Shown here piece by piece: positions 1 to 64,000 of a stretch of 64,000 nucleotides of DNA. The translations under genes were made by a program, and so were the position numbers. Position 1 is the first letter of the stretch, and every line of letters begins with the position of its first letter. Source of the stretch: Clostridia bacterium. Lineage in GTDB: Bacteria > Bacillota > Clostridia > Christensenellales > Aristaeellaceae. The DNA lies in assembly GCA_017428385.1 (NCBI GenBank), contig JAFRQX010000036.1, positions 7,325 through 71,324 of the forward strand, read 5' to 3'. Under the pieces are notes generated by a model, which searched no databases, had not been told where the DNA came from, and saw nothing but the letters and a program-made list of their open reading frames with translations.

Positions 1-1
1 A

Positions 2-739
2 ACCGCTGCCGGTTCTTCCTGCGTGTTTTTCATGAGGAAAAACCTGAAGCAGAATGTGCAGCGCGCACTGACCGGATTTGCGGGCGGAGTCATGGTCGCG
101 GCTTCCATATGGAGCCTGCTGATCCCGGCAATGCAGCAGTCCGAGGAGATGGGCCGCTGGGCTTTTTTGCCGGCAGCGGCCGGTTTCTGGATCGGCATTC
201 TGTTTCTCCTGCTGCTGGATAAAGTGATTCCGCACCTGCACATGTTCGCGGAAAAAGCGGAAGGCCCCAGGACACGCCTGGCCCGGACCAGCATGATGGT
301 GCTGGCTGTTACGCTGCACAACATTCCGGAAGGAATGGCAGTCGGCGTTGTTTACGCGGGAATGATCTCGGGCTCCGCGGAAATTACCGCAGGCGGCGCG
401 CTGGCACTGGCCCTGGGTATCGCAATCCAGAATTTCCCGGAGGGAGCGATTATTTCCATGCCCCTGCGGGCGGAAGGCAAGGATAAGGGGAAGGCTTTCC
501 TGGACGGTGTGCTGTCCGGAGCGGTGGAACCCATCGGCGCGGTGCTGACCATCCTGGCCGCGTCGCTGATCGTGCCGGCCATGCCTTACCTACTCAGCTT
601 CGCGGCGGGCGCCATGATCTATGTGGTGGTGGAAGAACTGATTCCGGAGATGTCCGCCGGGGAACACTCAGACATCGGGGTGCTGATGTTCTCCCTGGGC
701 TTTACGCTGATGATGGCGCTGGACGTGGCGCTCGGCTAA
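2..739 (+). CDS. zupT: ZIP family divalent metal (Zn/Fe) transporter, 5'-truncated by window edge
   Basis: Frame open from nt 2 (TAAGSSCVFFMRK). ZIP signatures LAVTLHNIPEGMAVG and IAIQNFPEG; multiple TM helices. Confidence 0.9.
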   Translation, partial: TAAGSSCVFFMRKNLKQNVQRALTGFAGGVMVAASIWSLLIPAMQQSEEMGRWAFLPAAAGFWIGILFLLLLDKVIPHLHMFAEKAEGPRTRLARTSMMVLAVTLHNIPEGMAVGVVYAGMISGSAEITAGGALALALGIAIQNFPEGAIISMPLRAEGKDKGKAFLDGVLSGAVEPIGAVLTILAASLIVPAMPYLLSFAAGAMIYVVVEELIPEMSAGEHSDIGVLMFSLGFTLMMALDVALG

Positions 740-930
740 TTCATAATTCTGTGATCGCCGTAACCCATTCTTGCTGCGCCTGCGGCTTGCAATAATGGAC
801 GGCTGTAACATGGGTGTCATTAGTCGCGCTTAAGCGCGAATGACTCCTCAACAATTCAGAATTAAATGTTGACGGCGGGGCTGTCTCTTCTGTCACACCC
901 CTGCCGCGTCGTCCTTTGTATGGATTAACG

Positions 931-965
931 AAAACGCCCGGATCCGTGATGGATCCGGGCGTTGA
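931..965. terminator. Bidirectional intrinsic terminator
   Basis: aaaacgcccggatcc-gtgat-ggatccgggcgtt hairpin between convergent genes. Confidence 0.75.
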
Positions 966-978
966 TTTATGATCAGGA

Positions 979-1524
979 TCAGCCGTGTACCGGCAGGATG
1001 TCCAGGGTGCGCATGAGGTTCAGGCAGTTGTTGATCTGCTCTTCCGTCAGGGCCAGGCCGGGGGCTTCGTCGCCGGCGGTCAGGGTCAGCTCGATTTCAT
1101 GGCCAAGGCATATGGTGTAGAAGTCCAGGAAGTCAGGATCATCACCGGTTTCCCGGACCAGCAGCAGGTCCACACCGGAATCGGTCTTGAACGTATCAAA
1201 GGTGACGGTGTTTTCCTCGCTGAAGCCCATCTTCAGGCGTTCCAGGCTTTCTGCGTCCAGGTCGGACAGCTGGTTCACGCTGGCATAACTTTCATTGAAG
1301 GAAACATAGATGTTCAGGCGGGGCGCAGCGGGGTTTTCACTGACCACAGCGCATTCCATGGTCAGTTCACTCTGGGAAAGGATGGAGAGGTGATAGCCTT
1401 CCGGCAGTACACCGCTGAACTGCATACGGTTCTGGAAATCAATTGAGGTTTTATCCTCCGCAAAGGCGGAAACACAGGTGAGCAGCAGGACTGCGCACAG
1501 CAGAAGGGAAAGCATCTTTTTCAT
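979..1524 (-). CDS. Secreted hypothetical protein
   Basis: ATG at 1524 preceded by AGGAGG. Signal peptide MKKMLSLLLCAVLLLTCVSAFA. Confidence 0.8.
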   Translation of the reverse strand: MKKMLSLLLCAVLLLTCVSAFAEDKTSIDFQNRMQFSGVLPEGYHLSILSQSELTMECAVVSENPAAPRLNIYVSFNESYASVNQLSDLDAESLERLKMGFSEENTVTFDTFKTDSGVDLLLVRETGDDPDFLDFYTICLGHEIELTLTAGDEAPGLALTEEQINNCLNLMRTLDILPVHG

Positions 1525-1555
1525 ACGGGTAATACCTCCTTTTGACGGGATCCGG

Positions 1556-2245
1556 TCAGTACTGACGGACCACATAGTTCTTCATGATGAAGCCGGTGGC
1601 TTCCGTGTTGGGATCCGCAACCTGGTACCAGCTCTGGGTTTCAGCAATGACAGTCAGCTGGGAGCCGGAACGGTAGGTTGCCAGCACTTCAGCATCCTTG
1701 CTGGGGGCCCAGCGCATGTTGACCCAGCCGCTGGCGCGGGAGGGACGAACCTGGACCACGAAGGGTGTGATCAGACGGGCGGTGCGGAATTCCTTGTTCA
1801 GCTCCGCCATGGTATCGGTATATGCGGGAAGAACATTCGGTCTTGCCGTAGGCGCAATTGTAGGAATGGCGGTGGGAATGGGCGTGGGCGTTACGACAAC
1901 CAGGGGAGCCGGCTCAAACCACTGCAGGAAACGGCTCTGGACGTAAGCTTCACCGATCTTATCCCACTTGATGCAGGCCCAGCCGTTATCCAGGAAGCGG
2001 ATAACGCTCAGCTTGGAACCGTAGGGAGCGAGGCCGATGATGTTTTCGCCGACATAGGGCGTACTCCGGACGTTCAGTCCCTGGCCGTTGTCCGTATAGA
2101 CATACATGGTCATGACGGATTGATCCAGATAAGTATAGCTGTTGGGGGAGGACGCGGCCGTACCGATGCCGGATTCAGCAACGGCGGCAGCAAGGCCCAG
2201 CAGCAGAGCCAGCGCAAGCACAAGAGACAGCAGCTTTCTGTTCAT
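1556..2245 (-). CDS. Secreted protein with two bacterial SH3 (SH3b) domains and a Pro/Thr linker
   Basis: Signal peptide; GLNVRSTP...IIG and WVNMRWAPS...GFIM SH3b-like motifs; PTPIPTAIPT linker. Confidence 0.8.
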   Translation of the reverse strand: MNRKLLSLVLALALLLGLAAAVAESGIGTAASSPNSYTYLDQSVMTMYVYTDNGQGLNVRSTPYVGENIIGLAPYGSKLSVIRFLDNGWACIKWDKIGEAYVQSRFLQWFEPAPLVVVTPTPIPTAIPTIAPTARPNVLPAYTDTMAELNKEFRTARLITPFVVQVRPSRASGWVNMRWAPSKDAEVLATYRSGSQLTVIAETQSWYQVADPNTEATGFIMKNYVVRQY

Positions 2246-2483
2246 AAGAAATACCCTCCTTCATGCGGACCGGTTGTCAGTGTTATCCGACAGGATTTGT
2301 ATCCTTCCGGATATACCGATTATACCAAAAAAACGCGGGAGGGGGGAATTTTATTCCCGGAATAAAATTTCAATTCACAATTCATAATTATATGGATCTT
2401 TCTACAGGAGTTGTTCCGGATAGGTTGAAGGTTAATGAGTGAAAAGTGAAGAGTTGCGGCTACGGCCGCGGAGCAATCCTGCG

Positions 2484-2513
2484 TTGACAAAACAGGGGGA
2501 ATTGGAATATAGT
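2484..2513 (+). promoter_or_regulatory. Sigma-A-like promoter of esterase gene
   Basis: TTGACA-18-TATAGT upstream of the AGGAGG RBS. Confidence 0.5.
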
Positions 2514-2584
2514 AGGAGCAACAAGTTGTCCGTACATATTTGGACGACAAAGCGCAAGCTCAACAGCATAAGGAGGGAAATTCC

Positions 2585-3670
2585 ATGGAACAGAAATGGC
2601 CGTTGGACGTAACGGTTTCATTCGATCCGTATTTCGGTGAACCCAGCCGGGACGGCATCCAGGGCGCGGAGGTCCTGCCGGACGGAAAGGTGCACTTCAG
2701 GGTTATCGCCAAGGACGCAAAAGAGGTTGTGATCGACCGGTTCGGAACCATTTTCCCGCTTTCCAAAGTGGAAGACGGGGCGTGGGAAGGAACCTTTGAT
2801 ATGGGAACCGGCTTCCTGTATTTCTTCCTGAAGGTGGACGGCGCGGACGTGTTGTGCCCCTACATGCCCATCGGATACGGCTGCTGCCGCCCGATGAACT
2901 TTGTGGACGTGCCCGTGGCCGATATGGAAGGCTGGGACGACCTGGAAGGTGTGGAACACGGCGCGGTGACCCGTCGCTACTTCTACTCTACGGTGACCGG
3001 CAAGACGGAAATCTGCCTGGTGTGGACGCCGCCGGCCTATGATCCCGCAAAGGCCTATCCGGTGCTGTACCTGCAGCACGGCTACGGCGAGAACGAGACC
3101 GGCTGGATCTACCAGGGACATGCCGGCCGGATCGCCGACAGGCTGCTGGCGGAAGGCAAGATGGAAGAGATGATCATCGTCATGGGCAACGGCATGGCAA
3201 AGCCCAAAGACGAAAGCCAGCCCCGGGATTTTGCCCTGTTCCCGAACATCGTGGTAAAGGACCTGATCCCCTACATTGAGAAGAACTACAAGGTGCTGAC
3301 GGACAAATGGCACCGGGCTATGGCCGGCCTGAGCATGGGCAGCTTCCACACCAGCGTGACCACGCTGACGAATCCGGACCTGTTCGGCTACGCGGGCCTG
3401 TTCAGCGGCTTCCTCCGGGCTCCGTGGAATCCGGATGAGGAAATGCCCCACATGAAACTGCTGCATGAAGCGGATAAGTTCAACGAGAGCTTCAAGGTGT
3501 TCTACCGCGCCATGGGCACGGAAGATACCTACTGGGAAGCCTTTGACAAGGACGACGCCTACCTGGCGGACAAGCCCCTGAACATTACCCGGGAAACCTT
3601 CCCCGGCGGACATGACTGGACGGTGTGGCGCCGCTGCATCCGCTCCTTCCTGCCCAGACTGTTCAAATAA
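2585..3670 (+). CDS. CE1-like esterase (alpha/beta hydrolase, N-terminal CBM48-like Ig domain; feruloyl/acetyl esterase family)
   Basis: YPVLYLQHG, RAMAGLSMG nucleophile elbow, GGHDW catalytic His. RBS AGGAGG before ATG 2585. Confidence 0.85.
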   Translation: MEQKWPLDVTVSFDPYFGEPSRDGIQGAEVLPDGKVHFRVIAKDAKEVVIDRFGTIFPLSKVEDGAWEGTFDMGTGFLYFFLKVDGADVLCPYMPIGYGCCRPMNFVDVPVADMEGWDDLEGVEHGAVTRRYFYSTVTGKTEICLVWTPPAYDPAKAYPVLYLQHGYGENETGWIYQGHAGRIADRLLAEGKMEEMIIVMGNGMAKPKDESQPRDFALFPNIVVKDLIPYIEKNYKVLTDKWHRAMAGLSMGSFHTSVTTLTNPDLFGYAGLFSGFLRAPWNPDEEMPHMKLLHEADKFNESFKVFYRAMGTEDTYWEAFDKDDAYLADKPLNITRETFPGGHDWTVWRRCIRSFLPRLFK

Positions 3671-3718
3671 GGCAATGCAAAAAGGAGCCAGAGCGGCTCC
3701 CGTATAAGCTGATTTCTG

Positions 3719-3752
3719 AAAAATGTCATGACCTTCAGGTCATGACATTTTT
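3719..3752. terminator. Bidirectional intrinsic terminator
   Basis: aaaaatgtcatgacc-ttca-ggtcatgacattttt perfect stem with A/T tails. Confidence 0.85.
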
Positions 3753-4628
3753 TCTGACGTATTGTGCACAGGCTTTATAGTTTTCCTTGTATTTTTCCGG
3801 GAGTTCTTCTTCAGAGATTTTTTCGACCAGCGGGGCAGGGACATGACGGTGCGCGTCGTAAATGTTGATATAATCATGATAGCGGACAGCGTTACTGTCC
3901 AGGGGAATGACATAGTATTCAGTGCAGGGCTGATCTTCGAACACAAAAACAATACCGAAGCATTCCTCTCCATCCCGGTATCTGACCCTGACTGCATCGC
4001 CGTGCCGGACAAACAAGGGAAACAGAACATCATAGCAGCGGACACAGAGCCGGTTGCATTCCGAACAGTCCCACTCGGGGCCGCAGCCTTCCGCCAGATG
4101 GGAATAATCATATAAATCCACCGAATCAACCTTCATTCCCGGAAGCAGGACAAGCTCACCGAGTTCATCCTCGGAAAACGTCATGTCTCCTGACATGACA
4201 CGGCGCTTGGCGATTGTATAGCATGTGGAGGCAGTCTCGTGGTCATTATACTGCTGATAAAACAGCGGAATGGTTCGGAGAGCGTCATCATAAGACCTGC
4301 AGAGATACCTTTCATCGTACGCATGCGGGGTTGTCTTGATATGCAATTCATATACCGCTTCTTCATCCGGCTTTATAAAGTTGTCCAGCATGAAACGCTG
4401 CGCATGAACGAGTTTGGAAGTATATTCCTTCAGTTCCCCGGAAAAACATTGCTCAAGCTCCTGAAGGAGCGCAATCCTTTCCTCGTAATCTGCTGCGTAC
4501 TTCCAGACGATCGCTAACAAATCCATATCAGAAAACCGGCAGTCTGACAGGCTGATCTGCTTTTTCAGTGTGGAGGACGGGAGAAGAGACAGGATTTTAT
4601 TCCGAAGCATATCAGTCACAGCAATCAC
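3735..4628 (-). CDS. Hypothetical protein with a Cys cluster (CxxxxxCxxCxxxCxxC)
   Basis: 297-aa ORF, GTG start after AGAGG; no family recognised. Confidence 0.7.
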   Translation of the reverse strand: MIAVTDMLRNKILSLLPSSTLKKQISLSDCRFSDMDLLAIVWKYAADYEERIALLQELEQCFSGELKEYTSKLVHAQRFMLDNFIKPDEEAVYELHIKTTPHAYDERYLCRSYDDALRTIPLFYQQYNDHETASTCYTIAKRRVMSGDMTFSEDELGELVLLPGMKVDSVDLYDYSHLAEGCGPEWDCSECNRLCVRCYDVLFPLFVRHGDAVRVRYRDGEECFGIVFVFEDQPCTEYYVIPLDSNAVRYHDYINIYDAHRHVPAPLVEKISEEELPEKYKENYKACAQYVRKNVMT

Positions 4629-4739
4629 CTCTTTGGGCAGAACAGCATTGATAGCTGCATTTTAGCATAAGGGACAGGGTTTTACAAAAATATCCCGTAC
4701 AGCTGTACAGCAGTACGGGATTGCTTGTCAGGATCAGCC

Positions 4740-5423
4740 TTAGTTGTTGCCCGGGTTGATGTAGATGACCTGGGGCGTGGCCTGCGGCGCGGCGGGGGCC
4801 GGTTCGGGCGTCACAAACACCAGGATCGGGGTGGGTGTCGGCTCCGCGGCGGGCTGCTGCATGATGTAGATCACCTGCGGGGTGGGAGCGGCTGCTTCCG
4901 GCGGGTTGATGATGTTGATCACATCGGAAGCCGACTCGGAAGCCGCGGCGGTGTGGGTGCTCACTTCCGCCTCGTAGGAATAGGGATCCTCATGCAGGAT
5001 CACATGATCCGTGTTGAGCAGATCGGAGCGGATGTAGCCCAGGGTGCCATTGGCCAGCTGGACAGCGTACCAGATTTCCCCGGAGCTGTTCTTGACCCGG
5101 GCGGTGACGGTGAATTCCGTGCCGGCAGATTTGATCCGCATGACCCGGGTAGCATGGATGCTGGGCTGCGAGCGGACATTGACCTGCTTGATGGCGGTAT
5201 AGCACCAGCCTTCCGCAGGCATGGACTCGATCATCGTTTCAGCCTGGCGGACCACCACGCGGGTTTTCGTAACCACCGGGGGATAAAGCTCCCACCAGGG
5301 ATAGTTTATACTGACCGGATCAGGTACGGTATAATCCTCCGAATCGGCAGAGGCAGGCAGGATGACCGCGGCTATTACCAGAACAGACAGGACAAGACAC
5401 AGCCGGAACAGGAAAGATTTCAT
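4740..5423 (-). CDS. Secreted SH3b-domain protein with Pro-rich tail
   Basis: Signal peptide; VNVRSQPS...WYAVQLANGTLGYIRSDLL SH3b motif. Confidence 0.8.
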   Translation of the reverse strand: MKSFLFRLCLVLSVLVIAAVILPASADSEDYTVPDPVSINYPWWELYPPVVTKTRVVVRQAETMIESMPAEGWCYTAIKQVNVRSQPSIHATRVMRIKSAGTEFTVTARVKNSSGEIWYAVQLANGTLGYIRSDLLNTDHVILHEDPYSYEAEVSTHTAAASESASDVINIINPPEAAAPTPQVIYIMQQPAAEPTPTPILVFVTPEPAPAAPQATPQVIYINPGNN

Positions 5424-5568
5424 GTTCACCGTCTCCAATTCTTTCTATTTCATGATGTACAGGCTCATCCTCTATTTTAAAATGCGGCGGTGACATCTGT
5501 CAACCGCCACATGTTGTGGGACAAGGGTTTGAGGGCTACACAGTCATGAAAAAAACGGAAATACGGGA

Positions 5569-5961
5569 TCAGAAGTTCACGGTCCGGGGAGCGGAAGTGA
5601 AGGAGGAGAAAGTAGCGGTCGCATCCTCGAAATACAGGACTTCCGTATTGTCATCCTCGGCGGAATACATGGCCTGCAGGGCAGGATACTGCTCCAGCAT
5701 GTGCTTTTTCGCTTCGATCCGGTCGTCACGGATCAGCTTGCCGGCCACGCGGACCCAGGTGCCATCCGCAAAGGCGCAGATTTCAGCCTTCGGATTGGCC
5801 TGGAGCTGCTTGGAGACGGGCTTGATTTTACCGGTCTGGATGTACAGTTTGCCTTCGAAAATATCCACGGTGCCGAAAGGACGAACGCGGGGCTGATCGC
5901 CTTCGACAGTCGCCAGGTAATAGGTACCGCACTTTTTCAGGAATTCATAGACTTCGTTCAT
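5569..5961 (-). CDS. Pyridoxamine 5'-phosphate oxidase-like (NimA/NimC-like) flavin-binding protein
   Basis: YYLATVEGDQPRVRPFG...KQLQANPKAEIC motif; AGGAGG RBS. Confidence 0.85.
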   Translation of the reverse strand: MNEVYEFLKKCGTYYLATVEGDQPRVRPFGTVDIFEGKLYIQTGKIKPVSKQLQANPKAEICAFADGTWVRVAGKLIRDDRIEAKKHMLEQYPALQAMYSAEDDNTEVLYFEDATATFSSFTSAPRTVNF

Positions 5962-6031
5962 AACAGTTTACCTCCTGTTCTTTGGTGAAAATATTATACG
6001 ATGAGGAAGAGGAAAAAGGCAATGAATAATC

Positions 6032-6330
6032 AAATTCACAATTCATAATTCATAATTCATAATGGCGGAGGAAATCCTTTCCGGATGGAAAGGGTTTCTT
6101 TTGAATGAAATGGATTGGACAGTGGAGGCTGAGGAGAGCAGGAACGTGACAAAGGGACAGACCAAACTGTCATCATTCCAAAGGAACGTGACAGTTGGTC
6201 TGTCCCTGTTGTCACATTCCGCCAGACTGGATGGTTTTTGCGCTTAACAGACAGTGGAGGCTGAGGTGAGCAGAAGACGATTGGCAGTTGAGTAAATCAT
6301 TATGAATTGTGAATTATGAATTATGAATTA
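6032..6330. repeat. Mosaic intergenic repeat (AATTCAT/ATGAATT heptamer arrays flanking a GGGACAG..CTGTCCC long hairpin)
   Basis: Inverted heptamer arrays at both ends. Hairpin 6146-6215 recurs at 16745-16812; 19 bp gagtaaatcattatgaatt recurs at 22178-22196. Confidence 0.85.
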
Positions 6331-6369
6331 AAAACCTCTCCGGGAAGGATCCCGAAGAGGTTGGTTTAT

Positions 6370-7365
6370 TTAGTTCTCAATCCGGACGTCGCCGGAGGTG
6401 GTATCAATACGCAGGCGGGCACTGCCGTCGCCGTAGACGTACTTGTCTTCGCTCTTGATTTCCATGGGCAGGCTGGTGTGGAGCCGGCTGGGCTTGGCGT
6501 CAAGGTCAAGGGTGAAACCGGGAGCGTTGGGCAGCTTCAGGGTGATGTTGCCGGAAGTGGCGTCCAGATCCAGGTCTTTGAAGGACTGCATGGTTACGGT
6601 CATGTCGCCGCTGGTGGAGTCGAACTCCGCATTGTCCGCGGAGGCCAGGTCCGCAAGGATCGTGCCGGAGGTGGAATCCAGATGGAGCTTTTTCACATCC
6701 CCGGAAAGGGTGATGTTAAGGCCGCCGGAAGTTGATTTCATATCAACGTTTTCAGCGGAGGCGGCGGTGAAGGTGATATTGCCGGAGGTGGAACCGAGGA
6801 CCGCGCTGCGGATATCTCCGTCCTGCCGGATTTCCATATCACCGGAGGTGGAGGAAGCGTCCAGCTTCTTAGTGCTGATTTCCGCTTTCACATTGCCGGA
6901 AGTAGTGTCGAAGCGGACTTCATCCGCATCCAGCTTCGGGACGTTCACATCGGCGGAGGTCACGTCGATATTCGATTTTTTCAGCGCGGTGCCTTCCGGC
7001 AGGGACACGGTCAGGACCTTGTTCAGGTTGAAGTGTATATTCAGGCCGGGTTTGCAGTAACGTACGCGCAGGGTGTTTCCGTCCATCCACCAGCGGAGTT
7101 TTTCATCTTCGGAAAGAGTCCGGTTGGCGGTTTCAGAGACGGTGACGCCGGAACCGGCATGATATTCCAGATTGACGGCGCCGGAGGTCCATTCAATATC
7201 CAGATTCTCCACAGCGGAGGAAATTTCGGTATCGCCGGCGGTATACTGGTCCGCGTTCGCGAAGGTGGACAGGCCGAGGCTGTCGCCGAAGACCAGGAAG
7301 CAGCTGCCGGCCAGCAGAACCAGGACAACGAACAGGGCACCGATCATCATTTTTGACTTATTCAT
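6370..7365 (-). CDS. DUF4097-type beta-strand repeat (adhesin-like) membrane-anchored protein
   Basis: N-terminal TM helix; many TTSG/STSG repeats. Confidence 0.85.
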   Translation of the reverse strand: MNKSKMMIGALFVVLVLLAGSCFLVFGDSLGLSTFANADQYTAGDTEISSAVENLDIEWTSGAVNLEYHAGSGVTVSETANRTLSEDEKLRWWMDGNTLRVRYCKPGLNIHFNLNKVLTVSLPEGTALKKSNIDVTSADVNVPKLDADEVRFDTTSGNVKAEISTKKLDASSTSGDMEIRQDGDIRSAVLGSTSGNITFTAASAENVDMKSTSGGLNITLSGDVKKLHLDSTSGTILADLASADNAEFDSTSGDMTVTMQSFKDLDLDATSGNITLKLPNAPGFTLDLDAKPSRLHTSLPMEIKSEDKYVYGDGSARLRIDTTSGDVRIEN

Positions 7366-7370
7366 GGTTA

Positions 7371-8114
7371 TTACTCCTCTTCTTTAAAAGACTTAATCGC
7401 GGAATACAGCAGCCAGGCACCGCCGACGCACAGGGCGCCCAGGGAAATGGTTGAGAAGATGCTTTTAGTCCGCAGGGTGATCATATTCATCATGTTGGCA
7501 AACAGGATCAGGTCCACAGCACCTACGATAATCCAGCGGTTGAAGCCGCCGATGAAAGCGCGGACCGGTTCGGCGCGGAGCATAAAGGGCAGGCCGACCA
7601 GCGCGGCGGCGAACAGGAACGAGGAGGCGGCCAGGAAGAACCAATCACCATGGGAATAGAAGCAGGAAACCGCCAGGGTAAACAGGATGCTGAGAACGAA
7701 AGCACAGAAGGACCAGAAGAGCTTGTTCTTCGGCACCATGAGGGGAACCAGGGTCCAGGAGGCCACGATGGCCAGGCCGCCGAGCACCAGGTAGAACCAG
7801 GACAGCGAACTGCCGGTGGCCATGTTGACAATAAAGCAGATGAGAATCGGAACCATAAACAGGCCGGAGACCACGGAGCCGACGGTGGCACTGCGGCGCT
7901 TGAAGCGTTTTGCCTGATATTCAATCACTTGATCTTTTTCCTCCTTCAGATTGTTTTCTATTTCATTTTTCCGGAGTTTTTCCAGGACGGCAGAGCACTC
8001 CGGACAATCGTGAAGGTGTTCCTCGATGAGTTCACGGCTGGTTTGGCTGCAGACATCATCAGCGTAAAGCGGAAGCAGATCACGGATTACTTCGCACTCT
8101 TTATTCATGTTCAT
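7371..8114 (-). CDS. zf-HC2 zinc-binding anti-sigma factor with multiple TM helices
   Basis: CEVIRDLLPLY...HLHDCPEC (HxxxCxxC) motif; downstream of ECF sigma. Confidence 0.9.
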   Translation of the reverse strand: MNMNKECEVIRDLLPLYADDVCSQTSRELIEEHLHDCPECSAVLEKLRKNEIENNLKEEKDQVIEYQAKRFKRRSATVGSVVSGLFMVPILICFIVNMATGSSLSWFYLVLGGLAIVASWTLVPLMVPKNKLFWSFCAFVLSILFTLAVSCFYSHGDWFFLAASSFLFAAALVGLPFMLRAEPVRAFIGGFNRWIIVGAVDLILFANMMNMITLRTKSIFSTISLGALCVGGAWLLYSAIKSFKEEE

Positions 8115-8589
8115 CCATCCTTTCCATCAGTTTCAGTTTGGCGCGATGATATGTGACCCGGGCCCAGTTTTCTGTCTTGCCGAAGATGGTACCGATCTGG
8201 CTGAAGGACAGTTCACCGAAGACCCGCAGCTCGAAGACTTCCCGGTAGGGCTCGTCCAGGGCGTGGAGCGCGGTGTGGATCCGGAAGGAAGAATCCTTGT
8301 CCGTGATCTGCTGCTCAATGCTCTTTCCCGCGGCGGGAAGCTCCTCGGGGATCGGAGCGGTTTTGTTCCGGCGGCGCGTCTCGTCCACGAAGCAGTTCTT
8401 CGCGATGGCGCACAGCCAGGTGACCTCGTCCGATTCATTCCGGAAGGAGGAAGCTTTTGAGAAGGCTTTGAAGAATGCTTCCTGGGTGATTTCCTCGGCC
8501 GTGTGCCGGTCGCCGGCCATCGTCATCACATAGGAGAAAACCCGCATGTAGTAAGTGTTGTAAAGCCTCTCGCAGGTTTCGTTGTTCAC
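8101..8589 (-). CDS. ECF RNA polymerase sigma factor
   Basis: AEEITQEAF region 2; TWLCAIAKN; region 4 ELSFSQIG...ARVTYHRAK. Confidence 0.93.
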   Translation of the reverse strand: MNNETCERLYNTYYMRVFSYVMTMAGDRHTAEEITQEAFFKAFSKASSFRNESDEVTWLCAIAKNCFVDETRRRNKTAPIPEELPAAGKSIEQQITDKDSSFRIHTALHALDEPYREVFELRVFGELSFSQIGTIFGKTENWARVTYHRAKLKLMERMDEHE

Positions 8590-8623
8590 ACATCATCACC
8601 TCCTTCCCGATTTTTTACATGGA

Positions 8624-8652
8624 TTAGACGGAGTAATCCGGATTTCGTTACA
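8624..8652 (-). promoter_or_regulatory. ECF-type autoregulatory promoter
   Basis: TGTAAC-N16-CGTCTAA on minus strand, upstream of the sigma gene. Confidence 0.7.
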
Positions 8653-8838
8653 GAAAAAAATAAAAAAATTTTCAGGAATTTTTTCGCCGGGAGAAACGCG
8701 GCCGGCGACCGTGTTTTCCGAGCGGTTCCGGGACGATTTTACCGCAGGATGAATACTGTGTCCATATGGGAAGATTTGCGATTCCTCCATCGTATGATAT
8801 GATAGTGAAAAACCCGATCCACGAAGGGAGACCGAGAA

Positions 8839-10137
8839 ATGAAGAGCCTGTTTCCTGCCATCCGCCGCTGGCACATTGCGGCGATCCTGACAGCAGTGCT
8901 GGTTTTGCTGGCCGGGGCCGCACTGGCGGACGGTCCGCATACGGTGATGCTGAAATGCGGCGGAAACGGCTTTGTGGGCACGGACAAAAAGGGAACCCAG
9001 AAAAGCATCGTGATCGATCCGGCCACCAGCGTCTCCACAGAGGATGATGAGGAGACCTATACGCTGGAGGAGCTGAAGAACCTGCCGGACTTCCGGCTGG
9101 AGGGCGCCGCGCTGCGCTTTACGGTCAGCAGCTTCTTTGGAGACGAGCTGAGCTACACGCTGGTATGCGGGAAAACCTTCGCTGAGCCCCAGAAGGTGAT
9201 GACCGGACGGAACCTGTGGGACGTGACGGACGTGATCTCCGCCTGGCTGGAAGAAGGAAAGACGGAACTGAAGATCAGCCCCGTATTCAAGCAGGGCCCC
9301 TGGGGAATGAGGATCCAGGACGGAACGGTTTACCTGCAGCTGTGCTTTACCACATCCGCAAAGCTGCCGGATTTCCCGCGGGACAAGGTGCAGACCGGCC
9401 TGATCTATGAATCCAGCCTGAGCATGCTGGAAGAAGGAAACACTTTCGTGGCGCACTATGACGAGACGGCGGGCAGCCTGATGCAGGTGTCCCTGCCGCT
9501 GGGTGTGCCATACTATTACGCCGGAGGCACCGAAGACAAGTTCCTCAGGCGCTTTTTCCCGAGCACAACCACGCGTTATTACCGGGAAGACCATATGTAC
9601 CTGTGCGGGCTGGACTGCGTGGGCATGACGCACCTGGTTTACGAAAAATGCGGGCTGGAGCGGCATCCGTCCATCTCAGACCTGCTGCGCCACGGCATCG
9701 GCCATGACCTGATGGTCAAAAATGACCCGATGAAATGGTCAGCGTTCCTGAAACCCGGGGATCTTGTCGCGGTGAAGCACGGTACCTTCCATATCATGAT
9801 GTACCTGGGGACACTCCGGCAGTTCGGCTGGACAGAAAAAACAGCAGGGGAAGCGCTTCCCCTGCTGGATGCTCCGCTGGTGATCCACTGCGGCGGAGAT
9901 CCGTTCTACTATGAACGGTATGAGAAGTTTATTGAGGAACAGGGCTACAGAAACACCCTGCCGCCGGACGGAGGCGTGACGGTTTCCGTGATCATGGAAA
10001 CAAACGCAGATGCCCCGCACAGCACGGACGTTTCCTGGGGAAAACACTTCGGCTGGTACATGATCGACAACCAGCCCCTGCTGGTTTTCCCGCTGGACGA
10101 CTGCACGGACATGGCCTGGTACGGACCGGAGAAATAA
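8839..10137 (+). CDS. Secreted protein with DNRLRE-like N-terminal region and NlpC/P60-like C-terminal domain
   Basis: Signal peptide; WDVTDVISAWL; YYYAGG...GLDCVG...PGDLV...HIMMYLG (catalytic Cys/His pattern). Confidence 0.65.
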   Translation: MKSLFPAIRRWHIAAILTAVLVLLAGAALADGPHTVMLKCGGNGFVGTDKKGTQKSIVIDPATSVSTEDDEETYTLEELKNLPDFRLEGAALRFTVSSFFGDELSYTLVCGKTFAEPQKVMTGRNLWDVTDVISAWLEEGKTELKISPVFKQGPWGMRIQDGTVYLQLCFTTSAKLPDFPRDKVQTGLIYESSLSMLEEGNTFVAHYDETAGSLMQVSLPLGVPYYYAGGTEDKFLRRFFPSTTTRYYREDHMYLCGLDCVGMTHLVYEKCGLERHPSISDLLRHGIGHDLMVKNDPMKWSAFLKPGDLVAVKHGTFHIMMYLGTLRQFGWTEKTAGEALPLLDAPLVIHCGGDPFYYERYEKFIEEQGYRNTLPPDGGVTVSVIMETNADAPHSTDVSWGKHFGWYMIDNQPLLVFPLDDCTDMAWYGPEK

Positions 10138-10141
10138 AAGC

Positions 10142-11923
10142 TTACCGGTAATACTGGGCCTGAGCTTCAAACATGGCGGCATAGAGGCCGTCCGGGATAT
10201 TCACCAGATCATCATGGGTGCCGTACTCCGCCACCCGGCCTTCCGAGAACACGGCGATGTGATCGCAGAAGCGGCAGGAAGAGAGCCGGTGGGAGATATA
10301 GAAGGCGGTTTTGTCCTGGATCAGGGAGTTGAACTGCTTATAGATCTCATACTCGGCTACGGGATCCAGGGCGGCGGTGGGCTCGTCCAGGATGATGACC
10401 GGCGCGTCCTTGTACAGGGCGCGGGCCAGGGCCATCTTCTGCTGTTCGCCGCCGGAGGGTTCAATGCCGTCTTCCTCCATATACTTGAAGAGCTTGGCGT
10501 CCTCGCCGCTTTCCAGCTTATCCGCAAACTTTTCCAGACCGGCCTGTTTCAGCAGATCTGAAACACGGAGCCGGTCTTTTTCGTCCATGTTTTCCCGGTC
10601 CTTCAGGGTGACGTTTTCGCTGACGGTGAAACCGAAGAGCCTGAAGTCCTGGAAGACGGGGGAGAACTGCTGCATATACTGGTCATAATCGTATTCCCGG
10701 ATATCGGTTCCATCCAGGAGGATCTGTCCATCCGTGGGGTCATAGAGCCGGCACAGGAGCTTGATGAGGGTGGTTTTGCCGGCACCGTTCAGACCGACGA
10801 TGGACAGGCGTTCGCCCTTTTCTACGGTCAGGTTGACGCCGTCGAGCACCTTTTTCTCCGTGCCCGGATAGGCGAAGGAGACATTCCGGAACTCGATCCG
10901 GTGTTCTCCTGTCGGAACGGGCTTATCGCCCTTGGGCATAGCCTGGGGGTAGTTCATGAAGATGACGTACTCATAAGCGTAATTTGCTTTCTTCAGGAGC
11001 TCGGTGATATTGGACGCAATACCGCCCAGTGTGTTGAACAGGGATTCGGCCGCGGAAACCATCTGGGTGAAGATGCCCAGGGAGAAGACACCGCCGATTG
11101 TTTTCAGCGCGGTATAGCCGTAGGTAAAGGCGGTCTGGAAGACCGAAAGGGCTGCCTGAATCAGGGCATATTTCCGGGTGGTATCAGCCTGCCATTTCCA
11201 GCCCTGAAAGCTTTCTTCGCTGAAACCGTCCCATTTGTTCAGCAGCATGCCGGAAGCGTCGTACAGGCGGATATCCTTGCCGTAGCGGAAATCCACCATT
11301 TCCCAGCCGTAATAACCGAACATACGGTTTACTTTGGAAAGCCTTTCAAAGGCCTTCAGTTCCACCTTGCTGCTCAGCCGCATCAGGAACGCGTTCAGGC
11401 AGACGCACAGCAGGATCACTGCCAGCAGCAGCGGCGCATGCAGTGCAATGACCGTGACCAGGCCGACGATTTTGATGGCATTGCCGACGAAGGTAAAGAT
11501 CTGCTCGGAGATGCCGTAAACACCTTCGGAATACCAGCTCATGCCGGTATTGGTCTTTTCCAGCTGGTCCAGGAGCTTCTTGTCTTCAGTCAGCTGGTAA
11601 TCGAGGCCCATGGCGTGTTCGCTGATCAGCTGGGTGAAATAGTTATCCAGCCGCTCCTTGTACTTGCCCAGCTGGTTGACGGAAAGCTGGCGGATGACGG
11701 TCAGCAGGCATTCGCCGAGGATGAGGATAGCCGCATAGACGTACAGGCGGGTCAGGTCTTTTCCGCCGACCAGCTCGTCGATAATCAGGGGGGTCACGAA
11801 GATGGCGATGAAGGGCATCAGGATATCACAAAGGGTTTTCAGTGCCTCCAGGGGGAAGAACAGCGGGAACCGCTTCGCGGCCACCGGGAACATGAGGCGG
11901 ATGATTTCTTTCAGCTTTTTCAT
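10142..11923 (-). CDS. ABC exporter, fused permease/ATPase (second subunit)
   Basis: GLNGAGKTT Walker A, SGGEQQK signature, ILDEPT Walker B; N-terminal TMD. Confidence 0.95.
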   Translation of the reverse strand: MKKLKEIIRLMFPVAAKRFPLFFPLEALKTLCDILMPFIAIFVTPLIIDELVGGKDLTRLYVYAAILILGECLLTVIRQLSVNQLGKYKERLDNYFTQLISEHAMGLDYQLTEDKKLLDQLEKTNTGMSWYSEGVYGISEQIFTFVGNAIKIVGLVTVIALHAPLLLAVILLCVCLNAFLMRLSSKVELKAFERLSKVNRMFGYYGWEMVDFRYGKDIRLYDASGMLLNKWDGFSEESFQGWKWQADTTRKYALIQAALSVFQTAFTYGYTALKTIGGVFSLGIFTQMVSAAESLFNTLGGIASNITELLKKANYAYEYVIFMNYPQAMPKGDKPVPTGEHRIEFRNVSFAYPGTEKKVLDGVNLTVEKGERLSIVGLNGAGKTTLIKLLCRLYDPTDGQILLDGTDIREYDYDQYMQQFSPVFQDFRLFGFTVSENVTLKDRENMDEKDRLRVSDLLKQAGLEKFADKLESGEDAKLFKYMEEDGIEPSGGEQQKMALARALYKDAPVIILDEPTAALDPVAEYEIYKQFNSLIQDKTAFYISHRLSSCRFCDHIAVFSEGRVAEYGTHDDLVNIPDGLYAAMFEAQAQYYR

Positions 11924-13791
11924 TCGGCATCCTCCTCTCCTTCGGGATGCTCCCGGTAATACTGGGCCTGCACATCAAAGAGATGGGCATATTCGCCGCC
12001 TTTGGCCACCAGCTCGTCGTGGGTGCCGTATTCCGCCATCCGGCCGTCCATAAACATGGCGATGCGGTCGCAGAAGCGGGTGGAAGCCAGGCGGTGGGAA
12101 ATATAGACAGCGCTCTTCTTTCCGATCATCCGGTCAAAACGTTCATAAAGCTGCTTTTCCGCCAGGGCGTCCAGGGCGGCGGTGGGCTCATCCAGCACCA
12201 CCACCGGCGCGCCTTTATACAGCGCCCGGGCCAGGGCGAGCTTCTGCTTTTCGCCGCCGGACAGGTCAATGCCCTCTTCGGAGGCAATCTTCAGCAGCTC
12301 CGTATCCAGACCATTGGGCAGCTCGTCCAGCCTGTCGCCGAGACCGGCTTCCCGCAGGCAGGCTGCGGCCTTTTCCCGGTCCGTTTCCTGCATGGGCAGC
12401 ATGGATACGTTTTCCGCCAGGGGCAGGGCAAAGAGTTCAACATTCTGGAAGACCGGGGAGAACAGCTGGTAGTAATCCTCCCGGCGGTATTTCCGGATAT
12501 CCGTCCCGTTCAGGGTAATATATCCTTCCGTGGGATCATACAGCCGGAGCAGGAGCTTGATCATGGTGGTTTTGCCGGCACCGTTCAGGCCGACCACCGC
12601 CAGCTTTTCCCCGGGATGCAGGGTCAGGTTGAGGTGGGAAAGGGCATCCTTGTCCGCCTCCGGATACCGGTAGGAAACGTCGTGGAACTGCAGCTCCAGG
12701 GAATCCGTCTCCGGCAGGGGAAGCAGGTTTTCACCTTCTTCACCGTTCAGCTCCAGGAAAGAGCGGAGGTCATCCACTTCCATGGAGGCGCGGTTGAAAT
12801 CGCCAAACCGCTGCAGCAGGTAAATCAGCGCACCGGAGAAGGCGTTGGCCAGGGCCAGGTACAGGGTGAAGCTGCCGATGGACATGGGGTTGATTTCACG
12901 GATGATTGCAAAGTAGAGAACGGTGTAGGTGAGAAACCGGCAGATGACGTTCATCAACTGGCCGAAGAGCATGTTCCGGTTCCAGAGGTCCTGGTGATAA
13001 TCTATCCGCTCCTCCCGGGTCTCAAAAACAGCCCGCTGTTTTTTGAGCAGGAAGGGGATCATGGAGAACAGGCGGATGTCCTTGGCATATTCCGGCTGCT
13101 GGGTGACGCGGGCCATGTAGCTGCTTTTGCGCCAGACGGGGGCCAGACGGTCCCAGACTTCCTTTTTATCCTTTTTCAGGATGACCCGGTAGTACAGGAA
13201 GGAGAGAACGCCCATCACCGTGAGGGCCAGGATCAGCCGGTAATCCAGCACGAGGACGGCGATGAAGGTGACAATGGTGGTGAACAGGTTTTTGCCCAGG
13301 TCCTGCATGAGGTGCATCATGCCTTCGAAACCGTTGCTGTTGCCGTCGGTAGAGTTCTGGGCGCGCTGGTGAAGATCCAGGGCTTCCGGCTTTTCCAGCA
13401 TCGCGTAATTCATGCGCATGGCTTTCGCCGCCCGCTCATGGATGACGTGCATGCGGACGTCGATATACCGGGGCCAGACCAGGCTGCCGGCGATGGTTCT
13501 GCCGAAGGAGAAGGCAAGGGCTATGAGCGCCGCGATGATGATGATCACGATCAGCCGGTGCTGCTTTTCCGCCATGGGCAGGTCGATTGTAATTGCGTCC
13601 ACGATGAACTTGGACAGAAAACCGCCGAGGTAACTCTGGACAGAAGCGCAGAACAGATCCGTGAAGGCCAGCAGGAACACAATGGGGCAGTACTTCCGGA
13701 TCCGGTTCAGTACAAAACGGGTATTGGACCAGAGACCGAAGTCCCGGTGCAGGGGATTGTCTTTGCTTTCTTTATAGGTCATTGGTATCAC
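11920..13791 (-). CDS. ABC exporter, fused permease/ATPase (first subunit)
   Basis: GLNGAGKTT, LSGGEKQK, VLDEPT. 4-nt overlap with the next gene suggests a heterodimer. Confidence 0.95.
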   Translation of the reverse strand: MIPMTYKESKDNPLHRDFGLWSNTRFVLNRIRKYCPIVFLLAFTDLFCASVQSYLGGFLSKFIVDAITIDLPMAEKQHRLIVIIIIAALIALAFSFGRTIAGSLVWPRYIDVRMHVIHERAAKAMRMNYAMLEKPEALDLHQRAQNSTDGNSNGFEGMMHLMQDLGKNLFTTIVTFIAVLVLDYRLILALTVMGVLSFLYYRVILKKDKKEVWDRLAPVWRKSSYMARVTQQPEYAKDIRLFSMIPFLLKKQRAVFETREERIDYHQDLWNRNMLFGQLMNVICRFLTYTVLYFAIIREINPMSIGSFTLYLALANAFSGALIYLLQRFGDFNRASMEVDDLRSFLELNGEEGENLLPLPETDSLELQFHDVSYRYPEADKDALSHLNLTLHPGEKLAVVGLNGAGKTTMIKLLLRLYDPTEGYITLNGTDIRKYRREDYYQLFSPVFQNVELFALPLAENVSMLPMQETDREKAAACLREAGLGDRLDELPNGLDTELLKIASEEGIDLSGGEKQKLALARALYKGAPVVVLDEPTAALDALAEKQLYERFDRMIGKKSAVYISHRLASTRFCDRIAMFMDGRMAEYGTHDELVAKGGEYAHLFDVQAQYYREHPEGEEDAE

Positions 13792-13813
13792 TCCCAGGAT
13801 GCTTTCTTACATG

Positions 13814-13843
13814 AAAAAACGCCCATTCCACAGGGAACGGGCG
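13814..13843 (-). terminator. Leader (attenuator) terminator upstream of ABC exporters
   Basis: Minus strand CGCCCGTTCC-CTGT-GGAATGGGCG-TTTTTT, about 25 nt before the ABC start. Confidence 0.85.
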
Positions 13844-13868
13844 GACAGTGTCAATCAAATCCGGATAA

Positions 13869-13943
13869 TCAGACAAGGCCAGATCCGGAAAAGGACGCCC
13901 GTAATTCCTGCGCGGTTCTAAAAGTTCTGAATATGCGATTCAT
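13869..13943 (-). CDS. Leader peptide MNRIFRTFRTAQELRASFSGSGLV (24 aa)
   Basis: AGGAGG RBS 7 nt before ATG; ends 25 nt before the terminator; contains the antiterminator complement. Confidence 0.75.
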   Translation of the reverse strand: MNRIFRTFRTAQELRASFSGSGLV

Positions 13944-14137
13944 TTCCGGACCTCCTTTCTTCAATTCATTCGACTTATTCAAACATAAAAAGCAGGCTGT
14001 GTCAACGGGTTGTCAGTACATTTTACAACTCTTTTACCTATACTGACAGTATGGGTTTTCAACGAAAAACCCGGCCTGCGCGAACAGACCGGGAAAAGGA
14101 GGCTGCACAGCGGACCTGTGCAGTGAACCACAAAGGA

Positions 14138-15730
14138 TTACCGCGTGAACCGGGAGATGAACTTCCAGGCGTTCTCGCAGCTGTGATGGCGGCATTCATG
14201 GATCTGGCCGCTGACGCTGGCAAAGGCGGTGCGGATGACGCCGTCCTCACTCTCGTAATAGTGGACGGTCAGGGTGCTGCCCCGGGAAGGATCATAGATC
14301 TTTTCCACCTTGTCGCCGGGGATGCCCCAGATGGGCTGCTCCCAGGAATCCTTCTGCTCAAAGGAGATGCCGTCGAACTTCTTTTTCAGCTGATTGACTT
14401 CCGCCACATACTGTACCCGCTCCAGGGCCGTGTCGGAGTGGAAAGGCAGCTCAGGCAGGTGGGATTCCTCGCCGCCGGAATAGAAGACGGGCACGGCCAC
14501 GGTCTTGTTCAGCCGCTCGGTGGGCGGGCCGCCCCAGAAGGTCTTGTAGACGGGGAAGAGGGCACTGGCGGGCATGATGCCGGCGAAGACGTCCGGATAC
14601 TCCTGGTAGCAGTCCCAGGTCTTGCCGCTGCCCATGGAGAAGCCGGTGGCGTAGATGCGGTGCTCATCGATGGGGTAGCGCTTCTTCAGGTCCTCAATGA
14701 CTTCCACCGCTTCGGTGGCGGTAACGTTCTGGTGGTTTTCCACGGAAACGAAGAGGAAGTTGTAGCGGTGGCAGATTTCCCACCAGCCGGCGACAAAGGT
14801 CAGGTACATGGAGGAGTCGCCGCCGCCGTGGAAGCCGAGCACCAGCGGGACGGGGCCGTTGTCGAACAGGCCGTTGTTGTAATAGGCGAAGTAGCCGACC
14901 TTATGGGTCTTGGCGTCCTTGATGATCCGGTTGTCGGAAGAGGTGTTGACGGTGACGCAGCCGGCGTCTTCCGTCATGTTCAGGGCCTTGAAGTCGGGCT
15001 CCAGCTCCACGTTGCCGCACCACATCTTGAAGTGCTTGACGAAGGCGTCAAAGTCCGCTTCATAATCGGCCTTGGCCTTGACGAGCAGATGCTCACAGCC
15101 GTCGAAGGCCTTGTTGATCTCTTCGCTGTTGCCGACGCTGAGGATCGGAATATCCTTGCGCTGTACGTCCGGCATTAGGCTCAGGCGCTCCATGGAGCAC
15201 ATGGCGGGGGTGATCTCGCCGGGACCCCAGAGATATTCACCCTGCAGGGAACGGAGGAGGTGCTTTGCCACATAGTCGGCGGAGGCACCGTAGCTGTAGA
15301 TGTCCGCGCGGAAGATAGCGCCGCGGACGAAATAGCCCTTGAAGGTCTGGGTGAAGAAGTCGAAGTTCTCCACGATACCGTCTTTATAAACCTGGATCAT
15401 TTTGATCTCGGCGATTACGGCAGCATAGAAGCTTTCATCCGCGCCGGCCCAGCCGCCTTCCGCGGTGGGATAGACAAAGAGCACGCTGGAATCAACGTTC
15501 GCGGCGATGTTCGCCAGGCCGGTTTCCCGGGCGAAGTCCACGGCGCTGTCCATGCTCTGCTTTTCTTCTTCGAAAACCAGCAGCAGCGGCGCGCGGAAGC
15601 CGTAGTTATTCGTCTGTCCGTCTATTTTATTATCCGGAACATATACCTTCAGAAAGAATTGATCAAAGGTATGCTCCCAGCATTTTCCTCCGGTGATGTC
15701 CCGGACCTGAGGTCTTTCCATCATGGCCAT
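14138..15730 (-). CDS. Cytoplasmic esterase (PHB-depolymerase/LpqC-like C-terminal domain; divergent N-terminal domain)
   Basis: PLVLGFHGGG, IYATGFSMG nucleophile motif, C-terminal His (GQIHE). Confidence 0.75.
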   Translation of the reverse strand: MAMMERPQVRDITGGKCWEHTFDQFFLKVYVPDNKIDGQTNNYGFRAPLLLVFEEEKQSMDSAVDFARETGLANIAANVDSSVLFVYPTAEGGWAGADESFYAAVIAEIKMIQVYKDGIVENFDFFTQTFKGYFVRGAIFRADIYSYGASADYVAKHLLRSLQGEYLWGPGEITPAMCSMERLSLMPDVQRKDIPILSVGNSEEINKAFDGCEHLLVKAKADYEADFDAFVKHFKMWCGNVELEPDFKALNMTEDAGCVTVNTSSDNRIIKDAKTHKVGYFAYYNNGLFDNGPVPLVLGFHGGGDSSMYLTFVAGWWEICHRYNFLFVSVENHQNVTATEAVEVIEDLKKRYPIDEHRIYATGFSMGSGKTWDCYQEYPDVFAGIMPASALFPVYKTFWGGPPTERLNKTVAVPVFYSGGEESHLPELPFHSDTALERVQYVAEVNQLKKKFDGISFEQKDSWEQPIWGIPGDKVEKIYDPSRGSTLTVHYYESEDGVIRTAFASVSGQIHECRHHSCENAWKFISRFTR

Positions 15731-15907
15731 GAGTATGTCCTCCTGAGATATGTTGTTTTCAATGTCTGGATTGAAACGATGAACAATCGGTCAGGTTATA
15801 TTGTATAAGGATGGGGAATAAAGGCGCAATACGCGGAAGGAAGAAGAAGAGGACAAAAAAAGCAAAAAAATGATACCGAGGGGAAGGCTCCCCCCTCGGT
15901 ATTAATG

Positions 15908-16100
15908 AATACTGAAAACTTAAAACTTAAGACTTAAAAATGGAGGATAAAACTGCTTCAGAAAGAAGCAGTTTTCAGTGTTTTAAGGCGGTGGGGAAGT
16001 TAAGAGCGTGGAAAAAGCGGCAAGAACAGTGACAGACAGTCAGTCCCCCTTGTCACATTCTTGCCGCAGTGTTGAGTGAAGAGTGTAGAGTGTAGAGTTG
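15908..16100. repeat. Mosaic intergenic repeat
   Basis: AAAACTT heptamers, aaaactgcttc..gaagcagtttt hairpin (also at 16601, 35293), GAGTG(A/T)A heptamers. Confidence 0.8.
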
Positions 16101-16205
16101 CCCTTTGGGCAGTGCAGTGTTGCATATAAGAGTCAATTTGGAATATGATATAAATACAGATAGATGAAGTGAACATATTCTGCTGTATCGAACGGAGGGT
16201 GAGAT

Positions 16206-16514
16206 ATGGGCTGGATTTCGTGGTTGATTATCGTACTGGCTGTGGGGATCCTGGCTTGTTTCGGCGTGGGGATATTCCGGAAAAAGCAGGGTTCTGATGT
16301 GCGTGATAACGGAGAACTGACAACGGGTGTCTCCTTTGATCCGGAGAAACAGGAGCCGGTGATCCGCAGTTCGATATGCACCGGAGAAAAAGTGGCGGGG
16401 TTCAAGAGTAAGGAAGACGGCCACTTTACAGAGGTGATGGTGCTCCGGACGCCGAAGGATGAGGAAAGGTTTAAGGAGATGTATCATCTGGATTCAGTGA
16501 AAACTGAATACTGA
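16206..16514 (+). CDS. Small membrane-anchored hypothetical protein
   Basis: GGAGG RBS; N-terminal TM; conserved-looking PVIRSSICTGEKVAGF segment. Confidence 0.75.
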   Translation: MGWISWLIIVLAVGILACFGVGIFRKKQGSDVRDNGELTTGVSFDPEKQEPVIRSSICTGEKVAGFKSKEDGHFTEVMVLRTPKDEERFKEMYHLDSVKTEY

Positions 16515-16539
16515 AGATGAAAAATAATGAATACTTAAG

Positions 16540-16880
16540 ACTAGATCCTTCGACTGCGCTCCCTTCGTACCGCTTGCTCAGGATGACATCTCATAAGGAA
16601 AAAACTGCTTCAGAAAGAAGCAGTTTTTTAGTATTTAAATGATTTTTTTGCTTCGCAAAAAAGAGAGGAACGAGATTTCTCCACGCGGCAGCAAGCAGGC
16701 TTGCGCAGAAGGACAGAGTGGGCACTGTGGAGAAGTGAATGGATGTGACAAAGGGACAGACCAACTATCATCATTCCAGAAGAACGTGACAGTTGGTCTG
16801 TCCCTTTGTCACATTGCGGTGTAGTGATGAGTGTAGAGTGATGAGTGAAGAGTGAAGAGTGAAGAGTGAAAAGTGTCCTC
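16540..16880. repeat. Mosaic intergenic repeat
   Basis: Contains the GATCCTTCGAC..GCTCAGGATGAC module, aaaactgcttc hairpin, GGGACAG long hairpin and GAGTGAA heptamer run. Confidence 0.85.
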
Positions 16881-16893
16881 GTTTCTTCCGCTG

Positions 16894-17844
16894 TTAGACA
16901 GCGGTTGAAATGAGGAAACGACCAAAGCCCTCAACGGAGACGTCCGGCAGGGCGGCAGGGAGAACAGCGGTTTGCCAGGGGAGAAGGGTTTCCCGGTGAT
17001 TCTCCCAGCAGAGGGTGCAGCCTTTGGCTGTGGCGGTCAGGAACTGCATTTTGCCCGTAGGCAGGGTCATCCTCCCGTCCAGGTCATAGGCATACAGCTG
17101 GAAATGAGGATCGCTGACCAGCAGCGTACGCCGACCGCCGGGCAGATCTTCGGTTTCGCTTGCCTGGCAGGGCGGCGTACCGGAGTTGGAAACGGAGATG
17201 GCCTGATCAATGTGCAGGGGCCTCGGCTTGCCATCCTTTCCGATCCGGCCCCAGTCCCAGAGACGGTAGGTGAGATCACTGGCCTGCTGGATTTCATAGC
17301 AACGGATGCCGGAACCCAGGGCATGGACGGTTCCGGCGGGAATATAGAACACGTCTCCTGCATGGACTTCCGTCCGGCAGAGGCTGCTTTCCAGCCTGCC
17401 CTCATCCAGGACAGAACGCAGGGACTGGCCATGGGTATCAATGCCGTAAACCAGCTGCGCTCCGGGAGCGGCGTCCAGGATATACCAGGCTTCGCTTTTG
17501 CCGGGCTTGCCTTCATGGGAGAGGGCATAGCTGTCATCCGGATGAACCTGGACGGACAGGGGCTGGCGGGTATCCAGCAGCTTCAGCAGGAGCGGGAAAC
17601 CGTTTTCTTCTCGGCCAGTTAAACACTTGCCCCAGAGCGGGAAGAGATCCCGCAGGGTTTTGCCGGCATATTCCCCGTTGGCAACCCGGCTTTCATGACC
17701 GGGCAGGGCGGAAACTTCCAGGCTTTCGCCGGTGATTTCATCCGGCGAGTTTTTGCCGAAAAGCTCCTTCAGCGCGTGACCGCCCCAGGGGGTCTCCGAT
17801 CCATGCCGGAAAGAGGGTACCATAACAAGCGGATAGACGTTCAT
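16894..17844 (-). CDS. manA: Class I mannose-6-phosphate isomerase
   Basis: PWGG, GESLE, FPLLLKLLD, LSVQVHP, GKSEAWYIL, GTVHA, EIQQ Zn-binding motifs. Confidence 0.92.
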   Translation of the reverse strand: MNVYPLVMVPSFRHGSETPWGGHALKELFGKNSPDEITGESLEVSALPGHESRVANGEYAGKTLRDLFPLWGKCLTGREENGFPLLLKLLDTRQPLSVQVHPDDSYALSHEGKPGKSEAWYILDAAPGAQLVYGIDTHGQSLRSVLDEGRLESSLCRTEVHAGDVFYIPAGTVHALGSGIRCYEIQQASDLTYRLWDWGRIGKDGKPRPLHIDQAISVSNSGTPPCQASETEDLPGGRRTLLVSDPHFQLYAYDLDGRMTLPTGKMQFLTATAKGCTLCWENHRETLLPWQTAVLPAALPDVSVEGFGRFLISTAV

Positions 17845-17948
17845 TTTCCTGTTCTCCTGTGTTCATTTGGGCAAAAGCAAGGCTCAGGCAGGCTGGTTCA
17901 GCCTGACAGCGGCTTTTTGCTTATGCGGTTGTCGTGTGTTAAAAACCT

Positions 17949-19451
17949 TTAGAAATCAAAGGGTTCAAGCGGCAGATTGTTCTCCCCGAAGAAGGGAACC
18001 TGCGCCGCGTAGTCTGTCCAGGCATACCGGGCATGCACCGGCTGTTTGACGCTGTCCGCACGGAGCAGCAGCCGGTCTCCTTGGAGTTCCGCCCGGGCGG
18101 GGACATAACAGCCGTCGGCACCCGCAATCTCCAGCAGGGCGGCAGTTTCACCGCGGAGTTGAACGGGCGCGGAAAGACGGATGGAAAGCGTATCTCCCTG
18201 CGGCGTCAGATCCAGTGCCCGGGGAGAAACTTCTCCGGCACCGTACAGCATGATACCGGCCAGATCCGCCAGGCGCTCGCCCACGGGGCGCTTCGCGGTG
18301 GGGTGGATATTGCCGTATTCCCCCTGGTCCAGCAGGCAGATCATCCCGGTGCCTGGTACGGCGTCCCGTACCGCGGCCTGGGCTTTGCGGAGCAGGGGCC
18401 AGCGGAAAGTTTCTATCCCGTTCTGGTCCACCCACATGGGAAGCTGCACAAACAGGAAGGGCAGAGCCTCATCCCGGAACAGTTTTCGCCAGGTGCGGAT
18501 CAGCAGGGTCAGCAGGGTATCATAGTGATCGGTTTTGCCGGTGTCCTCTTCACCCTGGTAGAACAGGATGCCGGTCAGCGTTACGGGCACAATCTCCCGC
18601 ACCATGGTGACGGCCAGCCCGGCAGGCCGGTAAGGAGAACCGGGCCCAGCCGGAGGATTCCAGGGAACAAACCCGCAGGCGGCTTCGATGTCCGCCCAGG
18701 GGGCTCCCGGATGGGACTGCTTGTACTCATCCACCTTGCTGCACCAGGCACCGAAGGTTTCCTGGAAGAGGTTCTCTTCCTCCTGCCAGGTTTCCATGCT
18801 TTTGCCGGCGGTGAGGGCTTCATATTCCTCCAAGTAGCGGACACCTTCCGGTTCGGTGCGAAGGACGTCTTCCTCCATCCAGCAGGTGACGGAGGTGCCG
18901 CCCCAGTAGCAGCCGATGATACCGACCGGGATCTCCGGCATGCGTTCCCGGAGCTTCGCGGCGAAGAAATAAGCCACCGCGCTGTTAACCCCGCCGGTTC
19001 CGGGAGAAACAGCCTGCCAGCGGGTTTCCGCCACAGCCTTTTGCTGGGCTGGGCCTTGCACGGACTGCTTCGGGACGTTGAAGAAACGCAGGAGCGGATC
19101 GTCATACTGCCGGATGATCTCCGGACCCTCGTCCGCGTTGCGCAGCTCCAGCTCCATATTGCTCTGGCCGCCGGCAAGGAAGACCTCGCCGATGGCCACG
19201 TCGTCCGCTTCGGCCTGCTCATCACCCGCCTGGATGACCAGGCGGCAGCCCGCCTGCGCTTCCTGCGGGGGCAGGGAAACCAGGAAACGGGTGCCTTCCG
19301 CCCGGGCGGAGCCTTCCCACAGGAGGGAACCCTCCCGGCTGAAAAGCCGGACGGTTACGGTCAGCCCTTCGGAGACATCCCCGAAGACCCGGATCTCTTT
19401 CCGTCTGCACAGCACTGCGCCGTCGGTGAACAGAGACGCCGGTTTCAGCAT
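17949..19451 (-). CDS. Sialate O-acetylesterase (SASA/SGNH) family carbohydrate esterase
   Basis: GEVFLAGGQSNME, LFYQGE, DxxxxxIHP motifs. Confidence 0.9.
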   Translation of the reverse strand: MLKPASLFTDGAVLCRRKEIRVFGDVSEGLTVTVRLFSREGSLLWEGSARAEGTRFLVSLPPQEAQAGCRLVIQAGDEQAEADDVAIGEVFLAGGQSNMELELRNADEGPEIIRQYDDPLLRFFNVPKQSVQGPAQQKAVAETRWQAVSPGTGGVNSAVAYFFAAKLRERMPEIPVGIIGCYWGGTSVTCWMEEDVLRTEPEGVRYLEEYEALTAGKSMETWQEEENLFQETFGAWCSKVDEYKQSHPGAPWADIEAACGFVPWNPPAGPGSPYRPAGLAVTMVREIVPVTLTGILFYQGEEDTGKTDHYDTLLTLLIRTWRKLFRDEALPFLFVQLPMWVDQNGIETFRWPLLRKAQAAVRDAVPGTGMICLLDQGEYGNIHPTAKRPVGERLADLAGIMLYGAGEVSPRALDLTPQGDTLSIRLSAPVQLRGETAALLEIAGADGCYVPARAELQGDRLLLRADSVKQPVHARYAWTDYAAQVPFFGENNLPLEPFDF

Positions 19452-19457
19452 GGGCCA

Positions 19458-20636
19458 TTACCTTCTTTCCTTCAGGTATTCCAGATTCCGGCGGATCAGG
19501 TCGGCCCGCTGGCGGACACAGTCCGCGCTGCGGAGCGGATCCTCCGGGGTATTGAACACATAGTCCTTGAGCCTCTCCAGATCCGTTTCCGCCACGTGCA
19601 TGCGGGTATCGGAAGAGGCATAGTAGATATAGACCCGGCCGTCATCATCCGCGATGGCGCCGTTGGTGAAGACAACGTTGCTCACATCGCCGGTGCGCTC
19701 CCGGCCGAGGGGACCGAGGAGCATGCCGGAGGGCTCCGCAATGATGCGGGAAGGATCATGGAGATCCGTTGCAAAGGCGTACAGCACATACCGTAGTCCG
19801 GCAGCGGTGTTCCGCACGCCGTGGGCGATGTGGATCCAGCCGCGGTCCGTCTTGATGGGCACGGCACCGGCACCGTTCTTGGACTCGGTCAGGGTGTGGT
19901 ACTTCCGGCGGGAAATGATCTTCTCCTCGCCGACGACCGGATGGGTGATATCCCCGCAAAGACCGAAACCGATGCCCCCGCCGGAGCCGGTCTCGATGAA
20001 GTCGTCCATGGGACGGGTATAGAAGGCATACTTGCCATCCACGAACTCCGGATGGAGTACCACGTTCCGCTGCTGGGGAGAATTCAGGGTAATCAGGTTC
20101 GGCAGGCGCTCCCAGGTTTCCAGGTCCTTTGTCCGGACGATGCCCGCCGCGGCAACGGCGGCGGAAAGATCGGCACTGCGGGTATCCTTGCTCTCGGAGC
20201 AGAAGACGCCGTAGATCCAGCCGTCCTCATGGGCAGTCAGGCGCATGTCATAGACGTTGGTTTCCTGCTTTTCCGTATCCGGCAGGATGACCGGATAATC
20301 CCGGAAACGGAAGCCTTCGGTAGGCTTGTCGCTTTCCGCCACGGCGAAGAAGCTTTTCCGGTCCATGCCTTCCACGCGAACCACCAGGCAATACTTTCCG
20401 TTCAGCTTGATGGCGCCGCTGTTCAGGGTGGCATTGACGCCCAGGCGCTGCATCATAAAGGGATTGGTGTCCGGATTCGCGTCATACATCCAGAAGGGAG
20501 GAATATGATCCCGGGTGAGGACAGGGTTGGCGTAGCGGGAAAAAAGGCCGTTGTAGAAGCGGGAATCAACGGGGTTGGGGAGGGAGATGAGTTGCTCATA
20601 GGATTCCATGAGGGAGGCAAAAGTGCGAGTGTTCAT
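19458..20636 (-). CDS. mgp: 4-O-beta-D-mannosyl-D-glucose phosphorylase (GH130_1)
   Basis: [63 protein letters not shown]. Confidence 0.93.
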
Positions 20637-20654
20637 AAAAACATCCTTACGTTT

Positions 20655-21010
20655 TTAGGTAGGAGGTAGGAAGTAGGAGAGAGGAGGTATTGTCTTTTGC
20701 TTCGCAAAAGAATGATATGTTGCTTCGCAACATGATATTTCGACTTAATGTCGAAATGATAGGTTCGACTGTGTCGAACATGATATGTTTGGCTTCGCCA
20801 AACGTGATTAGTTATTGACCGCCTCTGTCAGGGTGACCTTGTGGAGGAAGTGGTGTTCCGTATAGGTTGAAGGTCTATATCTCCGGAGGAGATTCTTCGA
20901 CGCGCCCGCAGGCGGGCTTGCTCAGAATGACAATCATTACGTTAGGGGTAATTCTGTAAGTTCACATTGTTCGTAATTATGAATTATGAATTGTGAATTA
21001 TGAATTATTA
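20655..21010. repeat. Mosaic intergenic repeat with five-hairpin TGATA array
   Basis: TAGGAGG-type heptamers, hairpin array 20694-20804, GATTCTTCGAC..GCTCAGAATGAC module, ATGAATT array. Confidence 0.85.
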
Positions 21011-22039
21011 ATAGTTGTGTTTTGCTTCGTCATCGCCGTAGTGGAGGACGCTGTGGGATTTGATGTAGCTGACGACGGAGTCCACGGTGGTGAAGGCCAG
21101 GCCGACATGGGTGTCGGCTGCGCCGTAGTAGATGGCGATGCGGCCGGTGTCTCCATCCTGCAGAGTAGCGCAGGGGAAGACCACATTGGGCACGAAGCCG
21201 CTGACTTCATAGGGTTCTTCCGGCGTCAGCAGGTAGTTGGCGCAGCGGTAGAGCACCTTGCTGGGCTCGTTGATATCCAGGATGGCGCCGCCCATGGAAT
21301 AGACGAAGCCGTTGCAGGTGGAGGAAACGCCGTGGTAGAAAAGCAGCCAGCCTTCAGTGGTTTCAATCGGGGCGGCGCCGGCGCCGATCTTGACGCCCTG
21401 CCACCATTCTCCGCCACTGCCCATCACATGGCGATGCTTGCCCCAGAACACCATGTCCGGGCTCTCGCTGAGGAAGATATCGCCGAAGGGTGTATGGCCG
21501 CTGTCGGAAGGCCGGGAGAAGAGACGGAAGGTTCCGTTGATCTTCCGGGGGAAGAGTACCGCGTTACGGTTGAAGGGGATAAAGGGATTCTCCAGGCGGG
21601 TGAAGGTTTTGAAGTCCTTCGTCTTCGCCATGCCGATGGAGGCGCCGTGGAAATCTCCGCACCAGATGATGTAATAGGTGTCTTCCACCTTCACGAGGCG
21701 GGGATCATAGGCGTAATGGGGCATCATGGGGTTGCCGTCTTCATCGGTGAAGGGAACCTTTTCCCGCTCCACATCCCAGTGGATGCCGTCTTTGGAATGA
21801 CCGAGGTAGACGTAGGGAACGCCGTTGACCTGCTCGCCGCGGAGCACCGCGATGTAGCCGTCTTCCCACGGCACGACGGCGCTGTTGAAAATCCGGGCGA
21901 TTTCCGGGGTGGGATTGCGGCCCAGCACCGGGTTCTCAGAGTAACGCCATACGGGAGTCTCGGTTTTCAGATCCGCAGGACGATCCTGCCAGGGGATATT
22001 GGGGAGAGAGGAGACGTTGAGCATTTTTACTTCAGGCAT
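21008..22039 (-). CDS. Beta-1,4-mannooligosaccharide phosphorylase (GH130_2)
   Basis: PVWRYSENPV, IFNSAVV, YAYDPRL, NRNAVLFPRKING, GFVPNVVFPCA. Confidence 0.92.
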   Translation of the reverse strand: MPEVKMLNVSSLPNIPWQDRPADLKTETPVWRYSENPVLGRNPTPEIARIFNSAVVPWEDGYIAVLRGEQVNGVPYVYLGHSKDGIHWDVEREKVPFTDEDGNPMMPHYAYDPRLVKVEDTYYIIWCGDFHGASIGMAKTKDFKTFTRLENPFIPFNRNAVLFPRKINGTFRLFSRPSDSGHTPFGDIFLSESPDMVFWGKHRHVMGSGGEWWQGVKIGAGAAPIETTEGWLLFYHGVSSTCNGFVYSMGGAILDINEPSKVLYRCANYLLTPEEPYEVSGFVPNVVFPCATLQDGDTGRIAIYYGAADTHVGLAFTTVDSVVSYIKSHSVLHYGDDEAKHNY

Positions 22040-22065
22040 ATGTCTTACTCCTTATTGTCGTTTTT

Positions 22066-22218
22066 AATTCATAATTAATAATTCACAATTCATAATTATG
22101 AGTTGCTGAACTATGGATATGAATGATTCGTGTGACGATCTTCATGCTTTGGCTTTTCGCAGCTGTTATGGGTTGGTGAGTAAATCATTATGAATTATGA
22201 ATTGTGAATTATGAATTC
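22066..22218. repeat. Mosaic intergenic repeat bounded by inverted AATTCAT/ATGAATT arrays
   Basis: Same terminal arrays and 19-bp junction as the 6032-6330 element. Confidence 0.8.
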
Positions 22219-23227
22219 AGATATTCCCATGGGGGATTTCCGATTCCCTGTAAACGGGCTGTCCGCCGACAACCAGGCGGCCGAAGGGCTTGCGTTCTCC
22301 GGCACAGCGCTCCAGCAGGGCTTTGACTGCCAGCTCGATCATGCCGTCGGTATCGATGCGGAAGGTGCTGAGCGGCACATCCCCGGGATTGCCCTGGGGG
22401 AAGTCATCAAAACCGGTGACGGAGATATCCTCCGGAACCCGGTAGCCCTTCTCCTTGAGGAGGCTGATCAGCATCCGGGCGGTGATATCGCAGTTGCAGA
22501 CGAAAGCGGTGGGAAGTTCATCTGGCAGAACCGGATCCACCAGGCCGCCGGTCAGCTCGCGGTCCGGAAGGATCCACTCCTCCCGCACCTGCAGGTCGTT
22601 GAGCAGCATCGCCCGGTAATAACCCAGGAAGCGGTCCATGATACTGCTGGTGGCTTTGATGTTGCCGACAAAGCCGATCTTTGTATGTCCCCGGCGGATC
22701 AGGTGGCTGGTCAGCCGGTAGGCGCCGTAGCTGTTATCCCCGGCGACCGCGTCGGCATTGGCCTGCTCATCATAGAAATCCAGGAACACGATGGGCACCC
22801 CGGCCTGCGCGACCTTGCGGTAATAAGCCTTGGCCGGCTCGCCCAGGAGGATCAGCCCGTCCGCGTGACCGGAGGTCATGAGGTTGGGAAGGACGCCTTC
22901 CTTTTCGTTCTCCGGGGTCAGGATCTCCAGCAGGCCGAAATGTCCCAGATCCGCCAGCTTCTTGATCAGCTGCTTGCAGAGGATGGCGTAATAGGAATCC
23001 GGCTCGAAGTATTTATCCGGGATCACGATCCCGATCTCCAGGTGATCGTGGAGGATGTTCCGGGTTCCCCGGGGATACGAATAACCCATCTCATCCGCTT
23101 TTTTGATAATCTTTGAGCGAAGCTTGTCGCTCATGCCGGATTTACCCGCCAGCGCCTTGGAAACCGTGACCGCACTGGTCCCCACGGCTTTGGCGATATC
23201 CCGCATCGTCGCTTTCTTTGCTGCCAA
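22217..23227 (-). CDS. LacI family transcriptional regulator
   Basis: HTH TMRDIAKAVGTSAVTVSKAL; sugar-binding domain (VPEDISVTGFDD). TTG start after GAAAGGA chosen; frame open to 23266. Confidence 0.93.
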   Translation of the reverse strand: MAAKKATMRDIAKAVGTSAVTVSKALAGKSGMSDKLRSKIIKKADEMGYSYPRGTRNILHDHLEIGIVIPDKYFEPDSYYAILCKQLIKKLADLGHFGLLEILTPENEKEGVLPNLMTSGHADGLILLGEPAKAYYRKVAQAGVPIVFLDFYDEQANADAVAGDNSYGAYRLTSHLIRRGHTKIGFVGNIKATSSIMDRFLGYYRAMLLNDLQVREEWILPDRELTGGLVDPVLPDELPTAFVCNCDITARMLISLLKEKGYRVPEDISVTGFDDFPQGNPGDVPLSTFRIDTDGMIELAVKALLERCAGERKPFGRLVVGGQPVYRESEIPHGNI

Positions 23228-24431
23228 TTGTTCCAGTCCTTTCTCCTGCTCCGGCGTATTCACCAATCAGCCGGAGGCACATTCTTCCGTTGTGGTACGG
23301 GCACTTCCACTCGTCCGCTTCGGGCTTGCCGAGGGAAATCCCGCTTTCATCCAGTTCGTTGAACCATTCGCCGCCGTTCCGGGGATCCACAAAGACCCTG
23401 CGGATATAGTCCCACTGCTGTTCCATCCGCTCCAGCCAGACTGGATCTCCCGTGAGCCGGAGGCCGAAGTCAAAGCCCAGCATGGTTTCCGCCTGGGGCC
23501 ACCAGGCCCGGTAGGTGCTGGCCTCACCGTTCACGCATTCATAGAGAAGCCCGCGGTCCGAGAGACCGCGTTCCGTGACGCTGCGCAGCAGCTCCAGACA
23601 CATGGCCCGGTAAGGGGCGCGATCTTCCGCCTTGAGGATCAGGGTTTCCGCAGCGTCCCAGAGCAGCCAGGAAGCTTCAATATCGTGGCCGTAGCTCTGC
23701 ATGTCCAGCAGGGGACGCCAGGCGGCGTCGAAAAACACCTCCAGGCGGCGCTTTACCGGATTCATGACCTGATTCAGGCATTGCCGGAGGCCGGCTTTGC
23801 CCGCAAGGCGGACCTGCTCATCCGGACGGGCACGGTACAGCTCCGCATAGGCTTCGATCACATGCAGGAGCGTGTTCATGGTCCGGGAGGCCAGCACGCC
23901 GTTCTCGCTCAGCTTTTCATTGCTTTCGGGCGTGAAGGCTGCCGTCTGCGCTTCCAGGTATCCGCCCGCGTCCCGGCATTTGGTTTCGATGACGCGAAAC
24001 AGGGAACGGGCCCTGTCCAGCGCGCCGGGATTGCCTGTGAGCCGGTAATAGGCCGCCAGTCCGTAAACGGCGAAGGCCTGACAGTAGGTATGCTTGGTGG
24101 TGTCCGCCGGCTTTCCGTCATAAGTGACAGACCAGAACAGGCCGCCGTTTTCCGGATCCCCGAAGCGGTCCAGGAAACGATAGGCATGATCCGCGTATAC
24201 CCGCAGGTCCGGCCGTTTCAGCACAGCGGCAGCCGTCGAAAAGAACCACAGGATACGGCTGTTCAGGATGCAGCCTTTGTCTGCTTCCCGGTTCAGCTGT
24301 AAATCACTGTCGACATATCCGTAATATCCGCCGTAAGTGTTGTCCAGCAAGGCTTCCCAGAACGGAAGGATTTTCTGTTCCAGGTGTTCGCAGACTTCGG
24401 ATATAAGCGCGGCCGGTTCTTTGTTAACCAT
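23142..24431 (-). CDS. Cellobiose 2-epimerase / mannobiose epimerase (AGE family)
   Basis: KGCILNSRILWFFS, TMNTLLHVIEAY, SYGHDIEASWLL, WKCPYHNGR catalytic His motifs. Confidence 0.93.
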   Translation of the reverse strand: MVNKEPAALISEVCEHLEQKILPFWEALLDNTYGGYYGYVDSDLQLNREADKGCILNSRILWFFSTAAAVLKRPDLRVYADHAYRFLDRFGDPENGGLFWSVTYDGKPADTTKHTYCQAFAVYGLAAYYRLTGNPGALDRARSLFRVIETKCRDAGGYLEAQTAAFTPESNEKLSENGVLASRTMNTLLHVIEAYAELYRARPDEQVRLAGKAGLRQCLNQVMNPVKRRLEVFFDAAWRPLLDMQSYGHDIEASWLLWDAAETLILKAEDRAPYRAMCLELLRSVTERGLSDRGLLYECVNGEASTYRAWWPQAETMLGFDFGLRLTGDPVWLERMEQQWDYIRRVFVDPRNGGEWFNELDESGISLGKPEADEWKCPYHNGRMCLRLIGEYAGAGERTGTIGSKESDDAGYRQSRGDQCGHGFQGAGG

Positions 24432-24478
24432 ACTGTTAACCTCACGATTCATTATAAGGAAAAGACGGCTTCTGTCAA
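24423..24478 (-). promoter_or_regulatory. Internal sigma-A promoter with overlapping GTTAAC-N6-GTTAAC operator
   Basis: TTGACA(24478-73)-16-TATAAT(24456-51); gttaac pair 24423-24440 over RBS/start. Confidence 0.75.
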
Positions 24479-24496
24479 TTGAAGCAGGGGCGGGAA

Positions 24497-25372
24497 TCAG
24501 CCCTTCACAGATCCGCTGGCCAGGCCGGCGTAAACCTGTTTCTGGAAGACCAGGAAGATAATGAGACTGGGGATCAGCGTCAGCAGGACGCCGGCGCAGA
24601 TGATGTTATAGGAGCTCTTGAAGGGACCGGAGAAGGAGTACAGGGCGGTGGAAATGGTGCGCCAGGAGTTGGACTGGAGATAAAGATTGGCGCTGTAGTA
24701 CTCATTGTAGACGCCCACACCCTTCAGCACGGCCACGGTGATGATGGCCGGTTTGGTCAGGGGCAGCAGGATTTTGAAAAACACCCCGAAGTAGGTGCAG
24801 CCTTCCAGCACGGCGGATTCATCCAGCGCCCCGTCCAGGTTTTCAAAATACTGGAGGAAGATATAGATGGAGATGACGTCCGTGCCGCTGAGCAGGATCA
24901 TGTAGCCGGTGATGGAATTCAGCAGCCCCAGGTTCTTCATGATCTGGTAGGTGGTGACCTGCATGGCGATGCCGGGAATCAGGGTGGCGATCATGAACAG
25001 GTTCCGGATCAGCCCGTTGCCGGGGAAACGGAAGCGGTTCAGGACGTAGGCCAGCATGGAGCCCATCATCACGGAGACGGCCACCACGACGATGACCACC
25101 GAGGCGGAGGTCAGGAAAGCCCGGAGCATATCGCCTTCCGTCCAGACCTGTACATAGTTGCCGAAGTTGAACCAGTTCCGTGGCAGGGCCATGGCGTTGG
25201 TGGAGGCGTACTCCTCTGCGCTTTTGAAGGACGTGGTGAAGGAGGACCAGATGGGCAGCAGCGCGATAAAGCAGGCCAGGAACAGCGAAAGATACTCCAG
25301 GGCCCGGATGACGGAACGCCTGATCCGGGCGCCGCGGTTGGATTCCCGGACGGCGTGGACTGCGATGGACAT
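24497..25372 (-). CDS. Carbohydrate ABC transporter permease (MalG-like)
   Basis: EAA-like loop LDESAVLEGCTYFGVFFKILLPL; TM helices. Confidence 0.93.
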   Translation of the reverse strand: MSIAVHAVRESNRGARIRRSVIRALEYLSLFLACFIALLPIWSSFTTSFKSAEEYASTNAMALPRNWFNFGNYVQVWTEGDMLRAFLTSASVVIVVVAVSVMMGSMLAYVLNRFRFPGNGLIRNLFMIATLIPGIAMQVTTYQIMKNLGLLNSITGYMILLSGTDVISIYIFLQYFENLDGALDESAVLEGCTYFGVFFKILLPLTKPAIITVAVLKGVGVYNEYYSANLYLQSNSWRTISTALYSFSGPFKSSYNIICAGVLLTLIPSLIIFLVFQKQVYAGLASGSVKG

Positions 25373-25391
25373 AAACCTGTTTCCTCCCTTC

Positions 25392-26354
25392 TCACCAGAG
25401 CGCCTTGGCCTTGTTGGCCTTGGCGTTGAAGGTGCTTTCGGAATCCTTCATCACATACCGGAAGAACAGGCGCTGCAGCACCGTGAACAGCAGGATCAGC
25501 GCCATGAGGACCATGGCCATGGCGCAGGCCTGGCCAACCTTCTGGGACACGTGAGCCATCTGGTGGATCTTGATAAAGAAGGTGGCGGTGCCATTGGCGC
25601 CCATGCTGCCCACGACGTAGGCAGGCTCGAAGGCGGACAGGGATCCGGTGATGGACAGGATGAGGTTGAGCATGAACACGGTTTTGATGCCCGGCAGGAT
25701 GATGGCTTTGAACTGCTGCCAGCGGTTTGCGCCGTCAATGGTGGCCGCCTCATAGAGGGTCGGATCGATGGAGGCGATGGCGCCGATAAACAGCACCATG
25801 TTCTGGCCGCAGTATTTCCAGACGGAGGTAAAGACCAGGGACCAGTTGTTGACACTCTGGTCCCGCAGCCAGTAGGGCAGCTTTTCCAGCGGGATGCCGA
25901 TGGCCTGCAGGACCGTGTCCAGCACGAAACCGTGAGTAAAGAAATACTTGAAGATATAACCGATGGCGATACCGTTTACCAGGAAGGGAAAGAAGAGCAC
26001 AGCCTTATAAATCCCCGATCCCCTGAGCCGCTCCAGGCTGAGGACGGAAGCGAAGAAGAGAGCCAGGGCCAGCTGAACCACGGCGCCGGCCATGTAGTAA
26101 AGGCTCAGCAGCATGGCGTCCACATACTCGGGCTTGGTGAAGATCTTCAGGTAGTTGTCAAAACCGACAAATCCCTTGTCCTTCGTGTAGCTCATGTTGT
26201 GGAAGCTGAACTGGATCATCTTCCCGAAGGGGATGTAGGTGAACAGGATCAGCAGGAACAGCGGGACGACCGCGAACAGAAAGATGACAAGCACTTTCTG
26301 CCAGTTGATTTTCCCTCGGCGCAGATCCGGCTGCACGGTACTGACGATACTCAC
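25392..26354 (-). CDS. Carbohydrate ABC transporter permease (MalF-like)
   Basis: LYEAATIDGANRWQQFKAIILP EAA motif. Confidence 0.93.
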   Translation of the reverse strand: MSIVSTVQPDLRRGKINWQKVLVIFLFAVVPLFLLILFTYIPFGKMIQFSFHNMSYTKDKGFVGFDNYLKIFTKPEYVDAMLLSLYYMAGAVVQLALALFFASVLSLERLRGSGIYKAVLFFPFLVNGIAIGYIFKYFFTHGFVLDTVLQAIGIPLEKLPYWLRDQSVNNWSLVFTSVWKYCGQNMVLFIGAIASIDPTLYEAATIDGANRWQQFKAIILPGIKTVFMLNLILSITGSLSAFEPAYVVGSMGANGTATFFIKIHQMAHVSQKVGQACAMAMVLMALILLFTVLQRLFFRYVMKDSESTFNAKANKAKALW

Positions 26355-26389
26355 GGGGGATGCACCTCCCTGGTGTTTGGATGAAAGAA

Positions 26390-26422
26390 GGCGGGTCCGG
26401 GGGAGTGTTTCCCGGACCCGCC
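26390..26422 (-). other. Strong GC stem-loop after substrate-binding gene (mRNA stabiliser or partial terminator)
   Basis: ggcgggtccggg / cccggacccgcc 12-bp perfect stem, weak U tail. Confidence 0.7.
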
Positions 26423-26472
26423 CGGAGGAGATGACGGCTATAGGGAAAGCCGCCCATTATGAAAAGCGATGA

Positions 26473-27807
26473 TTACTTGACTTCAACGTTCAGGGCAGCC
26501 TGCGCGTCGCTCCAGGCGGCGTTCCAGTCAGCCATGATTTCGTCAAAGGTCTTGTCGTGGTTGAAAGCGTGCTCGATGATTTCCTGCACCTTGGTGTTGC
26601 CGCCGGCGTTGAAGTTCAGTTCAGACTCGGCGTTCATCTCGTTCAGCAGGGTTTCCTCTCCGGGCAGGGAATCCGCGTCGGACAGCATATCGATGCCGTC
26701 GAAAGCAGCGTACAGGTCCGGATATTCGCCGCTCTTATCGATCGGGACGCCGCCTTCGCTGTAGGCGAAGCCGCTTTCGTGGGTCAGCCACTTCAGGTAG
26801 TACATGGAAGCCAGCTTCTCTTCATAGGAAGCCTGGACGTTGATGGCAAAGTTGTAGTCGCCGCCGGCGGGAGCATACTGCTTTCCGTCGATGGAGATGG
26901 GGAACGCCATGTAGCCGACGTCTTCCGGATGCTCGCCGCCTTCAGCGTCACGCATCTGGGTGAAAGCCCAGGAACCCAGCACCATGGAAGCGATCTGGCC
27001 GTTGTTCAGCATCGGCTTGCAGCCTTCCCAGTCGGTGGTGGTGTAGTCGTCTTCGATCAGGCCTTCAGCAGTCGCGTCGTACAGGATCTTATACACGGCG
27101 TAGGGGCCGGTGCCGTTGCCCTGATCCGCGAAGGGATCCTTGGCATGGGCCAGTTCCTGGTTCATGTAGGTGTCCTTGCCGGTGGCGGCGACGCCGATGT
27201 AAGCGTCCCAGGCACCCATGGTCCAGCCGGCAGCATAGTTGGTGTACAGCGGGATGGCGTCGGTTTTTTCCTTGACAGCCTTCAGGGCGGCGATGAACTC
27301 ATCGGGGGTCTTGGGCAGCTCGGTCACGCCGGCTTCCGCGAAGATCCGCTTGTTGTACAGGACGCCGTTGGCATTGCCGGTGGAAGGAATACCGTAGCAG
27401 ATGCCGTCAAAGGACCAGGAGCTCATGAAGTTGTACAGGCCGCTCAGGGTCTCCAGGGAGCCCAGCGGAACGAAGTACTTGGACAGCTCGTCCTTCTGCA
27501 CGGTGGGGATGCCCATGATGGTCCAGTCGGTGTTGCCGACGCGCATGAGGGCGTTTTCAGCATAGTCTGTGATCAGTTCGTACTCGATCTCCACGTTGGG
27601 GTAGATCTGACGGAACGCTTCCACATAGCCGTTCAGCTTGTCCGCGATATCGGTGCGGTGATAGGCAAAGTGGATCTTGGCAGTCAGGTCGGTGTTTTCG
27701 CCCAGGACGATCTGATCGAAGGTGGGCAGGGTTTCTTCCGCGGAGGCGAAAGAGGCCAGGCCGAGCATCAGGCAAACAGCCAGGACCAGGGACAGAATTT
27801 TCTTCAT
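26473..27807 (-). CDS. Carbohydrate ABC transporter substrate-binding protein (manno-oligosaccharide by context)
   Basis: Signal peptide; family-1 SBP motifs (GVLYNKRIF, LPKTPDEF). Confidence 0.92.
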   Translation of the reverse strand: MKKILSLVLAVCLMLGLASFASAEETLPTFDQIVLGENTDLTAKIHFAYHRTDIADKLNGYVEAFRQIYPNVEIEYELITDYAENALMRVGNTDWTIMGIPTVQKDELSKYFVPLGSLETLSGLYNFMSSWSFDGICYGIPSTGNANGVLYNKRIFAEAGVTELPKTPDEFIAALKAVKEKTDAIPLYTNYAAGWTMGAWDAYIGVAATGKDTYMNQELAHAKDPFADQGNGTGPYAVYKILYDATAEGLIEDDYTTTDWEGCKPMLNNGQIASMVLGSWAFTQMRDAEGGEHPEDVGYMAFPISIDGKQYAPAGGDYNFAINVQASYEEKLASMYYLKWLTHESGFAYSEGGVPIDKSGEYPDLYAAFDGIDMLSDADSLPGEETLLNEMNAESELNFNAGGNTKVQEIIEHAFNHDKTFDEIMADWNAAWSDAQAALNVEVK

Positions 27808-27844
27808 TGGGTGGTTCCTCCTCTTTTTGATTAATGAGTTTGTT

Positions 27845-27903
27845 AGGTTAACAAGTTAACCTTTGCTGTTTACATATTAACCATACAATGAGAATTTTGT
27901 CAA
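27845..27903 (-). promoter_or_regulatory. Mannan operon promoter and palindromic operator
   Basis: TTGACA-17-TTAATA; 18-bp palindrome aggttaac-aa-gttaacct just downstream. Confidence 0.75.
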
Positions 27904-28124
27904 CGTCCAGAAAAACGTTATGATTCTTGTAAACTATGATTTGTAAGCTTTTTGAAGAAAACAGAAAAACCTTGCTGAACAACTTAAAACAAGTTAACAA
28001 AATAGTTAACAAAGTACATTTTCAGAGCAAAAAAATTTTTGAATTTTATCTAAAAACAGGAAAACGAAGCGGAAATATCGGAAGGAGATCCGGGACGAAG
28101 AGCGGCAAGGACGGGGGAAAGCCC

Positions 28125-28154
28125 TTGACACTGTCTGTTGTCCCGTAGTATAGT
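28125..28154 (+). promoter_or_regulatory. Sigma-A-like promoter of the esterase/GNAT operon leader
   Basis: TTGACA-18-TATAGT. Confidence 0.6.
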
Positions 28155-28187
28155 CAATCCAATCTGAAAGAAAGGAATGCTCTACTG

Positions 28188-28307
28188 ATGCAGCGTAACG
28201 GATCCAAATACAGTGAATCTATTATGATCTCCGCGAATGGCATGATGCAGATTCGCATTATTTCCGTATACGGTCATACAGTCAGAGAAGAGCAGTCCGG
28301 CATATAA
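28188..28307 (+). CDS. Leader peptide MQRNGSKYSESIMISANGMMQIRIISVYGHTVREEQSGI (39 aa; true start could be a downstream Met)
   Basis: AAAGGA 11 nt upstream; stop 14 nt before terminator; 3' codons complementary to terminator 5' arm and loop. Confidence 0.55.
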   Translation: MQRNGSKYSESIMISANGMMQIRIISVYGHTVREEQSGI

Positions 28308-28321
28308 ACCAGGATTTATCC

Positions 28322-28355
28322 AGCCGCTTATCTCTGACAGATAAGCGGCTTTTTT
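28322..28355 (+). terminator. Leader (attenuator) terminator
   Basis: 12-bp perfect stem agccgcttatct/agataagcggct plus T-run, 39 nt before the esterase start. Confidence 0.88.
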
Positions 28356-28393
28356 GATACCCAAAGGCGGGATCAGAAACACGGGAGGGAAAA

Positions 28394-29311
28394 ATGATAA
28401 ACAGTCTGAAAAGATGCTGTGCCGTTCTGGCAGCGGTTCTGCTGGCAACAGCGGCGCCGGCTTTTGCGGAAGAAAAGACTGTGCGGACAGAAAGCTGGAG
28501 AATGGAAAACCGCAATGAGGTTTTTGCCTGGATTCCGGAGGGGCTTCCGGCAGAACCGGTTCCCATGGTGCTGGCGATGAACTGTACAAACGGCAATCCG
28601 CAGGCGGAAGTGAAAACCAACGGCTGGGACGTGCTGTGCGCGGAGGAGGGCTTCATTGTCATTGCGCCGGAATACAGGGACAGTGCATCCTATGAAGAAA
28701 CAGATTATCTCCGCATGGTGATTGAACAGGCGGTCAGCCGGTATCCGGTGGATCCGTCCAGGGTTTACGCCACGGGCTTTTCCAATGGCGGAGCGGCGGC
28801 GATTGCGCTGGCTTCGGAATATCCGGAACTGATCGCCGGGATTTCAGCGGCCGGGTGGCTGGTGGAAGTGAAAAACACGGAGGGGCTGCTGACGCCCTTC
28901 CAGGTGCTGAAGGGAACGGAAGAATTCACCGTCCGGAACGGGCAGGGCGATATGGAACTGATGGAAGATGAAAAGAACGCCCTGCGGACCCTGTTTGAAA
29001 TGAACCGAATGCCTTCGGGCGAAACAGATTATCACGCGGTGCCTTACTGGGGGTACAGGCCGGACCGGCAGGAAAGTATCTGGCCGGAATACAAGGACTA
29101 TCATTATTACGGCGGAAGCGGTATTCCGCAGAGCAACGTGGAGTGGCAGATCAGCGATTACTGCCTGGAAGGCTATGAAGCGCCTTTTGCCCAGCTGGTA
29201 CTGATTGAAGGCGCGGATCATACGCCGCATGATTATCATGCCAGGATTGCGTGGGATTTCTTCTCCCGCTTCAGCCGGAACACAGACGGAACGATAACTG
29301 AAAGGAAATAA
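28394..29311 (+). CDS. Secreted PHB-depolymerase/LpqC-family esterase
   Basis: Signal peptide; VYATGFSNGG nucleophile; GADHTPH. Confidence 0.85.
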   Translation: MINSLKRCCAVLAAVLLATAAPAFAEEKTVRTESWRMENRNEVFAWIPEGLPAEPVPMVLAMNCTNGNPQAEVKTNGWDVLCAEEGFIVIAPEYRDSASYEETDYLRMVIEQAVSRYPVDPSRVYATGFSNGGAAAIALASEYPELIAGISAAGWLVEVKNTEGLLTPFQVLKGTEEFTVRNGQGDMELMEDEKNALRTLFEMNRMPSGETDYHAVPYWGYRPDRQESIWPEYKDYHYYGGSGIPQSNVEWQISDYCLEGYEAPFAQLVLIEGADHTPHDYHARIAWDFFSRFSRNTDGTITERK

Positions 29312-29317
29312 AGAATA

Positions 29318-30790
29318 ATGATTATCAGAAAATTTACAGAGCAGGATGCGCAGGCCGTGTCCGAACTGATTATTACCACGATCCGGATTTCCAATACGAA
29401 GGATTATCCGGTGGAGCTGATGGAAGAACTGGTGAAGACGGAAACACCGGAGCATGTGCTGCAGCGGGCCTCCTGGACGCACTTCTATGTGGCGGAGGAA
29501 GCCGGGAAGATTATCGGCTGCGGCGCGATCGGCCCTTACTGGGGCAAAGAAGATGAAAGCAGCCTGTTCACGATCTTTGTGCACCCGGAATGGCAGGGCA
29601 AGGGAATCGGCCGGGCCATCGTGGAAACCCTGGAAAAGGATGAGTACGGCATACGGGCAAACCGGATCGAGATTCCGGCCTCCATTACCGGGCTGCCGTT
29701 CTACCGGAAGCTGGGATACGGCTTCAAGGACGGAAAGGATACCGTTGACGAGGAACACCTTTACCGGCTGGAAAAGCAGATTGAGGCTCCGGTCATCCGT
29801 CAGGTGGAGGATGCGGAGGAAAAATCCCGCATTTGCCGGGAGATCCTGGAAGCCCTGCCGGAGTGGTTTGAGGTTCCGGAATCCCGGGAACAGTATATCC
29901 GGGAATGCAGGAAATGGTTCTTTGCAGCGGCGGAACGGAATGGCAGGGCGGTGGGCTTCCTGTGCCTGAAGGAAACGGGAAAGGCTACCGTTGAACTGGC
30001 AGTGACCGGCGTACTGAAGGCGCTTCACCGCCGGGGAACCGGCCGGGCGCTGTTTGAAGCGGCAAAGGCATACGCGGTTGCCGCAGGATATGAATTCATG
30101 CAGGTCAAGACGGTGGCGGAGGGCCTCTATGAAGACTATGACCGGACCAACCGGTTCTACCAGGGGCTGGGCTTCCGGGAACTGGAAGTGATTCCGCAGG
30201 TATGGGATGAGGACAACCCCTGCCAGATCTATGTGATGTCCCTGAGGAAATCCCCGTGGGAGCAGATCATGACCCGCCGGAGCTACCGGGGCAAATACAA
30301 ACCGGACAGGATTCCGCGGGAAGACCTGAAGACGATCCTGGAGGCGGGGCTGGCGGCACCCTCCGGCTGCAACAAACAGACCACCAGCCTGGTGGCGGTG
30401 GACGATCCGGAGATCCTGAAGCAGATCAACGCGGTGATTGATCCGCCGGTCTGCGAGACGGCACCGGCCATGATCTGCGTCCTGTCCCAGCGGATTAACG
30501 CGTTCCGGGACCGGTGCTTTGCGACGCAGGACTATTCCGCGGCCATTGAAAACATGCTGCTGACGATTTCCTCCATTGGATACGGGAGCTGCTGGTTTGA
30601 AGGACATATTACAGATGAGGACCGGATCTGCGACCGGATCGCGGAAATCCTGAATGTGCCGGAGGGATACGACCTGGTCTGCATCCTGCCGGTCGGAAAA
30701 ATGGAAAGCGAACCGACTGTACCGAAGAAAAAGCCCTTTGCCGAACGGGCCTGGTTCAACGGATTCGGCAAAACGGAAGAAACGGAGTAA
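29318..30790 (+). CDS. Three-domain fusion GNAT-GNAT-nitroreductase
   Basis: Two acetyl-CoA motifs (VHPEWQGKGIG; LHRRGTGRAL), then TRRSYRGKY...AAPSGCNKQ nitroreductase. Confidence 0.9.
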   Translation: MIIRKFTEQDAQAVSELIITTIRISNTKDYPVELMEELVKTETPEHVLQRASWTHFYVAEEAGKIIGCGAIGPYWGKEDESSLFTIFVHPEWQGKGIGRAIVETLEKDEYGIRANRIEIPASITGLPFYRKLGYGFKDGKDTVDEEHLYRLEKQIEAPVIRQVEDAEEKSRICREILEALPEWFEVPESREQYIRECRKWFFAAAERNGRAVGFLCLKETGKATVELAVTGVLKALHRRGTGRALFEAAKAYAVAAGYEFMQVKTVAEGLYEDYDRTNRFYQGLGFRELEVIPQVWDEDNPCQIYVMSLRKSPWEQIMTRRSYRGKYKPDRIPREDLKTILEAGLAAPSGCNKQTTSLVAVDDPEILKQINAVIDPPVCETAPAMICVLSQRINAFRDRCFATQDYSAAIENMLLTISSIGYGSCWFEGHITDEDRICDRIAEILNVPEGYDLVCILPVGKMESEPTVPKKKPFAERAWFNGFGKTEETE

Positions 30791-30798
30791 TAAAGCCA

Positions 30799-31614
30799 AT
30801 GGATGCTTTTGTGAATGAGAAGGATTTCGAACTGCTGGCGAGAGATCGGTGTACCTTCCAGGTACTGGACAGGATCCTGAGGCAAGAATGTGAGCTGATC
30901 CGGACAGATCATGAACGCCTGATCCTGTGCCATTCCGCATCGCGCTATCCGGTCTGGATCTGGACGCCGGACGGCCTGACGGAGGCGGAGAAGGAAGCAG
31001 CCTGGAAACTGGCATCTGAGTTCCACCTGGTGGAAGAGGGCTTCGAGATCATCATGAAATACGAGCTGGCGGAATACTTCATGGCCCGCGCGGAAAAGGA
31101 GGGCATGAAGATGGGCTGCCAGATGGAGATGATGGCCTATGATTGCCCGGAACCCAAGGCGCCGGAATTTCCGGCGGACGGGGAACTGTACGAATGCACG
31201 CCGGAAGATACGGACGAGGTTGTGAAATTCCTGAGCGGATTCTTTATGGATTTAGACGGGGAACTGCCGCCGGATGAACGTATCCTGGCCAAAGCACAGG
31301 AATACATCGGCAACCAGGCGTTTTTCCAGTGGAAGACGGCGGAGGGCACGCCGGTTGCCTGCTGCTATTACAGGCCGAACCAGGATATGGCCTCCATCGG
31401 CGGCGTATGGACCGTACCGGAATACCGCAGGAAGCATTACGCGCAGCACATGGTGTATGCCGTGACAAAAAAGATCGCCGGCATGGGGTATCTGCCCATG
31501 CTGTATACGGACGCCAATTACGCGGCGTCCAATGCCTGCTATCAGAAGATCGGCTACACCCTGCGGGGCAGGCTGTGCACGATTAAACGCATGGAAGAAA
31601 AAAAGATGATATAA
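30799..31614 (+). CDS. GNAT acetyltransferase (C-terminal FR47-like domain)
   Basis: VWTVPEYRRKHYA; NAASNACYQKIGY-type motif B. Confidence 0.88.
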   Translation: MDAFVNEKDFELLARDRCTFQVLDRILRQECELIRTDHERLILCHSASRYPVWIWTPDGLTEAEKEAAWKLASEFHLVEEGFEIIMKYELAEYFMARAEKEGMKMGCQMEMMAYDCPEPKAPEFPADGELYECTPEDTDEVVKFLSGFFMDLDGELPPDERILAKAQEYIGNQAFFQWKTAEGTPVACCYYRPNQDMASIGGVWTVPEYRRKHYAQHMVYAVTKKIAGMGYLPMLYTDANYAASNACYQKIGYTLRGRLCTIKRMEEKKMI

Positions 31615-31630
31615 TCACGGAGGCAAAAAG

Positions 31631-32101
31631 ATGTTTTATGATACAGAGGATCTGCAGGACGGTGCAATCCGGCTGCAGCTGGAAAGAACCGCAGAGGGGT
31701 ATCCGGAGAAAGGCTGGGTGCCGGCTTACTACTTCGGAATCTGCCTTCCGGACGGAACGCGGATCGGGCAGTGCGACCTGCGGATCGGCCACAATGACCG
31801 GCTCTACATCGGCGGGAACATCGGCTATGGGATCGATGAAGCCTACCGGGGACACCATTACGCGGCAAAAGCCTGCGGGCTGCTGTTCCGGCAGGCCCGG
31901 AAGCATGATCTGGGGTATGTGATTATTACCTGCGATCCGACCAACACCGCTTCCTCGAGAACCTGCGAGCTGGCGGGCGGAGAGTATCTGGAAACGGCGG
32001 ATATTCCGGAAGACCACGATATGTATGAAAGGGGACTGCACCAGGTTATGGTTTACCGCTTTGACCTGGACTGCGGGGAAAACGAAGATGGAACGAACTG
32101 A
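31631..32101 (+). CDS. GNAT acetyltransferase
   Basis: GNIGYGIDEAYRGHHYA; NTASSRTCELAGG. Confidence 0.88.
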   Translation: MFYDTEDLQDGAIRLQLERTAEGYPEKGWVPAYYFGICLPDGTRIGQCDLRIGHNDRLYIGGNIGYGIDEAYRGHHYAAKACGLLFRQARKHDLGYVIITCDPTNTASSRTCELAGGEYLETADIPEDHDMYERGLHQVMVYRFDLDCGENEDGTN

Positions 32102-32537
32102 ACGGGTGATCCTGACCAACCTGTGTATGATCCAGGACGGCACAAAGGTGCTGGTACAGGAAAAGGTGGGCAAGGATGCCGGCGGGATTATTTTCCCCGG
32201 CGGCCATGTGGAGGAACATGAACCCATCGTGGACTCGGTGATCCGGGAAATGAAGGAAGAAACCGGACTGACGATTGAAAAGCCGCAGTTATGCGGCATC
32301 AAGGAATGGGTCAACGAGGACGGTACCCGGTACGTTGTCTTCCTGTTCAAGACCGACCGCTTTTCCGGGAAACTGACCTCCTCTGACGAAGGACGGGTGT
32401 TCTGGCTGGAGAAGGACGATGTGCTGAAGAGCAACTGGATCTGGCAGATGGACTGCCTGCTGAAGATCATGGCGGACGGGGAATATACGGAACTGTTTTT
32501 TGACCCGGCGGATGACTGGAAGCCGGTTCTCAAATAA
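32088..32537 (+). CDS. Nudix hydrolase (8-oxo-dGTP diphosphatase-like)
   Basis: PGGHVEEHEPIVDSVIREMKEETGL Nudix box; ATG 32088. Confidence 0.92.
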   Translation: MERTERVILTNLCMIQDGTKVLVQEKVGKDAGGIIFPGGHVEEHEPIVDSVIREMKEETGLTIEKPQLCGIKEWVNEDGTRYVVFLFKTDRFSGKLTSSDEGRVFWLEKDDVLKSNWIWQMDCLLKIMADGEYTELFFDPADDWKPVLK

Positions 32538-32554
32538 TACCGGAGGAAACAGAA

Positions 32555-33007
32555 ATGAGCATTTCCTACAGAAAACTGACAGAAAACGACCTGGAGACCT
32601 TCATCCGGATGCGGATTACGCAGCTCCGGGAGGAAGGCGCAACGGAGGACGTGGACCTGGTGCCGCCGCTGATGGATTACTATCACCGGCACCTGGCGGA
32701 CGGAACCTATGTGTCCTGGCTGGCACTGGACGGGGAGAAGATCGTCGGCACCAGCGGAATGTCCTTTGTGGAAAAGCCGCCGTACTTCAGCTGTCCCTCC
32801 GGGCGGATCGGCCTTTTGTCCAGCATGTACACCGATCCTGAATACCGGCGTATGGGCATCGCGAAGGAGCTGCTCCGGCGGGTAACGGAAGAAGCCCGGG
32901 CATACGGCTGCGGATGCGTGCAGATTACCGCCTCCGACATGGGCGTGCTGCTGTACACGGACTTCGGATTTAAGAAAAACGGAAACTTTATGCAATATAA
33001 CCTGTAA
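32555..33007 (+). CDS. GNAT acetyltransferase
   Basis: MYTDPEYRRMGIA; GVLLYTDFGF. Confidence 0.9.
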   Translation: MSISYRKLTENDLETFIRMRITQLREEGATEDVDLVPPLMDYYHRHLADGTYVSWLALDGEKIVGTSGMSFVEKPPYFSCPSGRIGLLSSMYTDPEYRRMGIAKELLRRVTEEARAYGCGCVQITASDMGVLLYTDFGFKKNGNFMQYNL

Positions 33008-33020
33008 GGAGGACCAGGAC

Positions 33021-33782
33021 ATGATCACCGAGTCTTTTGATAACCTTTCCCAGGCAATCATCAATCCGGTACGGAAGGAGAACGCCCCGGCGGTGGACGC
33101 CTGCATCGTGACGTTCTCCCATGAGATAGAGAAATATGTGGCGGAGAACTACGCCTCCGGGGAGATCACTTCCCTCTGGTGCGCCACAGGAAGGACGCCG
33201 GTTTACCTGATCGAGAAAAACGGCAAGCGGTTTGCCTTCTACAAAACCTATGTGGGCGCGCCGATCACCGTCGGCCTGATGGAGGACGCCGCGGCGGAGA
33301 TGGCCTGCGACAGGTTCATCCTCTTCGGCGGGGCAGGCTGCCTGAACAAGGAAATCGCCCACGGCAAGGTGATGGTCCCCACCGCTGCCTACCGGGATGA
33401 GGGTACGTCCTATCACTACGCCCCGGCGGCGGACTACGTGACCGTGGGAAAATCTGATACGGTGGCGGAATTCATGAAAACGAACGGTATTCCTTATGTG
33501 CTGGGGAAAACCTGGACTACGGATTCCTTTTACCGGGAGACGCGGAACAACTTTGAGAAGCGGAAGGCGGACGGCTGCATCTCCGTGGAGATGGAGTGCG
33601 CCGGCGCACAGGCGATGTGCGACTTCCGGGGACTGGAACTGTATCCCTTCTTCACAAGCGGCGACCTGCTGGACGCGCCGGAATGGGACGACCGGGGCAA
33701 GGATTACAAGGACGGCGGCCAGCATGACGTGGGCCACTTCAGCATCGCCCTGGCCCTGGCGGACTATATTTCACAAAAATAA
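33021..33782 (+). CDS. Nucleoside phosphorylase (PNP/UDP family)
   Basis: VGAP, FGGAG, RDEGTSYHY, WTTDSFYRET, VEMECA motifs. Confidence 0.9.
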   Translation: MITESFDNLSQAIINPVRKENAPAVDACIVTFSHEIEKYVAENYASGEITSLWCATGRTPVYLIEKNGKRFAFYKTYVGAPITVGLMEDAAAEMACDRFILFGGAGCLNKEIAHGKVMVPTAAYRDEGTSYHYAPAADYVTVGKSDTVAEFMKTNGIPYVLGKTWTTDSFYRETRNNFEKRKADGCISVEMECAGAQAMCDFRGLELYPFFTSGDLLDAPEWDDRGKDYKDGGQHDVGHFSIALALADYISQK

Positions 33783-33793
33783 TTTCCGCAGGG

Positions 33794-33822
33794 TGTAACA
33801 TTTACCGCTTTTCATTCGTAAT
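33794..33822 (+). promoter_or_regulatory. ECF-type promoter
   Basis: TGTAAC-N17-CGTAAT upstream of sigma gene. Confidence 0.6.
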
Positions 33823-33839
33823 ATCAGTGAAGAAGGCAG

Positions 33840-34379
33840 GTGGAAGGGATGACCGGGGAGCAGGAACTGGTAAGACTGCTGAAGACCGGCAGCGCGGACG
33901 CGTTTGAACAGATGATCACACGCTGTCGTGCCGGAGCAGAAGCCTATGCCTGCAGCCTCCTCCATGATTCCCAGGCCGCCGAAGACGCCGTACAGGAAGC
34001 TTTCTCCAGACTCTATGCCGTCCGGACAGACATCGATGAAAACCGTTCCTTCTCCGCTTATCTGTACACGATCGTAAAACGAATCTGTATAGACGAGCTG
34101 CGGAAAAAGAAACGGTTCCCGGATCTTCCGGGAGAGCTGCCCGATCCGCCGGTTCCCTCGGCGGAAGCGGAATACATCAGCCACTGGGACCGGCTGAACC
34201 GGATCCACATGCTGGCTGAACTGGATGAGACGGACAGGAGACTGCTGACAGCTTTCTCACTGGAAGGGAAGACCACGAAAGAGATCGCCGGGGAAATGAA
34301 CATGACCGACGGTCAGGTGCGGGTCCGGCTGCACAGGATCCGCAGAAGAATCAGGAAAGGAATGAAAGACGATGCGTGA
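33840..34379 (+). CDS. ECF RNA polymerase sigma factor
   Basis: AEDAVQEAF, FSAYLYTIVKR, region 4 TKEIA...VRVRLHRIR. Confidence 0.92.
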   Translation: MEGMTGEQELVRLLKTGSADAFEQMITRCRAGAEAYACSLLHDSQAAEDAVQEAFSRLYAVRTDIDENRSFSAYLYTIVKRICIDELRKKKRFPDLPGELPDPPVPSAEAEYISHWDRLNRIHMLAELDETDRRLLTAFSLEGKTTKEIAGEMNMTDGQVRVRLHRIRRRIRKGMKDDA

Positions 34380-34557
34380 TGAGTATCTGAACCAGATCAT
34401 CCGGCGCGGAAACGAACTGGCAGTGCTGGAACATGCCGCACTGTCTTATCCGAAAAACACCTCAGTAATCCGTTGGGCGGTGGCTGCCGCCTTCGGGATG
34501 CTGGTGACCTTTCTTCCTTCCGTCTGTACAGCACACGCCTTCTTCCAGATGATGTGA
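34372..34557 (+). CDS. 61-aa single-TM protein, putative mini anti-sigma factor
   Basis: Overlaps sigma stop; hydrophobic C-half ending in AHA-FFQMM. Confidence 0.6.
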   Translation: MRDEYLNQIIRRGNELAVLEHAALSYPKNTSVIRWAVAAAFGMLVTFLPSVCTAHAFFQMM

Positions 34558-34573
34558 AAGGCGGAAACCATCC

Positions 34574-35209
34574 ATGGAAGAAAAGCATAACAATAACGAA
34601 AAAAAGCAGGTAAAAAAGAAATCCCTGGCACGGGAAATCCTGGAATGGGTGCTGACCATTGTGCTGGCTGTCGTGATTGCACTGCCGATCCGGGCTTTTG
34701 CGTTTGAGATGGTCCGGGTGGACGGGGAATCCATGAACAGCACCCTGGCCAACGGGGAAATCATGTTTGTGTCCAAGTTTGACTACGCGACCACCTGGCT
34801 TTCCTTCCCGTGGCAGGATGACAGGAGCAAGGAGCAGGCAACACGCATCACCACCGGCGGCAATCCCCAGCGGTTTGACGTGGTGGTATGCCGGTATCCG
34901 GGACGGGGCGACACCAACTTTGTGAAGCGGGTGGTAGGCCTGCCGGGAGATACGGTGGAGGTTCGGGAAGGCTACCTGTACGTGAACGGCGAGAAGTTTG
35001 ACGAGCCGTATATCAAGGACGAATACCGGACCGGCCGGCTGAACAGCTTCGGCCCGTACGAGGTTCCGGAAGGCGAATACTTTGTAATGGGCGATCACCG
35101 GAACAACTCCAACGACAGCCGCATGCAGGGATCCCTGCCGCGAAACATGATCATCGGGCACGTGCGCACCGTGCTGTATCCCTTCGGCGAAATCCGGGGA
35201 ATAGAATAA
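34574..35209 (+). CDS. lepB: Signal peptidase I
   Basis: VDGESMNSTL (Ser), FVKRVVGLPGD (Lys), MGDHRNNSNDSR boxes. Confidence 0.95.
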   Translation: MEEKHNNNEKKQVKKKSLAREILEWVLTIVLAVVIALPIRAFAFEMVRVDGESMNSTLANGEIMFVSKFDYATTWLSFPWQDDRSKEQATRITTGGNPQRFDVVVCRYPGRGDTNFVKRVVGLPGDTVEVREGYLYVNGEKFDEPYIKDEYRTGRLNSFGPYEVPEGEYFVMGDHRNNSNDSRMQGSLPRNMIIGHVRTVLYPFGEIRGIE

Positions 35210-35245
35210 AAAAAGGGCATCGCTTTGAGGCGATGCCACTTTTTT
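35209..35245. terminator. Bidirectional terminator
   Basis: ggcatcgc/gcgatgcc stem with A and T tails between convergent genes. Confidence 0.75.
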
Positions 35246-35249
35246 AAAT

Positions 35250-35328
35250 TAATACTGAAAACTTAAAACTTAAAACCTAAAAATGGTGGAACAAACTGCT
35301 TCCGGAAGGAAGCAGTTTTCAGTATTTA
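35250..35328. repeat. Short mosaic repeat (AAAACTT heptamers plus aaactgcttc..gaagcagtttt hairpin)
   Basis: Near-identical to 15908-15980. Confidence 0.8.
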
Positions 35329-35329
35329 A

Positions 35330-35860
35330 TCAGAAGAATTTAACGGTTTCTTCCAGGGGCTTCCGGGGCGGCGTGGCGGGAGCGGCGTCGCTCTTGCCGA
35401 CGGCGATGACGGAGATCAGCTCCTCGTTTTCCGGAATGCCGAGTTTGTCCCGGAGCAGTTCCACGTCCCGCAGGCCCATGATCAGGGTATCATAGCCCAG
35501 GTCCTTGGCCGCGAGGATCAGGTAGGCGTCATGCAGGCCCAGGTCATAAATGCCCCAGCCGTTGCCGATATCATCCACGGGCTGGCCGTCCGGGCCGAAA
35601 CCGACGATGCCTTTGACGAAGGTGGTGACGATGAGGGCCGCGTTGGCGGAGCTTTTTTTGTTAAAACCGGGAAGGGCGGCATCCCGCAGGGTTTCCAGAA
35701 CCTCCGGTGTTTCCAGCACGTAGCAGCGGGCAGTCTGCTGGTTCATCCAGGAGGGAGCCTGCTGGGCAGCTTTGCAGATGGCTTCCAGGTCTTTGTGGCA
35801 GGCGCCGGACTGATAGCTCCGGACGCTGCGGCGGGCGGCGATCAGGTCTTTGAATTCCAT
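35330..35860 (-). CDS. Nitroreductase family protein
   Basis: ARRSVRSY, QAPSWMNQQ, LGYDTLIMG, RKPLEE. Confidence 0.92.
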   Translation of the reverse strand: MEFKDLIAARRSVRSYQSGACHKDLEAICKAAQQAPSWMNQQTARCYVLETPEVLETLRDAALPGFNKKSSANAALIVTTFVKGIVGFGPDGQPVDDIGNGWGIYDLGLHDAYLILAAKDLGYDTLIMGLRDVELLRDKLGIPENEELISVIAVGKSDAAPATPPRKPLEETVKFF

Positions 35861-35936
35861 GAAAATATCCTCCTTTATGAATATGATTTATCTGATTTCC
35901 TGAACAGGATTGACAAACAAGGTTTATCAGAAACGG

Positions 35937-37244
35937 TTACCGGCAGGCTTTCCGCACTGCTTCCCGGACGGCTTCCAGGGGAAGGTTGAGCTCCTTCGCC
36001 AGGGCGGCGATCTCCTCATACTCAGCCTTGACTCGTTCGGCGCCCATGCCGGAGGCCCGCTTAAGCCGGACGGGACCGTATTCCGTGGAGACGGTTTCCT
36101 CATGGCGGTCCAGTACATACCGGCTCATGTCCTGGCGGCGGATGCCCAGGGTGGTGGTGTGCTTCATCATAACTTCCGCCAGTTTGTCCGCGTCCTGCGC
36201 CAGGCAGATAACCGACAGCAGGATGCCCGGGCGGCTCTTCTTCATGCCGATGGGCTGGGTGTAGACGTCCCGGGCGCCGGCGGCGAAAAGCTGCTCCATG
36301 GCAAAGGCGATATCCTCGCCGGTCATGTCATCCAGGTTGCACTCGAGGCGGGTGATGGTTTCCAGCTCTCCTTCGCTTTGGCCCAGGAATGCACGGATAC
36401 AGTTGGCCTGTTCAAAATCCTTTTTGCCCATGCCGTAGCCGATGGCTTCCACAGCCATGACGGGGCGGTCGCCGAAACGGGAGACAAAGTGCTTCAGCAG
36501 GGCGGCGCCTGTGGGCGTGCAGAGCTCGCCCCTGATTTCTCCGCCATAGGAGGGAATGCCCTCCAGGATCAGCGCGGTGGCCGGGGCGGGAACGGGCAGG
36601 ATGCCGTGGGCGCAGTGGACATGGCCGCTGCCGGTATGAACAGGAGAAGCAATAACCTGATCCGGGAAAAGCTGTTCCATCAGCAGGCATACGCCCACCA
36701 CGTCCGCCACCGCGTCCAGGGTACCCACCTCATGGAAATGGATCTCCGTGACCGGACGGCCGTGAACCCGGCTTTCCGCATTGGCAATCAGGGCATACAC
36801 AGCCTTGGCGTCGGCCTTGACCCGGTCGGACACATCCAGGCCGTTGATCAGCGCTTCAATATCCGCCACGGAGGCATGGTGATGATGCCCGTGGTCATGA
36901 TCGTGGTGATGATCATGTTCTTCTTCATGGTGATCATGGTCATGCTCGTGATGATGATCATGATCATGGTGGTGATGCTCATGGTCATGATCATGGTGCT
37001 CGTGATCATGATGGTGGTCATGGGCGTCTCCGGCTTCTTCCTCCACGCCGTCCACGGTAACCTTCACATGCGTTCCGGTGATACCGCACTTGACCGATCC
37101 TTCAGCGGCAACCGTAACGCCGGGCAGGCCAATGACGTTCATTTTGTCAATGAAAGCCTGGCGGTCGCCGGTCAGCTCCAGCAGGGCCGCGGTCAGCATA
37201 TCCCCGGCAGCGCCCATGGCGCATTCCAGATACAGTGTCTTCAT
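35937..37244 (-). CDS. larC: Nickel pincer cofactor biosynthesis protein LarC (nickel insertase)
   Basis: CAMGAAGDM, IHFHEVGTLD, CAHGILPVPAPAT, ELCTPTGAA, ECNLDDMTGE; long His-rich insert. Confidence 0.95.
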   Translation of the reverse strand: MKTLYLECAMGAAGDMLTAALLELTGDRQAFIDKMNVIGLPGVTVAAEGSVKCGITGTHVKVTVDGVEEEAGDAHDHHHDHEHHDHDHEHHHHDHDHHHEHDHDHHEEEHDHHHDHDHGHHHHASVADIEALINGLDVSDRVKADAKAVYALIANAESRVHGRPVTEIHFHEVGTLDAVADVVGVCLLMEQLFPDQVIASPVHTGSGHVHCAHGILPVPAPATALILEGIPSYGGEIRGELCTPTGAALLKHFVSRFGDRPVMAVEAIGYGMGKKDFEQANCIRAFLGQSEGELETITRLECNLDDMTGEDIAFAMEQLFAAGARDVYTQPIGMKKSRPGILLSVICLAQDADKLAEVMMKHTTTLGIRRQDMSRYVLDRHEETVSTEYGPVRLKRASGMGAERVKAEYEEIAALAKELNLPLEAVREAVRKACR

Positions 37245-37798
37245 TTGACTGTTCTCCTGTTATTCAGAATCAGGCGGCCCCGTTCCAGGGCTATAACGAG
37301 CAAGGGAACCAGAACGATCTGCAGGATAATCCCGAGGACAGGCTTGGCAAACGCCCTGACCCAGACAAAGGCCAGCAGGGCGTCATTGATCTTTACCAGA
37401 CCCAGGCTGGTCAGGAGAAGGTATACGATGCCGTATACAATACGGCCCGCAAGCATGGCGACGATCAGGGAAACGTAGATGCTCCATTTCTTTTTCGGCA
37501 GCAGCATATACAGCAGTCCGGACAGGGCGCCGTATGTGGCCAGCTCAAAGGCCATTACCGTGGCGTCGGGGAAAATGCCGGGCATACCGTTCAGCAGCGA
37601 ACTGAGCAGCGGAGCTGTAAAGCCAACCACGAGGCCCCAGGACCAGCCGCACAGGAAACCACACAGCAGCACAGGAATATGCATCAGATTCAGGGTTTTA
37701 CCGATATCCGGAATGAGTCCGGCAACTCTTGGCATCATGACAGCCAAAGCCAGCAGTAAAGCGGCATAGGTCAGTTTGCGAACTTTCAGGGAAGACAA
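37241..37798 (-). CDS. ECF transporter S component (substrate unknown)
   Basis: Six TM helices, LMHIPVLL motif; TTG start after AGGAG; 4-nt overlap with larC. Confidence 0.85.
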   Translation of the reverse strand: MSSLKVRKLTYAALLLALAVMMPRVAGLIPDIGKTLNLMHIPVLLCGFLCGWSWGLVVGFTAPLLSSLLNGMPGIFPDATVMAFELATYGALSGLLYMLLPKKKWSIYVSLIVAMLAGRIVYGIVYLLLTSLGLVKINDALLAFVWVRAFAKPVLGIILQIVLVPLLVIALERGRLILNNRRTVK

Positions 37799-37850
37799 GG
37801 GCAGTTCTCCTCTCATATATCGTTGGCAGTGATCTGCTTCAAGTATACTT

Positions 37851-37881
37851 ATGTTAAACCTTAAAGTAAACTCCAAGTCAA
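37851..37881 (-). promoter_or_regulatory. MerR-type promoter with dyad operator
   Basis: TTGACT-19-TAACAT with CTTGGAGT-N2-ACTTTAAG dyad in the spacer. Confidence 0.75.
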
Positions 37882-38094
37882 GAGTCTGGATGCAATAAAT
37901 GAAAAAACAGGCGGGAAAAGGTATTCTATTTTTCCGATTTCATCCTTTATTCATATGGCTGACGCCTGTATGATAAACGGCGAACACAGCTGATTCCCGG
38001 AATCCCGGCAGAAACGGACGGAAAGAAACAGAGCGGGAGGAAAGGAAACGCAGCACAGAAGCGTATCGGACAAGGCAAAACAAATCAGACAGAA

Positions 38095-39069
38095 ATGAGA
38101 GCATCAGTAATGAATAAAGTGCAAAAGACCGGGATCCTGCTGCTGGTATTGGTTCTGGCACTGACTGCGTGCACATCCTTTGCCGACACGGGAGAGAGAG
38201 GAAACACCATGAACAACATCGACGTCAGACAACAGACAGAATTCCGGTATAACCGGTTCGCGGATCTGTACTACTACCTGCTGGCACATATGCCCATTGA
38301 TTATGCAGCGGACGTATCAGATCCTGAATATACGGCGGAAATGGCAGGCAAACTGGGCATTTTTCCGGGTATTCCTCCCAAACTGACGGAGTATTATGAA
38401 GAGAATTTTGACCGGCTGGCGATTACCGGCTTTATTCCGCTGGCAGTGAAGAACACCCAGCAGTTCAGGGAAGCGCTGGTTTCCTGCGGCCAGCTGACAG
38501 ACCGGGATATGGAAGCCTTTGTGGATCCGATGATTGAAATCTGTGACAGGGTCTCCGAAAGGTTTTATGATTGGTGGACAGCGCATCATGAAGAGGTGGC
38601 GCCGCAGACGGATAAGGTATACGACCGTTTCCGGACGCTCACAGACCGGCTTGACGCTTTTTTCAACAACCTGGAGATGAAACCTTCCGTGCTCTTTTCA
38701 TACAGCCTGCGGAAGAACGGCCGGGCATTTTTCCAGCCGGGAGAAATCATCGTCTATCTGACCTACCCGGAAAAACCGGAGGAGATTACGGGCTGCTTCC
38801 TGCAGTACCTGCATGAATGCACCCATTCTGTCACGGATCCGCTGATGAACCGGAGAATCCTTATGGCGGACGGATCCCATGACATTGCAGAATACCAGGT
38901 GCTGGTTTTTGACGAGTACCTGCTGGACGCCCTTTATCCGGAGATGACTGAAACCTACCGTGAATGGATCGGGCAGGAATACCTGGACTATTCCCACAAA
39001 GCGCTGGGGGAAGAGGGAGAAGCAAGGCTCAGGGAACGCCTGGAGGCAATGCTGACGGAGGATAAATGA
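38095..39069 (+). CDS. Hypothetical protein with signal peptide (HExxH-like LHECTH)
   Basis: 324-aa ORF; possible second start at ATG 38209. Confidence 0.7.
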   Translation: MRASVMNKVQKTGILLLVLVLALTACTSFADTGERGNTMNNIDVRQQTEFRYNRFADLYYYLLAHMPIDYAADVSDPEYTAEMAGKLGIFPGIPPKLTEYYEENFDRLAITGFIPLAVKNTQQFREALVSCGQLTDRDMEAFVDPMIEICDRVSERFYDWWTAHHEEVAPQTDKVYDRFRTLTDRLDAFFNNLEMKPSVLFSYSLRKNGRAFFQPGEIIVYLTYPEKPEEITGCFLQYLHECTHSVTDPLMNRRILMADGSHDIAEYQVLVFDEYLLDALYPEMTETYREWIGQEYLDYSHKALGEEGEARLRERLEAMLTEDK

Positions 39070-39070
39070 G

Positions 39071-39697
39071 ATGCCTGCGATGAAGAATATCACGACGATC
39101 CTGCTGGATATGTATGGCGTGATCCTGGAGGAAAGCAAGGGATATTTCATTCCCTATACATTCGGTTCCTTTGACCAGGCGGAGTATGACCGTCTGACAA
39201 GGCAGTTCAAGGAAGAAAAACTGTTTACCAGGGCGGCGAACGGGGAAATGACCTCGGACGAGTTCCTGACGCAGCTTGGATTTCAGGATCCGCAGTACCA
39301 CATGGTCAACTATATTGACAACTTTCTGCACCTGGACCAGGGCTTCAGGGAGTTCGCTGAAAGGTATTCCACGAAGTATGATTTTGTGCTGCTTTCCAAT
39401 GACGTGTCCGAGTGGAGCGCCTGGATTACAAAGCATCATGACCTGGATCAGTATTTCACCCATAAGATCGTCAGCGGGGATGTAAAATGCCGCAAGCCGG
39501 ACCGCAGAATCTATGAGATTGCGCTGGAAAGAACAGGGAAGAAGCCGGAGGAATGCTGCTTTGTGGACAACAGCGTGAAGAACCTGATCACAGCGGCTGA
39601 ACTGGGCATTGAACCGATCCTGTTCAACCGGGACGGGGAAGAGTATACCGGCACCATCGTCAATTCCTTCGCGGAGCTGGCGGATCTGCTGGGATGA
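39071..39697 (+). CDS. HAD-superfamily phosphatase
   Basis: ILLDMYGVI motif I, LSND, KCRKPD, FVDNSVKN. Confidence 0.9.
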   Translation: MPAMKNITTILLDMYGVILEESKGYFIPYTFGSFDQAEYDRLTRQFKEEKLFTRAANGEMTSDEFLTQLGFQDPQYHMVNYIDNFLHLDQGFREFAERYSTKYDFVLLSNDVSEWSAWITKHHDLDQYFTHKIVSGDVKCRKPDRRIYEIALERTGKKPEECCFVDNSVKNLITAAELGIEPILFNRDGEEYTGTIVNSFAELADLLG

Positions 39698-39885
39698 GAA
39701 AGCGTTCGTGGAAACAGGGCAAAGCTGCCGGCAGATAAACGATACGGCTGTCCCGAGAAGGCCTGAAAAGACCGGCGGGGCAGCTGTTTTTTCATTCCGG
39801 AAATAAAAATGTTGATGGGGCGTGCAGATTCGCCCTTCTCATTCGTCTAATGTATGTAACGTTACAAAACCGGAGGCATGATACT

Positions 39886-40347
39886 GTGGACAAGGGATTC
39901 TTCATCGCGGAGATCGAAGCCTGCTCGGAAACGATGTACCGGGTAGCCTGGTCGATCCTGCGGAACGAGACCGATGTGCAGGACGCGTTGCAGGACGCGG
40001 CACTCAAAGCCTGGGAAAAGCGGAGCAAGGTGCGGGAGGAAAAGTATTTCCGCACGTGGCTGATCCGCATATTGATCAACGTATGCTACGACATACAAAG
40101 AAAGCACCGGAATGTCGTTCCACTGGAGAAGATTCCCGCCCAGACCTATGCGAAAGCACCGGATCCGGAACTGGCCATAGCGCTGAGAGCTGTTCCGGAA
40201 AAGCTTCGGCTGCCCCTTGTGCTGTGCTACTGCGAAGGCATGAGCTATGAGGAAGCCGCGGACGTGCTGCGGATTCCCATGACCACCCTGCGGGGCCGGC
40301 TCAACCGGGGGAAAGACGTATTGAGAAAGGAGCTGAAAGCGGAATGA
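39886..40347 (+). CDS. ECF RNA polymerase sigma factor
   Basis: DVQDALQDA, FRTWLIRILIN, MSYEEAADVL. GTG start after GGAGG; CGTCTAA at 39844. Confidence 0.92.
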   Translation: MDKGFFIAEIEACSETMYRVAWSILRNETDVQDALQDAALKAWEKRSKVREEKYFRTWLIRILINVCYDIQRKHRNVVPLEKIPAQTYAKAPDPELAIALRAVPEKLRLPLVLCYCEGMSYEEAADVLRIPMTTLRGRLNRGKDVLRKELKAE

Positions 40348-41471
40348 AGCGCGACATGAAAGATATCAATCTGCAGAATGCCTTCTGGCCGATGACAGAA
40401 GAATGTCACGACAGGCTGAACACTGCTCTCAGCGGCCTGAGGGAGGAACAACCTGTGAAACGATTTACTGCAAGAACAGTTTTAATAGCAGCCTGTATTA
40501 TTGTTGCCCTGATGGCGGTGGCACTTGCTGCCGGACAAATCCTGGGATGGACAGATTTCTACTCAAATTTTTATAACACATTTGTACCGGACGGAGCCCA
40601 GCAAATTATGCGGGATAATGGTGAGGTGACCTATACAGTCGGTCCGGTAACCTTTACTGTGGGCGGGTTGTATTTCGACGGTCATATCGCGACAGCTTCG
40701 ACGAATGCCAGACTGGCGGAGGGAATAAATGCGCTACTGACCGGAAACGATCCGTATGATGCAATCGGCGCCAATGGAGAGAATGGGGAGCTGGTCGCAA
40801 AAAAGCTCGGGGTGGATCCGGAACTCTCCTGGGCAGACGCGGCAAAAGAACTGAAGCTTCCGCTGTACAGCGTACGGGCAATCCTGGAAGCACCTGAGGA
40901 GTATTCCGGGGAAGCAATGGAAGATCCGATGTTCAATGATGATGGCAGCCTGACATACTTCTCCATGCCGCTGCTTAACGGGAAATTTCATGGTGAAGCA
41001 ATGGAGTTTGGACTCTATCTGAGGGTTCAGGAAATCAATGTGGAAGATCCGGCGCAACAAGCTGAAGCATTGAAAGAACATAAAACCATCAGCATTCCTT
41101 TGGAGGCACCGGATGATACCAAAGAATATACTGTGCCGACGAATATGATTGTGGAGGATACAGTACGGCTGGATTCTGTTAGGGGCGATCTCTTCTCCGG
41201 AGGCTTGTACCTGACCGCCTCCTATACGGTGCTGAAGGAGGATACTTCAGAGGATGATGCTGTGGATGTCCTGTACAGCCTGGAATATGTCCAGCCCAAT
41301 GGAGAACCTTTCCCGACAGGAATGAGTCTTTCTGGCGGCGTTAAGGATTTTGACACGTGGCCTGTGGTTGAAACTGAAGACATGATTTCTGCGAATCAAT
41401 TCCCGGAAAAGATCGGATTGATGATTAATGGGGACGAGGCTTCGATCGTGATACTGGAACTGAAGAAGTAA
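40344..41471 (+). CDS. Anti-sigma-like membrane protein (DUF4179-like)
   Basis: 4-nt overlap with sigma; short cytoplasmic N-terminus, TM ending AVALAAG, large extracellular beta-rich domain. Confidence 0.7.
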   Translation: MKRDMKDINLQNAFWPMTEECHDRLNTALSGLREEQPVKRFTARTVLIAACIIVALMAVALAAGQILGWTDFYSNFYNTFVPDGAQQIMRDNGEVTYTVGPVTFTVGGLYFDGHIATASTNARLAEGINALLTGNDPYDAIGANGENGELVAKKLGVDPELSWADAAKELKLPLYSVRAILEAPEEYSGEAMEDPMFNDDGSLTYFSMPLLNGKFHGEAMEFGLYLRVQEINVEDPAQQAEALKEHKTISIPLEAPDDTKEYTVPTNMIVEDTVRLDSVRGDLFSGGLYLTASYTVLKEDTSEDDAVDVLYSLEYVQPNGEPFPTGMSLSGGVKDFDTWPVVETEDMISANQFPEKIGLMINGDEASIVILELKK

Positions 41472-41477
41472 AATACC

Positions 41478-41514
41478 GGGGCGCCGCCGGACAATAGGGC
41501 GTCGCCCCTTTTTT
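41478..41514 (+). terminator. Intrinsic terminator
   Basis: ggggcgccgcc/ggcgtcgcccc stem plus TTTTTT. Confidence 0.7.
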
Positions 41515-41525
41515 GAGGAAACAAG

Positions 41526-42773
41526 ATGAAACGATTGATTTGCATCCTGCTGGCGGTTATGGCGCTGATTCTGTCAGGAATTGTCTGCGCTCAGGCTAAG
41601 ACGCTTCGTGTGGTTGGAGAGTTTTATGACTTGCCTAAAGCTATGCAATGGTATAAGGACTGGATCAAGATTCATCCCAGGGACGAATTGAAGGTGAATA
41701 CAAGTATTTATTCTGCCTATGAAACTACAGCGGACCTGATTAAAGCGCTGGAGGCGAAAAAAGGAAAATACAGCGTTATGAGAATACAGTCGGCCTATGC
41801 GGACTGGGAACAGGTGCGGGATTCCGGACTGCTGGTTGATCTGTCCGGATCAGAGCAGTTGACATCTTACGTTGGGCGGATGTATCCGGTTTTTCAGGAA
41901 ATGGTTTACAAAGATGGGAAACTGACGGGTATTCCCTGCGCTTCGTGTGTGGACTGGGCAGGATTATGCTGCAATCCGGAATGCTGGGAAAAAGCAGGCT
42001 ATGGAACAGAGGATGTTCCGACGTGCTTCCTGGATTTGCTTGATTTCCTGGAAAAATGGGCAGAAAGGAATGAAGCAGAACCGACAGGGATCAGCCTGAT
42101 GCAGACATACATGTTTGTCAATTTTGCCAGGGACAGCTATACAGACTGGCTGAGCAGGTTTTATGTGGATCAGTATGTCAATCAGTGCCTGAGGCAGGGC
42201 GAAAGACCTGTTTTCAATACACCTGAAGCGATAACCATACTGAAGAAGATCGCCTGGATTGGTGAGGCATTGTATGAATGTGATTCAAAGGTTCCGCGTA
42301 CGGAAATTCAATGGGACACCGAAGGCGAGTACGGATTCCATACCTCCTGGCTTCTGGAAGATGGAATGTACGGGTCATATATCATACCATGCAGGGTTAC
42401 GAAAGATGCCCCGGAGATCTATCCGGTGCATATGGAGATACTTTGCATTCCGCAGAACGCCCCGGAACGGGAGCAAGCACTGGAGTTTGTGGAACACTAT
42501 ATCCAGCATGTAAATGACGCGGTACCGTCAGATGATATGTCATATGAAACAAGAGACTATCTTGAGTGGAAATCACAGCTGCTGACAGATGCGGAAGCAA
42601 CAGATTCCTACCGGGAAATGGTCAGCCATATGGAGTATTCACACTGGAATTATGAAATCCCTTTCGCTCAAAAGATTCAGAAAGCTATCAGCAAATTTGC
42701 CGCAGGCAGCATAAGCGCTGAAGAGCTTGTTGTGATCATTGACGAGAGTATCACCGCAGACCTTGGGAAGTGA
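41526..42773 (+). CDS. Secreted extracellular solute-binding-like protein
   Basis: Signal peptide; YKDGKLTGIP...LCCNPECW..AG family-1 SBP-like motif. Confidence 0.65.
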   Translation: MKRLICILLAVMALILSGIVCAQAKTLRVVGEFYDLPKAMQWYKDWIKIHPRDELKVNTSIYSAYETTADLIKALEAKKGKYSVMRIQSAYADWEQVRDSGLLVDLSGSEQLTSYVGRMYPVFQEMVYKDGKLTGIPCASCVDWAGLCCNPECWEKAGYGTEDVPTCFLDLLDFLEKWAERNEAEPTGISLMQTYMFVNFARDSYTDWLSRFYVDQYVNQCLRQGERPVFNTPEAITILKKIAWIGEALYECDSKVPRTEIQWDTEGEYGFHTSWLLEDGMYGSYIIPCRVTKDAPEIYPVHMEILCIPQNAPEREQALEFVEHYIQHVNDAVPSDDMSYETRDYLEWKSQLLTDAEATDSYREMVSHMEYSHWNYEIPFAQKIQKAISKFAAGSISAEELVVIIDESITADLGK

Positions 42774-42783
42774 TCCCAGTCGG

Positions 42784-42809
42784 AAAAACTGCCGAAAGGC
42801 AGTTTTTTT
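42784..42809 (+). terminator. Intrinsic terminator
   Basis: aaaaactgcc-gaaa-ggcagttttt. Confidence 0.85.
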
Positions 42810-42819
42810 CTTTTATCTC

Positions 42820-42866
42820 TTGACGGAATGAAAGAAACATTTTATTATATCGAACGAACGTTCGAT
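42820..42866 (+). promoter_or_regulatory. Promoter with TetR-type palindromic operator
   Basis: TTGACG-17-TATTAT followed by ATCGAACG-AA-CGTTCGAT. Confidence 0.8.
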
Positions 42867-42891
42867 TTAGTTTTAAATACAGGAGGATACT

Positions 42892-43467
42892 ATGCCGAGA
42901 GAAAACAGAAAGGAACTGATTATCCGGGAAACGCTGAAGCTGTTTTCCGAAAAGGGATTCGCGGCCGTCTCCATGCGGGATCTGGCGGAATCCGTCGGCA
43001 TCAGTGTAAGCACGATCTACCATTATTACCCGAGCAAACAAGACCTGGCCCAGGATATGATTGCCCGGGCGAACGAACTGACCGCGAAAGCCCGTGACTC
43101 CTTTTTCCGAATCCTGAGCGGCACGGAGAAGGTGGAATGCGAGCCTTTTGTGCGCGCGGGAGTCATGTATGTGACAGCCTATCTGCGGCATGAGCAGATC
43201 GATCCCCTGCTGCGGATGCTGGAGAGCGAGCGGTTTCATGAGCCTGCCGCGGAGGAAGCCTGGCAGAGGATGATGTTCACCGATCCGATCGCGCACGAGG
43301 CAAAGGTATTTGAACTGCTGGCCGCCCGGGGGGAAATCAAGGAAACAGACGCGGACCGGCTGGCCGGGGAGTATCACGGGATTGTTATGCTGGGCTATTT
43401 TACCGGGGATACGGACAGGATGGCCCGGGAACTGACGGCGTTTTACAACAGAGTATTTAACAGATAA
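42892..43467 (+). CDS. TetR/AcrR family regulator
   Basis: LFSEKGFAAVSMRDLAESVGISVSTIYHYYPSKQDL HTH. Confidence 0.93.
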   Translation: MPRENRKELIIRETLKLFSEKGFAAVSMRDLAESVGISVSTIYHYYPSKQDLAQDMIARANELTAKARDSFFRILSGTEKVECEPFVRAGVMYVTAYLRHEQIDPLLRMLESERFHEPAAEEAWQRMMFTDPIAHEAKVFELLAARGEIKETDADRLAGEYHGIVMLGYFTGDTDRMARELTAFYNRVFNR

Positions 43468-43479
43468 GGGAGACAGGAC

Positions 43480-44367
43480 ATGAAGAAGTACAGAAGTGAA
43501 AAGAGCGGACAGGCCATCCTGGAGACCTATGACCGGATCCTGTCCACCTGGCAGTGTGAGACAAAGGAAAGGGACGTGGAGACAGAATACGGAACCACCC
43601 ATGTGATCGAATGCGGGGCGGAGGAAGGTCCGGCGCTGGTACTTTTCCACGGAGTGGGGGACGACTCGGCGCTGATGTGGATCTACAACGCGCCGGAACT
43701 GGGAAAGCATTTCCACCTTTACGCCATCGACACGATGGGCGGCCCGGGGAAGAGTGTGCCCAACGAGAACTACAACAAGGAATTTGACGACGTGCGCTGG
43801 ATCGACGGGGTGCTGGATGCGCTGGGCATCGGGAAGGCCTTCTTCGCGGGCGTATCTATGGGCGGATACCTGGTGCAGATTTATACGCTGATGCACCCGG
43901 AACGGGTGATGAAAACCATCAGCATCTCCGGCACGGTACCGGTGGGCGGAAAGAAGAACTCCATGTCGGCAATGATGAAGATCTTCCTGCCGGAGGCGCT
44001 GTTCCCGACGGATAAAAACGTGACAAAACTGCTCAAGAAACTGAGCGGGGAGAACTATGCGGTCTTTACGGAAAACAAGGAGATCATGGCCCATTACAAA
44101 AGCCTGCTGAAGGGCTTCAACAACATGGCCATGGGCTACCACAGGCTCCACGCGTTCACCCCGGAAGAGGTGAACCGGATCCGGGACAAGGTGACCTACC
44201 TGGTGGGAACGGAGGATCCGTTTGAGAAAATTGGCGGACGGGAAGTCCTGGAGCAGAATCACATGGACGCGGTATTCTATGAAAAAGCCGGACATGGGCT
44301 GAACCATGAGCGAGCGGAGGAGATCAACCGGAAGATGATCAGTGTTCTCCAGGGAGCGGCGGAATAA
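43480..44367 (+). CDS. Alpha/beta hydrolase (carboxylesterase-like)
   Basis: LVLFHG, AGVSMGG, GTEDP, AGHGLNHE catalytic triad. Confidence 0.92.
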   Translation: MKKYRSEKSGQAILETYDRILSTWQCETKERDVETEYGTTHVIECGAEEGPALVLFHGVGDDSALMWIYNAPELGKHFHLYAIDTMGGPGKSVPNENYNKEFDDVRWIDGVLDALGIGKAFFAGVSMGGYLVQIYTLMHPERVMKTISISGTVPVGGKKNSMSAMMKIFLPEALFPTDKNVTKLLKKLSGENYAVFTENKEIMAHYKSLLKGFNNMAMGYHRLHAFTPEEVNRIRDKVTYLVGTEDPFEKIGGREVLEQNHMDAVFYEKAGHGLNHERAEEINRKMISVLQGAAE

Positions 44368-44817
44368 CCAGTTCAGCTTTATCTATCAGCGGCACAATCC
44401 TATATCACCTGTAGGAGCGAAAACGGAAGTCGATTGTGATAAGCCGGCAATAAGCATCATGGAACCGGGAGTGTCATGACAGACCATTGGTATGATTTGT
44501 GCATGTACGATTAATACCGTTGGTAACTTCATTAAAGACGGGATTTTTATATAATTGAATTGTTTCAATCATGCAGCGACACATTATGGGCAGCCATACC
44601 AAGTGATATTCCAGAAAGCGGAGTAAGCAGCATATACTTTGGATATAACGCCGCCACAGGATACAGCATTACCAATCTGGGGAGAATTACGAGCGAATGT
44701 ATTTCTACAGCATATTTTATCCCGCCGGTGAATCCGGCTATGAAGAAAACACAGGGAATCTTGAACGTAAACGGCATTATGACCGTGTGCACCGGAGAAA
44801 GATAAAGAGGGAATTAT

Positions 44818-45471
44818 ATGAACAAAAAACGCCTGAACCGGGACAAATGGGGGTTCCAGTATTACCCGTATTACCAGATGAGGATTGACCATGAACTGTT
44901 TCACGGAATGGTCTGCCTGATCCGGTTTACGGACGGGGAAAAGAATTACTGGGAAACGCCGAAAGCCGGCAGGATCCAGGTGACCGGTGAAGGGATGACC
45001 TGGCTGGAGTTGATTCCGGATGATACCCGCCGGGTGATCACCGCCATGTATTTTCCGGACGGAACCCATGGACCGGAACGGGAAAGCTATCCGGTGACCG
45101 CAAATGAACAATACCAGCCGTCCATCTGGTATATTGATATCATTGAGGGCACCGAGTATGATGAAGACGGCGTTGCAGCGTTTATCGACAAATATCTTGA
45201 CGTGATCATAACGCCGGAAGGCGACGTGAAGGTAGACGACCGGGATGAACTGGACGCGGCGTACGCTTCCGGAGAACTGACCAAAGAGCAGTACGACGCG
45301 GCCCTGGCGGAGGGCGAAGACATCCTGAAGGCATACGGCGACGATATCCGCGAGCTGGACGCGTGGTGCGCGGCAGTCCGGCAGCTGGCGGAGGACCGGA
45401 TCGCGGCGAGGGAGCCCATTACCATGTGCCGGGAAGTCCGGGAGTGGAGAAAAACACAGGGAGAATCCTGA
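44818..45471 (+). CDS. DUF402-domain protein
   Basis: WYIDII, FIDKYLDVIITPEG, VDDRDELDAAY pattern. Confidence 0.75.
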   Translation: MNKKRLNRDKWGFQYYPYYQMRIDHELFHGMVCLIRFTDGEKNYWETPKAGRIQVTGEGMTWLELIPDDTRRVITAMYFPDGTHGPERESYPVTANEQYQPSIWYIDIIEGTEYDEDGVAAFIDKYLDVIITPEGDVKVDDRDELDAAYASGELTKEQYDAALAEGEDILKAYGDDIRELDAWCAAVRQLAEDRIAAREPITMCREVREWRKTQGES

Positions 45472-45494
45472 TACGGAAAGGCTGGAGAACCGTT

Positions 45495-46730
45495 ATGAAT
45501 CAGACAGAGAAGGCACTGGCTCTCGCGAAAAGCGATAGGCTGAACTGCATCGCGGAACTGGATGAAACCGCACTGGAACAGGCAAAAGCACAGGAAGCGG
45601 GCAAACAGGACAAGCCGCTGGCCGGGATACCGGTGCTGGTGAAAGACAATATTGACGTGAAGGGCCTGCATACCACGGCAGGCAGCCTGGCACTGGCGGA
45701 CAATATTGCCCGGGAGGACGCACCGGTGATCCGGAACCTGCGCAGGAACGGCGCGGTGATCCTGGGAAAAACCAATATGACGGAGTTTGCCAATTATACA
45801 ACCGATGGTATGCCGGGTGGATACAGTTCCCGCGGCGGGCAGGTGATTCACGCGGTGAATCCGAAGCTTTCACCCACCGGTTCTTCCTCCGGATCGGCGG
45901 TGGCGGTTGCAGCGGGAATTGTACCGATGGCTGTGGGAACAGATACCTCCCACTCCGTGACCGGCTGCGCGATGTTCAACGGGATCTGCGGGCTGAAACC
46001 GCCAGCGGGCACACTGTCGGCGGAAGGGATCATTCCCATTGCCAGGACGCTGGACAGCGCAGGGGCGATGGCGCGGAACCTGACCGACGCACTGAAACTG
46101 TATTCCGCCATGCGGGACGAACCGCTGCCGGAACTGAAGCCCCTCAGGATGGACAAGCTTCGCATTGCGGTGAACCGGGCAAACAGGGAGCATCTTCAGT
46201 GCCAGGAACAGTTCCTGAACAGCCTGCTGAGGAAGCTGAAAACAGGCGGGGCCGTGATCGGAGAAGTGGATCAGGGAGCGGCGCCTGAAATGGTGACGAT
46301 CATGCAGTGGGAATTCGGGCCGATGCTGGAAGACTATCTGGCAAAATCCACGGCGGAACGGAAAACCCTGGCGGAGATTGTCGCGTACTATGAAGCCAAT
46401 CCGGATACCATGATGAAGTACGGGGACAAATTGCTGCGGGCAGCGCTGGATGAAACGCCCGGCGGACTCGAGGGGAAACCCTATCTGGACGCCCTGGAAG
46501 CACGTAAAGAAGCTATTTCAAAGGTTACGGCGGAGATCGGGGATTATGACGCTGTCCTGATGACGGGACCGACAAGCATTATGCATTACTGCGGTCTGCC
46601 GACGGTTACGGTGGCGGGAGAAAAGAAGAATCCCGACGGTGTGAATGAGGCAGTGATCCTGTACGGAAAGGATGAGTACAGGCTGTATGAAGCCGCCCTG
46701 GCGATTGAACAGGTGATGCTGAAGATATAG
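45495..46730 (+). CDS. Amidase signature family protein
   Basis: GIPVLVKDNI (Lys), GSSSGSAVAVAA, GTDTSHS; ATG 45495 after GGAG. Confidence 0.9.
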   Translation: MNQTEKALALAKSDRLNCIAELDETALEQAKAQEAGKQDKPLAGIPVLVKDNIDVKGLHTTAGSLALADNIAREDAPVIRNLRRNGAVILGKTNMTEFANYTTDGMPGGYSSRGGQVIHAVNPKLSPTGSSSGSAVAVAAGIVPMAVGTDTSHSVTGCAMFNGICGLKPPAGTLSAEGIIPIARTLDSAGAMARNLTDALKLYSAMRDEPLPELKPLRMDKLRIAVNRANREHLQCQEQFLNSLLRKLKTGGAVIGEVDQGAAPEMVTIMQWEFGPMLEDYLAKSTAERKTLAEIVAYYEANPDTMMKYGDKLLRAALDETPGGLEGKPYLDALEARKEAISKVTAEIGDYDAVLMTGPTSIMHYCGLPTVTVAGEKKNPDGVNEAVILYGKDEYRLYEAALAIEQVMLKI

Positions 46731-46776
46731 GGCATCCGGGAGCCCCCCCGGGCTTTTGAAAACGGCAATTTCCGGG

Positions 46777-46805
46777 TTGACAAGGGACAGGACTTCTGGT
46801 GTAAT
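46777..46805 (+). promoter_or_regulatory. Sigma-A promoter of GNAT leader
   Basis: TTGACA-17-TGTAAT with extended TGn. Confidence 0.7.
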
Positions 46806-46836
46806 AAGATTAATCTTTGAAAGGCAGGTGAGTGAC

Positions 46837-46893
46837 ATGGTTTACCAGGCATACCGGATTGAGAACTTCTGTCATTCACCCAAAGCCGCCTGA
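46837..46893 (+). CDS. Leader peptide MVYQAYRIENFCHSPKAA (18 aa)
   Basis: GCAGGTG RBS; lies between promoter and terminator; codons 7-12 complementary to terminator 5' arm. Confidence 0.7.
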   Translation: MVYQAYRIENFCHSPKAA

Positions 46894-46928
46894 AGCAGTC
46901 AGCGGCCATTGGTCAATACGGAAAGTAC

Positions 46929-46957
46929 AGTGTTCTCGATTTCGGGAACACTTTTTT
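46929..46957 (+). terminator. Leader (attenuator) terminator
   Basis: agtgttctcga-tt-tcgggaacact plus TTTTT, 28 nt before the GNAT start. Confidence 0.8.
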
Positions 46958-46985
46958 GTTTGACTGCGGAAGGAGCATAAAACAG

Positions 46986-47936
46986 ATGACATTTGAATCA
47001 GTGAGGAACAATCCGGAGCTCTGTGAACAGGTGAAGGACTACTGCCGGGAAAAGTGGGAGAAGGTCAGCGGCATCTTTGCCCAAACGGCGGACAGGAGCG
47101 TCAGCGCGGAACAGTTTCCGCAGACGTGGGTGATGCTGGTGACGAGTCCGGAAGGAACCAGGGTGAAGGGGTTTTACCAGCTGGAGGAAAAGGACAGGCT
47201 GACCATCCATACCGGACTGACGCCTTTCATCACCACGCTGTTTGTGGATCCCGGGATGCGCGGCGGAAAAGGTTTCGGGGAAATGATCCTGAACCACGCA
47301 CGGGGCGTGCTGGGAAGCATGGGATACGATACCGCCTACCTCTGCACGGACCACATCGGATACTATGAACAGTATGGCTTTGAAGAGATCGCGCTGGACA
47401 TCACCGACTACGGGCAGCCGACGAAGGTGTATGTGACGGACACGCTGGGCGAGAACCGGTATGAGGTCTTTGACCGGAAGCATCCGATGCCGGATCATAC
47501 GCGGCTGGCGGTTTACGGACTGCAGCACGAAATGCAGGATAACCCGGCCTTCCTGCTGTGGTTCCTGAAGAACGCGACGGTGACAGGACAGTATCCGAAG
47601 TTTTTTACGGTGACCGCTTTCCGAGAGGAACGGGTCGTCGGCGCGGTGAACGCGATGTGCAGCCCGGAGGATCCGCAGAGCTGGTACATCGGGGACCTGA
47701 TCGTGGCGGAAGACTGCCGCGGGCAGGGAATCGCGGATAAAATGATCCGCAAGGCGCTGACCCGGATCGGCCGGTGCGCCGCGGGCGGGGAAACGGTCTG
47801 CTCCTATATTGAGAAAGACAATGAGGCCTCCGGGAACCTGCACCGGAAGCTTGGATTTGAGGACACCGGAGAGCTGAAATCTTTCGGGGATTTATGCTTC
47901 AGGGAAAACATGACCACATGGATCAGGAAGATATAA
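46986..47936 (+). CDS. Tandem two-domain GNAT acetyltransferase
   Basis: LFVDPGMRGGKGFG and LIVAEDCRGQGIA motif A; NEASGNLHRKLGF; AAGGAG RBS. Confidence 0.9.
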   Translation: MTFESVRNNPELCEQVKDYCREKWEKVSGIFAQTADRSVSAEQFPQTWVMLVTSPEGTRVKGFYQLEEKDRLTIHTGLTPFITTLFVDPGMRGGKGFGEMILNHARGVLGSMGYDTAYLCTDHIGYYEQYGFEEIALDITDYGQPTKVYVTDTLGENRYEVFDRKHPMPDHTRLAVYGLQHEMQDNPAFLLWFLKNATVTGQYPKFFTVTAFREERVVGAVNAMCSPEDPQSWYIGDLIVAEDCRGQGIADKMIRKALTRIGRCAAGGETVCSYIEKDNEASGNLHRKLGFEDTGELKSFGDLCFRENMTTWIRKI

Positions 47937-48011
47937 CAGGAAAAAGAAGTGGGCTGCCTCTGAATGAGGCAGCCCGTTTTATGGATAGGATTGGAGATCC
48001 CTGTCAGTCAT

Positions 48012-48773
48012 TTACTTTTTGTCGTAGGTATAACGGATTCCGTTGTCCTTGCAGTACTTGTGCGCATAGGAACCAAAGGTGACCCTGCAGGTCAGGTTGT
48101 CGCAGTTGACGAACGCCATGTTTTCGATCTTCTTCACGGTGCTCGGGATGGTGAGGACAGTCATGCCGTTCTGTCCCTGGAAGGCAACACTGGCAATTTC
48201 CTTGATGCCGTGGGGAATGGTGTATTCGCCGTTAATGGTGCCGAAGGAGCTGACGATCCGCTTGGTTTTCTTTTCAATCAGCAGCTTGCCTTTGACCTCA
48301 TAGTAGTTATTGCCGCGGGAAATCTTGACATACTTCAGCTGATCGCAGTAATTGAATACACCGTCGCCAATCTTTCTCACGGTGCTGGGGATGGAGATGG
48401 ACCGCATATCAACATTGAGCATGAAGGCCTGACCCTTAATGGTTGTGACACCGTGAGGGATCGTAAGATCCTTCAGGCGGTAGCATCCGGCTATTGCACA
48501 GACACCCAGTTCTTTAACGGTGAAAGGGATAACAACTTTTTTCAGGTTTACACAGTTCCAGAACGCGTCTTCAGCAAGGGAAGTGATCCAGTATCCGTCG
48601 ATCTGCGCCGGGATGATGGCAGTCTCAATGTTCTCGTCCACACAGCGGAGCTCCGCGGTATGGGCGCTCTTTACCGTGTACGTATACGGGCTTTGTTCCT
48701 CCGCAGCGGCTCCGGCAAGGATTGTTCCGCAGGCGAGCAGCAGCGCCAGCAGCATGACCAGTAGTTTTTTCAT
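48012..48773 (-). CDS. Secreted leucine-rich repeat (BspA/TpLRR-type) protein
   Basis: Signal peptide; repeated L..l.IP.gv..I...aF..C units. Confidence 0.88.
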   Translation of the reverse strand: MKKLLVMLLALLLACGTILAGAAAEEQSPYTYTVKSAHTAELRCVDENIETAIIPAQIDGYWITSLAEDAFWNCVNLKKVVIPFTVKELGVCAIAGCYRLKDLTIPHGVTTIKGQAFMLNVDMRSISIPSTVRKIGDGVFNYCDQLKYVKISRGNNYYEVKGKLLIEKKTKRIVSSFGTINGEYTIPHGIKEIASVAFQGQNGMTVLTIPSTVKKIENMAFVNCDNLTCRVTFGSYAHKYCKDNGIRYTYDKK

Positions 48774-48824
48774 AACAATATCCCCCTTTTTTATTTTTGG
48801 CCAGCCTCACAGGACGGGCCTGTC

Positions 48825-48888
48825 TGTAAGCTGACTGTAACATGAGGCGTGTTACAGTGTATTCACAGCGGTGTAACGATGATGTAAA
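48825..48888. promoter_or_regulatory. Two OmpR/WalR-like direct-repeat boxes plus an 8-bp inverted repeat
   Basis: TGTAAG-N5-TGTAAC (48825), TGTAAC-N5-TGTAAA (48872), ctgtaaca-N7-tgttacag (48835-57). Confidence 0.5.
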
Positions 48889-49044
48889 CAATGCAAAAAG
48901 TATGCAAACAGAAAAGGAATTGCAAAATAGAAATAGAAAAAGGAAATGAAGTGCCCGGCGGCAGAGAATCGTGTATAATATAAAGCGAATGTGATACGGC
49001 ACGAATATAATCAGATGAATATAAATGCTGAAGGAGGAATAAAG

Positions 49045-50127
49045 ATGTCTTTTGATCCTGAAAGGTATACGCATGATTCCGACAGGTCAGCCCTGAAGGC
49101 TTTGCAGGCCATCCCGGGCTTTTCCCTGCTGACCAAGGGATTCATGAATCTATGGAATGAACCCCAGGAGAAGATCCTGAACATGTCCACCCGGATTAAG
49201 CTGGGGGACAACCAGATGAAGAAGTACTACGATATGCTGCCGCCGATCTGCGAGAAGCTGGGTATTCGGGTACCGGATCTGTACCTGGAACTGGATGTGA
49301 AGCCCAACGCGTACACATACGGCGATTCCAACCCCTTCATTGTGCTTACTTCCGGACTGCTGAAGGCACTGCCGGAAGACCTGATCCCGACGATCCTGGC
49401 CCATGAATGCGGGCATATTGCCTGCCATCACGCACTGTACAGGACCATGGGACGGCTGGTGCTCAGCGGAGCGTCCACGGCCATATCCTCGCTGGTGAAG
49501 CTGGGCGGACTTCTGACAGTACCGCTGCAGGTGGCTTTTTATTACTGGATGCGGTGCAGTGAGTTTTCCGCGGACCGGGCGGCGGTGCTCTGCGACGGAA
49601 CGGCAAGCAAAATGCAGGAGGTCTGCATGCGCCTGGCCGGCTGGGACAAGGACATCATGGCCGACGCGAATATCGACGCCTTCCTGCAGCAGGCGGCGGA
49701 CTACAAGGAAATGATTAACGATAACGCCTGGAACAAGACGCTGGAGTTTATGATCATGAGCCGGATCAGTCATCCGCTGACAGCGGTCCGGGCGGTGGAG
49801 TGCGGCGAGTGGGCAAAGAGTGACCTGTTCAACCGGATCCTGAACGGTATTCCGGATCCGGTCGAAGCAAAGCCCGCGGAGGAAGCACCGGTGAATGATG
49901 CGGCAGCCTCGCCTGCTGAACCGCAGAAGACGGAACCGTTTGATATCCTCGGACTGCTGGGCCTGAAGAAGCAGGATGAAGCCGAACCGGAGCAGCCGGC
50001 AGTACAGGCCGCTCCCGTGGAAACGGAAGCAGAGAAGGAACTGCGCTGGTACCGGAAGATGGCGGAGGAAGGCCTGATCACCTGGGATCAGTATGAACAG
50101 AAGAGAAAAGAACTGCTGGGTGAATAA
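49045..50127 (+). CDS. M48 family zinc metallopeptidase with C-terminal SHOCT-like domain
   Basis: PNAYTYG, LAHECGH, EFSADRAA, SHP; GLITWDQYEQKRKELL tail; AGGAGG RBS. Confidence 0.9.
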   Translation: MSFDPERYTHDSDRSALKALQAIPGFSLLTKGFMNLWNEPQEKILNMSTRIKLGDNQMKKYYDMLPPICEKLGIRVPDLYLELDVKPNAYTYGDSNPFIVLTSGLLKALPEDLIPTILAHECGHIACHHALYRTMGRLVLSGASTAISSLVKLGGLLTVPLQVAFYYWMRCSEFSADRAAVLCDGTASKMQEVCMRLAGWDKDIMADANIDAFLQQAADYKEMINDNAWNKTLEFMIMSRISHPLTAVRAVECGEWAKSDLFNRILNGIPDPVEAKPAEEAPVNDAAASPAEPQKTEPFDILGLLGLKKQDEAEPEQPAVQAAPVETEAEKELRWYRKMAEEGLITWDQYEQKRKELLGE

Positions 50128-50189
50128 TCCAATGGAATAAATTTAGCCGCCGGTTGAACGCCGGCGGCTGTTTCTGTGTCGGGATGATA

Positions 50190-50507
50190 TTACCGGGATA
50201 AGACAGGGGCGAGGCTGCCGGGAGCCCGCTCGGGAACGGCAGCCCGGAAGGACGCTTCAGGAGAATCCTCCCAGAGGGCCCGGCAGGCAAGCCCATCCCG
50301 GATCAGCAGGGTGATGACCTTTTCCAGATCTTTTTTCCGGATCAGAATACCAAATCGCTTCTCTTCTGAAGGCATATGGAAGCTGTTGGCAAAGAAGACA
50401 TCGTAGAAAGGCATTTTGAAAGGAATGTGTTCGTCCCTCAGGATCTCCCGGATGCGGAAGATGTCAGCCGTTTTCCATTCGGGGCCTAAAGATGTCCAAC
50501 GTTTCAT
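50190..50507 (-). CDS. Hypothetical protein
   Basis: AGGAGG RBS; 105-aa ORF at the end of the minus-strand operon. Confidence 0.65.
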   Translation of the reverse strand: MKRWTSLGPEWKTADIFRIREILRDEHIPFKMPFYDVFFANSFHMPSEEKRFGILIRKKDLEKVITLLIRDGLACRALWEDSPEASFRAAVPERAPGSLAPVLSR

Positions 50508-50545
50508 GATGATCCCTCCTTTGTGCGGGATTATCGTAACAGGTT

Positions 50546-51310
50546 TCAGGAAATGTTTCTTGTCATTTCTTGTGGACTTTTGTCGGCTGATTTAATGAAC
50601 ACCAGATGATTGAAGAAGGCGATCTTCCGGTATTCGTCCATGGAGGCGGCTTTTGTTTCCAGGTCAAGCATGGACTGATACCATTCATCGGTAAACTTGA
50701 TCTCGCTGTTGGAAGACAGCCCGTAGAATGCACGGATTCCGAAGACGTCCCGAAGCATCATCTGATCCGCCAGGAAATCTGTGATGTATTCGTTCGTGTA
50801 GACGTCCCGGCTTCCAAACATGCTGTCTTCCGCCTGATCCCCGGTGAGCAGGTCCAGGGCAGCCTTCGGGTTATCATTCAGTACCGCATAAGCCATGGCC
50901 CGGCCCAGGTCGTTATGCTTCACAACCGACAGGATTCCGCCGGGTTTCAGGATCCTTTCCAGCTGCTTCAGGACAGCATCCATGTCATCCACATACTCCA
51001 GCACATTGTGGCAGATGACAACGTCACAGGTGTTGTCAGCGACCGCGGATAAATATTCGGCACCCTGCGGAACCAGGGTATAGTCATGATTCGTGACTCG
51101 CAGGCGGGTCATTTCCTCATTGGGCTCCACGGCTGTGACATCGTGGTGTTCCGCGTAGTGATCCGCTGTCAGGCAGAAACCCGCGCCGAAGTCCAGGATC
51201 TTCATCCTCCTGTCGCATGAAAGATTCAACTGCCTGAAAATCAGGTCATAGAACATTCTCCCCCAGGGCTGATCCACAACGTTTCTGTAATTCTGAATCG
51301 GATTGGTCAT
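50546..51310 (-). CDS. Class I SAM-dependent methyltransferase
   Basis: ILDFGAGFC motif I; DVVICHNVLEYV; LKPGG. Confidence 0.9.
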   Translation of the reverse strand: MTNPIQNYRNVVDQPWGRMFYDLIFRQLNLSCDRRMKILDFGAGFCLTADHYAEHHDVTAVEPNEEMTRLRVTNHDYTLVPQGAEYLSAVADNTCDVVICHNVLEYVDDMDAVLKQLERILKPGGILSVVKHNDLGRAMAYAVLNDNPKAALDLLTGDQAEDSMFGSRDVYTNEYITDFLADQMMLRDVFGIRAFYGLSSNSEIKFTDEWYQSMLDLETKAASMDEYRKIAFFNHLVFIKSADKSPQEMTRNIS

Positions 51311-51330
51311 ATGAATACCTCAAAATACCA

Positions 51331-52089
51331 TTATTGTTTCTGCGCGATGATCCGGTACCAGTCGATTTTCTCAAAATCCGTTTCGGGGAAATTGCAGGGA
51401 ACCGGACGCAGGGTGACTGAACCGTAACCCAGCTCGGCCAGCTTCTTCTCAATGATGGCCAGGGGAAAGGGATTGTAATGCTCCTCAAAGATTTCCTTCT
51501 GCACAATCTTATTCTCCTGCTCGAAGGTGTACAGCAGGTTGAAGGTGATGGAGCCGTCCGGATTGTGATCCCAGACCTGGACCAGATTGACCCTGGTTCC
51601 GTCATGAAAGAAGGGATTGTACAGATAGAACCGCTGCTTTTCCCGCTGGATCTTTTCCCAGTTCCGTGAATCGAAACAGAGGTATCCGCCGGGCTTTACG
51701 TGGGCGTCCATGGCTTCAAGGGCTTTCAGGACGTCTTCGTTGGACACATAGCCAAGGGCGTTTCCTGTGCTGGCGACGCAGTCAAAAGTTCTGCCTTCCC
51801 AGGGAGAAAGATCCCTGAAATCGCTGCACTTCAGCTCAATAGGCTTTTGCTTTGCGGCGGCCTTTTTTTCACACCGGGACAGCATGGCTTCGCTCAGGTC
51901 GGAACCGCATATCTCAATGCCGAGTTCCAGCAGAGGCAGGGTCATGCTGCCTGTGCCGATGCTGACGTCGAGCAGGGTATGAATGGGCCTGCCGCCCAGG
52001 AATTCCTTCCAGTCATTCCGGATGATTTCAGCCCGCTTTTCGTTTTCGATCAGGTCATAGATATCCGCCCGATCATAAAGTTGACTCAT
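51331..52089 (-). CDS. Class I SAM-dependent methyltransferase
   Basis: LLDVSIGTG, GSDLSEAML, VKPGGYL. Confidence 0.9.
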   Translation of the reverse strand: MSQLYDRADIYDLIENEKRAEIIRNDWKEFLGGRPIHTLLDVSIGTGSMTLPLLELGIEICGSDLSEAMLSRCEKKAAAKQKPIELKCSDFRDLSPWEGRTFDCVASTGNALGYVSNEDVLKALEAMDAHVKPGGYLCFDSRNWEKIQREKQRFYLYNPFFHDGTRVNLVQVWDHNPDGSITFNLLYTFEQENKIVQKEIFEEHYNPFPLAIIEKKLAELGYGSVTLRPVPCNFPETDFEKIDWYRIIAQKQ

Positions 52090-52123
52090 GGGGATTTATC
52101 CTCCAAAGCATTTGTCAGGATAA

Positions 52124-52756
52124 TCAGAACAGCCCGTTTTTGGTCGGTTTTCCGTGACCGTAGTAAACCGTCCGGTCACCCAGCGCCCGGATCTTTTCGG
52201 CGCTCCGCTCCAGGGCGTCCCGATCATAGAAGAGGTGTCCCACTCCGGGACGGATCCAGTTATCCAGGGCATCGCCGACGAGCAGGTGCTTCTCCTCCAC
52301 ATCCACGCCGACGGAACCCAGGGTGTGGCCGGGAAGCTCGATCACTTTTGCGTCAAAGCCATAAGCGCTCAGGTCATCTCCGTCCGTGACGAAGATCAGG
52401 TTATCCGGCTTCTCTACGGGGGTGTTTCTCAGCACCTTGAGGGACATGCCAAGGACCACACTCCCGACCAGGCCGGAAGACTTCAAGGGCTGTTTGTCAA
52501 AGCTTTCAAAAAGCTCCTCATCCTTCGGGTGGACGGCTACTGGGACACCGTACTTTCTGGACAGTTCCGCCGCGTTTTCCGCATGGTCAAAATGAACATG
52601 CGTCAGCACGATCAGTTTCATTTCATACTTGTCGCATTCCGCAACAACCTGATCCAGACACTGTTTGCTGGCGGTATCCACGAGGATGGCTTTGGTGCCG
52701 TCTGTAATCAGGTAGCAGTTATCTGTGCCGCCTTTGATACGTTTGATCTCAGTCAT
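52124..52756 (-). CDS. Metallo-beta-lactamase-fold hydrolase
   Basis: THVHFDH, PGHTLGS, GDAL, YGHG metal ligands. Confidence 0.92.
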   Translation of the reverse strand: MTEIKRIKGGTDNCYLITDGTKAILVDTASKQCLDQVVAECDKYEMKLIVLTHVHFDHAENAAELSRKYGVPVAVHPKDEELFESFDKQPLKSSGLVGSVVLGMSLKVLRNTPVEKPDNLIFVTDGDDLSAYGFDAKVIELPGHTLGSVGVDVEEKHLLVGDALDNWIRPGVGHLFYDRDALERSAEKIRALGDRTVYYGHGKPTKNGLF

Positions 52757-53028
52757 ATGGTTTACTCCAATGAAATATTATTTTTACAGCCGCTTTCCGG
52801 CATCTGAAGAAGATGGTATGAAGTGATTTGGTGGGTTTGCAGATGAACGTTTTCGATTGTACCATATATGCGGTGGAAGCAAAAGAAGAATACCATTACT
52901 TCTCATATTCATGATATGATTATAGCGGAACAGGACTGCGGATACATGTTTATGGAGAGAACGAAATGTGAATCTTTCCTGAAATAGTTGTAAAGAGCTG
53001 AACAATTTGTTCGGAAAGGAAATAACCA

Positions 53029-53778
53029 ATGAGGGATCTGTATATCCGGAGCATGGGCCTGCTGGAACCGCTACCCCGGGAAAGCTACCTGGCGAAGCTG
53101 CCGGTGGTGAAATACCTGGCGGACAACGGGATCACATTCCATAAGCAGGTGACCTTCTTTGTAGGGGAGAACGGTTCCGGGAAATCCACACTGATTGAGG
53201 CACTGGCCATATCACAGGGCTTCAATCCGGAAGGCGGAACAAAGAACTTCAGTTTCTCCACGGAGAACTCCCATTCGGAACTGTGTGATTACCTGCGGGT
53301 GGCACGGGGATTCCTTTATCCGCGGGATGGTTTTTTTCTGCGGGCGGAGAGCTTCTATAACGTGGCGTCCAACATTGACCAGATGGACCGGGAAGGCGGA
53401 TGCGGGGCTCCGGTGATTGCCAGTTACGGCGGCGTATCCCTGCACAAGCAGTCCCATGGAGAAAGCTTCCTGGCCCTGGTGGAGAACCGGTTCGGCGGCC
53501 AGGGCCTGTATATCCTGGATGAGCCGGAGGCGGCCATGTCGCCCCGGGGAATTATCCGGCTGATGCAGAACATGGATGAGCTGGTCCGGAAGGATTCCCA
53601 GTTTATTATCGCGACCCATTCCCCGATGCTGATGGCATTCCCGGACGCGGAGGTCTACCAGATCAAAGAAGACGGGATTGACAGCGTACGCTTCCAGGAC
53701 ACGGATCACTACAGGACAGCGGTCCGGTTCCTGCAGAACCCGGAAAGCGCAGTAGACGAAATCCTGGGAAGGGAATAG
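53029..53778 (+). CDS. Standalone ABC/AAA-type ATPase (COG3910-like)
   Basis: GENGSGKST, SHGESF, ILDEPE, IATHSP. Confidence 0.9.
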   Translation: MRDLYIRSMGLLEPLPRESYLAKLPVVKYLADNGITFHKQVTFFVGENGSGKSTLIEALAISQGFNPEGGTKNFSFSTENSHSELCDYLRVARGFLYPRDGFFLRAESFYNVASNIDQMDREGGCGAPVIASYGGVSLHKQSHGESFLALVENRFGGQGLYILDEPEAAMSPRGIIRLMQNMDELVRKDSQFIIATHSPMLMAFPDAEVYQIKEDGIDSVRFQDTDHYRTAVRFLQNPESAVDEILGRE

Positions 53779-53789
53779 AGACAGGTAGG

Positions 53790-54210
53790 AGGCGGTGTCA
53801 TCGCTTTGCGATGACAAATGCTGTGATCGCTGTATTCCGCAATCTCAATGGTCGCAACTCCACACTGTGGAGTTTGCTCCCTTTCGATTGACCTTAGACC
53901 CGATGAGATTTCCGCCACTGGCGGTCATCGGTTCTTCGCCCAAAGCCGCTGTGCGCCTTTGACAGCTGTAGCATGGGAGTTGTTACCCAAATCATAGATT
54001 TGGACAACTCCTCAACAATTAAGAATGAAGAATGCAGAATGATCCGCTGCGGCGGGAATGACAACGTGGGCGCTGCGAGTTATTCAATGCGCTTTGGGTG
54101 TCATCTTGAGCAAGTGAGCGTAGCGAACGCGTCGAAAGATCTCCCAGCCCGTTTGCAATCGGGAACGCAATCTGAACATCAGAGTGATGAGTGAAGAGAG
54201 AAGAGCGTGC
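53790..54210. repeat. Mosaic intergenic repeat
   Basis: Reverse copy of the GATCCTTCGAC..GCTCAGGATGAC module at 54100-54142, GTCAT..ATGAC hairpin near 53797, GAGTGAA heptamers. Confidence 0.65.
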
Positions 54211-54265
54211 CGCTGCACGGAAGGTAAATAAAAAAGTACACCTATCAAGATTGATGGAGAGAAAA

Positions 54266-54458
54266 ATGGATATCAGGCAACAGGACTATGATGAATATAA
54301 ATGGCCGTGCATGAGACCCAGAGTTTTATTACAAGGCAATATCCTTTTATAAGAAGAACGGTTTCCAGGTCATCGGTTTTGACAGATATGCCTACTCAAA
54401 CCATGACCCGGAGAAAAATAATATGCGGATTGAAATGGGCAAAATGCTGGACCGGTAA
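54266..54458 (+). pseudogene. Degraded GNAT (streptothricin-acetyltransferase-like) remnant
   Basis: Fragments in three frames: MDIRQQDYDEYK / VHETQS / YYKAISFYKKNGFQVIGFDRYAYSN..MRIEMGK-stop; central domain missing. Confidence 0.7.
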
Positions 54459-54501
54459 ACCGGATGAGACCGGCATTGAAAAATATACAGGAGGAAGAAA
54501 T

Positions 54502-55299
54502 ATGCAGATTGGAAGCTCCAATAATACCGAAGCGGTGAAGGAACAGTATAAAACATCCAATGGACTGGATACCAGGATTTCGTTCCATGACAAGTATTCA
54601 ACCAACAAACTTGGATATGGAAACTGGATTGTTTCAAATTACCAGATCAGCGCAGGAATGAAGGTCCTGGAACTGGGATGCGGTACGGGAAGCCTGTGGA
54701 TCGGAAGGGATGAACTGATCAGTCAGTTTGGAAAACTTGTGCTCACGGACTTTTCGGAGGGAATGCTCGAAACTGCGAGGAAGAACCTGGGAGAAAAGGA
54801 TCAGATTGAGTATCAGGTGGCGGATATCCAGGACCTGCCGTTTGAGGACAACACCTTTGACGTGGTGATTGCCAATTCCATGCTTTATCATGTTCCCGAC
54901 ATCAATAAAGGAATCGGCGAAGTCAGAAGAGTACTGAAGGACGACGGAACGTTCTATTGCGCGACCCTGGGAGAGAATAACTTTGTTGAGCAGCTTGCCG
55001 AATGGTTTAAGCTCAGCGGGGAGAACTTCAATCCCAACCATAATTTCACGATGCAGAATGGAGCACAGAAATTAAAGACTGCTTTTTCAGAGGTTGAGGC
55101 ACGGATCTATAAGGATTCCCTTCACATAACGGATATTGACGATCTTGTAAGCTATCTGACCAGTCTGGCTTCGCTCAAGGCTTTGAATGACGTTCCGGTG
55201 GAACGGCTGAAGGAAATCATAGCGGGGCATGCCGTAAACGGTGTAGTGGACCTGCCCAAAGAGTACGGAATGTTTATTGCCCGGGGATATGCGGGATAA
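54502..55299 (+). CDS. Class I SAM-dependent methyltransferase
   Basis: VLELGCGTG, TDFSEGML, FDVVIANSMLYHV; AGGAGG RBS before ATG 54502. Confidence 0.92.
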   Translation: MQIGSSNNTEAVKEQYKTSNGLDTRISFHDKYSTNKLGYGNWIVSNYQISAGMKVLELGCGTGSLWIGRDELISQFGKLVLTDFSEGMLETARKNLGEKDQIEYQVADIQDLPFEDNTFDVVIANSMLYHVPDINKGIGEVRRVLKDDGTFYCATLGENNFVEQLAEWFKLSGENFNPNHNFTMQNGAQKLKTAFSEVEARIYKDSLHITDIDDLVSYLTSLASLKALNDVPVERLKEIIAGHAVNGVVDLPKEYGMFIARGYAG

Positions 55300-55336
55300 T
55301 ATGGGGAGGGGGGGAACACCCCCGACAGGCCCGCAT

Positions 55337-55374
55337 AAAAAAAGAATCCGAACCTTTTATGGGTTCGGATTTTC
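55337..55374. terminator. Bidirectional terminator
   Basis: aaagaatccgaacc/ggttcggattttc stem. Confidence 0.75.
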
Positions 55375-55520
55375 TGTTTGCCTCATTTGACAGCCCACCA
55401 GGCTGATATTTGGCCCATTGAAAACTGCAACAATGAATGCCTGCGGGCACTATGAGTTGAGCATCGATCATCAATGTGTCCGGGAATCCGGGCATATATC
55501 AGGATGAAGCTGCTGTGCGT

Positions 55521-56075
55521 TTAGTGGGGATTGGTGAAGAAGTTGATGATGCTGTCTATACCCTGAAGGGCATTTGCGTCGTCTGCGGCAGGTGTTACAT
55601 TGGTGTTGTGACTGGAAACCAGGTCGTGAATGGATTGACAGTTCATATGGTGTAAAAGGATACGGGCTGTGCTGTATGCCTTTTCCATACGGCCGTCCCC
55701 GCCGCCAACCAGGATCACAGCGCCTTTTTTTTCTTTAGGGATGGGCTCTTCTTTCCGAAAGAACGCGGCGCAGTAATAGGTCTGGAGCCTGCTTCCCAGA
55801 TCCAGCAGTTTGCCGGTCAGCTCTGAAAAATACACCGGGGAAGCGATCAGGATGTTGTCGCATTCCTGGATGTAGGCATAGATCTCCTGCATCTCATCGG
55901 CGATGGCGCAGCCGGGGTGCTCCCAGCAGTACCGGCAGTCAACGCAGGGAGAAACATCGCAGTGATAGGCGTTTACGATTTTATATTCTCCAGGCAGTTT
56001 CTTCGTCAGCTCTTTGATCAGGCTGACGGTGTCGCCGTTTGCCCTGGGAGAACCGTTCAGTATCAGTGTTTTCAT
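55521..56075 (-). CDS. Flavodoxin-fold NADPH-dependent FMN reductase / iron-sulfur flavoprotein
   Basis: NGSPRANGDT, CVDCRYC..C, IASPVYF. Confidence 0.9.
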   Translation of the reverse strand: MKTLILNGSPRANGDTVSLIKELTKKLPGEYKIVNAYHCDVSPCVDCRYCWEHPGCAIADEMQEIYAYIQECDNILIASPVYFSELTGKLLDLGSRLQTYYCAAFFRKEEPIPKEKKGAVILVGGGDGRMEKAYSTARILLHHMNCQSIHDLVSSHNTNVTPAADDANALQGIDSIINFFTNPH

Positions 56076-56086
56076 TGTGCTCCTGC

Positions 56087-57616
56087 TTATTTATGCCATA
56101 CTTCGTTCATGAATTTGATCCGTCTTTCAAGCCACGTTGCAAGCTGTTCGGCAGACTCCTCTTCGTTTTTGCAGGCATAGGCCTGCCGGTTCAGTTCATA
56201 ATCGATGGGAGACTTGTCTCTCATATTGCTCCAGCGTTTATAGTTTTTCGTAAATGCAGATTTGTACTTCTGGCTGTCAGAACGGACTGACTCAATGGTT
56301 TCGGTGAACACGCCCCGGTCATAAAGATCTGTCCACTTCCGGGCGATGATATCTGTGAACCATTCCTGCCTCATCAGTACGTTGAGCCACGGGTTGATTG
56401 CCTTGTACACATGATCCACATCATCCACCACATTGGCCGCGTGGTACCCGCGACCATACTCGACGACATAACGGTTTCCCATGGCTGAATCAAAGTCCCA
56501 GGGGGCTTCAAACCGCAGCTTTTTGTCACCGTCGGGACTGAGATCAGCGCTCATGAAAAAGCTGGAATAGTAAATATCCGGGTCACAGGTGATTTCACTG
56601 AGAATATACATATCCGCCAGGGACTGAACGTCGACGACAGTTTCGACAGCCTCCCGGGGCGTCTTGGAAGACGGTGCGGTATTCCTGAAATCGGCGGTCA
56701 TCTCCAGTGCTTTATCATCATAGGAGGCTGAATACATGATGTCGTAGGTGTTGGAAATAAAGTTCCGGATCGTGATGCGCTGGGTTTCGGAGCGGATATT
56801 GCTCTTGATTGTGAAACCCACAAGATCCTGCTTGCGCTGGGGATCCGTGCAAAGTGGTGTGAAAGGGTTTGCATTGGGATAACCGTTAAACGGAATCAGC
56901 GGCGCAAAATTGTTGTAATTGATGGTGAAGGAGTGCAGGCGGTCTTCCAGCGTGTAATATGCGTCATATTCCACAAAATATCCCACGTTCGGGCCGTTTT
57001 CTCCTTCTTTGGGTTCAGGTACGTTTACGCGGCCCTTGGCTACTTCCTGCTGTTCCGCGAGGAGGTATACGCCCCAGTACTTACCGTTGATCTCCACCTC
57101 AACCAGTTCGCAGTCGGAACAGTAAAGGTCTTCTCTCAGGATTTTGTGTGCCAGTTCAAAGGCTGTTTTGTTCCGCAGCATGGAAAGGTCCTTGTATTCC
57201 GCCAACAGAAGCCAGTTTTTGAACGGCTGTCCTTCGTTAAGATCGCCAAAGGACTGCTTTTCCGTGAATTTGATCCGCAGCGGCTTTTTCTCATAGCTGG
57301 TGGTCCAGTTGCCCCTGACTTTGACCTGCGCCGGTTGCTTGCTGACGGTGGTTTTACCGTCGGTTCCGGTGTAGGAGACGGTGCATTCGACATAATAAGG
57401 TTCAGGGGGGATTTTATAATCGGGCGTCCAAGAGGCGATAGCCGCGGAGACGTTGCCCTTCACGGGTTCGGTCACGAAGCGGGTGCCTTCTCCCTTGGTA
57501 ACGGTTTTGATGGAAATCAGGGGCATCAACCGTTTGCCGGCTGCCTGTGCACCGGCACAGCAAAGAAGAGCCATTGCGATAAGCAGTGCGGCAAGGAATG
57601 CTTTTGTATGTTTCAT
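56087..57616 (-). CDS. Secreted CotH-family atypical kinase
   Basis: KVRGNWT, LRIKF, WLLLAEYKD..LRN, YWGVYLLAEQ, PWDFDSAMG; signal peptide. Confidence 0.88.
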   Translation of the reverse strand: MKHTKAFLAALLIAMALLCCAGAQAAGKRLMPLISIKTVTKGEGTRFVTEPVKGNVSAAIASWTPDYKIPPEPYYVECTVSYTGTDGKTTVSKQPAQVKVRGNWTTSYEKKPLRIKFTEKQSFGDLNEGQPFKNWLLLAEYKDLSMLRNKTAFELAHKILREDLYCSDCELVEVEINGKYWGVYLLAEQQEVAKGRVNVPEPKEGENGPNVGYFVEYDAYYTLEDRLHSFTINYNNFAPLIPFNGYPNANPFTPLCTDPQRKQDLVGFTIKSNIRSETQRITIRNFISNTYDIMYSASYDDKALEMTADFRNTAPSSKTPREAVETVVDVQSLADMYILSEITCDPDIYYSSFFMSADLSPDGDKKLRFEAPWDFDSAMGNRYVVEYGRGYHAANVVDDVDHVYKAINPWLNVLMRQEWFTDIIARKWTDLYDRGVFTETIESVRSDSQKYKSAFTKNYKRWSNMRDKSPIDYELNRQAYACKNEEESAEQLATWLERRIKFMNEVWHK

Positions 57617-57761
57617 ACTGCAGGTCCCTCCCTGTAGATAGGTATGGAAAAAGGAACTGAAAAGGTGTGGGGCTTTGGAAGCTATGGGTTCATTCTACAG
57701 AAGGGGGAGGGGAAAGTCAAATAAAGGGAATGAATACTGAAAACTGATGGGGACGGGGGAG

Positions 57762-58086
57762 GGAGCATAGGGGAGTCGATTCCGTTCGCTCAATGGTCGT
57801 TCAAGTCCCTTGGAGCGGGAGATGTGTGCCCGGGGAGTCGAACCCCGTCTCGCTGCGCTGCGCTTGCTCGGTCAGGTTCGCAATAGTCGTCCGCCTTCTC
57901 TGCCGTTCGGCAGACTCCTTTGCTCACCAGGCTTCCACATCGCTTTCGCCTGCGGCGAGCAGCCCACTGGGCTGCCGCTCTGTTCCGCCCCTCTCCAATG
58001 CTTCGCGTTGTCGAGACAGGGGTCGACTTCCCCTTGCACACATAAACGAAAATCACCACCCATGAAGGGTGGTGATTTTGTTTTGT
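57762..58086. mobile_element. tRNA-derived non-autonomous mini-element bounded by an 18-bp duplication of the tRNA-Ala 3' end
   Basis: ggagcataggggagtcga at 57762-57779 and 58087-58104; internal T-arm copies at 57832-57846 and inverted at about 58000-58042. Confidence 0.6.
58049..58079. terminator. Strong bidirectional terminator downstream of tRNA
   Basis: aaaatcaccaccc-atgaa-gggtggtgatttt. Confidence 0.9.
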
Positions 58087-58141
58087 GGAGCATAGGGGAG
58101 TCGAACCCCTGACCTCGACAATGCGAATGTCGCGCGCTACC
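58086..58141 (-). pseudogene. tRNA-Ala(CGC) 3' portion with non-canonical 5' end (att-like junction)
   Basis: Intact anticodon arm CGACA-TTCGCAT-TGTCG, T-arm AGGGG-TTCGACT-CCCCT and 3' acceptor strand ATGCTCC-A. Expected GGGGCAT/D-stem 5' part absent. Confidence 0.8.
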
Positions 58142-58187
58142 GGGTATGCTTAAACTCACCACAAGCTCCTCAAGCTCTGTGAGCCTT

Positions 58188-58216
58188 ATAATACAACGTT
58201 TTCCGGTTTTTGTCAA
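58188..58216 (-). promoter_or_regulatory. Consensus sigma-A promoter pointing into the tRNA fragment
   Basis: TTGACA-17-TATTAT. Confidence 0.8.
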
Positions 58217-58342
58217 TTTGCTCAAAAACCCTGATTTTCCTATCAGATATGCACTTACTCACTGTAAAAATGGGCGTTTTTTTCGTTTTTAGGCGGTAAC
58301 ACGAATATGAAACTTCTCACCATTTAACAAAATAGACACAAT

Positions 58343-59983
58343 TTACAATGCCATCGTGAAAAAGGTTCTCTGAGCTTCAGAAATCTGGGTTTTCCCATCC
58401 GCAGTTTCTCTTCGAAAATCCTCCAGCGCAACATAAAATGTTACGGAGAGGTAGTAGTCGCGCCTGACCTCTATCCTTTCAATTAGGTGAGCAAGAACCA
58501 TTTTCTTTTCATCCCGTTGCATTAAATCATAAGTATCTGCCCACTCCATGATGCTCTGATACTGACTCGAGAGGAACTTAACATGGTTTTCTTCGTTGTC
58601 CTTTTGCTTTTGAAGATCGGCAATTACTTTCTCCATTGTTGTAATTCGATCGCGAATATCATTCAGCATCGGATTCAACACATCAGCAGTTAGTTTGCTT
58701 TCGCCCATAAGACAGTTGATTATCTCTTTTTCGATAGCCTCACGTTTTGCTTGGAGCTGTTTTAGTTCTCCCTCGCACCTCTTTATCATGCTTAAGGTTG
58801 AGCTTTCTTTTTGCCTCCTGGCTTGTTCTTTCCAGATAGAATCAACTGTAGACTTAACGCTTTCAAAGTACTGATGAACAACACGATCAATCTCATCTTC
58901 AATGATTCTTGCTGAATAGACGGTTTGTCCATCACATTCTCTGGCATCTATTGCTCCATTATAGCAACGATAGATCGGACGGAAGTAAGTGTGGTTTTTT
59001 CGATTTCTTACACAATAGCTTCCAACAAGTTTTTTGTGGCAATGACCGCAATAAAGAATACCCGAAAGCAATGTGGCGCCATAGACTGATGTCTTTGTTC
59101 TTCCCTCTTCAATGATACCATTCTCCAATTCCCTACGGCTGTCATACCGGTGAAGAATACGATCCTTGAGAGCATGCTGGACGAATTCAAACTCAGCATC
59201 TGATATCAAGCGAAGGTCCTCAATAGGTTCTGATACCACATCGTTCATATGCATCCTGCCAGTATACACAATATTCTTTAGTATTGTCATAACTGTCGGC
59301 CGTGTCCAGACTTTCTTGTCGTCTGGGTATTTTTTGTTAAGATGATTACAAATCTGCCATGCACCACAATCGTGTTTTCCAGCCAGATTAAAGATTTCCT
59401 GAATGATCGGGCCTGTCTTTTCATCAATTTCCAAATCATATAGCGGACGATTTTTCTTTCCAATCCGGCCCTTATGCACCAGTTTGTATCCATAAGGGCA
59501 AGTGCCACCTCGCCAGATCCCATCTGCTGTCATTTGAGAATGAGCAGCCTTCACACGTATAGAAGTTTTTTCACTTTCACCACCGGCTTGCCAGTAACGG
59601 ATATAATTGATCAACTTATCTGCCCTGTTCTCAATTCGCTGCTGACCCTCCCTCGTGCTCCAGACTTCAATCCCATGTTCGACAAACCATTGAACCAAAA
59701 AAGGCGTTTCATCTTCTCGTCGTCCAAGTCGGTCAAACATAAAGACCAGGAGAATATCGAACTCCCTGCGCTCAGCTTTTGATCTTATCTCTTGGATAGC
59801 ATCTCGTTTGCTCGCGGAAATCTTATACCCTGAAACGCCTTTTTCCATCAGTTCACCAGTAAACTTCCATTCCGGTTGTCTGCTAATAAAATCCAGACAT
59901 TCACGGCGTTGCATAGGAATGTCATCTTGTGGGTCAACCTGCCCTTTGGTGGATACTCTGTATAAACACATTACTCTTTTCAT
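58343..59983 (-). CDS. Large serine recombinase (resolvase + recombinase + Zn-ribbon/coiled coil)
   Basis: CLYRVST catalytic Ser, FMFDRLGR, GGTCPYGY, LSGILYCGHC...YRC; RBS before ATG 59983. Confidence 0.95.
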   Translation of the reverse strand: MKRVMCLYRVSTKGQVDPQDDIPMQRRECLDFISRQPEWKFTGELMEKGVSGYKISASKRDAIQEIRSKAERREFDILLVFMFDRLGRREDETPFLVQWFVEHGIEVWSTREGQQRIENRADKLINYIRYWQAGGESEKTSIRVKAAHSQMTADGIWRGGTCPYGYKLVHKGRIGKKNRPLYDLEIDEKTGPIIQEIFNLAGKHDCGAWQICNHLNKKYPDDKKVWTRPTVMTILKNIVYTGRMHMNDVVSEPIEDLRLISDAEFEFVQHALKDRILHRYDSRRELENGIIEEGRTKTSVYGATLLSGILYCGHCHKKLVGSYCVRNRKNHTYFRPIYRCYNGAIDARECDGQTVYSARIIEDEIDRVVHQYFESVKSTVDSIWKEQARRQKESSTLSMIKRCEGELKQLQAKREAIEKEIINCLMGESKLTADVLNPMLNDIRDRITTMEKVIADLQKQKDNEENHVKFLSSQYQSIMEWADTYDLMQRDEKKMVLAHLIERIEVRRDYYLSVTFYVALEDFRRETADGKTQISEAQRTFFTMAL

Positions 59984-60552
59984 ACTGCAACCCTCTTTCC
60001 TTTGAGGGCTATAGCATGGAAGCGCGCAGCATTCAGTTTTCAAGGTGCGTTTTATGTACAGTCACAGATTAGTTTTAGGAATTAAAAGTGTCAAGGATAT
60101 CATTTCGCTCACTCGTCTGAGTTCGAACTCGTGTCCTACCTCTTAGGAGATCGAAAAAGTGTTCGCCTTTGCTGTTCCCTGAAGTGCCTTTAAGCCTTGC
60201 CATTGCTGGGTTTCTAACGTTTTTCACAGTTCGCATTTTCCTTCAAAATACCCCCGTTTTCCCCCAGTGCTGTTAGCTGGGTGTTAGCACAGCTAACAAA
60301 GGCGGCGTGTTCGACTTTCACATCTACCGCCAAATCGTTAGCTGGACGTGATGAAATCATCATCATTTATCCCCGTAATGCGTCAAATGACTGCCCAGTC
60401 ATGAATGAATATTCATTGCATATTTTCCAAGACGCTTCCAGTATTCCAGATCTGTGTTTTGTCCCTCCATAAAGCGGATCGCGGCATAAGGGCCGGGAAA
60501 TGCACGAACTCCCACGGGGTATGTGCCTCGTGGGAGTTTTTTTTCGTCTTTT

Positions 60553-61728
60553 TTACTCGATTTCGAGAGTGATTGCTTCCTCCATGTGCGGCTGCTGGTT
60601 CTGGTAAACGGGCACTAAGGAGATGCCAGTCAAATCATTCATGGCATCAAATAATACTTCATATACAAGCTGGTTTTCTCCGCTTATTCCGACACCTTGC
60701 ACTCCGTTCTCTGAAATTATTTCACCATTGACATATAGGTACCAATCCTCGATCATGTCAATATGATCCGGATTCTCCCATGTCTTCCAGACTTGAATCC
60801 ACGCATCCGGGCAGGTGATCATGATTTTTCCACGCAAATCGATATGTCCTGCCGTCAGTTCAGCCATAGCCGTATAATTCGAGCCACTTATGCTGCCTTT
60901 CAGCCGTGTCAGATCGGTGTTCTGATTCAAAGTGAATTCAAAGAAGGTGTTTTCGCCTCTCTCCGTCGACTGCCGATACGTGGTTCCGTCTTGATACATG
61001 ATGCTGTGAATACGATAAAGTTTTGCCTGGAAAGTCAAGGTTTCCTCAAGACGATCATCAGGAATTTCACACTCTTTCCATCCGATGACGCTACCATCTT
61101 CCTGGACGATATTGTCCCCGCCAATAATATCAAGATAGGTTCCGTCCGCTAAACTCAGACCATCATGCAATCCTTTTTCTGTGCTTTCAATCCATCGCTG
61201 GCTTTGACCATCAAGCTGCAGGATTGCCTGCTGACGTTCAGGCTCGTCGCTGATCATAGTTTGGGAGACAATCATGTTTTCTTCAACCCAATCCCAATTG
61301 ATTTCACCATCCGGGCTGCCTTCATGGAGAACGGTTGAAGTCCAGTCGCCGCTCATCCGATATGAAATAAACACTCGGTTTCCTTCATAATATGCCTGCT
61401 CGATACGGATGGTGATACCATCATCTGTTGTCCATTCACGTTCAATAGGATCGGCGACTTTATCTACTTCTGAAAGTCTGCTGTCCCCACGCGGATTCTG
61501 CGCCAGTTCGCCGAAGAGCCCAAGCCCGGCTGCAAGTGCGGCGGTCATGGAAATAATAACAAGAGCAATAACAAGAATGGCAGATGTAGAAAGCTTTTTG
61601 ACCACAGGTTCTTCTCCTTTCGCTTTTCGTGCAATCTGGTAATGCAGCGAAGGCGCTTCGTCAATCCCGCGAGTACAATCGTCAATCGCAGCGCGGATGC
61701 TGTTCATGATTTCCTGATCAGTTTTCAT
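60553..61728 (-). CDS. Anti-sigma-like membrane protein (DUF4179-like)
   Basis: Overlaps sigma stop; TM ending TAALAAG; GITIRIEQAYYEG beta segment resembles 40344-41471. Confidence 0.7.
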   Translation of the reverse strand: MKTDQEIMNSIRAAIDDCTRGIDEAPSLHYQIARKAKGEEPVVKKLSTSAILVIALVIISMTAALAAGLGLFGELAQNPRGDSRLSEVDKVADPIEREWTTDDGITIRIEQAYYEGNRVFISYRMSGDWTSTVLHEGSPDGEINWDWVEENMIVSQTMISDEPERQQAILQLDGQSQRWIESTEKGLHDGLSLADGTYLDIIGGDNIVQEDGSVIGWKECEIPDDRLEETLTFQAKLYRIHSIMYQDGTTYRQSTERGENTFFEFTLNQNTDLTRLKGSISGSNYTAMAELTAGHIDLRGKIMITCPDAWIQVWKTWENPDHIDMIEDWYLYVNGEIISENGVQGVGISGENQLVYEVLFDAMNDLTGISLVPVYQNQQPHMEEAITLEIE

Positions 61729-62242
61729 CGTCTTCGCCTCCTTCCAGTTCGGTTCTCAGTTTCTGCTTTGCCTTATGGATTCTGCTGGAAACAGCTGCTT
61801 CCGTCAGGTTCAGCATTTTTGCGATTTCTTTGATGGGATAGCCCTCATAGAAATACAGCAGAACGACTTCCATGTATTTGGGCTTCAACTTCATGATCGC
61901 CATGGTCAGAGCAATATGATCATCGCTTGGTGGCGCAGATGACAGGAAGGGCAGCTGGTCGACGGAAACACGAAAATCAATGTATCGATACCATGCACTT
62001 CGTCTGTAATCCCGACAGCAATTGATTGCGATCCGGATCAGCCAGGTCTTTTCACTGCTTTCCCCACGAAAAGAATCCATGCTCCTGAAAGCCTTCAGAA
62101 AGGTTTCCTGTACCACATCCTCCGCAGCAGTACGATCTCTCAGGTATATGCAGCAGATTCGGAGCAGATCCTTTTCATATTGCTGCACCATTTGATCAAG
62201 TCGGTCTGCCGGGGTTTGATTCGGCGCCTGAATCATTCCCAC
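61718..62242 (-). CDS. ECF RNA polymerase sigma factor
   Basis: AEDVVQETF, KTWLIRIAIN, YPIKEIAKML; CGTCTAA at 62265-62271. Confidence 0.93.
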   Translation of the reverse strand: MGMIQAPNQTPADRLDQMVQQYEKDLLRICCIYLRDRTAAEDVVQETFLKAFRSMDSFRGESSEKTWLIRIAINCCRDYRRSAWYRYIDFRVSVDQLPFLSSAPPSDDHIALTMAIMKLKPKYMEVVLLYFYEGYPIKEIAKMLNLTEAAVSSRIHKAKQKLRTELEGGEDDEN

Positions 62243-62515
62243 CGTTGATCACCTCCTCAATCATTTAGACGATGGGCAAGCCCAAAACTTAAATTTTTCA
62301 GAAAATGTTTTTCGAGGTGGCTTTTTCGATGCCACCCCATTGTTATACACGATTTCCGGCCCTTAAGCCACACCGATTTCTGTTTTTATAGAAAGAGTGC
62401 CTGTCCGGCAAAACGTTCACATCGAGCAGTACATGCAGATCACAACATAAGAGCAGTTAAAGAGACTCCCGCAGGATGCTGGGCCTTGCATTTTCTATTA
62501 TTACTCATCGTTATT

Positions 62516-62848
62516 CTATATGCCCTTGTCTTTCATTCTTTTCAGAGCCTCTTCCGCACCTTTGACTGCGGTCATCTCAACAAGCACATCCTTAAGTTCT
62601 GTCTCCAGTTCACGCATTCTTTTTTCTTTTCTCCAGGAAAGTCTAGGCAAATTGATTCCCCATTCTATCTGAGTTTCTGTCGCTCCTGCGTCTTTGAGTA
62701 TTTCTTTCATTTCCTTCAATAGTTTTTCTCCTCTTTTATCCAGCTCACTCCAGTTTGATATCAATTTATTTTTTAATTCTTCCTTGTCAATGCGTCTTGA
62801 AGCAATCATTTCCATTACATGTTCTACGAATTGATCTATTTCATTCAT
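62516..62848 (-). CDS. Hypothetical charged helical protein
   Basis: 110-aa AT-rich ORF with Glu/Lys-rich composition; start overlaps an upstream stop (ATGA). Confidence 0.6.
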   Translation of the reverse strand: MNEIDQFVEHVMEMIASRRIDKEELKNKLISNWSELDKRGEKLLKEMKEILKDAGATETQIEWGINLPRLSWRKEKRMRELETELKDVLVEMTAVKGAEEALKRMKDKGI

Positions 62849-63159
62849 TTTGCCTTACCCGCTTTTCTCCGTAGGTCATTCTCGATACTTTTCCACATTG
62901 AATCTGATGTAACAAGATAAGATTCTTATATTGACGCTTCGGTGTACTTTCTTTCCTTCTTAACGTTGAAGTCCTTGCAAAATTGTCTGCGATCGGATAC
63001 ACCCCCCAAAAAAACAAATATCACAGACTTGCCTGTGATACCTGATAGCAGGTTCATCAGTGCATGCCTATGATATTTATATTTTATCACACAGTATTCT
63101 GTTGTCAATTTTATGGGCCAATCAGCATACACCGCCAGAGTCATCATGAGAGTATGCAC
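62845..63159 (-). pseudogene. Possible degraded gene with internal stop
   Basis: Frame of ORF 62926-63159 continues past TAA as ESYLVTSDSMWKSIENDLRRKAGKAK-TGA, coupled to the next ATG. Confidence 0.35.
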
Positions 63160-63263
63160 GGTAGAATAACTCGACTGTTTATCCTACCATGCATGAGCTA
63201 TTGTTGAAAAACTAAACCGGGGATGCGCTCCCCGGCCCTCATGTCGCGATCTGCTTATAGCTC

Positions 63264-64000
63264 TCAGTTTATCAGTTCCAGATTCCCTTGTTCGTCGATG
63301 CTGTAATCAAATACATCCAGAACAGCGCCTGTCGGCACAAATTCATTCCGTACTTCATCGAATACCAACGGCGAAAGCTGGCGGAAAATGTGCACACCGT
63401 CTCTGCCATAGCAGGCCGAGCCGTATGCCTGGATGCCTGAATCCTGGTAAACTTCGTATCCGTAGGTTGTATAACTCGCCTCGATTTTTCGCGTTTGCAA
63501 ATGATACACATCAATGTACCGGACATAGCATCCCGTCCCATGTCCGATCACACTGAACTCCAGATAAACGCTTGTTCCATGATCGGTGCCGCACACACGG
63601 AAGTCCTCGCACGCAAAGGGGATGTAGTCCCACAGATACCAATCGGGCCACTGCTCCACAAAGATCAGGGTTCCTTCTTCACCCCAGCCCCATCCGGAAA
63701 AACTGATGACCTGCACCAACGGCACATTCTCGGTTGAAATATCTGAATTCCCATGATGCTGAAGGTCTGCCTGGCTGATAAGCTCCCGAAGCACAGGCGC
63801 TCCGCAGGGCTCCATTTCGATTCCCCAGGATTGAAGCAGCTCGCGTGTTGCTTCGTCCTGACCCCGGTCATAGGCGTCCCGCAGACGCTGACAGGCCTCC
63901 TCCGGATCCATGGCAAGTGGCTGAAACCCCCGCTCCTCTGCTCCGTTATAGCGTGGGATTTCTTCACGCCAAACATAGCCGCTGTGTTCTCGCACGTTTT
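63264..64000 (-). CDS. Hypothetical protein, 5' end beyond window
   Basis: 243+ aa open frame running to window edge. Confidence 0.7.
   Translation of the reverse strand, partial: NVREHSGYVWREEIPRYNGAEERGFQPLAMDPEEACQRLRDAYDRGQDEATRELLQSWGIEMEPCGAPVLRELISQADLQHHGNSDISTENVPLVQVISFSGWGWGEEGTLIFVEQWPDWYLWDYIPFACEDFRVCGTDHGTSVYLEFSVIGHGTGCYVRYIDVYHLQTRKIEASYTTYGYEVYQDSGIQAYGSACYGRDGVHIFRQLSPLVFDEVRNEFVPTGAVLDVFDYSIDEQGNLELIN

Follow-up and report, generated by a model that had tools for sequence, protein, structure and literature searches.

Prophages and islands classically insert at transfer RNA genes, and Williams, writing in Nucleic Acids Res in 2002, reportedly treated direct repeats of a tRNA 3' end that start in the T-loop as the classical integration signature. 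The tRNA-targeting integrative elements and their integrase-less derivatives, such as the cis-mobilisable elements (CIMEs) of Streptococcus thermophilus, are bounded by tRNA 3'-end repeats from the T-arm or T-loop onward, regenerate the tRNA 3' end while displacing the old one, and stack in tandem with the newest beside the gene; the derivatives have no recombinase of their own. The small units described here resemble them in all of these respects. A dispersed repeat inside these units, which we call the core, is on the other hand like the REP/REPIN-RAYT sequences and PATEs, which are also dispersed, extragenic, lineage-restricted and hairpin-structured, have neither terminal inverted repeats nor target duplications, and show precise presence or absence. 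Finally, the direct-inverted-direct order of the units, the position of both junctions at natural hairpins and a lineage-specific stem extension that copies the opposite arm are features shared with quasipalindromes and TIDs, for which template-switch models were reportedly put forward by Ripley (quasipalindromes) and by Kugelberg and Roth (Salmonella TIDs). Each of the known families compared fails at least one defining test here, and our literature searches turned up no account of cassettes linked to tRNAs in this way. The cassettes differ from the tRNA integrative elements in being only about 200–300 bp long and gene-free and in carrying an inverted tRNA half; moreover, one cassette family serves at least eight tRNAs, and the genome has no matching set of integrases.

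The window, i.e. the whole stretch of DNA analysed, is 64,000 nucleotides long and comes from an uncultured ruminant-gut Clostridia MAG (G000 below); the locus of interest is at positions 57762–58141 (Table 1). The initial annotation, made from the letters alone, had described this locus as a tRNA-derived mini-element built of direct and inverted copies of a tRNA-Ala 3' half, and the repeats that it reported are present. A repeat finder gives the 18-bp direct repeat GGAGCATAGGGGAGTCGA as exact at 57762–57779 and 58087–58104, the 15-bp T-arm copy GGGGAGTCGAACCCC as exact at 57832–57846 and 58095–58109, and the inverted tRNA half as arms at 58002–58015 and 58114–58127 that are 93% complementary. 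The palindrome that had been pointed out, the CAGCCCACTGGGCTG hairpin, lies where it was placed (cagcccactgggctg at 57960–57974) and is P2, the second hairpin of the core fold; the repeat finder also gives an inverted pair that had been missed, 57822–57836 with 58029–58043. By chance about 6e-6 exact 18-mer repeats are expected within 900 bp (about 4e5 position pairs times 4^-18). As a control, every ARAGORN tRNA gene of the genome (n=48) was aligned with its own 700-nt flanks; the scores have a background of 6–10 and reach 16–20 at a handful of loci that bear the layout described below, far above the controls, and the window flank scores 20 (inverted) against its own tRNA and no more than 8.5 against six other tRNAs.

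Table 1. Features of the element and its surroundings (window coordinates)
Feature	Position	Strand	Basis or remark
tRNA-Ala(CGC) 3' 56 nt, from D-loop GGTAG to discriminator	58086..58141	-	Identity to the C41 gene
Terminator hairpin of unit 1, bidirectional, 13-bp stem	58049..58079		Identical in G059
Antisense arm, degenerate inverted tRNA 3' half	58000..58043	-	79% identity; identical in G059
Turn palindrome CAACGCGAAGCATTGGAGAGG	57990..58010	-	Switch from antisense to sense at the anticodon loop
Diverged core (dispersed structured repeat)	57851..57989	-	nhmmer family profile, 57789-57985, E 9e-9
Sense T-arm copy closing unit 1 (GAGAC GGGGTTCGACTCCCC)	57832..57850	-	Repeat finder
Patch at the deletion joint, GGGCACACAT	57822..57831	-	Absent from G059, which has GGGAGGGCAAG
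Hairpin module (..GCTCCAAGG..CGACCATTGAGCGAACGG), 3' remainder of the unit-2 core	57782..57821	-	Aligned with G059 unit 2
Terminal direct copy of the tRNA 3' end, T-loop to acceptor	57762..57781	-	Repeat finder
Second core copy, tied to no tRNA	53837..53931	-	BLAST and nhmmer profile
Right end of island with large serine recombinase gene (58343-60043)	58142..60043	-	Pfam, GC, promoter scan

What had been annotated as tRNA-Ala, at 58086–58158, is not an intact gene. ARAGORN finds no tRNA in the window; the Rfam tRNA match there (38.6 bits) has a mispaired acceptor stem, with 2 of 7 pairs broken, and no complete cloverleaf is formed. It is 58084–58141 alone that is 100% identical to an intact tRNA-Ala(CGC) gene, C41:9094–9167, and the identity ends in the D-loop; the orthologue at the locus is whole in the related genomes G059, G041 and G001. 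The DNA beyond the break belongs to an island whose large serine recombinase has the Pfam domains Resolvase, Recombinase and Zn_ribbon_recom. At 58.1 kb the G+C content drops from about 0.52 to 0.43, and a promoter-like site found by the promoter scan at 58216–58188 points into the tRNA remnant. The matching left junction is found on C41 and in G007, where foreign DNA that includes a complete tRNA-Ala(CGC) begins right after the first 22 nt of the tRNA (to GGTAG); at the locus in G059 and G041 the tRNA is whole and there is no island. An island therefore inserted into the D-loop, dividing the tRNA and supplying another copy of it. This serine-recombinase island is an insertion separate from the cassettes. 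Covariance-model searches (cmscan) of 56500–59500, with E up to 1, and of six related loci, with E up to 0.1, gave tRNA matches and noise only, with no match to a known Rfam family (ribozymes included) and no tRNA-model match within the cores of the window and those six loci. A tmRNA or other tRNA-like RNA gene is also ruled out here; the tmRNA of the genome is at C14:84832–85173.

Comparison with the closest relative, G059, resolves the structure of the element. Its flanks at this locus are 96–100% identical to those of the window, and between them lie two complete tandem units, each running from a terminator through an antisense tRNA 3' half, a turn and a structured core to a sense tRNA 3' end. 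Unit 1 is preceded by the intact tRNA, has the same terminator and antisense arm as the window, and continues to a perfect 24-nt GGGGTTCGACTCCCCTATGCTCCA, the full form of the T-arm copy that closes unit 1 in the window. Unit 2 has another terminator, another antisense arm, a longer palindromic turn and a second core, and it ends with the degenerate tRNA-end copy AGGGGTTCGGCTCCCCTATGCG, after which comes the CotH flank that the window also has. The window tracks unit 1 through the T-arm (57832–57850) and then, from the last hairpin (57782–57821) on, tracks unit 2; because the alignment jumps from one unit to the other, we read the window as holding unit 1 joined to the tail of unit 2, with about 190 nt deleted. 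Judged by this alignment, the locus is a deletion fusion of two units, and the single 325-bp element of the initial annotation is instead two units joined by deletion. (CotH synteny did not serve as a way to empty sites, as CotH does not lie beside tRNA-Ala(CGC) in more distant species.)

The individual parts differ in how well they are preserved. The antisense arm spans the acceptor, T-arm, variable region and anticodon stem and loop; in G059 the arm of unit 1 has already diverged to about 75–80% identity with the tRNA (estimated by eye), while the direct copy in that unit is perfect. The turn is nearly constant: almost all of its columns are invariant in an alignment of G000, G059, G041 and G001, and none of the four differs in CAA.GCGAAGCATTGGAGAGGG. 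The locus has a form of its own in G041 and in G001, with other hairpins at the terminator position. The window core has an additional internal hairpin at 57894–57918, and G059 has a near-identical core. Within the patch at the deletion joint, the segment GCACACAT is the perfect complement of ATGTGTGC at 58036–58043, the start of the antisense arm, which suggests that the patch arose by templated fold-back synthesis, copied from the opposite hairpin arm. The hairpin module next to it recurs at C45, C21, C3 and other sites, and 57762–57820 is 98% identical in G001. The conserved sequence of the element ends with the terminal copy at 57762–57781, beyond which the flanks differ in G000, G001 and G018; this terminal copy is the oldest displaced tRNA end.

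The initial annotation had proposed a search of other tRNA loci for the same internal palindromes, and the layout is in fact found behind at least eight tRNA genes of this genome (Ala-CGC, Ala-GGC, Met, Val, Pro, Arg, Asn and Ser), in each case with arms that match the local tRNA. One order is shared by the loci behind Ala-CGC, Ala-GGC, Met, Val-GAC and Pro-CGG: the tRNA, a terminator hairpin, the inverted copy of the tRNA's own 3' half, a palindromic turn at the anticodon hairpin, a short sense piece, the core (directly after the GGGG of the variable loop or T-stem) and a sense T-arm that may include the acceptor strand. When seven flanks were compared with seven tRNAs, the inverted and direct copies matched their own neighbour: the diagonal of the table scored 16–23 and the off-diagonal mostly 6–12. 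Only the direct copies at Met and Val depart from this, with diagonal values of 11.5 and 13, and these two tRNAs cross-match at up to 14.5. Variants were seen as well. The tRNA-Arg locus has a reversed core, no antisense arm, and a duplicated tRNA end and terminator; the tRNA-Asn locus has a short antisense arm; and at tRNA-Ser the T-loop of a whole promoter-plus-tRNA copy holds a core, and an intact duplicate follows downstream. A further variant stands upstream of tRNA-Ala(CGC), where nt 1–19 of the tRNA precede a core. Of 43 core clusters, 8 have an intact tRNA gene within 400 nt, where 0.33 would be expected (P 1.5e-9); when the comparison is limited to an assumed 12% non-coding fraction, P is 0.006.

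Empty alleles, for which the initial annotation had suggested a comparison of strains, were found in congeners. A single unit of about 290 nt (terminator, arm, core and 3'-end copy) stands behind the tRNA in G018 and is lacking in G010; in G010 the tRNA is directly followed by the sequence that in G018 comes after the unit's terminal tRNA-end copy. The two alleles part exactly at the tRNA 3'-end repeat, and their downstream flanks share about 88% identity (by eye). Direct repeats of the tRNA 3' end bound the inserts, and the tRNA is regenerated, as at an att site; no cognate integrase lies in or beside the units, the adjacent serine recombinase being that of the separate island that cut the D-loop. 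At tRNA-Pro, G041 has one unit and G000 two, and both arrays end with CACTTCGA and the same native terminator. At tRNA-Ala(GGC) the core is of type A in G000 and G007 and of type B in G059, with identical junctions, and in G014 and G052 only (TT)GCGGAAC is left at the core junction. The arrays show a gradient: preservation is best in the unit beside the gene, decay is greatest at the far end, and the native terminator stands past the last copy, which is what successive rounds of recombination into the tRNA 3' end would leave. Most cassettes are old and common to several species, and G018 versus G010 is the only direct recent case at a tRNA; that difference could equally be a deletion between direct repeats.

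The core itself is a dispersed structured repeat with 50 copies in the 3.3-Mb genome (BLAST and an iterated nhmmer profile). The consensus fold of 20 full-length copies has 30 pairs, of which 21 show compensatory changes (for example CAACC/GGTTG, CATCC/GGATG and CAAGC/GCTTG); G-U pairs (12) are not clearly favoured over A-C mismatches (8). In a scan of 201 genomes sampled from the order, strong covariance-model matches were confined to the window's genus and one sister genus, and two further genomes had single weak matches (E about 1e-3 to 1e-4). No match was found in phage and plasmid collections, and carriage of the core by either was rejected on that ground. The orientation of the cores is 25:23 relative to neighbouring ORFs (on a crude ORF map) and 21:27 relative to GC skew, ratios that led us to discard a cis-regulatory 3'-UTR element and a lagging-strand bias, respectively. 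Some cores abut 5S rRNA genes, as read from the flanking sequence.

The mobility of the core is visible where filled and empty alleles can be aligned. The flanks of 15 copies were located in three close relatives, and G041 has clean empty sites for C44:55793, C3:119436 and the window's own second copy, with flanks close to 100% identical; for the last, 106 nt are absent between otherwise matching flanks. Further empty sites are those of C8:74617 and C9:4593 in G059 and of C29:127410 in G007. The inserts always stand after a G-run (GGGGG, GGGGA, TTTGG, GGAG) and end in ..TTGCGGA(T/A); they have no terminal inverted repeats, and their target duplications are of 0–2 nt. These aligned alleles indicate that the core is an independently mobile layer, separable from the cassettes. 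At C32, G059 retains only the 19-nt 3' end of a core, and in the filled allele at C28 a native 29-nt hairpin is duplicated, with one copy on each side of the core. The C9 locus had prompted the idea that the stem of the type-A core is native flank DNA; this is ruled out, because the clean empty site of the copy at 53837–53931 shows both strands of the stem inside the insert. We also considered a rule that every copy mirrors its flank, directly or inverted. It does not hold for the whole family, because only 12 of 42 copies score above 11 (the 99th percentile of the null is 11–12); most of the copies that exceed it are at tRNA or pseudo-tRNA loci.

In behaviour the core resembles REPIN or PATE-type repeats. 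In common with REP/REPIN sequences it is extragenic, multi-copy, hairpin-forming and lineage-restricted, and the genome has Y1 transposase homologues, as REP/REPIN-RAYT systems do; however, the core is a multi-hairpin fold of 95–130 nt and not a 20–40-nt palindrome or doublet, and the four Y1/RAYT-like genes of the genome (PF01797) are each flanked by other palindromes, of 30–35 nt, with the nearest cores about 4 kb away. To our knowledge, linkage to tRNA ends is not a feature of REPINs. For an IS200/IS605-type element, the source of the PATEs, one would expect insertion 3' of a short fixed target, neither terminal inverted repeats nor target duplication, and a strand bias to the lagging-strand template; the core inserts follow a G-run and lack such repeats and duplications, and their orientation shows no strand bias relative to GC skew (21:27). 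No TnpB was found in the genome, which removes a TnpB/omega-RNA system from consideration. A classical MITE was rejected, as the ends of the core (GGGGAGCGA.. and ..TTGCGGA) are not inverted repeats and the duplication is 0–2 nt; one composite at C37 has 22-bp inverted ends and an 8-bp repeat. The part of the initial annotation that called the element tRNA-derived and SINE-like does not stand, for only the arms are copies of a tRNA, and the body is a dispersed repeat that also occurs at many non-tRNA sites. A SINE is further rejected by a body without a tRNA-model match, by the 0–2 nt target duplications at clean core insertions, and by the sequences themselves, in which no A-tail was seen. 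Its more general suggestion of a non-autonomous element or att-scar type of structure is, on the other hand, supported.

We propose that the locus is a DNA-level relic and not a gene, left by two non-coding cassettes inserted successively into the 3' end of tRNA-Ala(CGC), and we would give this reading about an even chance of being correct. A cassette would be a piece of about 200–300 bp made up of a terminator hairpin, an inverted tRNA 3' half, the turn, a mobile core and a direct copy of the T-arm and acceptor. It would insert by recombination inside the T-arm/acceptor region of the tRNA, bringing a replacement tRNA 3' end and a terminator, and the earlier 3' end would be displaced downstream; such displacement would therefore pile up copies, with the oldest and most decayed farthest from the gene. 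In G000 the deletion of about 190 nt then joined unit 1 with the end of unit 2, and the fold-back patch probably lengthened the hairpin at the joint; later the serine-recombinase island cut the tRNA in the D-loop, the replacement tRNA being the one now on C41. The mobile cores, inserting after G-runs, would form a second, separable layer. The units appear to arrive ready-made and not to be built in place, because the terminators of tandem units are unrelated and a diverged arm stands beside a perfect direct copy; comparison of the units therefore argues that the antisense arm was carried in and not freshly copied.

The main rival to inserted cassettes is synthesis in place, which we consider unlikely although it is the strongest of the alternatives. 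Here the tRNA 3' half would have been triplicated, in direct-inverted-direct order, by template switching, with a fold-back at the terminator hairpin and a return at the anticodon hairpin and with no mobile cassette at all; the structured repeat would later have landed in the spare sense copy, at its GGGG, without doing harm. The order of the copies and the placing of both turns at natural hairpins are what such a process predicts. The patch GGGCACACAT, which is specific to G000, extends its hairpin by copying the opposite arm, and the T-arm stem of G001 is lengthened by ..TTGACC; the cores move independently, always to a site after a G-run, and the triplication is almost core-free in G014 and G052. 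However, tandem units differ in their terminators and arms, and a resident fold-back cannot put a new terminator beside the tRNA; the direct copy is still perfect beside an arm that has diverged; and the same several-step outcome would be needed again at eight or more tRNAs. Set against quasipalindromes and TIDs, the scale here is tens of bases and not kilobases, the pattern recurs at many tRNAs, and tandem units differ in their terminators. Ordinary att scars are a less probable source still, and we think them improbable: large prophages or islands would have integrated at the tRNA through their own integrases and then been deleted, leaving duplicated tRNA 3' ends behind, and the dispersed repeats would afterwards have colonised the leftover, dispensable DNA. 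Direct repeats of tRNA 3' ends that start in the T-loop fit the classical integration signature, the tRNA-Ser region (C3, 19.5–25.8 kb) has several tRNA-Ser fragments with genes between them, tRNA-Ala(CGC) is an island hotspot (it holds the serine-recombinase island), and G014, G019, G002 and G010 have multiple copies of the 3' 57 nt of the tRNA. Yet integrase recombination yields no antisense arms, and across many tRNAs and species the units are without exception small and free of genes; the cores lie within 0–3 nt of tRNA pieces, with the same junction across species, and the difference between G018 and G010 is just about 290 nt.

A functional structured RNA, made by read-through or from an unrecognised promoter, is the least probable of the alternatives, and we regard it as very improbable. 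Its predicted tRNA-like closing stem (acceptor-like stem plus T-arm) would serve as a processing signal, decoy, antisense regulator or guide for the neighbouring tRNA. The predicted fold is strong (z -4.4 as RNA), compensatory changes in the core are abundant, four species share an invariant turn that contains the anticodon complement, and the arm has two alternative predicted pairing partners, the tRNA 3' half and the sense copy downstream. Against these points, the promoter scan found no promoter-like site inside the element, which lies behind a strong bidirectional terminator and before the promoter of the next gene; the cores are randomly oriented (see above); the arms have decayed to about 75–80% identity (by eye), and large parts of units are deleted between close relatives; G-U pairs are not clearly preferred in the core; and no Rfam family matches. 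An RNA function is disfavoured because there is no promoter-like site, the core orientation is random, and the units decay and are deleted among close relatives. The antisense or decoy tRNA RNA envisaged in the initial annotation fares no better, as the unit has no promoter-like site of its own and sits behind the terminator, and the window's arm has drifted to about 79% identity.

Returning to the inserted cassettes, the anatomy of the units, their tandem arrangement, the boundaries of the insertions and deletions, and the family and its mobility can be read directly from the alignments, whereas the recombination mechanism, the form of the free intermediate and the enzyme belong to the inferred part of the proposal. 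The genome has three tyrosine recombinase matches, none of them at cassette loci: one is Xer-like (C14:36055–37278), one is truncated and one lies beside tRNA-Arg(ACG). The tyrosine recombinase next to cores on C34 was rejected as a candidate because it is a truncated relic, and no ORF with a recombinase domain was found within the units. No candidate enzyme stands out in the genome, which counts against the cassettes, and arms for at least eight tRNAs in one family are hard to reconcile with classical sequence-specific integrases; the Arg (reversed core, no arm) and Ser (promoter-plus-tRNA duplicate) loci do not fit the layout. In a speculative model, which we hold to be improbable, the units would be a protein-less, self-framing class of mobile DNA whose free form would be a small circle or single-stranded "dumbbell" integrated by a host enzyme. 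The stem of the dumbbell would be a duplex copy of the target tRNA 3' end, capped by the terminator hairpin and by the folded core, and the folded stem would mimic the chromosomal site, so that an Xer-like or Y1 HUH enzyme could integrate it. The CTX phage uses folded single-stranded DNA in this way at dif. Exchange of the stem would direct a cassette to a different tRNA, which would explain how one family can serve many tRNAs without many integrases.

The same tRNA site logic that serves prophages and islands is here used by gene-free units of a few hundred bases, with one repeat family at many tRNAs. The units create pseudo-tRNA fragments, spare terminators and long palindromes, and they confuse tRNA and island prediction as well as assembly. 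If the cassettes are truly mobile, their choice of site would be made by the copy of the target that they carry and not by a dedicated integrase.

The tRNA-Ala(CGC) gene of the window is interrupted in its D-loop by an island that encodes a large serine recombinase and bears a complete replacement tRNA-Ala(CGC) of its own; the crossover lies near GGTAG, and a near-consensus promoter-like site (TTGACA-17-TATTAT) faces the truncated tRNA gene. The left junction is built in the same way in the related genome G007, and in the genome G009 sequence of the same island type lies immediately after an intact tRNA-Ala(CGC), with a different upstream context. The low-complexity intergenic repeat AATGAATACTGAAAACTTAAAACTTAAAAATG is present at the listed window site and at 25 further sites (26 exact copies in the genome), usually right behind a terminator hairpin, and further short-period intergenic repeats, GTGAAGAGTGAAGAG.. 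and GGAGGTATGAGGTAGG.., are found near it.

Locations of the features in the window and on other contigs of its genome
Feature	Contig	Coordinates
Serine-recombinase island, part in window	window	58142-64000
Serine-recombinase island, contig with left junction	C41	1-9290
Promoter-like site	window	58216-58188
AATGAATACTGAAAACTTAAAACTTAAAAATG copy	window	57729-57745
Y1 homologue	C35	10277-11284
Y1 homologue	C35	15522-16298
Y1 homologue	C30	1852-2613
Y1 homologue	C36	11512-12276
Truncated tyrosine-recombinase gene	C34	1639-2319
Composite core copy	C37	3000-3400
Core insertion at protein gene end	C32	22150-22442
Core at 5S rRNA gene end	C44	451-814
Core at 5S rRNA gene end	C28	113163-113291

The genome encodes four homologues of Y1 (IS200-like) transposases, each of about 250 amino acids with a C-terminal helix-turn-helix. 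In a RAYT/REP-like arrangement, several have in their flanks palindromes of 30-35 nt that recur at other genomic sites; some of the palindromes adjoin copies of the core (the dispersed structured mobile repeat) or are nested inside them. Two tandem cores of the type A variant lie about 200 nt downstream of a truncated tyrosine-recombinase gene, probably a relic, that retains the catalytic domain only. One composite core copy sits in a frame like that of a classical MITE, made up of inverted ends 22 bp long, TATCAGGGTTTCCGGATGCGCGGG with its complement, and an 8-bp direct repeat, ACAGCGAG.

At one protein gene a core insertion has replaced the final codons and stop codon, so that the protein ends …CWNGEEDE* whereas that of the closest relative, G059, ends …CWDGRGDDD*; in the window's genome three tandem copies of the core 3' half follow. 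Cores also immediately adjoin 5S rRNA gene ends, and the family therefore seems to be drawn to the flanks of stable-RNA genes in general.

Follow-up and report, generated by a model that had tools for sequence, protein, structure and literature searches.

tRNA genes are where tyrosine-integrase islands classically land, and Williams, in 2002, is said to have found the D-arm missing from the tRNA-gene sublocations that tyrosine integrases use. For serine integrases, the general view is that they insert into protein-coding genes, and the characterised large serine recombinases (LSRs) that we know of cut protein-coding genes or intergenic sites. A full-text literature search found no LSR with an attB in a tRNA D-arm. 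Among the tycheposons of Prochlorococcus, 27 of 937 carry a large serine rather than a tyrosine recombinase (bioRxiv 10.1101/2020.12.28.424599). The locus described here lies in a window of 64,000 nucleotides (the whole stretch of DNA that was analysed) from a Clostridia bacterium. Positions 58086–58165 are very probably the attR site of an LSR-ended mobile element in the host tRNA-Ala(CGC) gene, recombined at or near A21-G22 of the tRNA. All features are given on the minus strand.

The 3´ 56 nt of tRNA-Ala(CGC) (58086–58141), the B´ side of attR, match the corresponding part of 40 intact tRNA-Ala(cgc) genes from related MAGs at every position. They comprise the end of the D-loop (GGTA), the 3´ strand of the D-stem, the anticodon arm, the variable loop, the T arm, the 3´ acceptor strand and the discriminator; the CGC anticodon arm, the T arm, the 3´ acceptor strand and the discriminator show no damage. 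Read directly, the junction runs ...GGTGAGTTTAAGCATACCC and then GGTAGCGCGCGACATTCGCATTGTCGAGGTCAGGGGTTCGACTCCCCTATGCTCCA. Because the 40 related loci carry an intact gene, GGGGCATTAGCACAGTT followed by GGTAG..., which ARAGORN calls there as tRNA-Ala(cgc), the 5´ 17 nt in the window are foreign; in related rumen and gut Clostridia the intact gene reads GGGGCATTAGCACAGTTGGT-AG-CGCGCG.... The Rfam tRNA model matches 58086–58158 with 38.6 bits (gathering threshold 29) and with non-paired positions in the acceptor and D stems, and ARAGORN calls zero tRNAs across the whole window. The first-pass annotation had described a tRNA intact from GGTAG to the discriminator with an odd 5´ end, on which the direct reading, the Rfam match and the 40 intact relatives agree. 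An intrinsic terminator of the host tRNA gene (58049–58079; 13-bp stem and T run) follows the fragment, and the same hairpin type lies 3´ of the intact genes in four related loci (L041, L026, L018 and L015). GC content is 0.46–0.64, mostly >0.5, to the left of the junction and drops to 0.42–0.51 on the element side (60150–64000). A tmRNA or other known RNA to the left of the fragment was rejected, as Rfam gave sub-threshold noise only. Further left, an 18-nt perfect copy of the tRNA 3´ end (TCGACTCCCCTATGCTCC; 57762–57779; repeat family D19) marks a second, older insertion (57780–58086) at the 3´ end of the same tRNA; a variant that lacks these 325 nt is present in run X1.

The terminal gene of the element encodes an intact LSR of 546 aa (58343–59983). 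Pfam assigns Resolvase (PF00239; residues 6–155, E = 3.9e-17), Recombinase (PF07508; 189–275, 7.4e-09) and Zn_ribbon_recom (PF13408; 305–365, 1.3e-07), which gives the N-terminal resolvase catalytic domain with its nucleophilic serine, the LYRVSTKGQ motif being visible in the alignment, and the C-terminal Recombinase and zinc-ribbon part of an LSR of about 500–600 aa in total. More than 60 variants at about 99–100% identity were found, nearly all of 546 aa, and distant matches extend to SPbeta YokA/SprA (E = 3e-7 to YokA) and the TP901-1 integrase. The 5´ UTR with a putative promoter (59984–60106; TTGACA at 60095–60090) is kept in all homologues down to 70% identity, and the similarity of the window to the 84% homologue (L060) stops at 60071. 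The LSR stop codon and the GTGAGTT motif of the element arm are 184 nt apart, in line with the distance of about 200 bp between LSR and tRNA noted at first pass.

Between the LSR and the junction lies a candidate outward sigma-70-like promoter (58188–58216) that would read across the att site. It consists of TTGACA (58216–58211), a 17-nt spacer and TATTAT (58193–58188), matches the consensus at 11/12 positions and is the top promoter-like site in 57600–60400. The putative -10 element ends 46 nt ahead of the tRNA-identical part, so the promoter about 45 nt upstream seen in the first-pass annotation is borne out as a candidate. The -35/-10 block (TTGRC..CGTTRTAWWATAAGG) is kept in homologous loci with 70–100% identical LSRs (L060, L084 and L082) and is absent from the 58% homologue (L085). 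The tRNA 5´ 17–20 nt are swapped in the window for foreign DNA that bears this promoter.

LSR genes that are 98–100% identical in DNA adjoin the tRNA-Ala(CGC) part in at least 12 different host flanks, and the flanks beside the LSR junction match those of intact genes from other MAGs. The LSR unitig reaches a depth of 160 in run X5, versus at most about 15 for the flank of the window's host. The 12 flanks, the near-identical LSR and this excess depth argue that the insertions are horizontal and repeated rather than inherited. More distant LSR homologues with 84% (L060), 74% (L084), 70% (L082) and 58% (L085) identity break the tRNA at the same AG and end 45–200 nt before its 3´ part, with arms that are unrelated or diverged. 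The L085 element is mobilizable, with Rep, MobC, relaxase and AbiE genes, and its LSR is the last gene.

A native, unusual or decaying tRNA-like gene (a truncated tRNA or a regulatory RNA) with its own promoter and a coincidental LSR neighbour would account for the 11/12 promoter 46 nt upstream, for the Rfam score above threshold and for an element-encoded GGAGC that can pair with the 3´ GCUCC. However, the same locus holds a normal gene in relatives, the 5´ sequence accompanies the LSR in at least 12 unrelated flanks, and the GGAGC pairing is missing in the 70–74% homologues. In addition, the predicted chimeric transcript folds no better than shuffled sequences (z = -0.28), forms no cloverleaf and loses the G3:U70 alanine identity pair. 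This explanation is therefore hardly credible. A functional chimeric tRNA was rejected as well, on the ARAGORN result, the acceptor and D-stem mismatches in the Rfam match and the fold. The first-pass annotation had named the same odd 5´ end in element-free relatives as a result that would speak against an insertion, and such relatives have a normal 5´ end; its second option, a native gene with a recombination scar, also holds in the literal sense.

The tRNA 5´ half that an insertion would displace is found at the left ends of related elements. Related MAGs contain 19 attL-type junctions in 14 loci, in which the tRNA 5´ half runs through GGT-AG into non-tRNA DNA, in the pattern tRNA 5´ half-AG-AACGAATATGAACTAACTCAC.... 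One class of left end, termed a-type, continues from AACGAATATGAACTAACTCAC over about 95 nt into a complete tRNA-Ala(CGC) and a terminator. The a-type left ends then carry restriction-modification genes (L009) or GmrSD, a methylase and a relaxase (L030). The left end of the window's lineage is inferred to be this a-type block. L009 and a locus with the LSR (L013) belong to the same MAG. In run X1, the sample that best matches the window (97% of the window's sampled words), the depths of the contig that ends in an a-type attL (26.4), the a-type flank contig (25.5), the host flank (27.1) and the LSR unitig (22.2) are similar. Long contigs with this LSR break at most 3.5 kb upstream and none shows both ends, and the contigs with a-type left ends (L009, L022 and L030) hold no second exact 55-mer. 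What connects the left ends with the right ends is therefore dyad symmetry, the shared MAG and equal depth. The tRNA 5´ half was not found within 5.8–10 kb upstream in the window, L060, L083 and L085 (2–4 mismatches or edits allowed), and the upstream flank of an empty-site relative (L041) was absent from the samples whose contigs were compared with it. The expected far end with the tRNA 5´ half is seen as partner junctions in related MAGs, and that of the window's own element would lie outside the window. One contig (L005) contains a whole 4.3-kb element, which comprises the 5´ stub, a complete tRNA-Ala(CGC), an S41 peptidase, an LSR 29% identical to that of the window, and then ...CGGCTT joined to the GGTAGCGCG 3´ stub. 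In two other loci (L043 and L059), the LSR junction lies inside the tRNA copy that precedes an a-type flank; we read this as insertion into the replacement tRNA of a resident element.

These junctions allow attP to be rebuilt. attR consists of an element arm and the tRNA 3´ part, while attL consists of the tRNA 5´ 20 nt and an element arm; the two hybrids share only GGTAG or less, with no long direct repeat of the target. In the window, the element arm (P; GTGGTGAGTTTAAGCATACCCGGT; 58139–58165) carries the outer motif GTGAGTT (58159–58153) and is invariant beside the LSR in all loci, and its GTGAG-N16-AG layout is kept in the 84%, 74% and 70% homologues. Combination of attR from the window with attL from L009 and others yields the dyad GTGAGTT-N14-AG-N14-AACTCAC, in which both 7-mers lie exactly 14 nt from a central AG. 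Reconstruction of attP, which the first-pass annotation had proposed, gave a dyad-symmetric site; it combines arms from different genomes and so counts as supporting, not direct, evidence. When reverse-complemented, the P arm matches the a-type P´ arm at 15/24 positions ungapped, barely past the random extreme (99.9th percentile 14, maximum 15 in 5000 trials). The same comparison of homologue arms with the a-type arm gave 16/24 for L082 and 14/24 for L084, and a second lineage pairs likewise, with 19/24 between the arms of L019 and L023. From the symmetry of the rebuilt attP, the crossover dinucleotide is placed at A21-G22 (58137–58138), at the boundary of D-loop and D-stem, or within a base or two of it. 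In the 70% and 74% homologues the tRNA identity begins exactly at AGCGCG. Two extra half-site-like direct repeats (GTGAG-N6-CATA...; 58320–58295 and 58262–58239) lie between the LSR stop and the att arm and fall within conserved blocks of alignment A2. Neither three metagenome loci nor the Logan contigs of four runs contained the expected circular junction (CATACCCGGT-AG-AACGAATATG), and a metagenome scan with the P arm for circular attP returned three matches that were all tRNA-Ala junctions. LSRs recombine attP with attB independently of host factors and require a recombination directionality factor for excision; no such factor was recognised, although an 84-aa ORF that overlaps the LSR start in L085 would be a candidate. 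We infer that the recombination at the att site is due to the LSR. The first-pass proposal of an LSR that crosses over near the D-loop gains support from the recurrence in at least 12 hosts, the diverged LSRs at the same AG and the attL partners.

Directly upstream of the LSR, the DNA always corresponds to an island's right end, of a type found elsewhere in tRNA-Arg(CCT) with a tyrosine integrase. In the window, this stretch (60107–60149) consists of CTCCTAAG (60149–60142) and then AGGTAGGACACGAGTTCGAACTCAGACGAG, and resembles the 3´ half of tRNA-Arg(CCT) at 15/23 positions. This DNA, with its border between CTCCTAAG and AGGTAGGAC, appears to be the right end of a separate tRNA-Arg-type island. 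GGTAG stands at both borders of the LSR segment, and the stretch starts with GGTAGGACACGAGT, which is 14/14 identical to the start of the attL arm of another LSR lineage (L027). These features would fit a mobile unit made up of the 2.0-kb LSR module alone (58142–60141), whose ends, ...CATACCC-GGTAG and GGTAG-GACACGAG..., would join as attP. Such a module would also suit the single unitig of about 2.1 kb, far commoner than any flank, and the sharp fall of between-locus identity past about 60142–60160. However, the left flank is always ...TCTCCTAAGA and never the tRNA-Ala 5´ half (six variants, 19 loci, four runs), and the 84–70% homologues are without this left border. Moreover, the arm at the 60141 side matches the P arm at only 9/24 positions, which is the random level, and is not its dyad partner, as opposed to 15/24 for the a-type arm. 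The mini-element was rejected on this arm asymmetry and the left flank, and we consider it improbable.

The interior of the proposed element (60150–64000) continues past the window edge. It begins with the right end of an island of the E1 type (GCTAAC arm repeats) and contains genes for a DUF4179 anti-sigma factor (60553–61728), an ECF sigma factor (61718–62242) and a 110-aa protein (62516–62848), and a 243-aa ORF (63264–63995) whose L081 homologue has a called length of 275 aa. These cassettes recur in many other contexts at 98–100% identity, and an upstream walk via the anti-sigma, 110-aa and 275-aa proteins met only shifting cassette contexts and contig breaks. Viral collections gave zero matches to either border and hence no sign of phage. 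No relaxase was found in the 5.9 kb of the element inside the window.

Within 58142–64000 there is no tyrosine integrase, in agreement with the first-pass annotation. A classical tRNA island would place this enzyme outside the window, with an attP that carries the tRNA 3´ 56 nt and with the LSR as cargo or second recombinase. Left ends in relatives do hold an intact tRNA, the repeat in L019 reaches at least 85 nt past the tRNA, and 302-aa tyrosine recombinases flank the same 110-aa and sigma cassettes in other contigs. However, these recombinases go with anticodon-loop junctions of tRNA-Arg(CCT), and the E1 islands have the tRNA 3´ repeat typical of tyrosine integrases but at tRNA-Arg(CCT). 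The first-pass annotation had named a tyrosine integrase at the far boundary as evidence against the LSR; all tyrosine integrases encountered sit in islands linked to tRNA-Arg(CCT) and not at the tRNA-Ala junction. At the left ends, a separate 5´ stub, joined at AG, stands ahead of the intact tRNA, so the gene appears to have been cut and replaced, not restored by a repeat. The complete L005 element has an LSR and no tyrosine integrase, the arm co-varies with the LSR across 58–100% identity while the breakpoint is fixed, the rebuilt attP has the dyad symmetry of an LSR site, and the D-arm is reportedly absent from the repertoire of tyrosine integrases. A classical island is therefore quite improbable.

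We thus favor integration by the LSR. The DNA to the right of the junction (58139 to beyond 64000) would be element DNA, the left 56 nt and terminator would be the orphaned 3´ part of the host gene, and the tRNA 5´ 20 nt would sit at the other end of the element, beyond the window, as ...GGGGCATTAGCACAGTTGGT-AG-AACGAATATGAAC.... At the sequence level, comparison among loci shows the target site, its repeated use across many hosts, the co-inheritance of LSR and arm, the shared breakpoint and the attL partners. An element with an a-type left end would replace the gene that it breaks, and the new copy would be the next target; repeated targeting would yield the tandem 5´ stubs and 3´ stubs found in related genomes. 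As a broader and tentative proposal, somewhat short of an even chance, gut Clostridia may harbor a family of serine-integrase mobilizable elements that use the tRNA-Ala(CGC) D-arm as attB and carry a complete replacement tRNA-Ala(CGC) just inside the P´ end. In this proposal, the replacement is carried because the LSR cannot restore the gene via a long repeat, and each insertion would leave a 5´ stub, a 3´ stub and a fresh target, which builds two-sided arrays of stubs. At the LSR end, the strong outward promoter might, speculatively, read across attP to the element's own tRNA copy in the excised circle; upon integration it would be left pointing at the orphaned fragment, and its role would pass to the host tRNA promoter. 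For an IME, a relaxase is found in the L085 element and behind the a-type left end of L030.

One LSR lineage (58–100% identity) and a second, 29%-identical lineage appear to be dedicated to one position in a tRNA D-arm. If true, this would extend the rules of tRNA targeting and provide a natural, short and conserved attB (about 40 bp of tRNA in many Clostridia) with several orthogonal attP/LSR pairs, sets that would be useful for genome engineering of gut anaerobes. Delivery of a spare copy would be another way for an element to avoid killing its target gene. It would also explain tRNA 5´ fragments, which are likely missed by island-finding software built on 3´ repeats.

Judged from the DNA comparisons, the window junction is very probably a real attR, of an LSR integration variant with a target position that we have not found described. 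The LSR shares the Resolvase-Recombinase-Zn-ribbon architecture with the LSR integrases of phages, ICEs and IMEs (phiC31, Bxb1, A118, TP901-1, SPbeta SprA/YokA, and TnpX/TndX of Tn4451/Tn5397). As in these systems, the recombinase gene comes last, at a distance of 45–200 nt to the att site, the rebuilt attP forms an imperfect palindrome of roughly 50 bp with a non-palindromic central dinucleotide, and the hybrid attL and attR lack a long shared core and split the target gene. In contrast, the window LSR resembles the solved examples only distantly in sequence, its target is a tRNA gene that is split in the D-arm, and the element apparently brings a whole replacement gene. Tyrosine-integrase islands that target tRNA or tmRNA genes (P4-like and others) likewise use a reusable tRNA hot spot and accrete in tandem, leaving tRNA fragments while tRNA function is preserved. 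They differ in the recombinase and in the crossover, since at the tRNA-Ala junction an LSR rather than a tyrosine integrase stands at the element end and the crossover falls in the D-arm, not in the anticodon loop, T-loop or 3´ end; moreover, a complete second gene, and not an attP copy of the 3´ part, apparently keeps the function, and 5´ stubs accumulate alongside 3´ stubs. The tycheposons are likewise integrative elements that carry cargo at tRNA-linked islands and show partial tRNAs and tandem arrays, although their hosts are marine cyanobacteria rather than rumen Clostridia, and the parts of that report consulted do not describe the att anatomy of the LSR minority, a replacement tRNA or a D-arm crossover (bioRxiv 10.1101/2020.12.28.424599). 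SCCmec at rlmH, moved by the Ccr LSRs, is likewise an LSR-driven site-specific hot spot whose insertions regenerate the target and give tandem composite arrays; however, SCC enters the 3´ end of a protein-coding gene that is kept, whereas here the gene is cut and a new copy would be delivered.

The tRNA-Ala(CGC) 3´ part, read directly at 58141–58086 on the reverse strand (GGTAGCGCGCGACATTCGCATTGTCGAGGTCAGGGGTTCGACTCCCCTATGCTCCA), has a correct anticodon arm (CGC), variable loop, T arm, 3´ acceptor strand and discriminator, and the DNA 5´ of it (...GGTGAGTTTAAGCATACCC) is unable to form the acceptor or D stems. The Rfam tRNA model gives 38.6 bits on this region, with non-pairs exactly in those two stems, and ARAGORN finds no tRNA anywhere in the window. 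The first-pass annotation of a 5´-damaged tRNA-Ala(CGC) therefore holds, as does that of an adjacent large serine recombinase (LSR; 58343–59983 (−), 546 aa, with all three diagnostic Pfam domains); the promoter-like site that it called a perfect promoter, TTGACA-17-TATTAT at 58216–58188 (−), matches 11/12 and is the best in the neighbourhood. A 13-bp terminator hairpin lies 3´ of the fragment, and the GC content goes from ~0.55 to 0.42–0.47 immediately to its right.

An exact scan with the 55-nt 3´ part, using one genome per species, matched 46 loci, nearly all in rumen or gut Clostridia/Christensenellales MAGs. At 40 of these, GGGGCATTAGCACAGTT lies directly 5´ of the 55-nt part and ARAGORN calls a normal tRNA-Ala(cgc), the intact gene that was to be sought elsewhere. 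Locus L041 carries the intact gene followed by a terminator of the same type as the window's, which indicates that relatives free of the element have a normal 5´ end and do not share the odd one. The foreign 5´ sequence of the window occurs, together with the LSR, at three loci (L013, L024 and L043).

The enzyme is a divergent but bona fide LSR, whose best solved relative is SPbeta YokA/SprA (E = 3e-7). In homologues with 84% (L060), 74% (L084), 70% (L082) and 58% (L085) identity, the tRNA-Ala(CGC) 3´ part, which in L085 is from a different host lineage, starts 45–200 nt past the LSR stop codon. The homologue arms are unlike each other (GTGAGATTCTTCATATATGGG, GTGAGTCTGTATATATTTCGG and ...ACACATTCGTT, each joined to AGCGCG), and a GTGAG-N16-AG layout is kept in the 70–84% homologues. 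As the 70% and 74% homologues match the tRNA from AG onwards, the crossover would lie at or just right of A21-G22, the D-loop/D-stem boundary, and the breakpoint is best read as a trait of the recombinase lineage. The L085 element is mobilizable: it has Rep, MobC, relaxase, AbiE and SIR2, and its final gene is the LSR. Between the LSR stop codon and the real att arm, two extra att half-site patterns (GTGAG-N6-CATA...; 58239–58320 (−)) lie in direct orientation and are conserved in the 70–84% homologues. A role as accessory binding sites, unusual for LSR attP sites, is possible.

Many intact tRNA-Ala(CGC) genes are preceded by one or two extra copies of the first 20–22 nt of the tRNA, each passing into non-tRNA DNA directly after GGT-AG (19 junctions in 14 loci). 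One class of these 5´ stubs, termed a-type, reads ...GGT-AG-AACGAATATGAACTAACTCAC (L009, L022, L030, L031 and L045). The window arm and the a-type arm match as an inverted repeat at 15/24 positions ungapped (random 99.9th percentile, 14), and the a-type arm matches those of the 70% and 74% homologues at 16/24 and 14/24. GTGAGTT and AACTCAC each lie exactly 14 nt from AG, on opposite sides, and a second pair, the decayed-LSR arm of L019 and the stub arm of L023, matches at 19/24. Dyad symmetry around a non-palindromic dinucleotide is a hallmark of LSR attP sites; given this symmetry about AG, we take the 5´ stubs to be attL sites, with the crossover at AG. Together with the fixed breakpoint, this supports the LSR crossover near the D-loop proposed at first pass.

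Further LSR copies were gathered by protein look-ups and a metagenome scan. The element arm ...GTGAGTTTAAGCATACCC, joined to GGTAGCGCG, precedes 12 different downstream flanks, several of which match flanks of intact tRNA-Ala genes in other MAGs. The LSR module is 98–100% identical across contexts, whereas the flanks are unrelated or <80% alike, and in the sheep-gut run X5 the module unitig has a depth of 160 versus at most ~15 for the flank of the window's host. The insertions are thus repeated and independent: the module has spread horizontally into one specific site and does not owe its distribution to common descent.

In every a-type case, stub and arm are followed by ~95 nt, a complete tRNA-Ala(CGC), a conserved terminator and variable cargo genes, such as two C5-methylases, an NgoFVII-type endonuclease and Vsr (L009) or GmrSD/HNH, an EcoRI-type methylase and a relaxase (L030). 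An a-type left end of the window's element is supported by the arm symmetry, by the presence of L009 and the LSR locus L013 in one MAG, and by equal depths in run X1, where 97% of the window's sampled words are present (26.4 for the a-type attL contig, 25.5 for the contig with the a-type flank, 27.1 for the host flank and 22.2 for the LSR unitig). A single contig, L005, holds a whole small element (87–4316; 4.3 kb): stub(s), complete tRNA, S41 peptidase, LSR and the 3´ stub ...CGGCTT joined to GGTAGCGCG. Its LSR, of a different lineage at the same tRNA position, is only 29% identical to that of the window, and a tyrosine integrase is absent from the whole element. In L043 and L059, the window-type LSR junction lies within the tRNA copy preceding an a-type terminator, as an insertion into the spare tRNA gene of a resident element. 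These observations suggest a cut-and-replace cycle, in which the element would cut the tRNA gene and deliver a new copy; arrays of stubs would arise on both sides because each delivered copy would be the next target. A decayed element of another LSR lineage occupies the same tRNA position in L019 (2188–4140); its 3´ stub is mutated (anticodon CGC to CGT), and the flanking repeat reaches at least 85 nt past the tRNA.

The −35/−10 block is kept in the 70–100% LSR homologues and is directed outwards over the att site. Once the element has integrated, transcription from this putative promoter could cover only the orphaned fragment, ending at the host terminator. The predicted fragment RNA does not fold above random (z = −0.28) and lacks G3:U70, which makes a functional tRNA unlikely. 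With the element excised as a circle, this promoter would instead point towards the P´ arm, the leader and the tRNA copy of the element; on geometric grounds, we propose that its purpose is to serve the element's own tRNA.

The tRNA 5´ half-AG junctions in the 14 related loci are candidates for the other end that was to be sought; that of the window's own element lies outside the window. Every long contig ends within 3.5 kb upstream of the LSR, and the cassettes lying further right are found again in numerous unrelated contexts. The 43-nt stretch at 60107–60149 (−), upstream of the LSR promoter, reads CTCCTAAG followed by AGGTAGGACACGAGTTCGAAC... On the left side of this border, the loci have diverged forms of an E1 island right end (GCTAAC/TCTAAT arm repeats, ECF sigma/anti-sigma genes and a 110-aa gene). 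At other sites, E1 ends at CTCCTAAG joined to a tRNA-Arg(CCT) 3´ half (L051, L058 and contigs of X1 and X5). A 302-aa tyrosine recombinase stands at the other end of contigs that carry these 110-aa/sigma cassettes; on that side, L078 has an intact tRNA-Arg(CCT) beside a truncated 248-aa recombinase copy. The DNA right of CTCCTAAG matches the tRNA-Arg(CCT) half at 15/23 and the attL arm start of another LSR lineage (L027) at 14/14; it is not a dyad partner of the window arm (9/24), and the 2.0-kb LSR module as a self-contained mini-element was rejected on this comparison of the 60141-side arm and on its left flank. The E1 end beside this LSR does not fit the picture given above.

The tRNA-Arg(CCT) islands form a family with anticodon-loop integration, the core CTCCTAAG and GCTAAC/TCTAAT repeats at both ends (window 60107–60165; L051 2007–2060; L058; L078 7465–7541). 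In all 98–100% LSR loci, the right end of such an island runs into a degenerate half resembling tRNA-Arg, immediately before the LSR promoter. The element interior (60142–64000) is a mosaic of 1–3.5-kb cassettes (ECF sigma and DUF4179 anti-sigma, 60477–62381; the 110-aa gene, 62309–63190; genes of 204, 290 (SH3) and 275 aa), each found at 98–100% identity in many different neighbourhoods (L050–L058, L072–L081 and L090–L097). Breakpoints at inverted copies of AAGGGCCGG(G/A)AA (60483–60499, 62353–62369 and 63224–63256) suggest some cassette-shuffling mechanism.

A 325-nt block (57780–58086) lies directly after the tRNA fragment, between two perfect 18-nt copies of the tRNA 3´ end (57762–57779 and 58087–58104). 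Its 225-nt core (57822–58046 (−)) has a predicted fold of −121.5 kcal/mol (z = −5.8) and ~30-bp terminal inverted repeats, with a copy of the T arm of tRNA-Ala at its end. Other MAGs have homologous units 3´ of tRNA-Ala(CGC), as a tandem pair in L018, with compensatory changes in 13/43 consensus pairs; run X1 includes a variant without the block. The block matches no Rfam family and could represent either an integrative element in miniature form or a structured RNA of unknown kind. In the tRNA-Ala neighbourhood of this block, tRNA-Ala pieces (a 5´ half, or a 3´ part broken within the variable loop) continue straight into GGAAGCG...GCCCAGTGGGC repeat units (L070 ~3180–3330, L014 205–330 and L030 2540–2660), which suggests further rearrangements at this locus.

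To our knowledge, characterised LSRs integrate in protein-coding genes or intergenic DNA, whereas the target of this lineage would be the tRNA-Ala D-arm. tRNA genes are the province of tyrosine integrases, whose crossovers reportedly lie in the anticodon loop, T-loop or 3´ end, in contrast to the proposed D-arm crossover and LSR at the window junction. A full-text literature search turned up no LSR whose attB is described as lying in a tRNA D-arm; the nearest mention is of LSRs in 27/937 Prochlorococcus tycheposon-like elements (bioRxiv 10.1101/2020.12.28.424599), and the TIGER/Islander overview does not split tRNA use by integrase type. We thus consider the proposed LSR integration in a tRNA D-arm, as supported by the comparative evidence, to be new.
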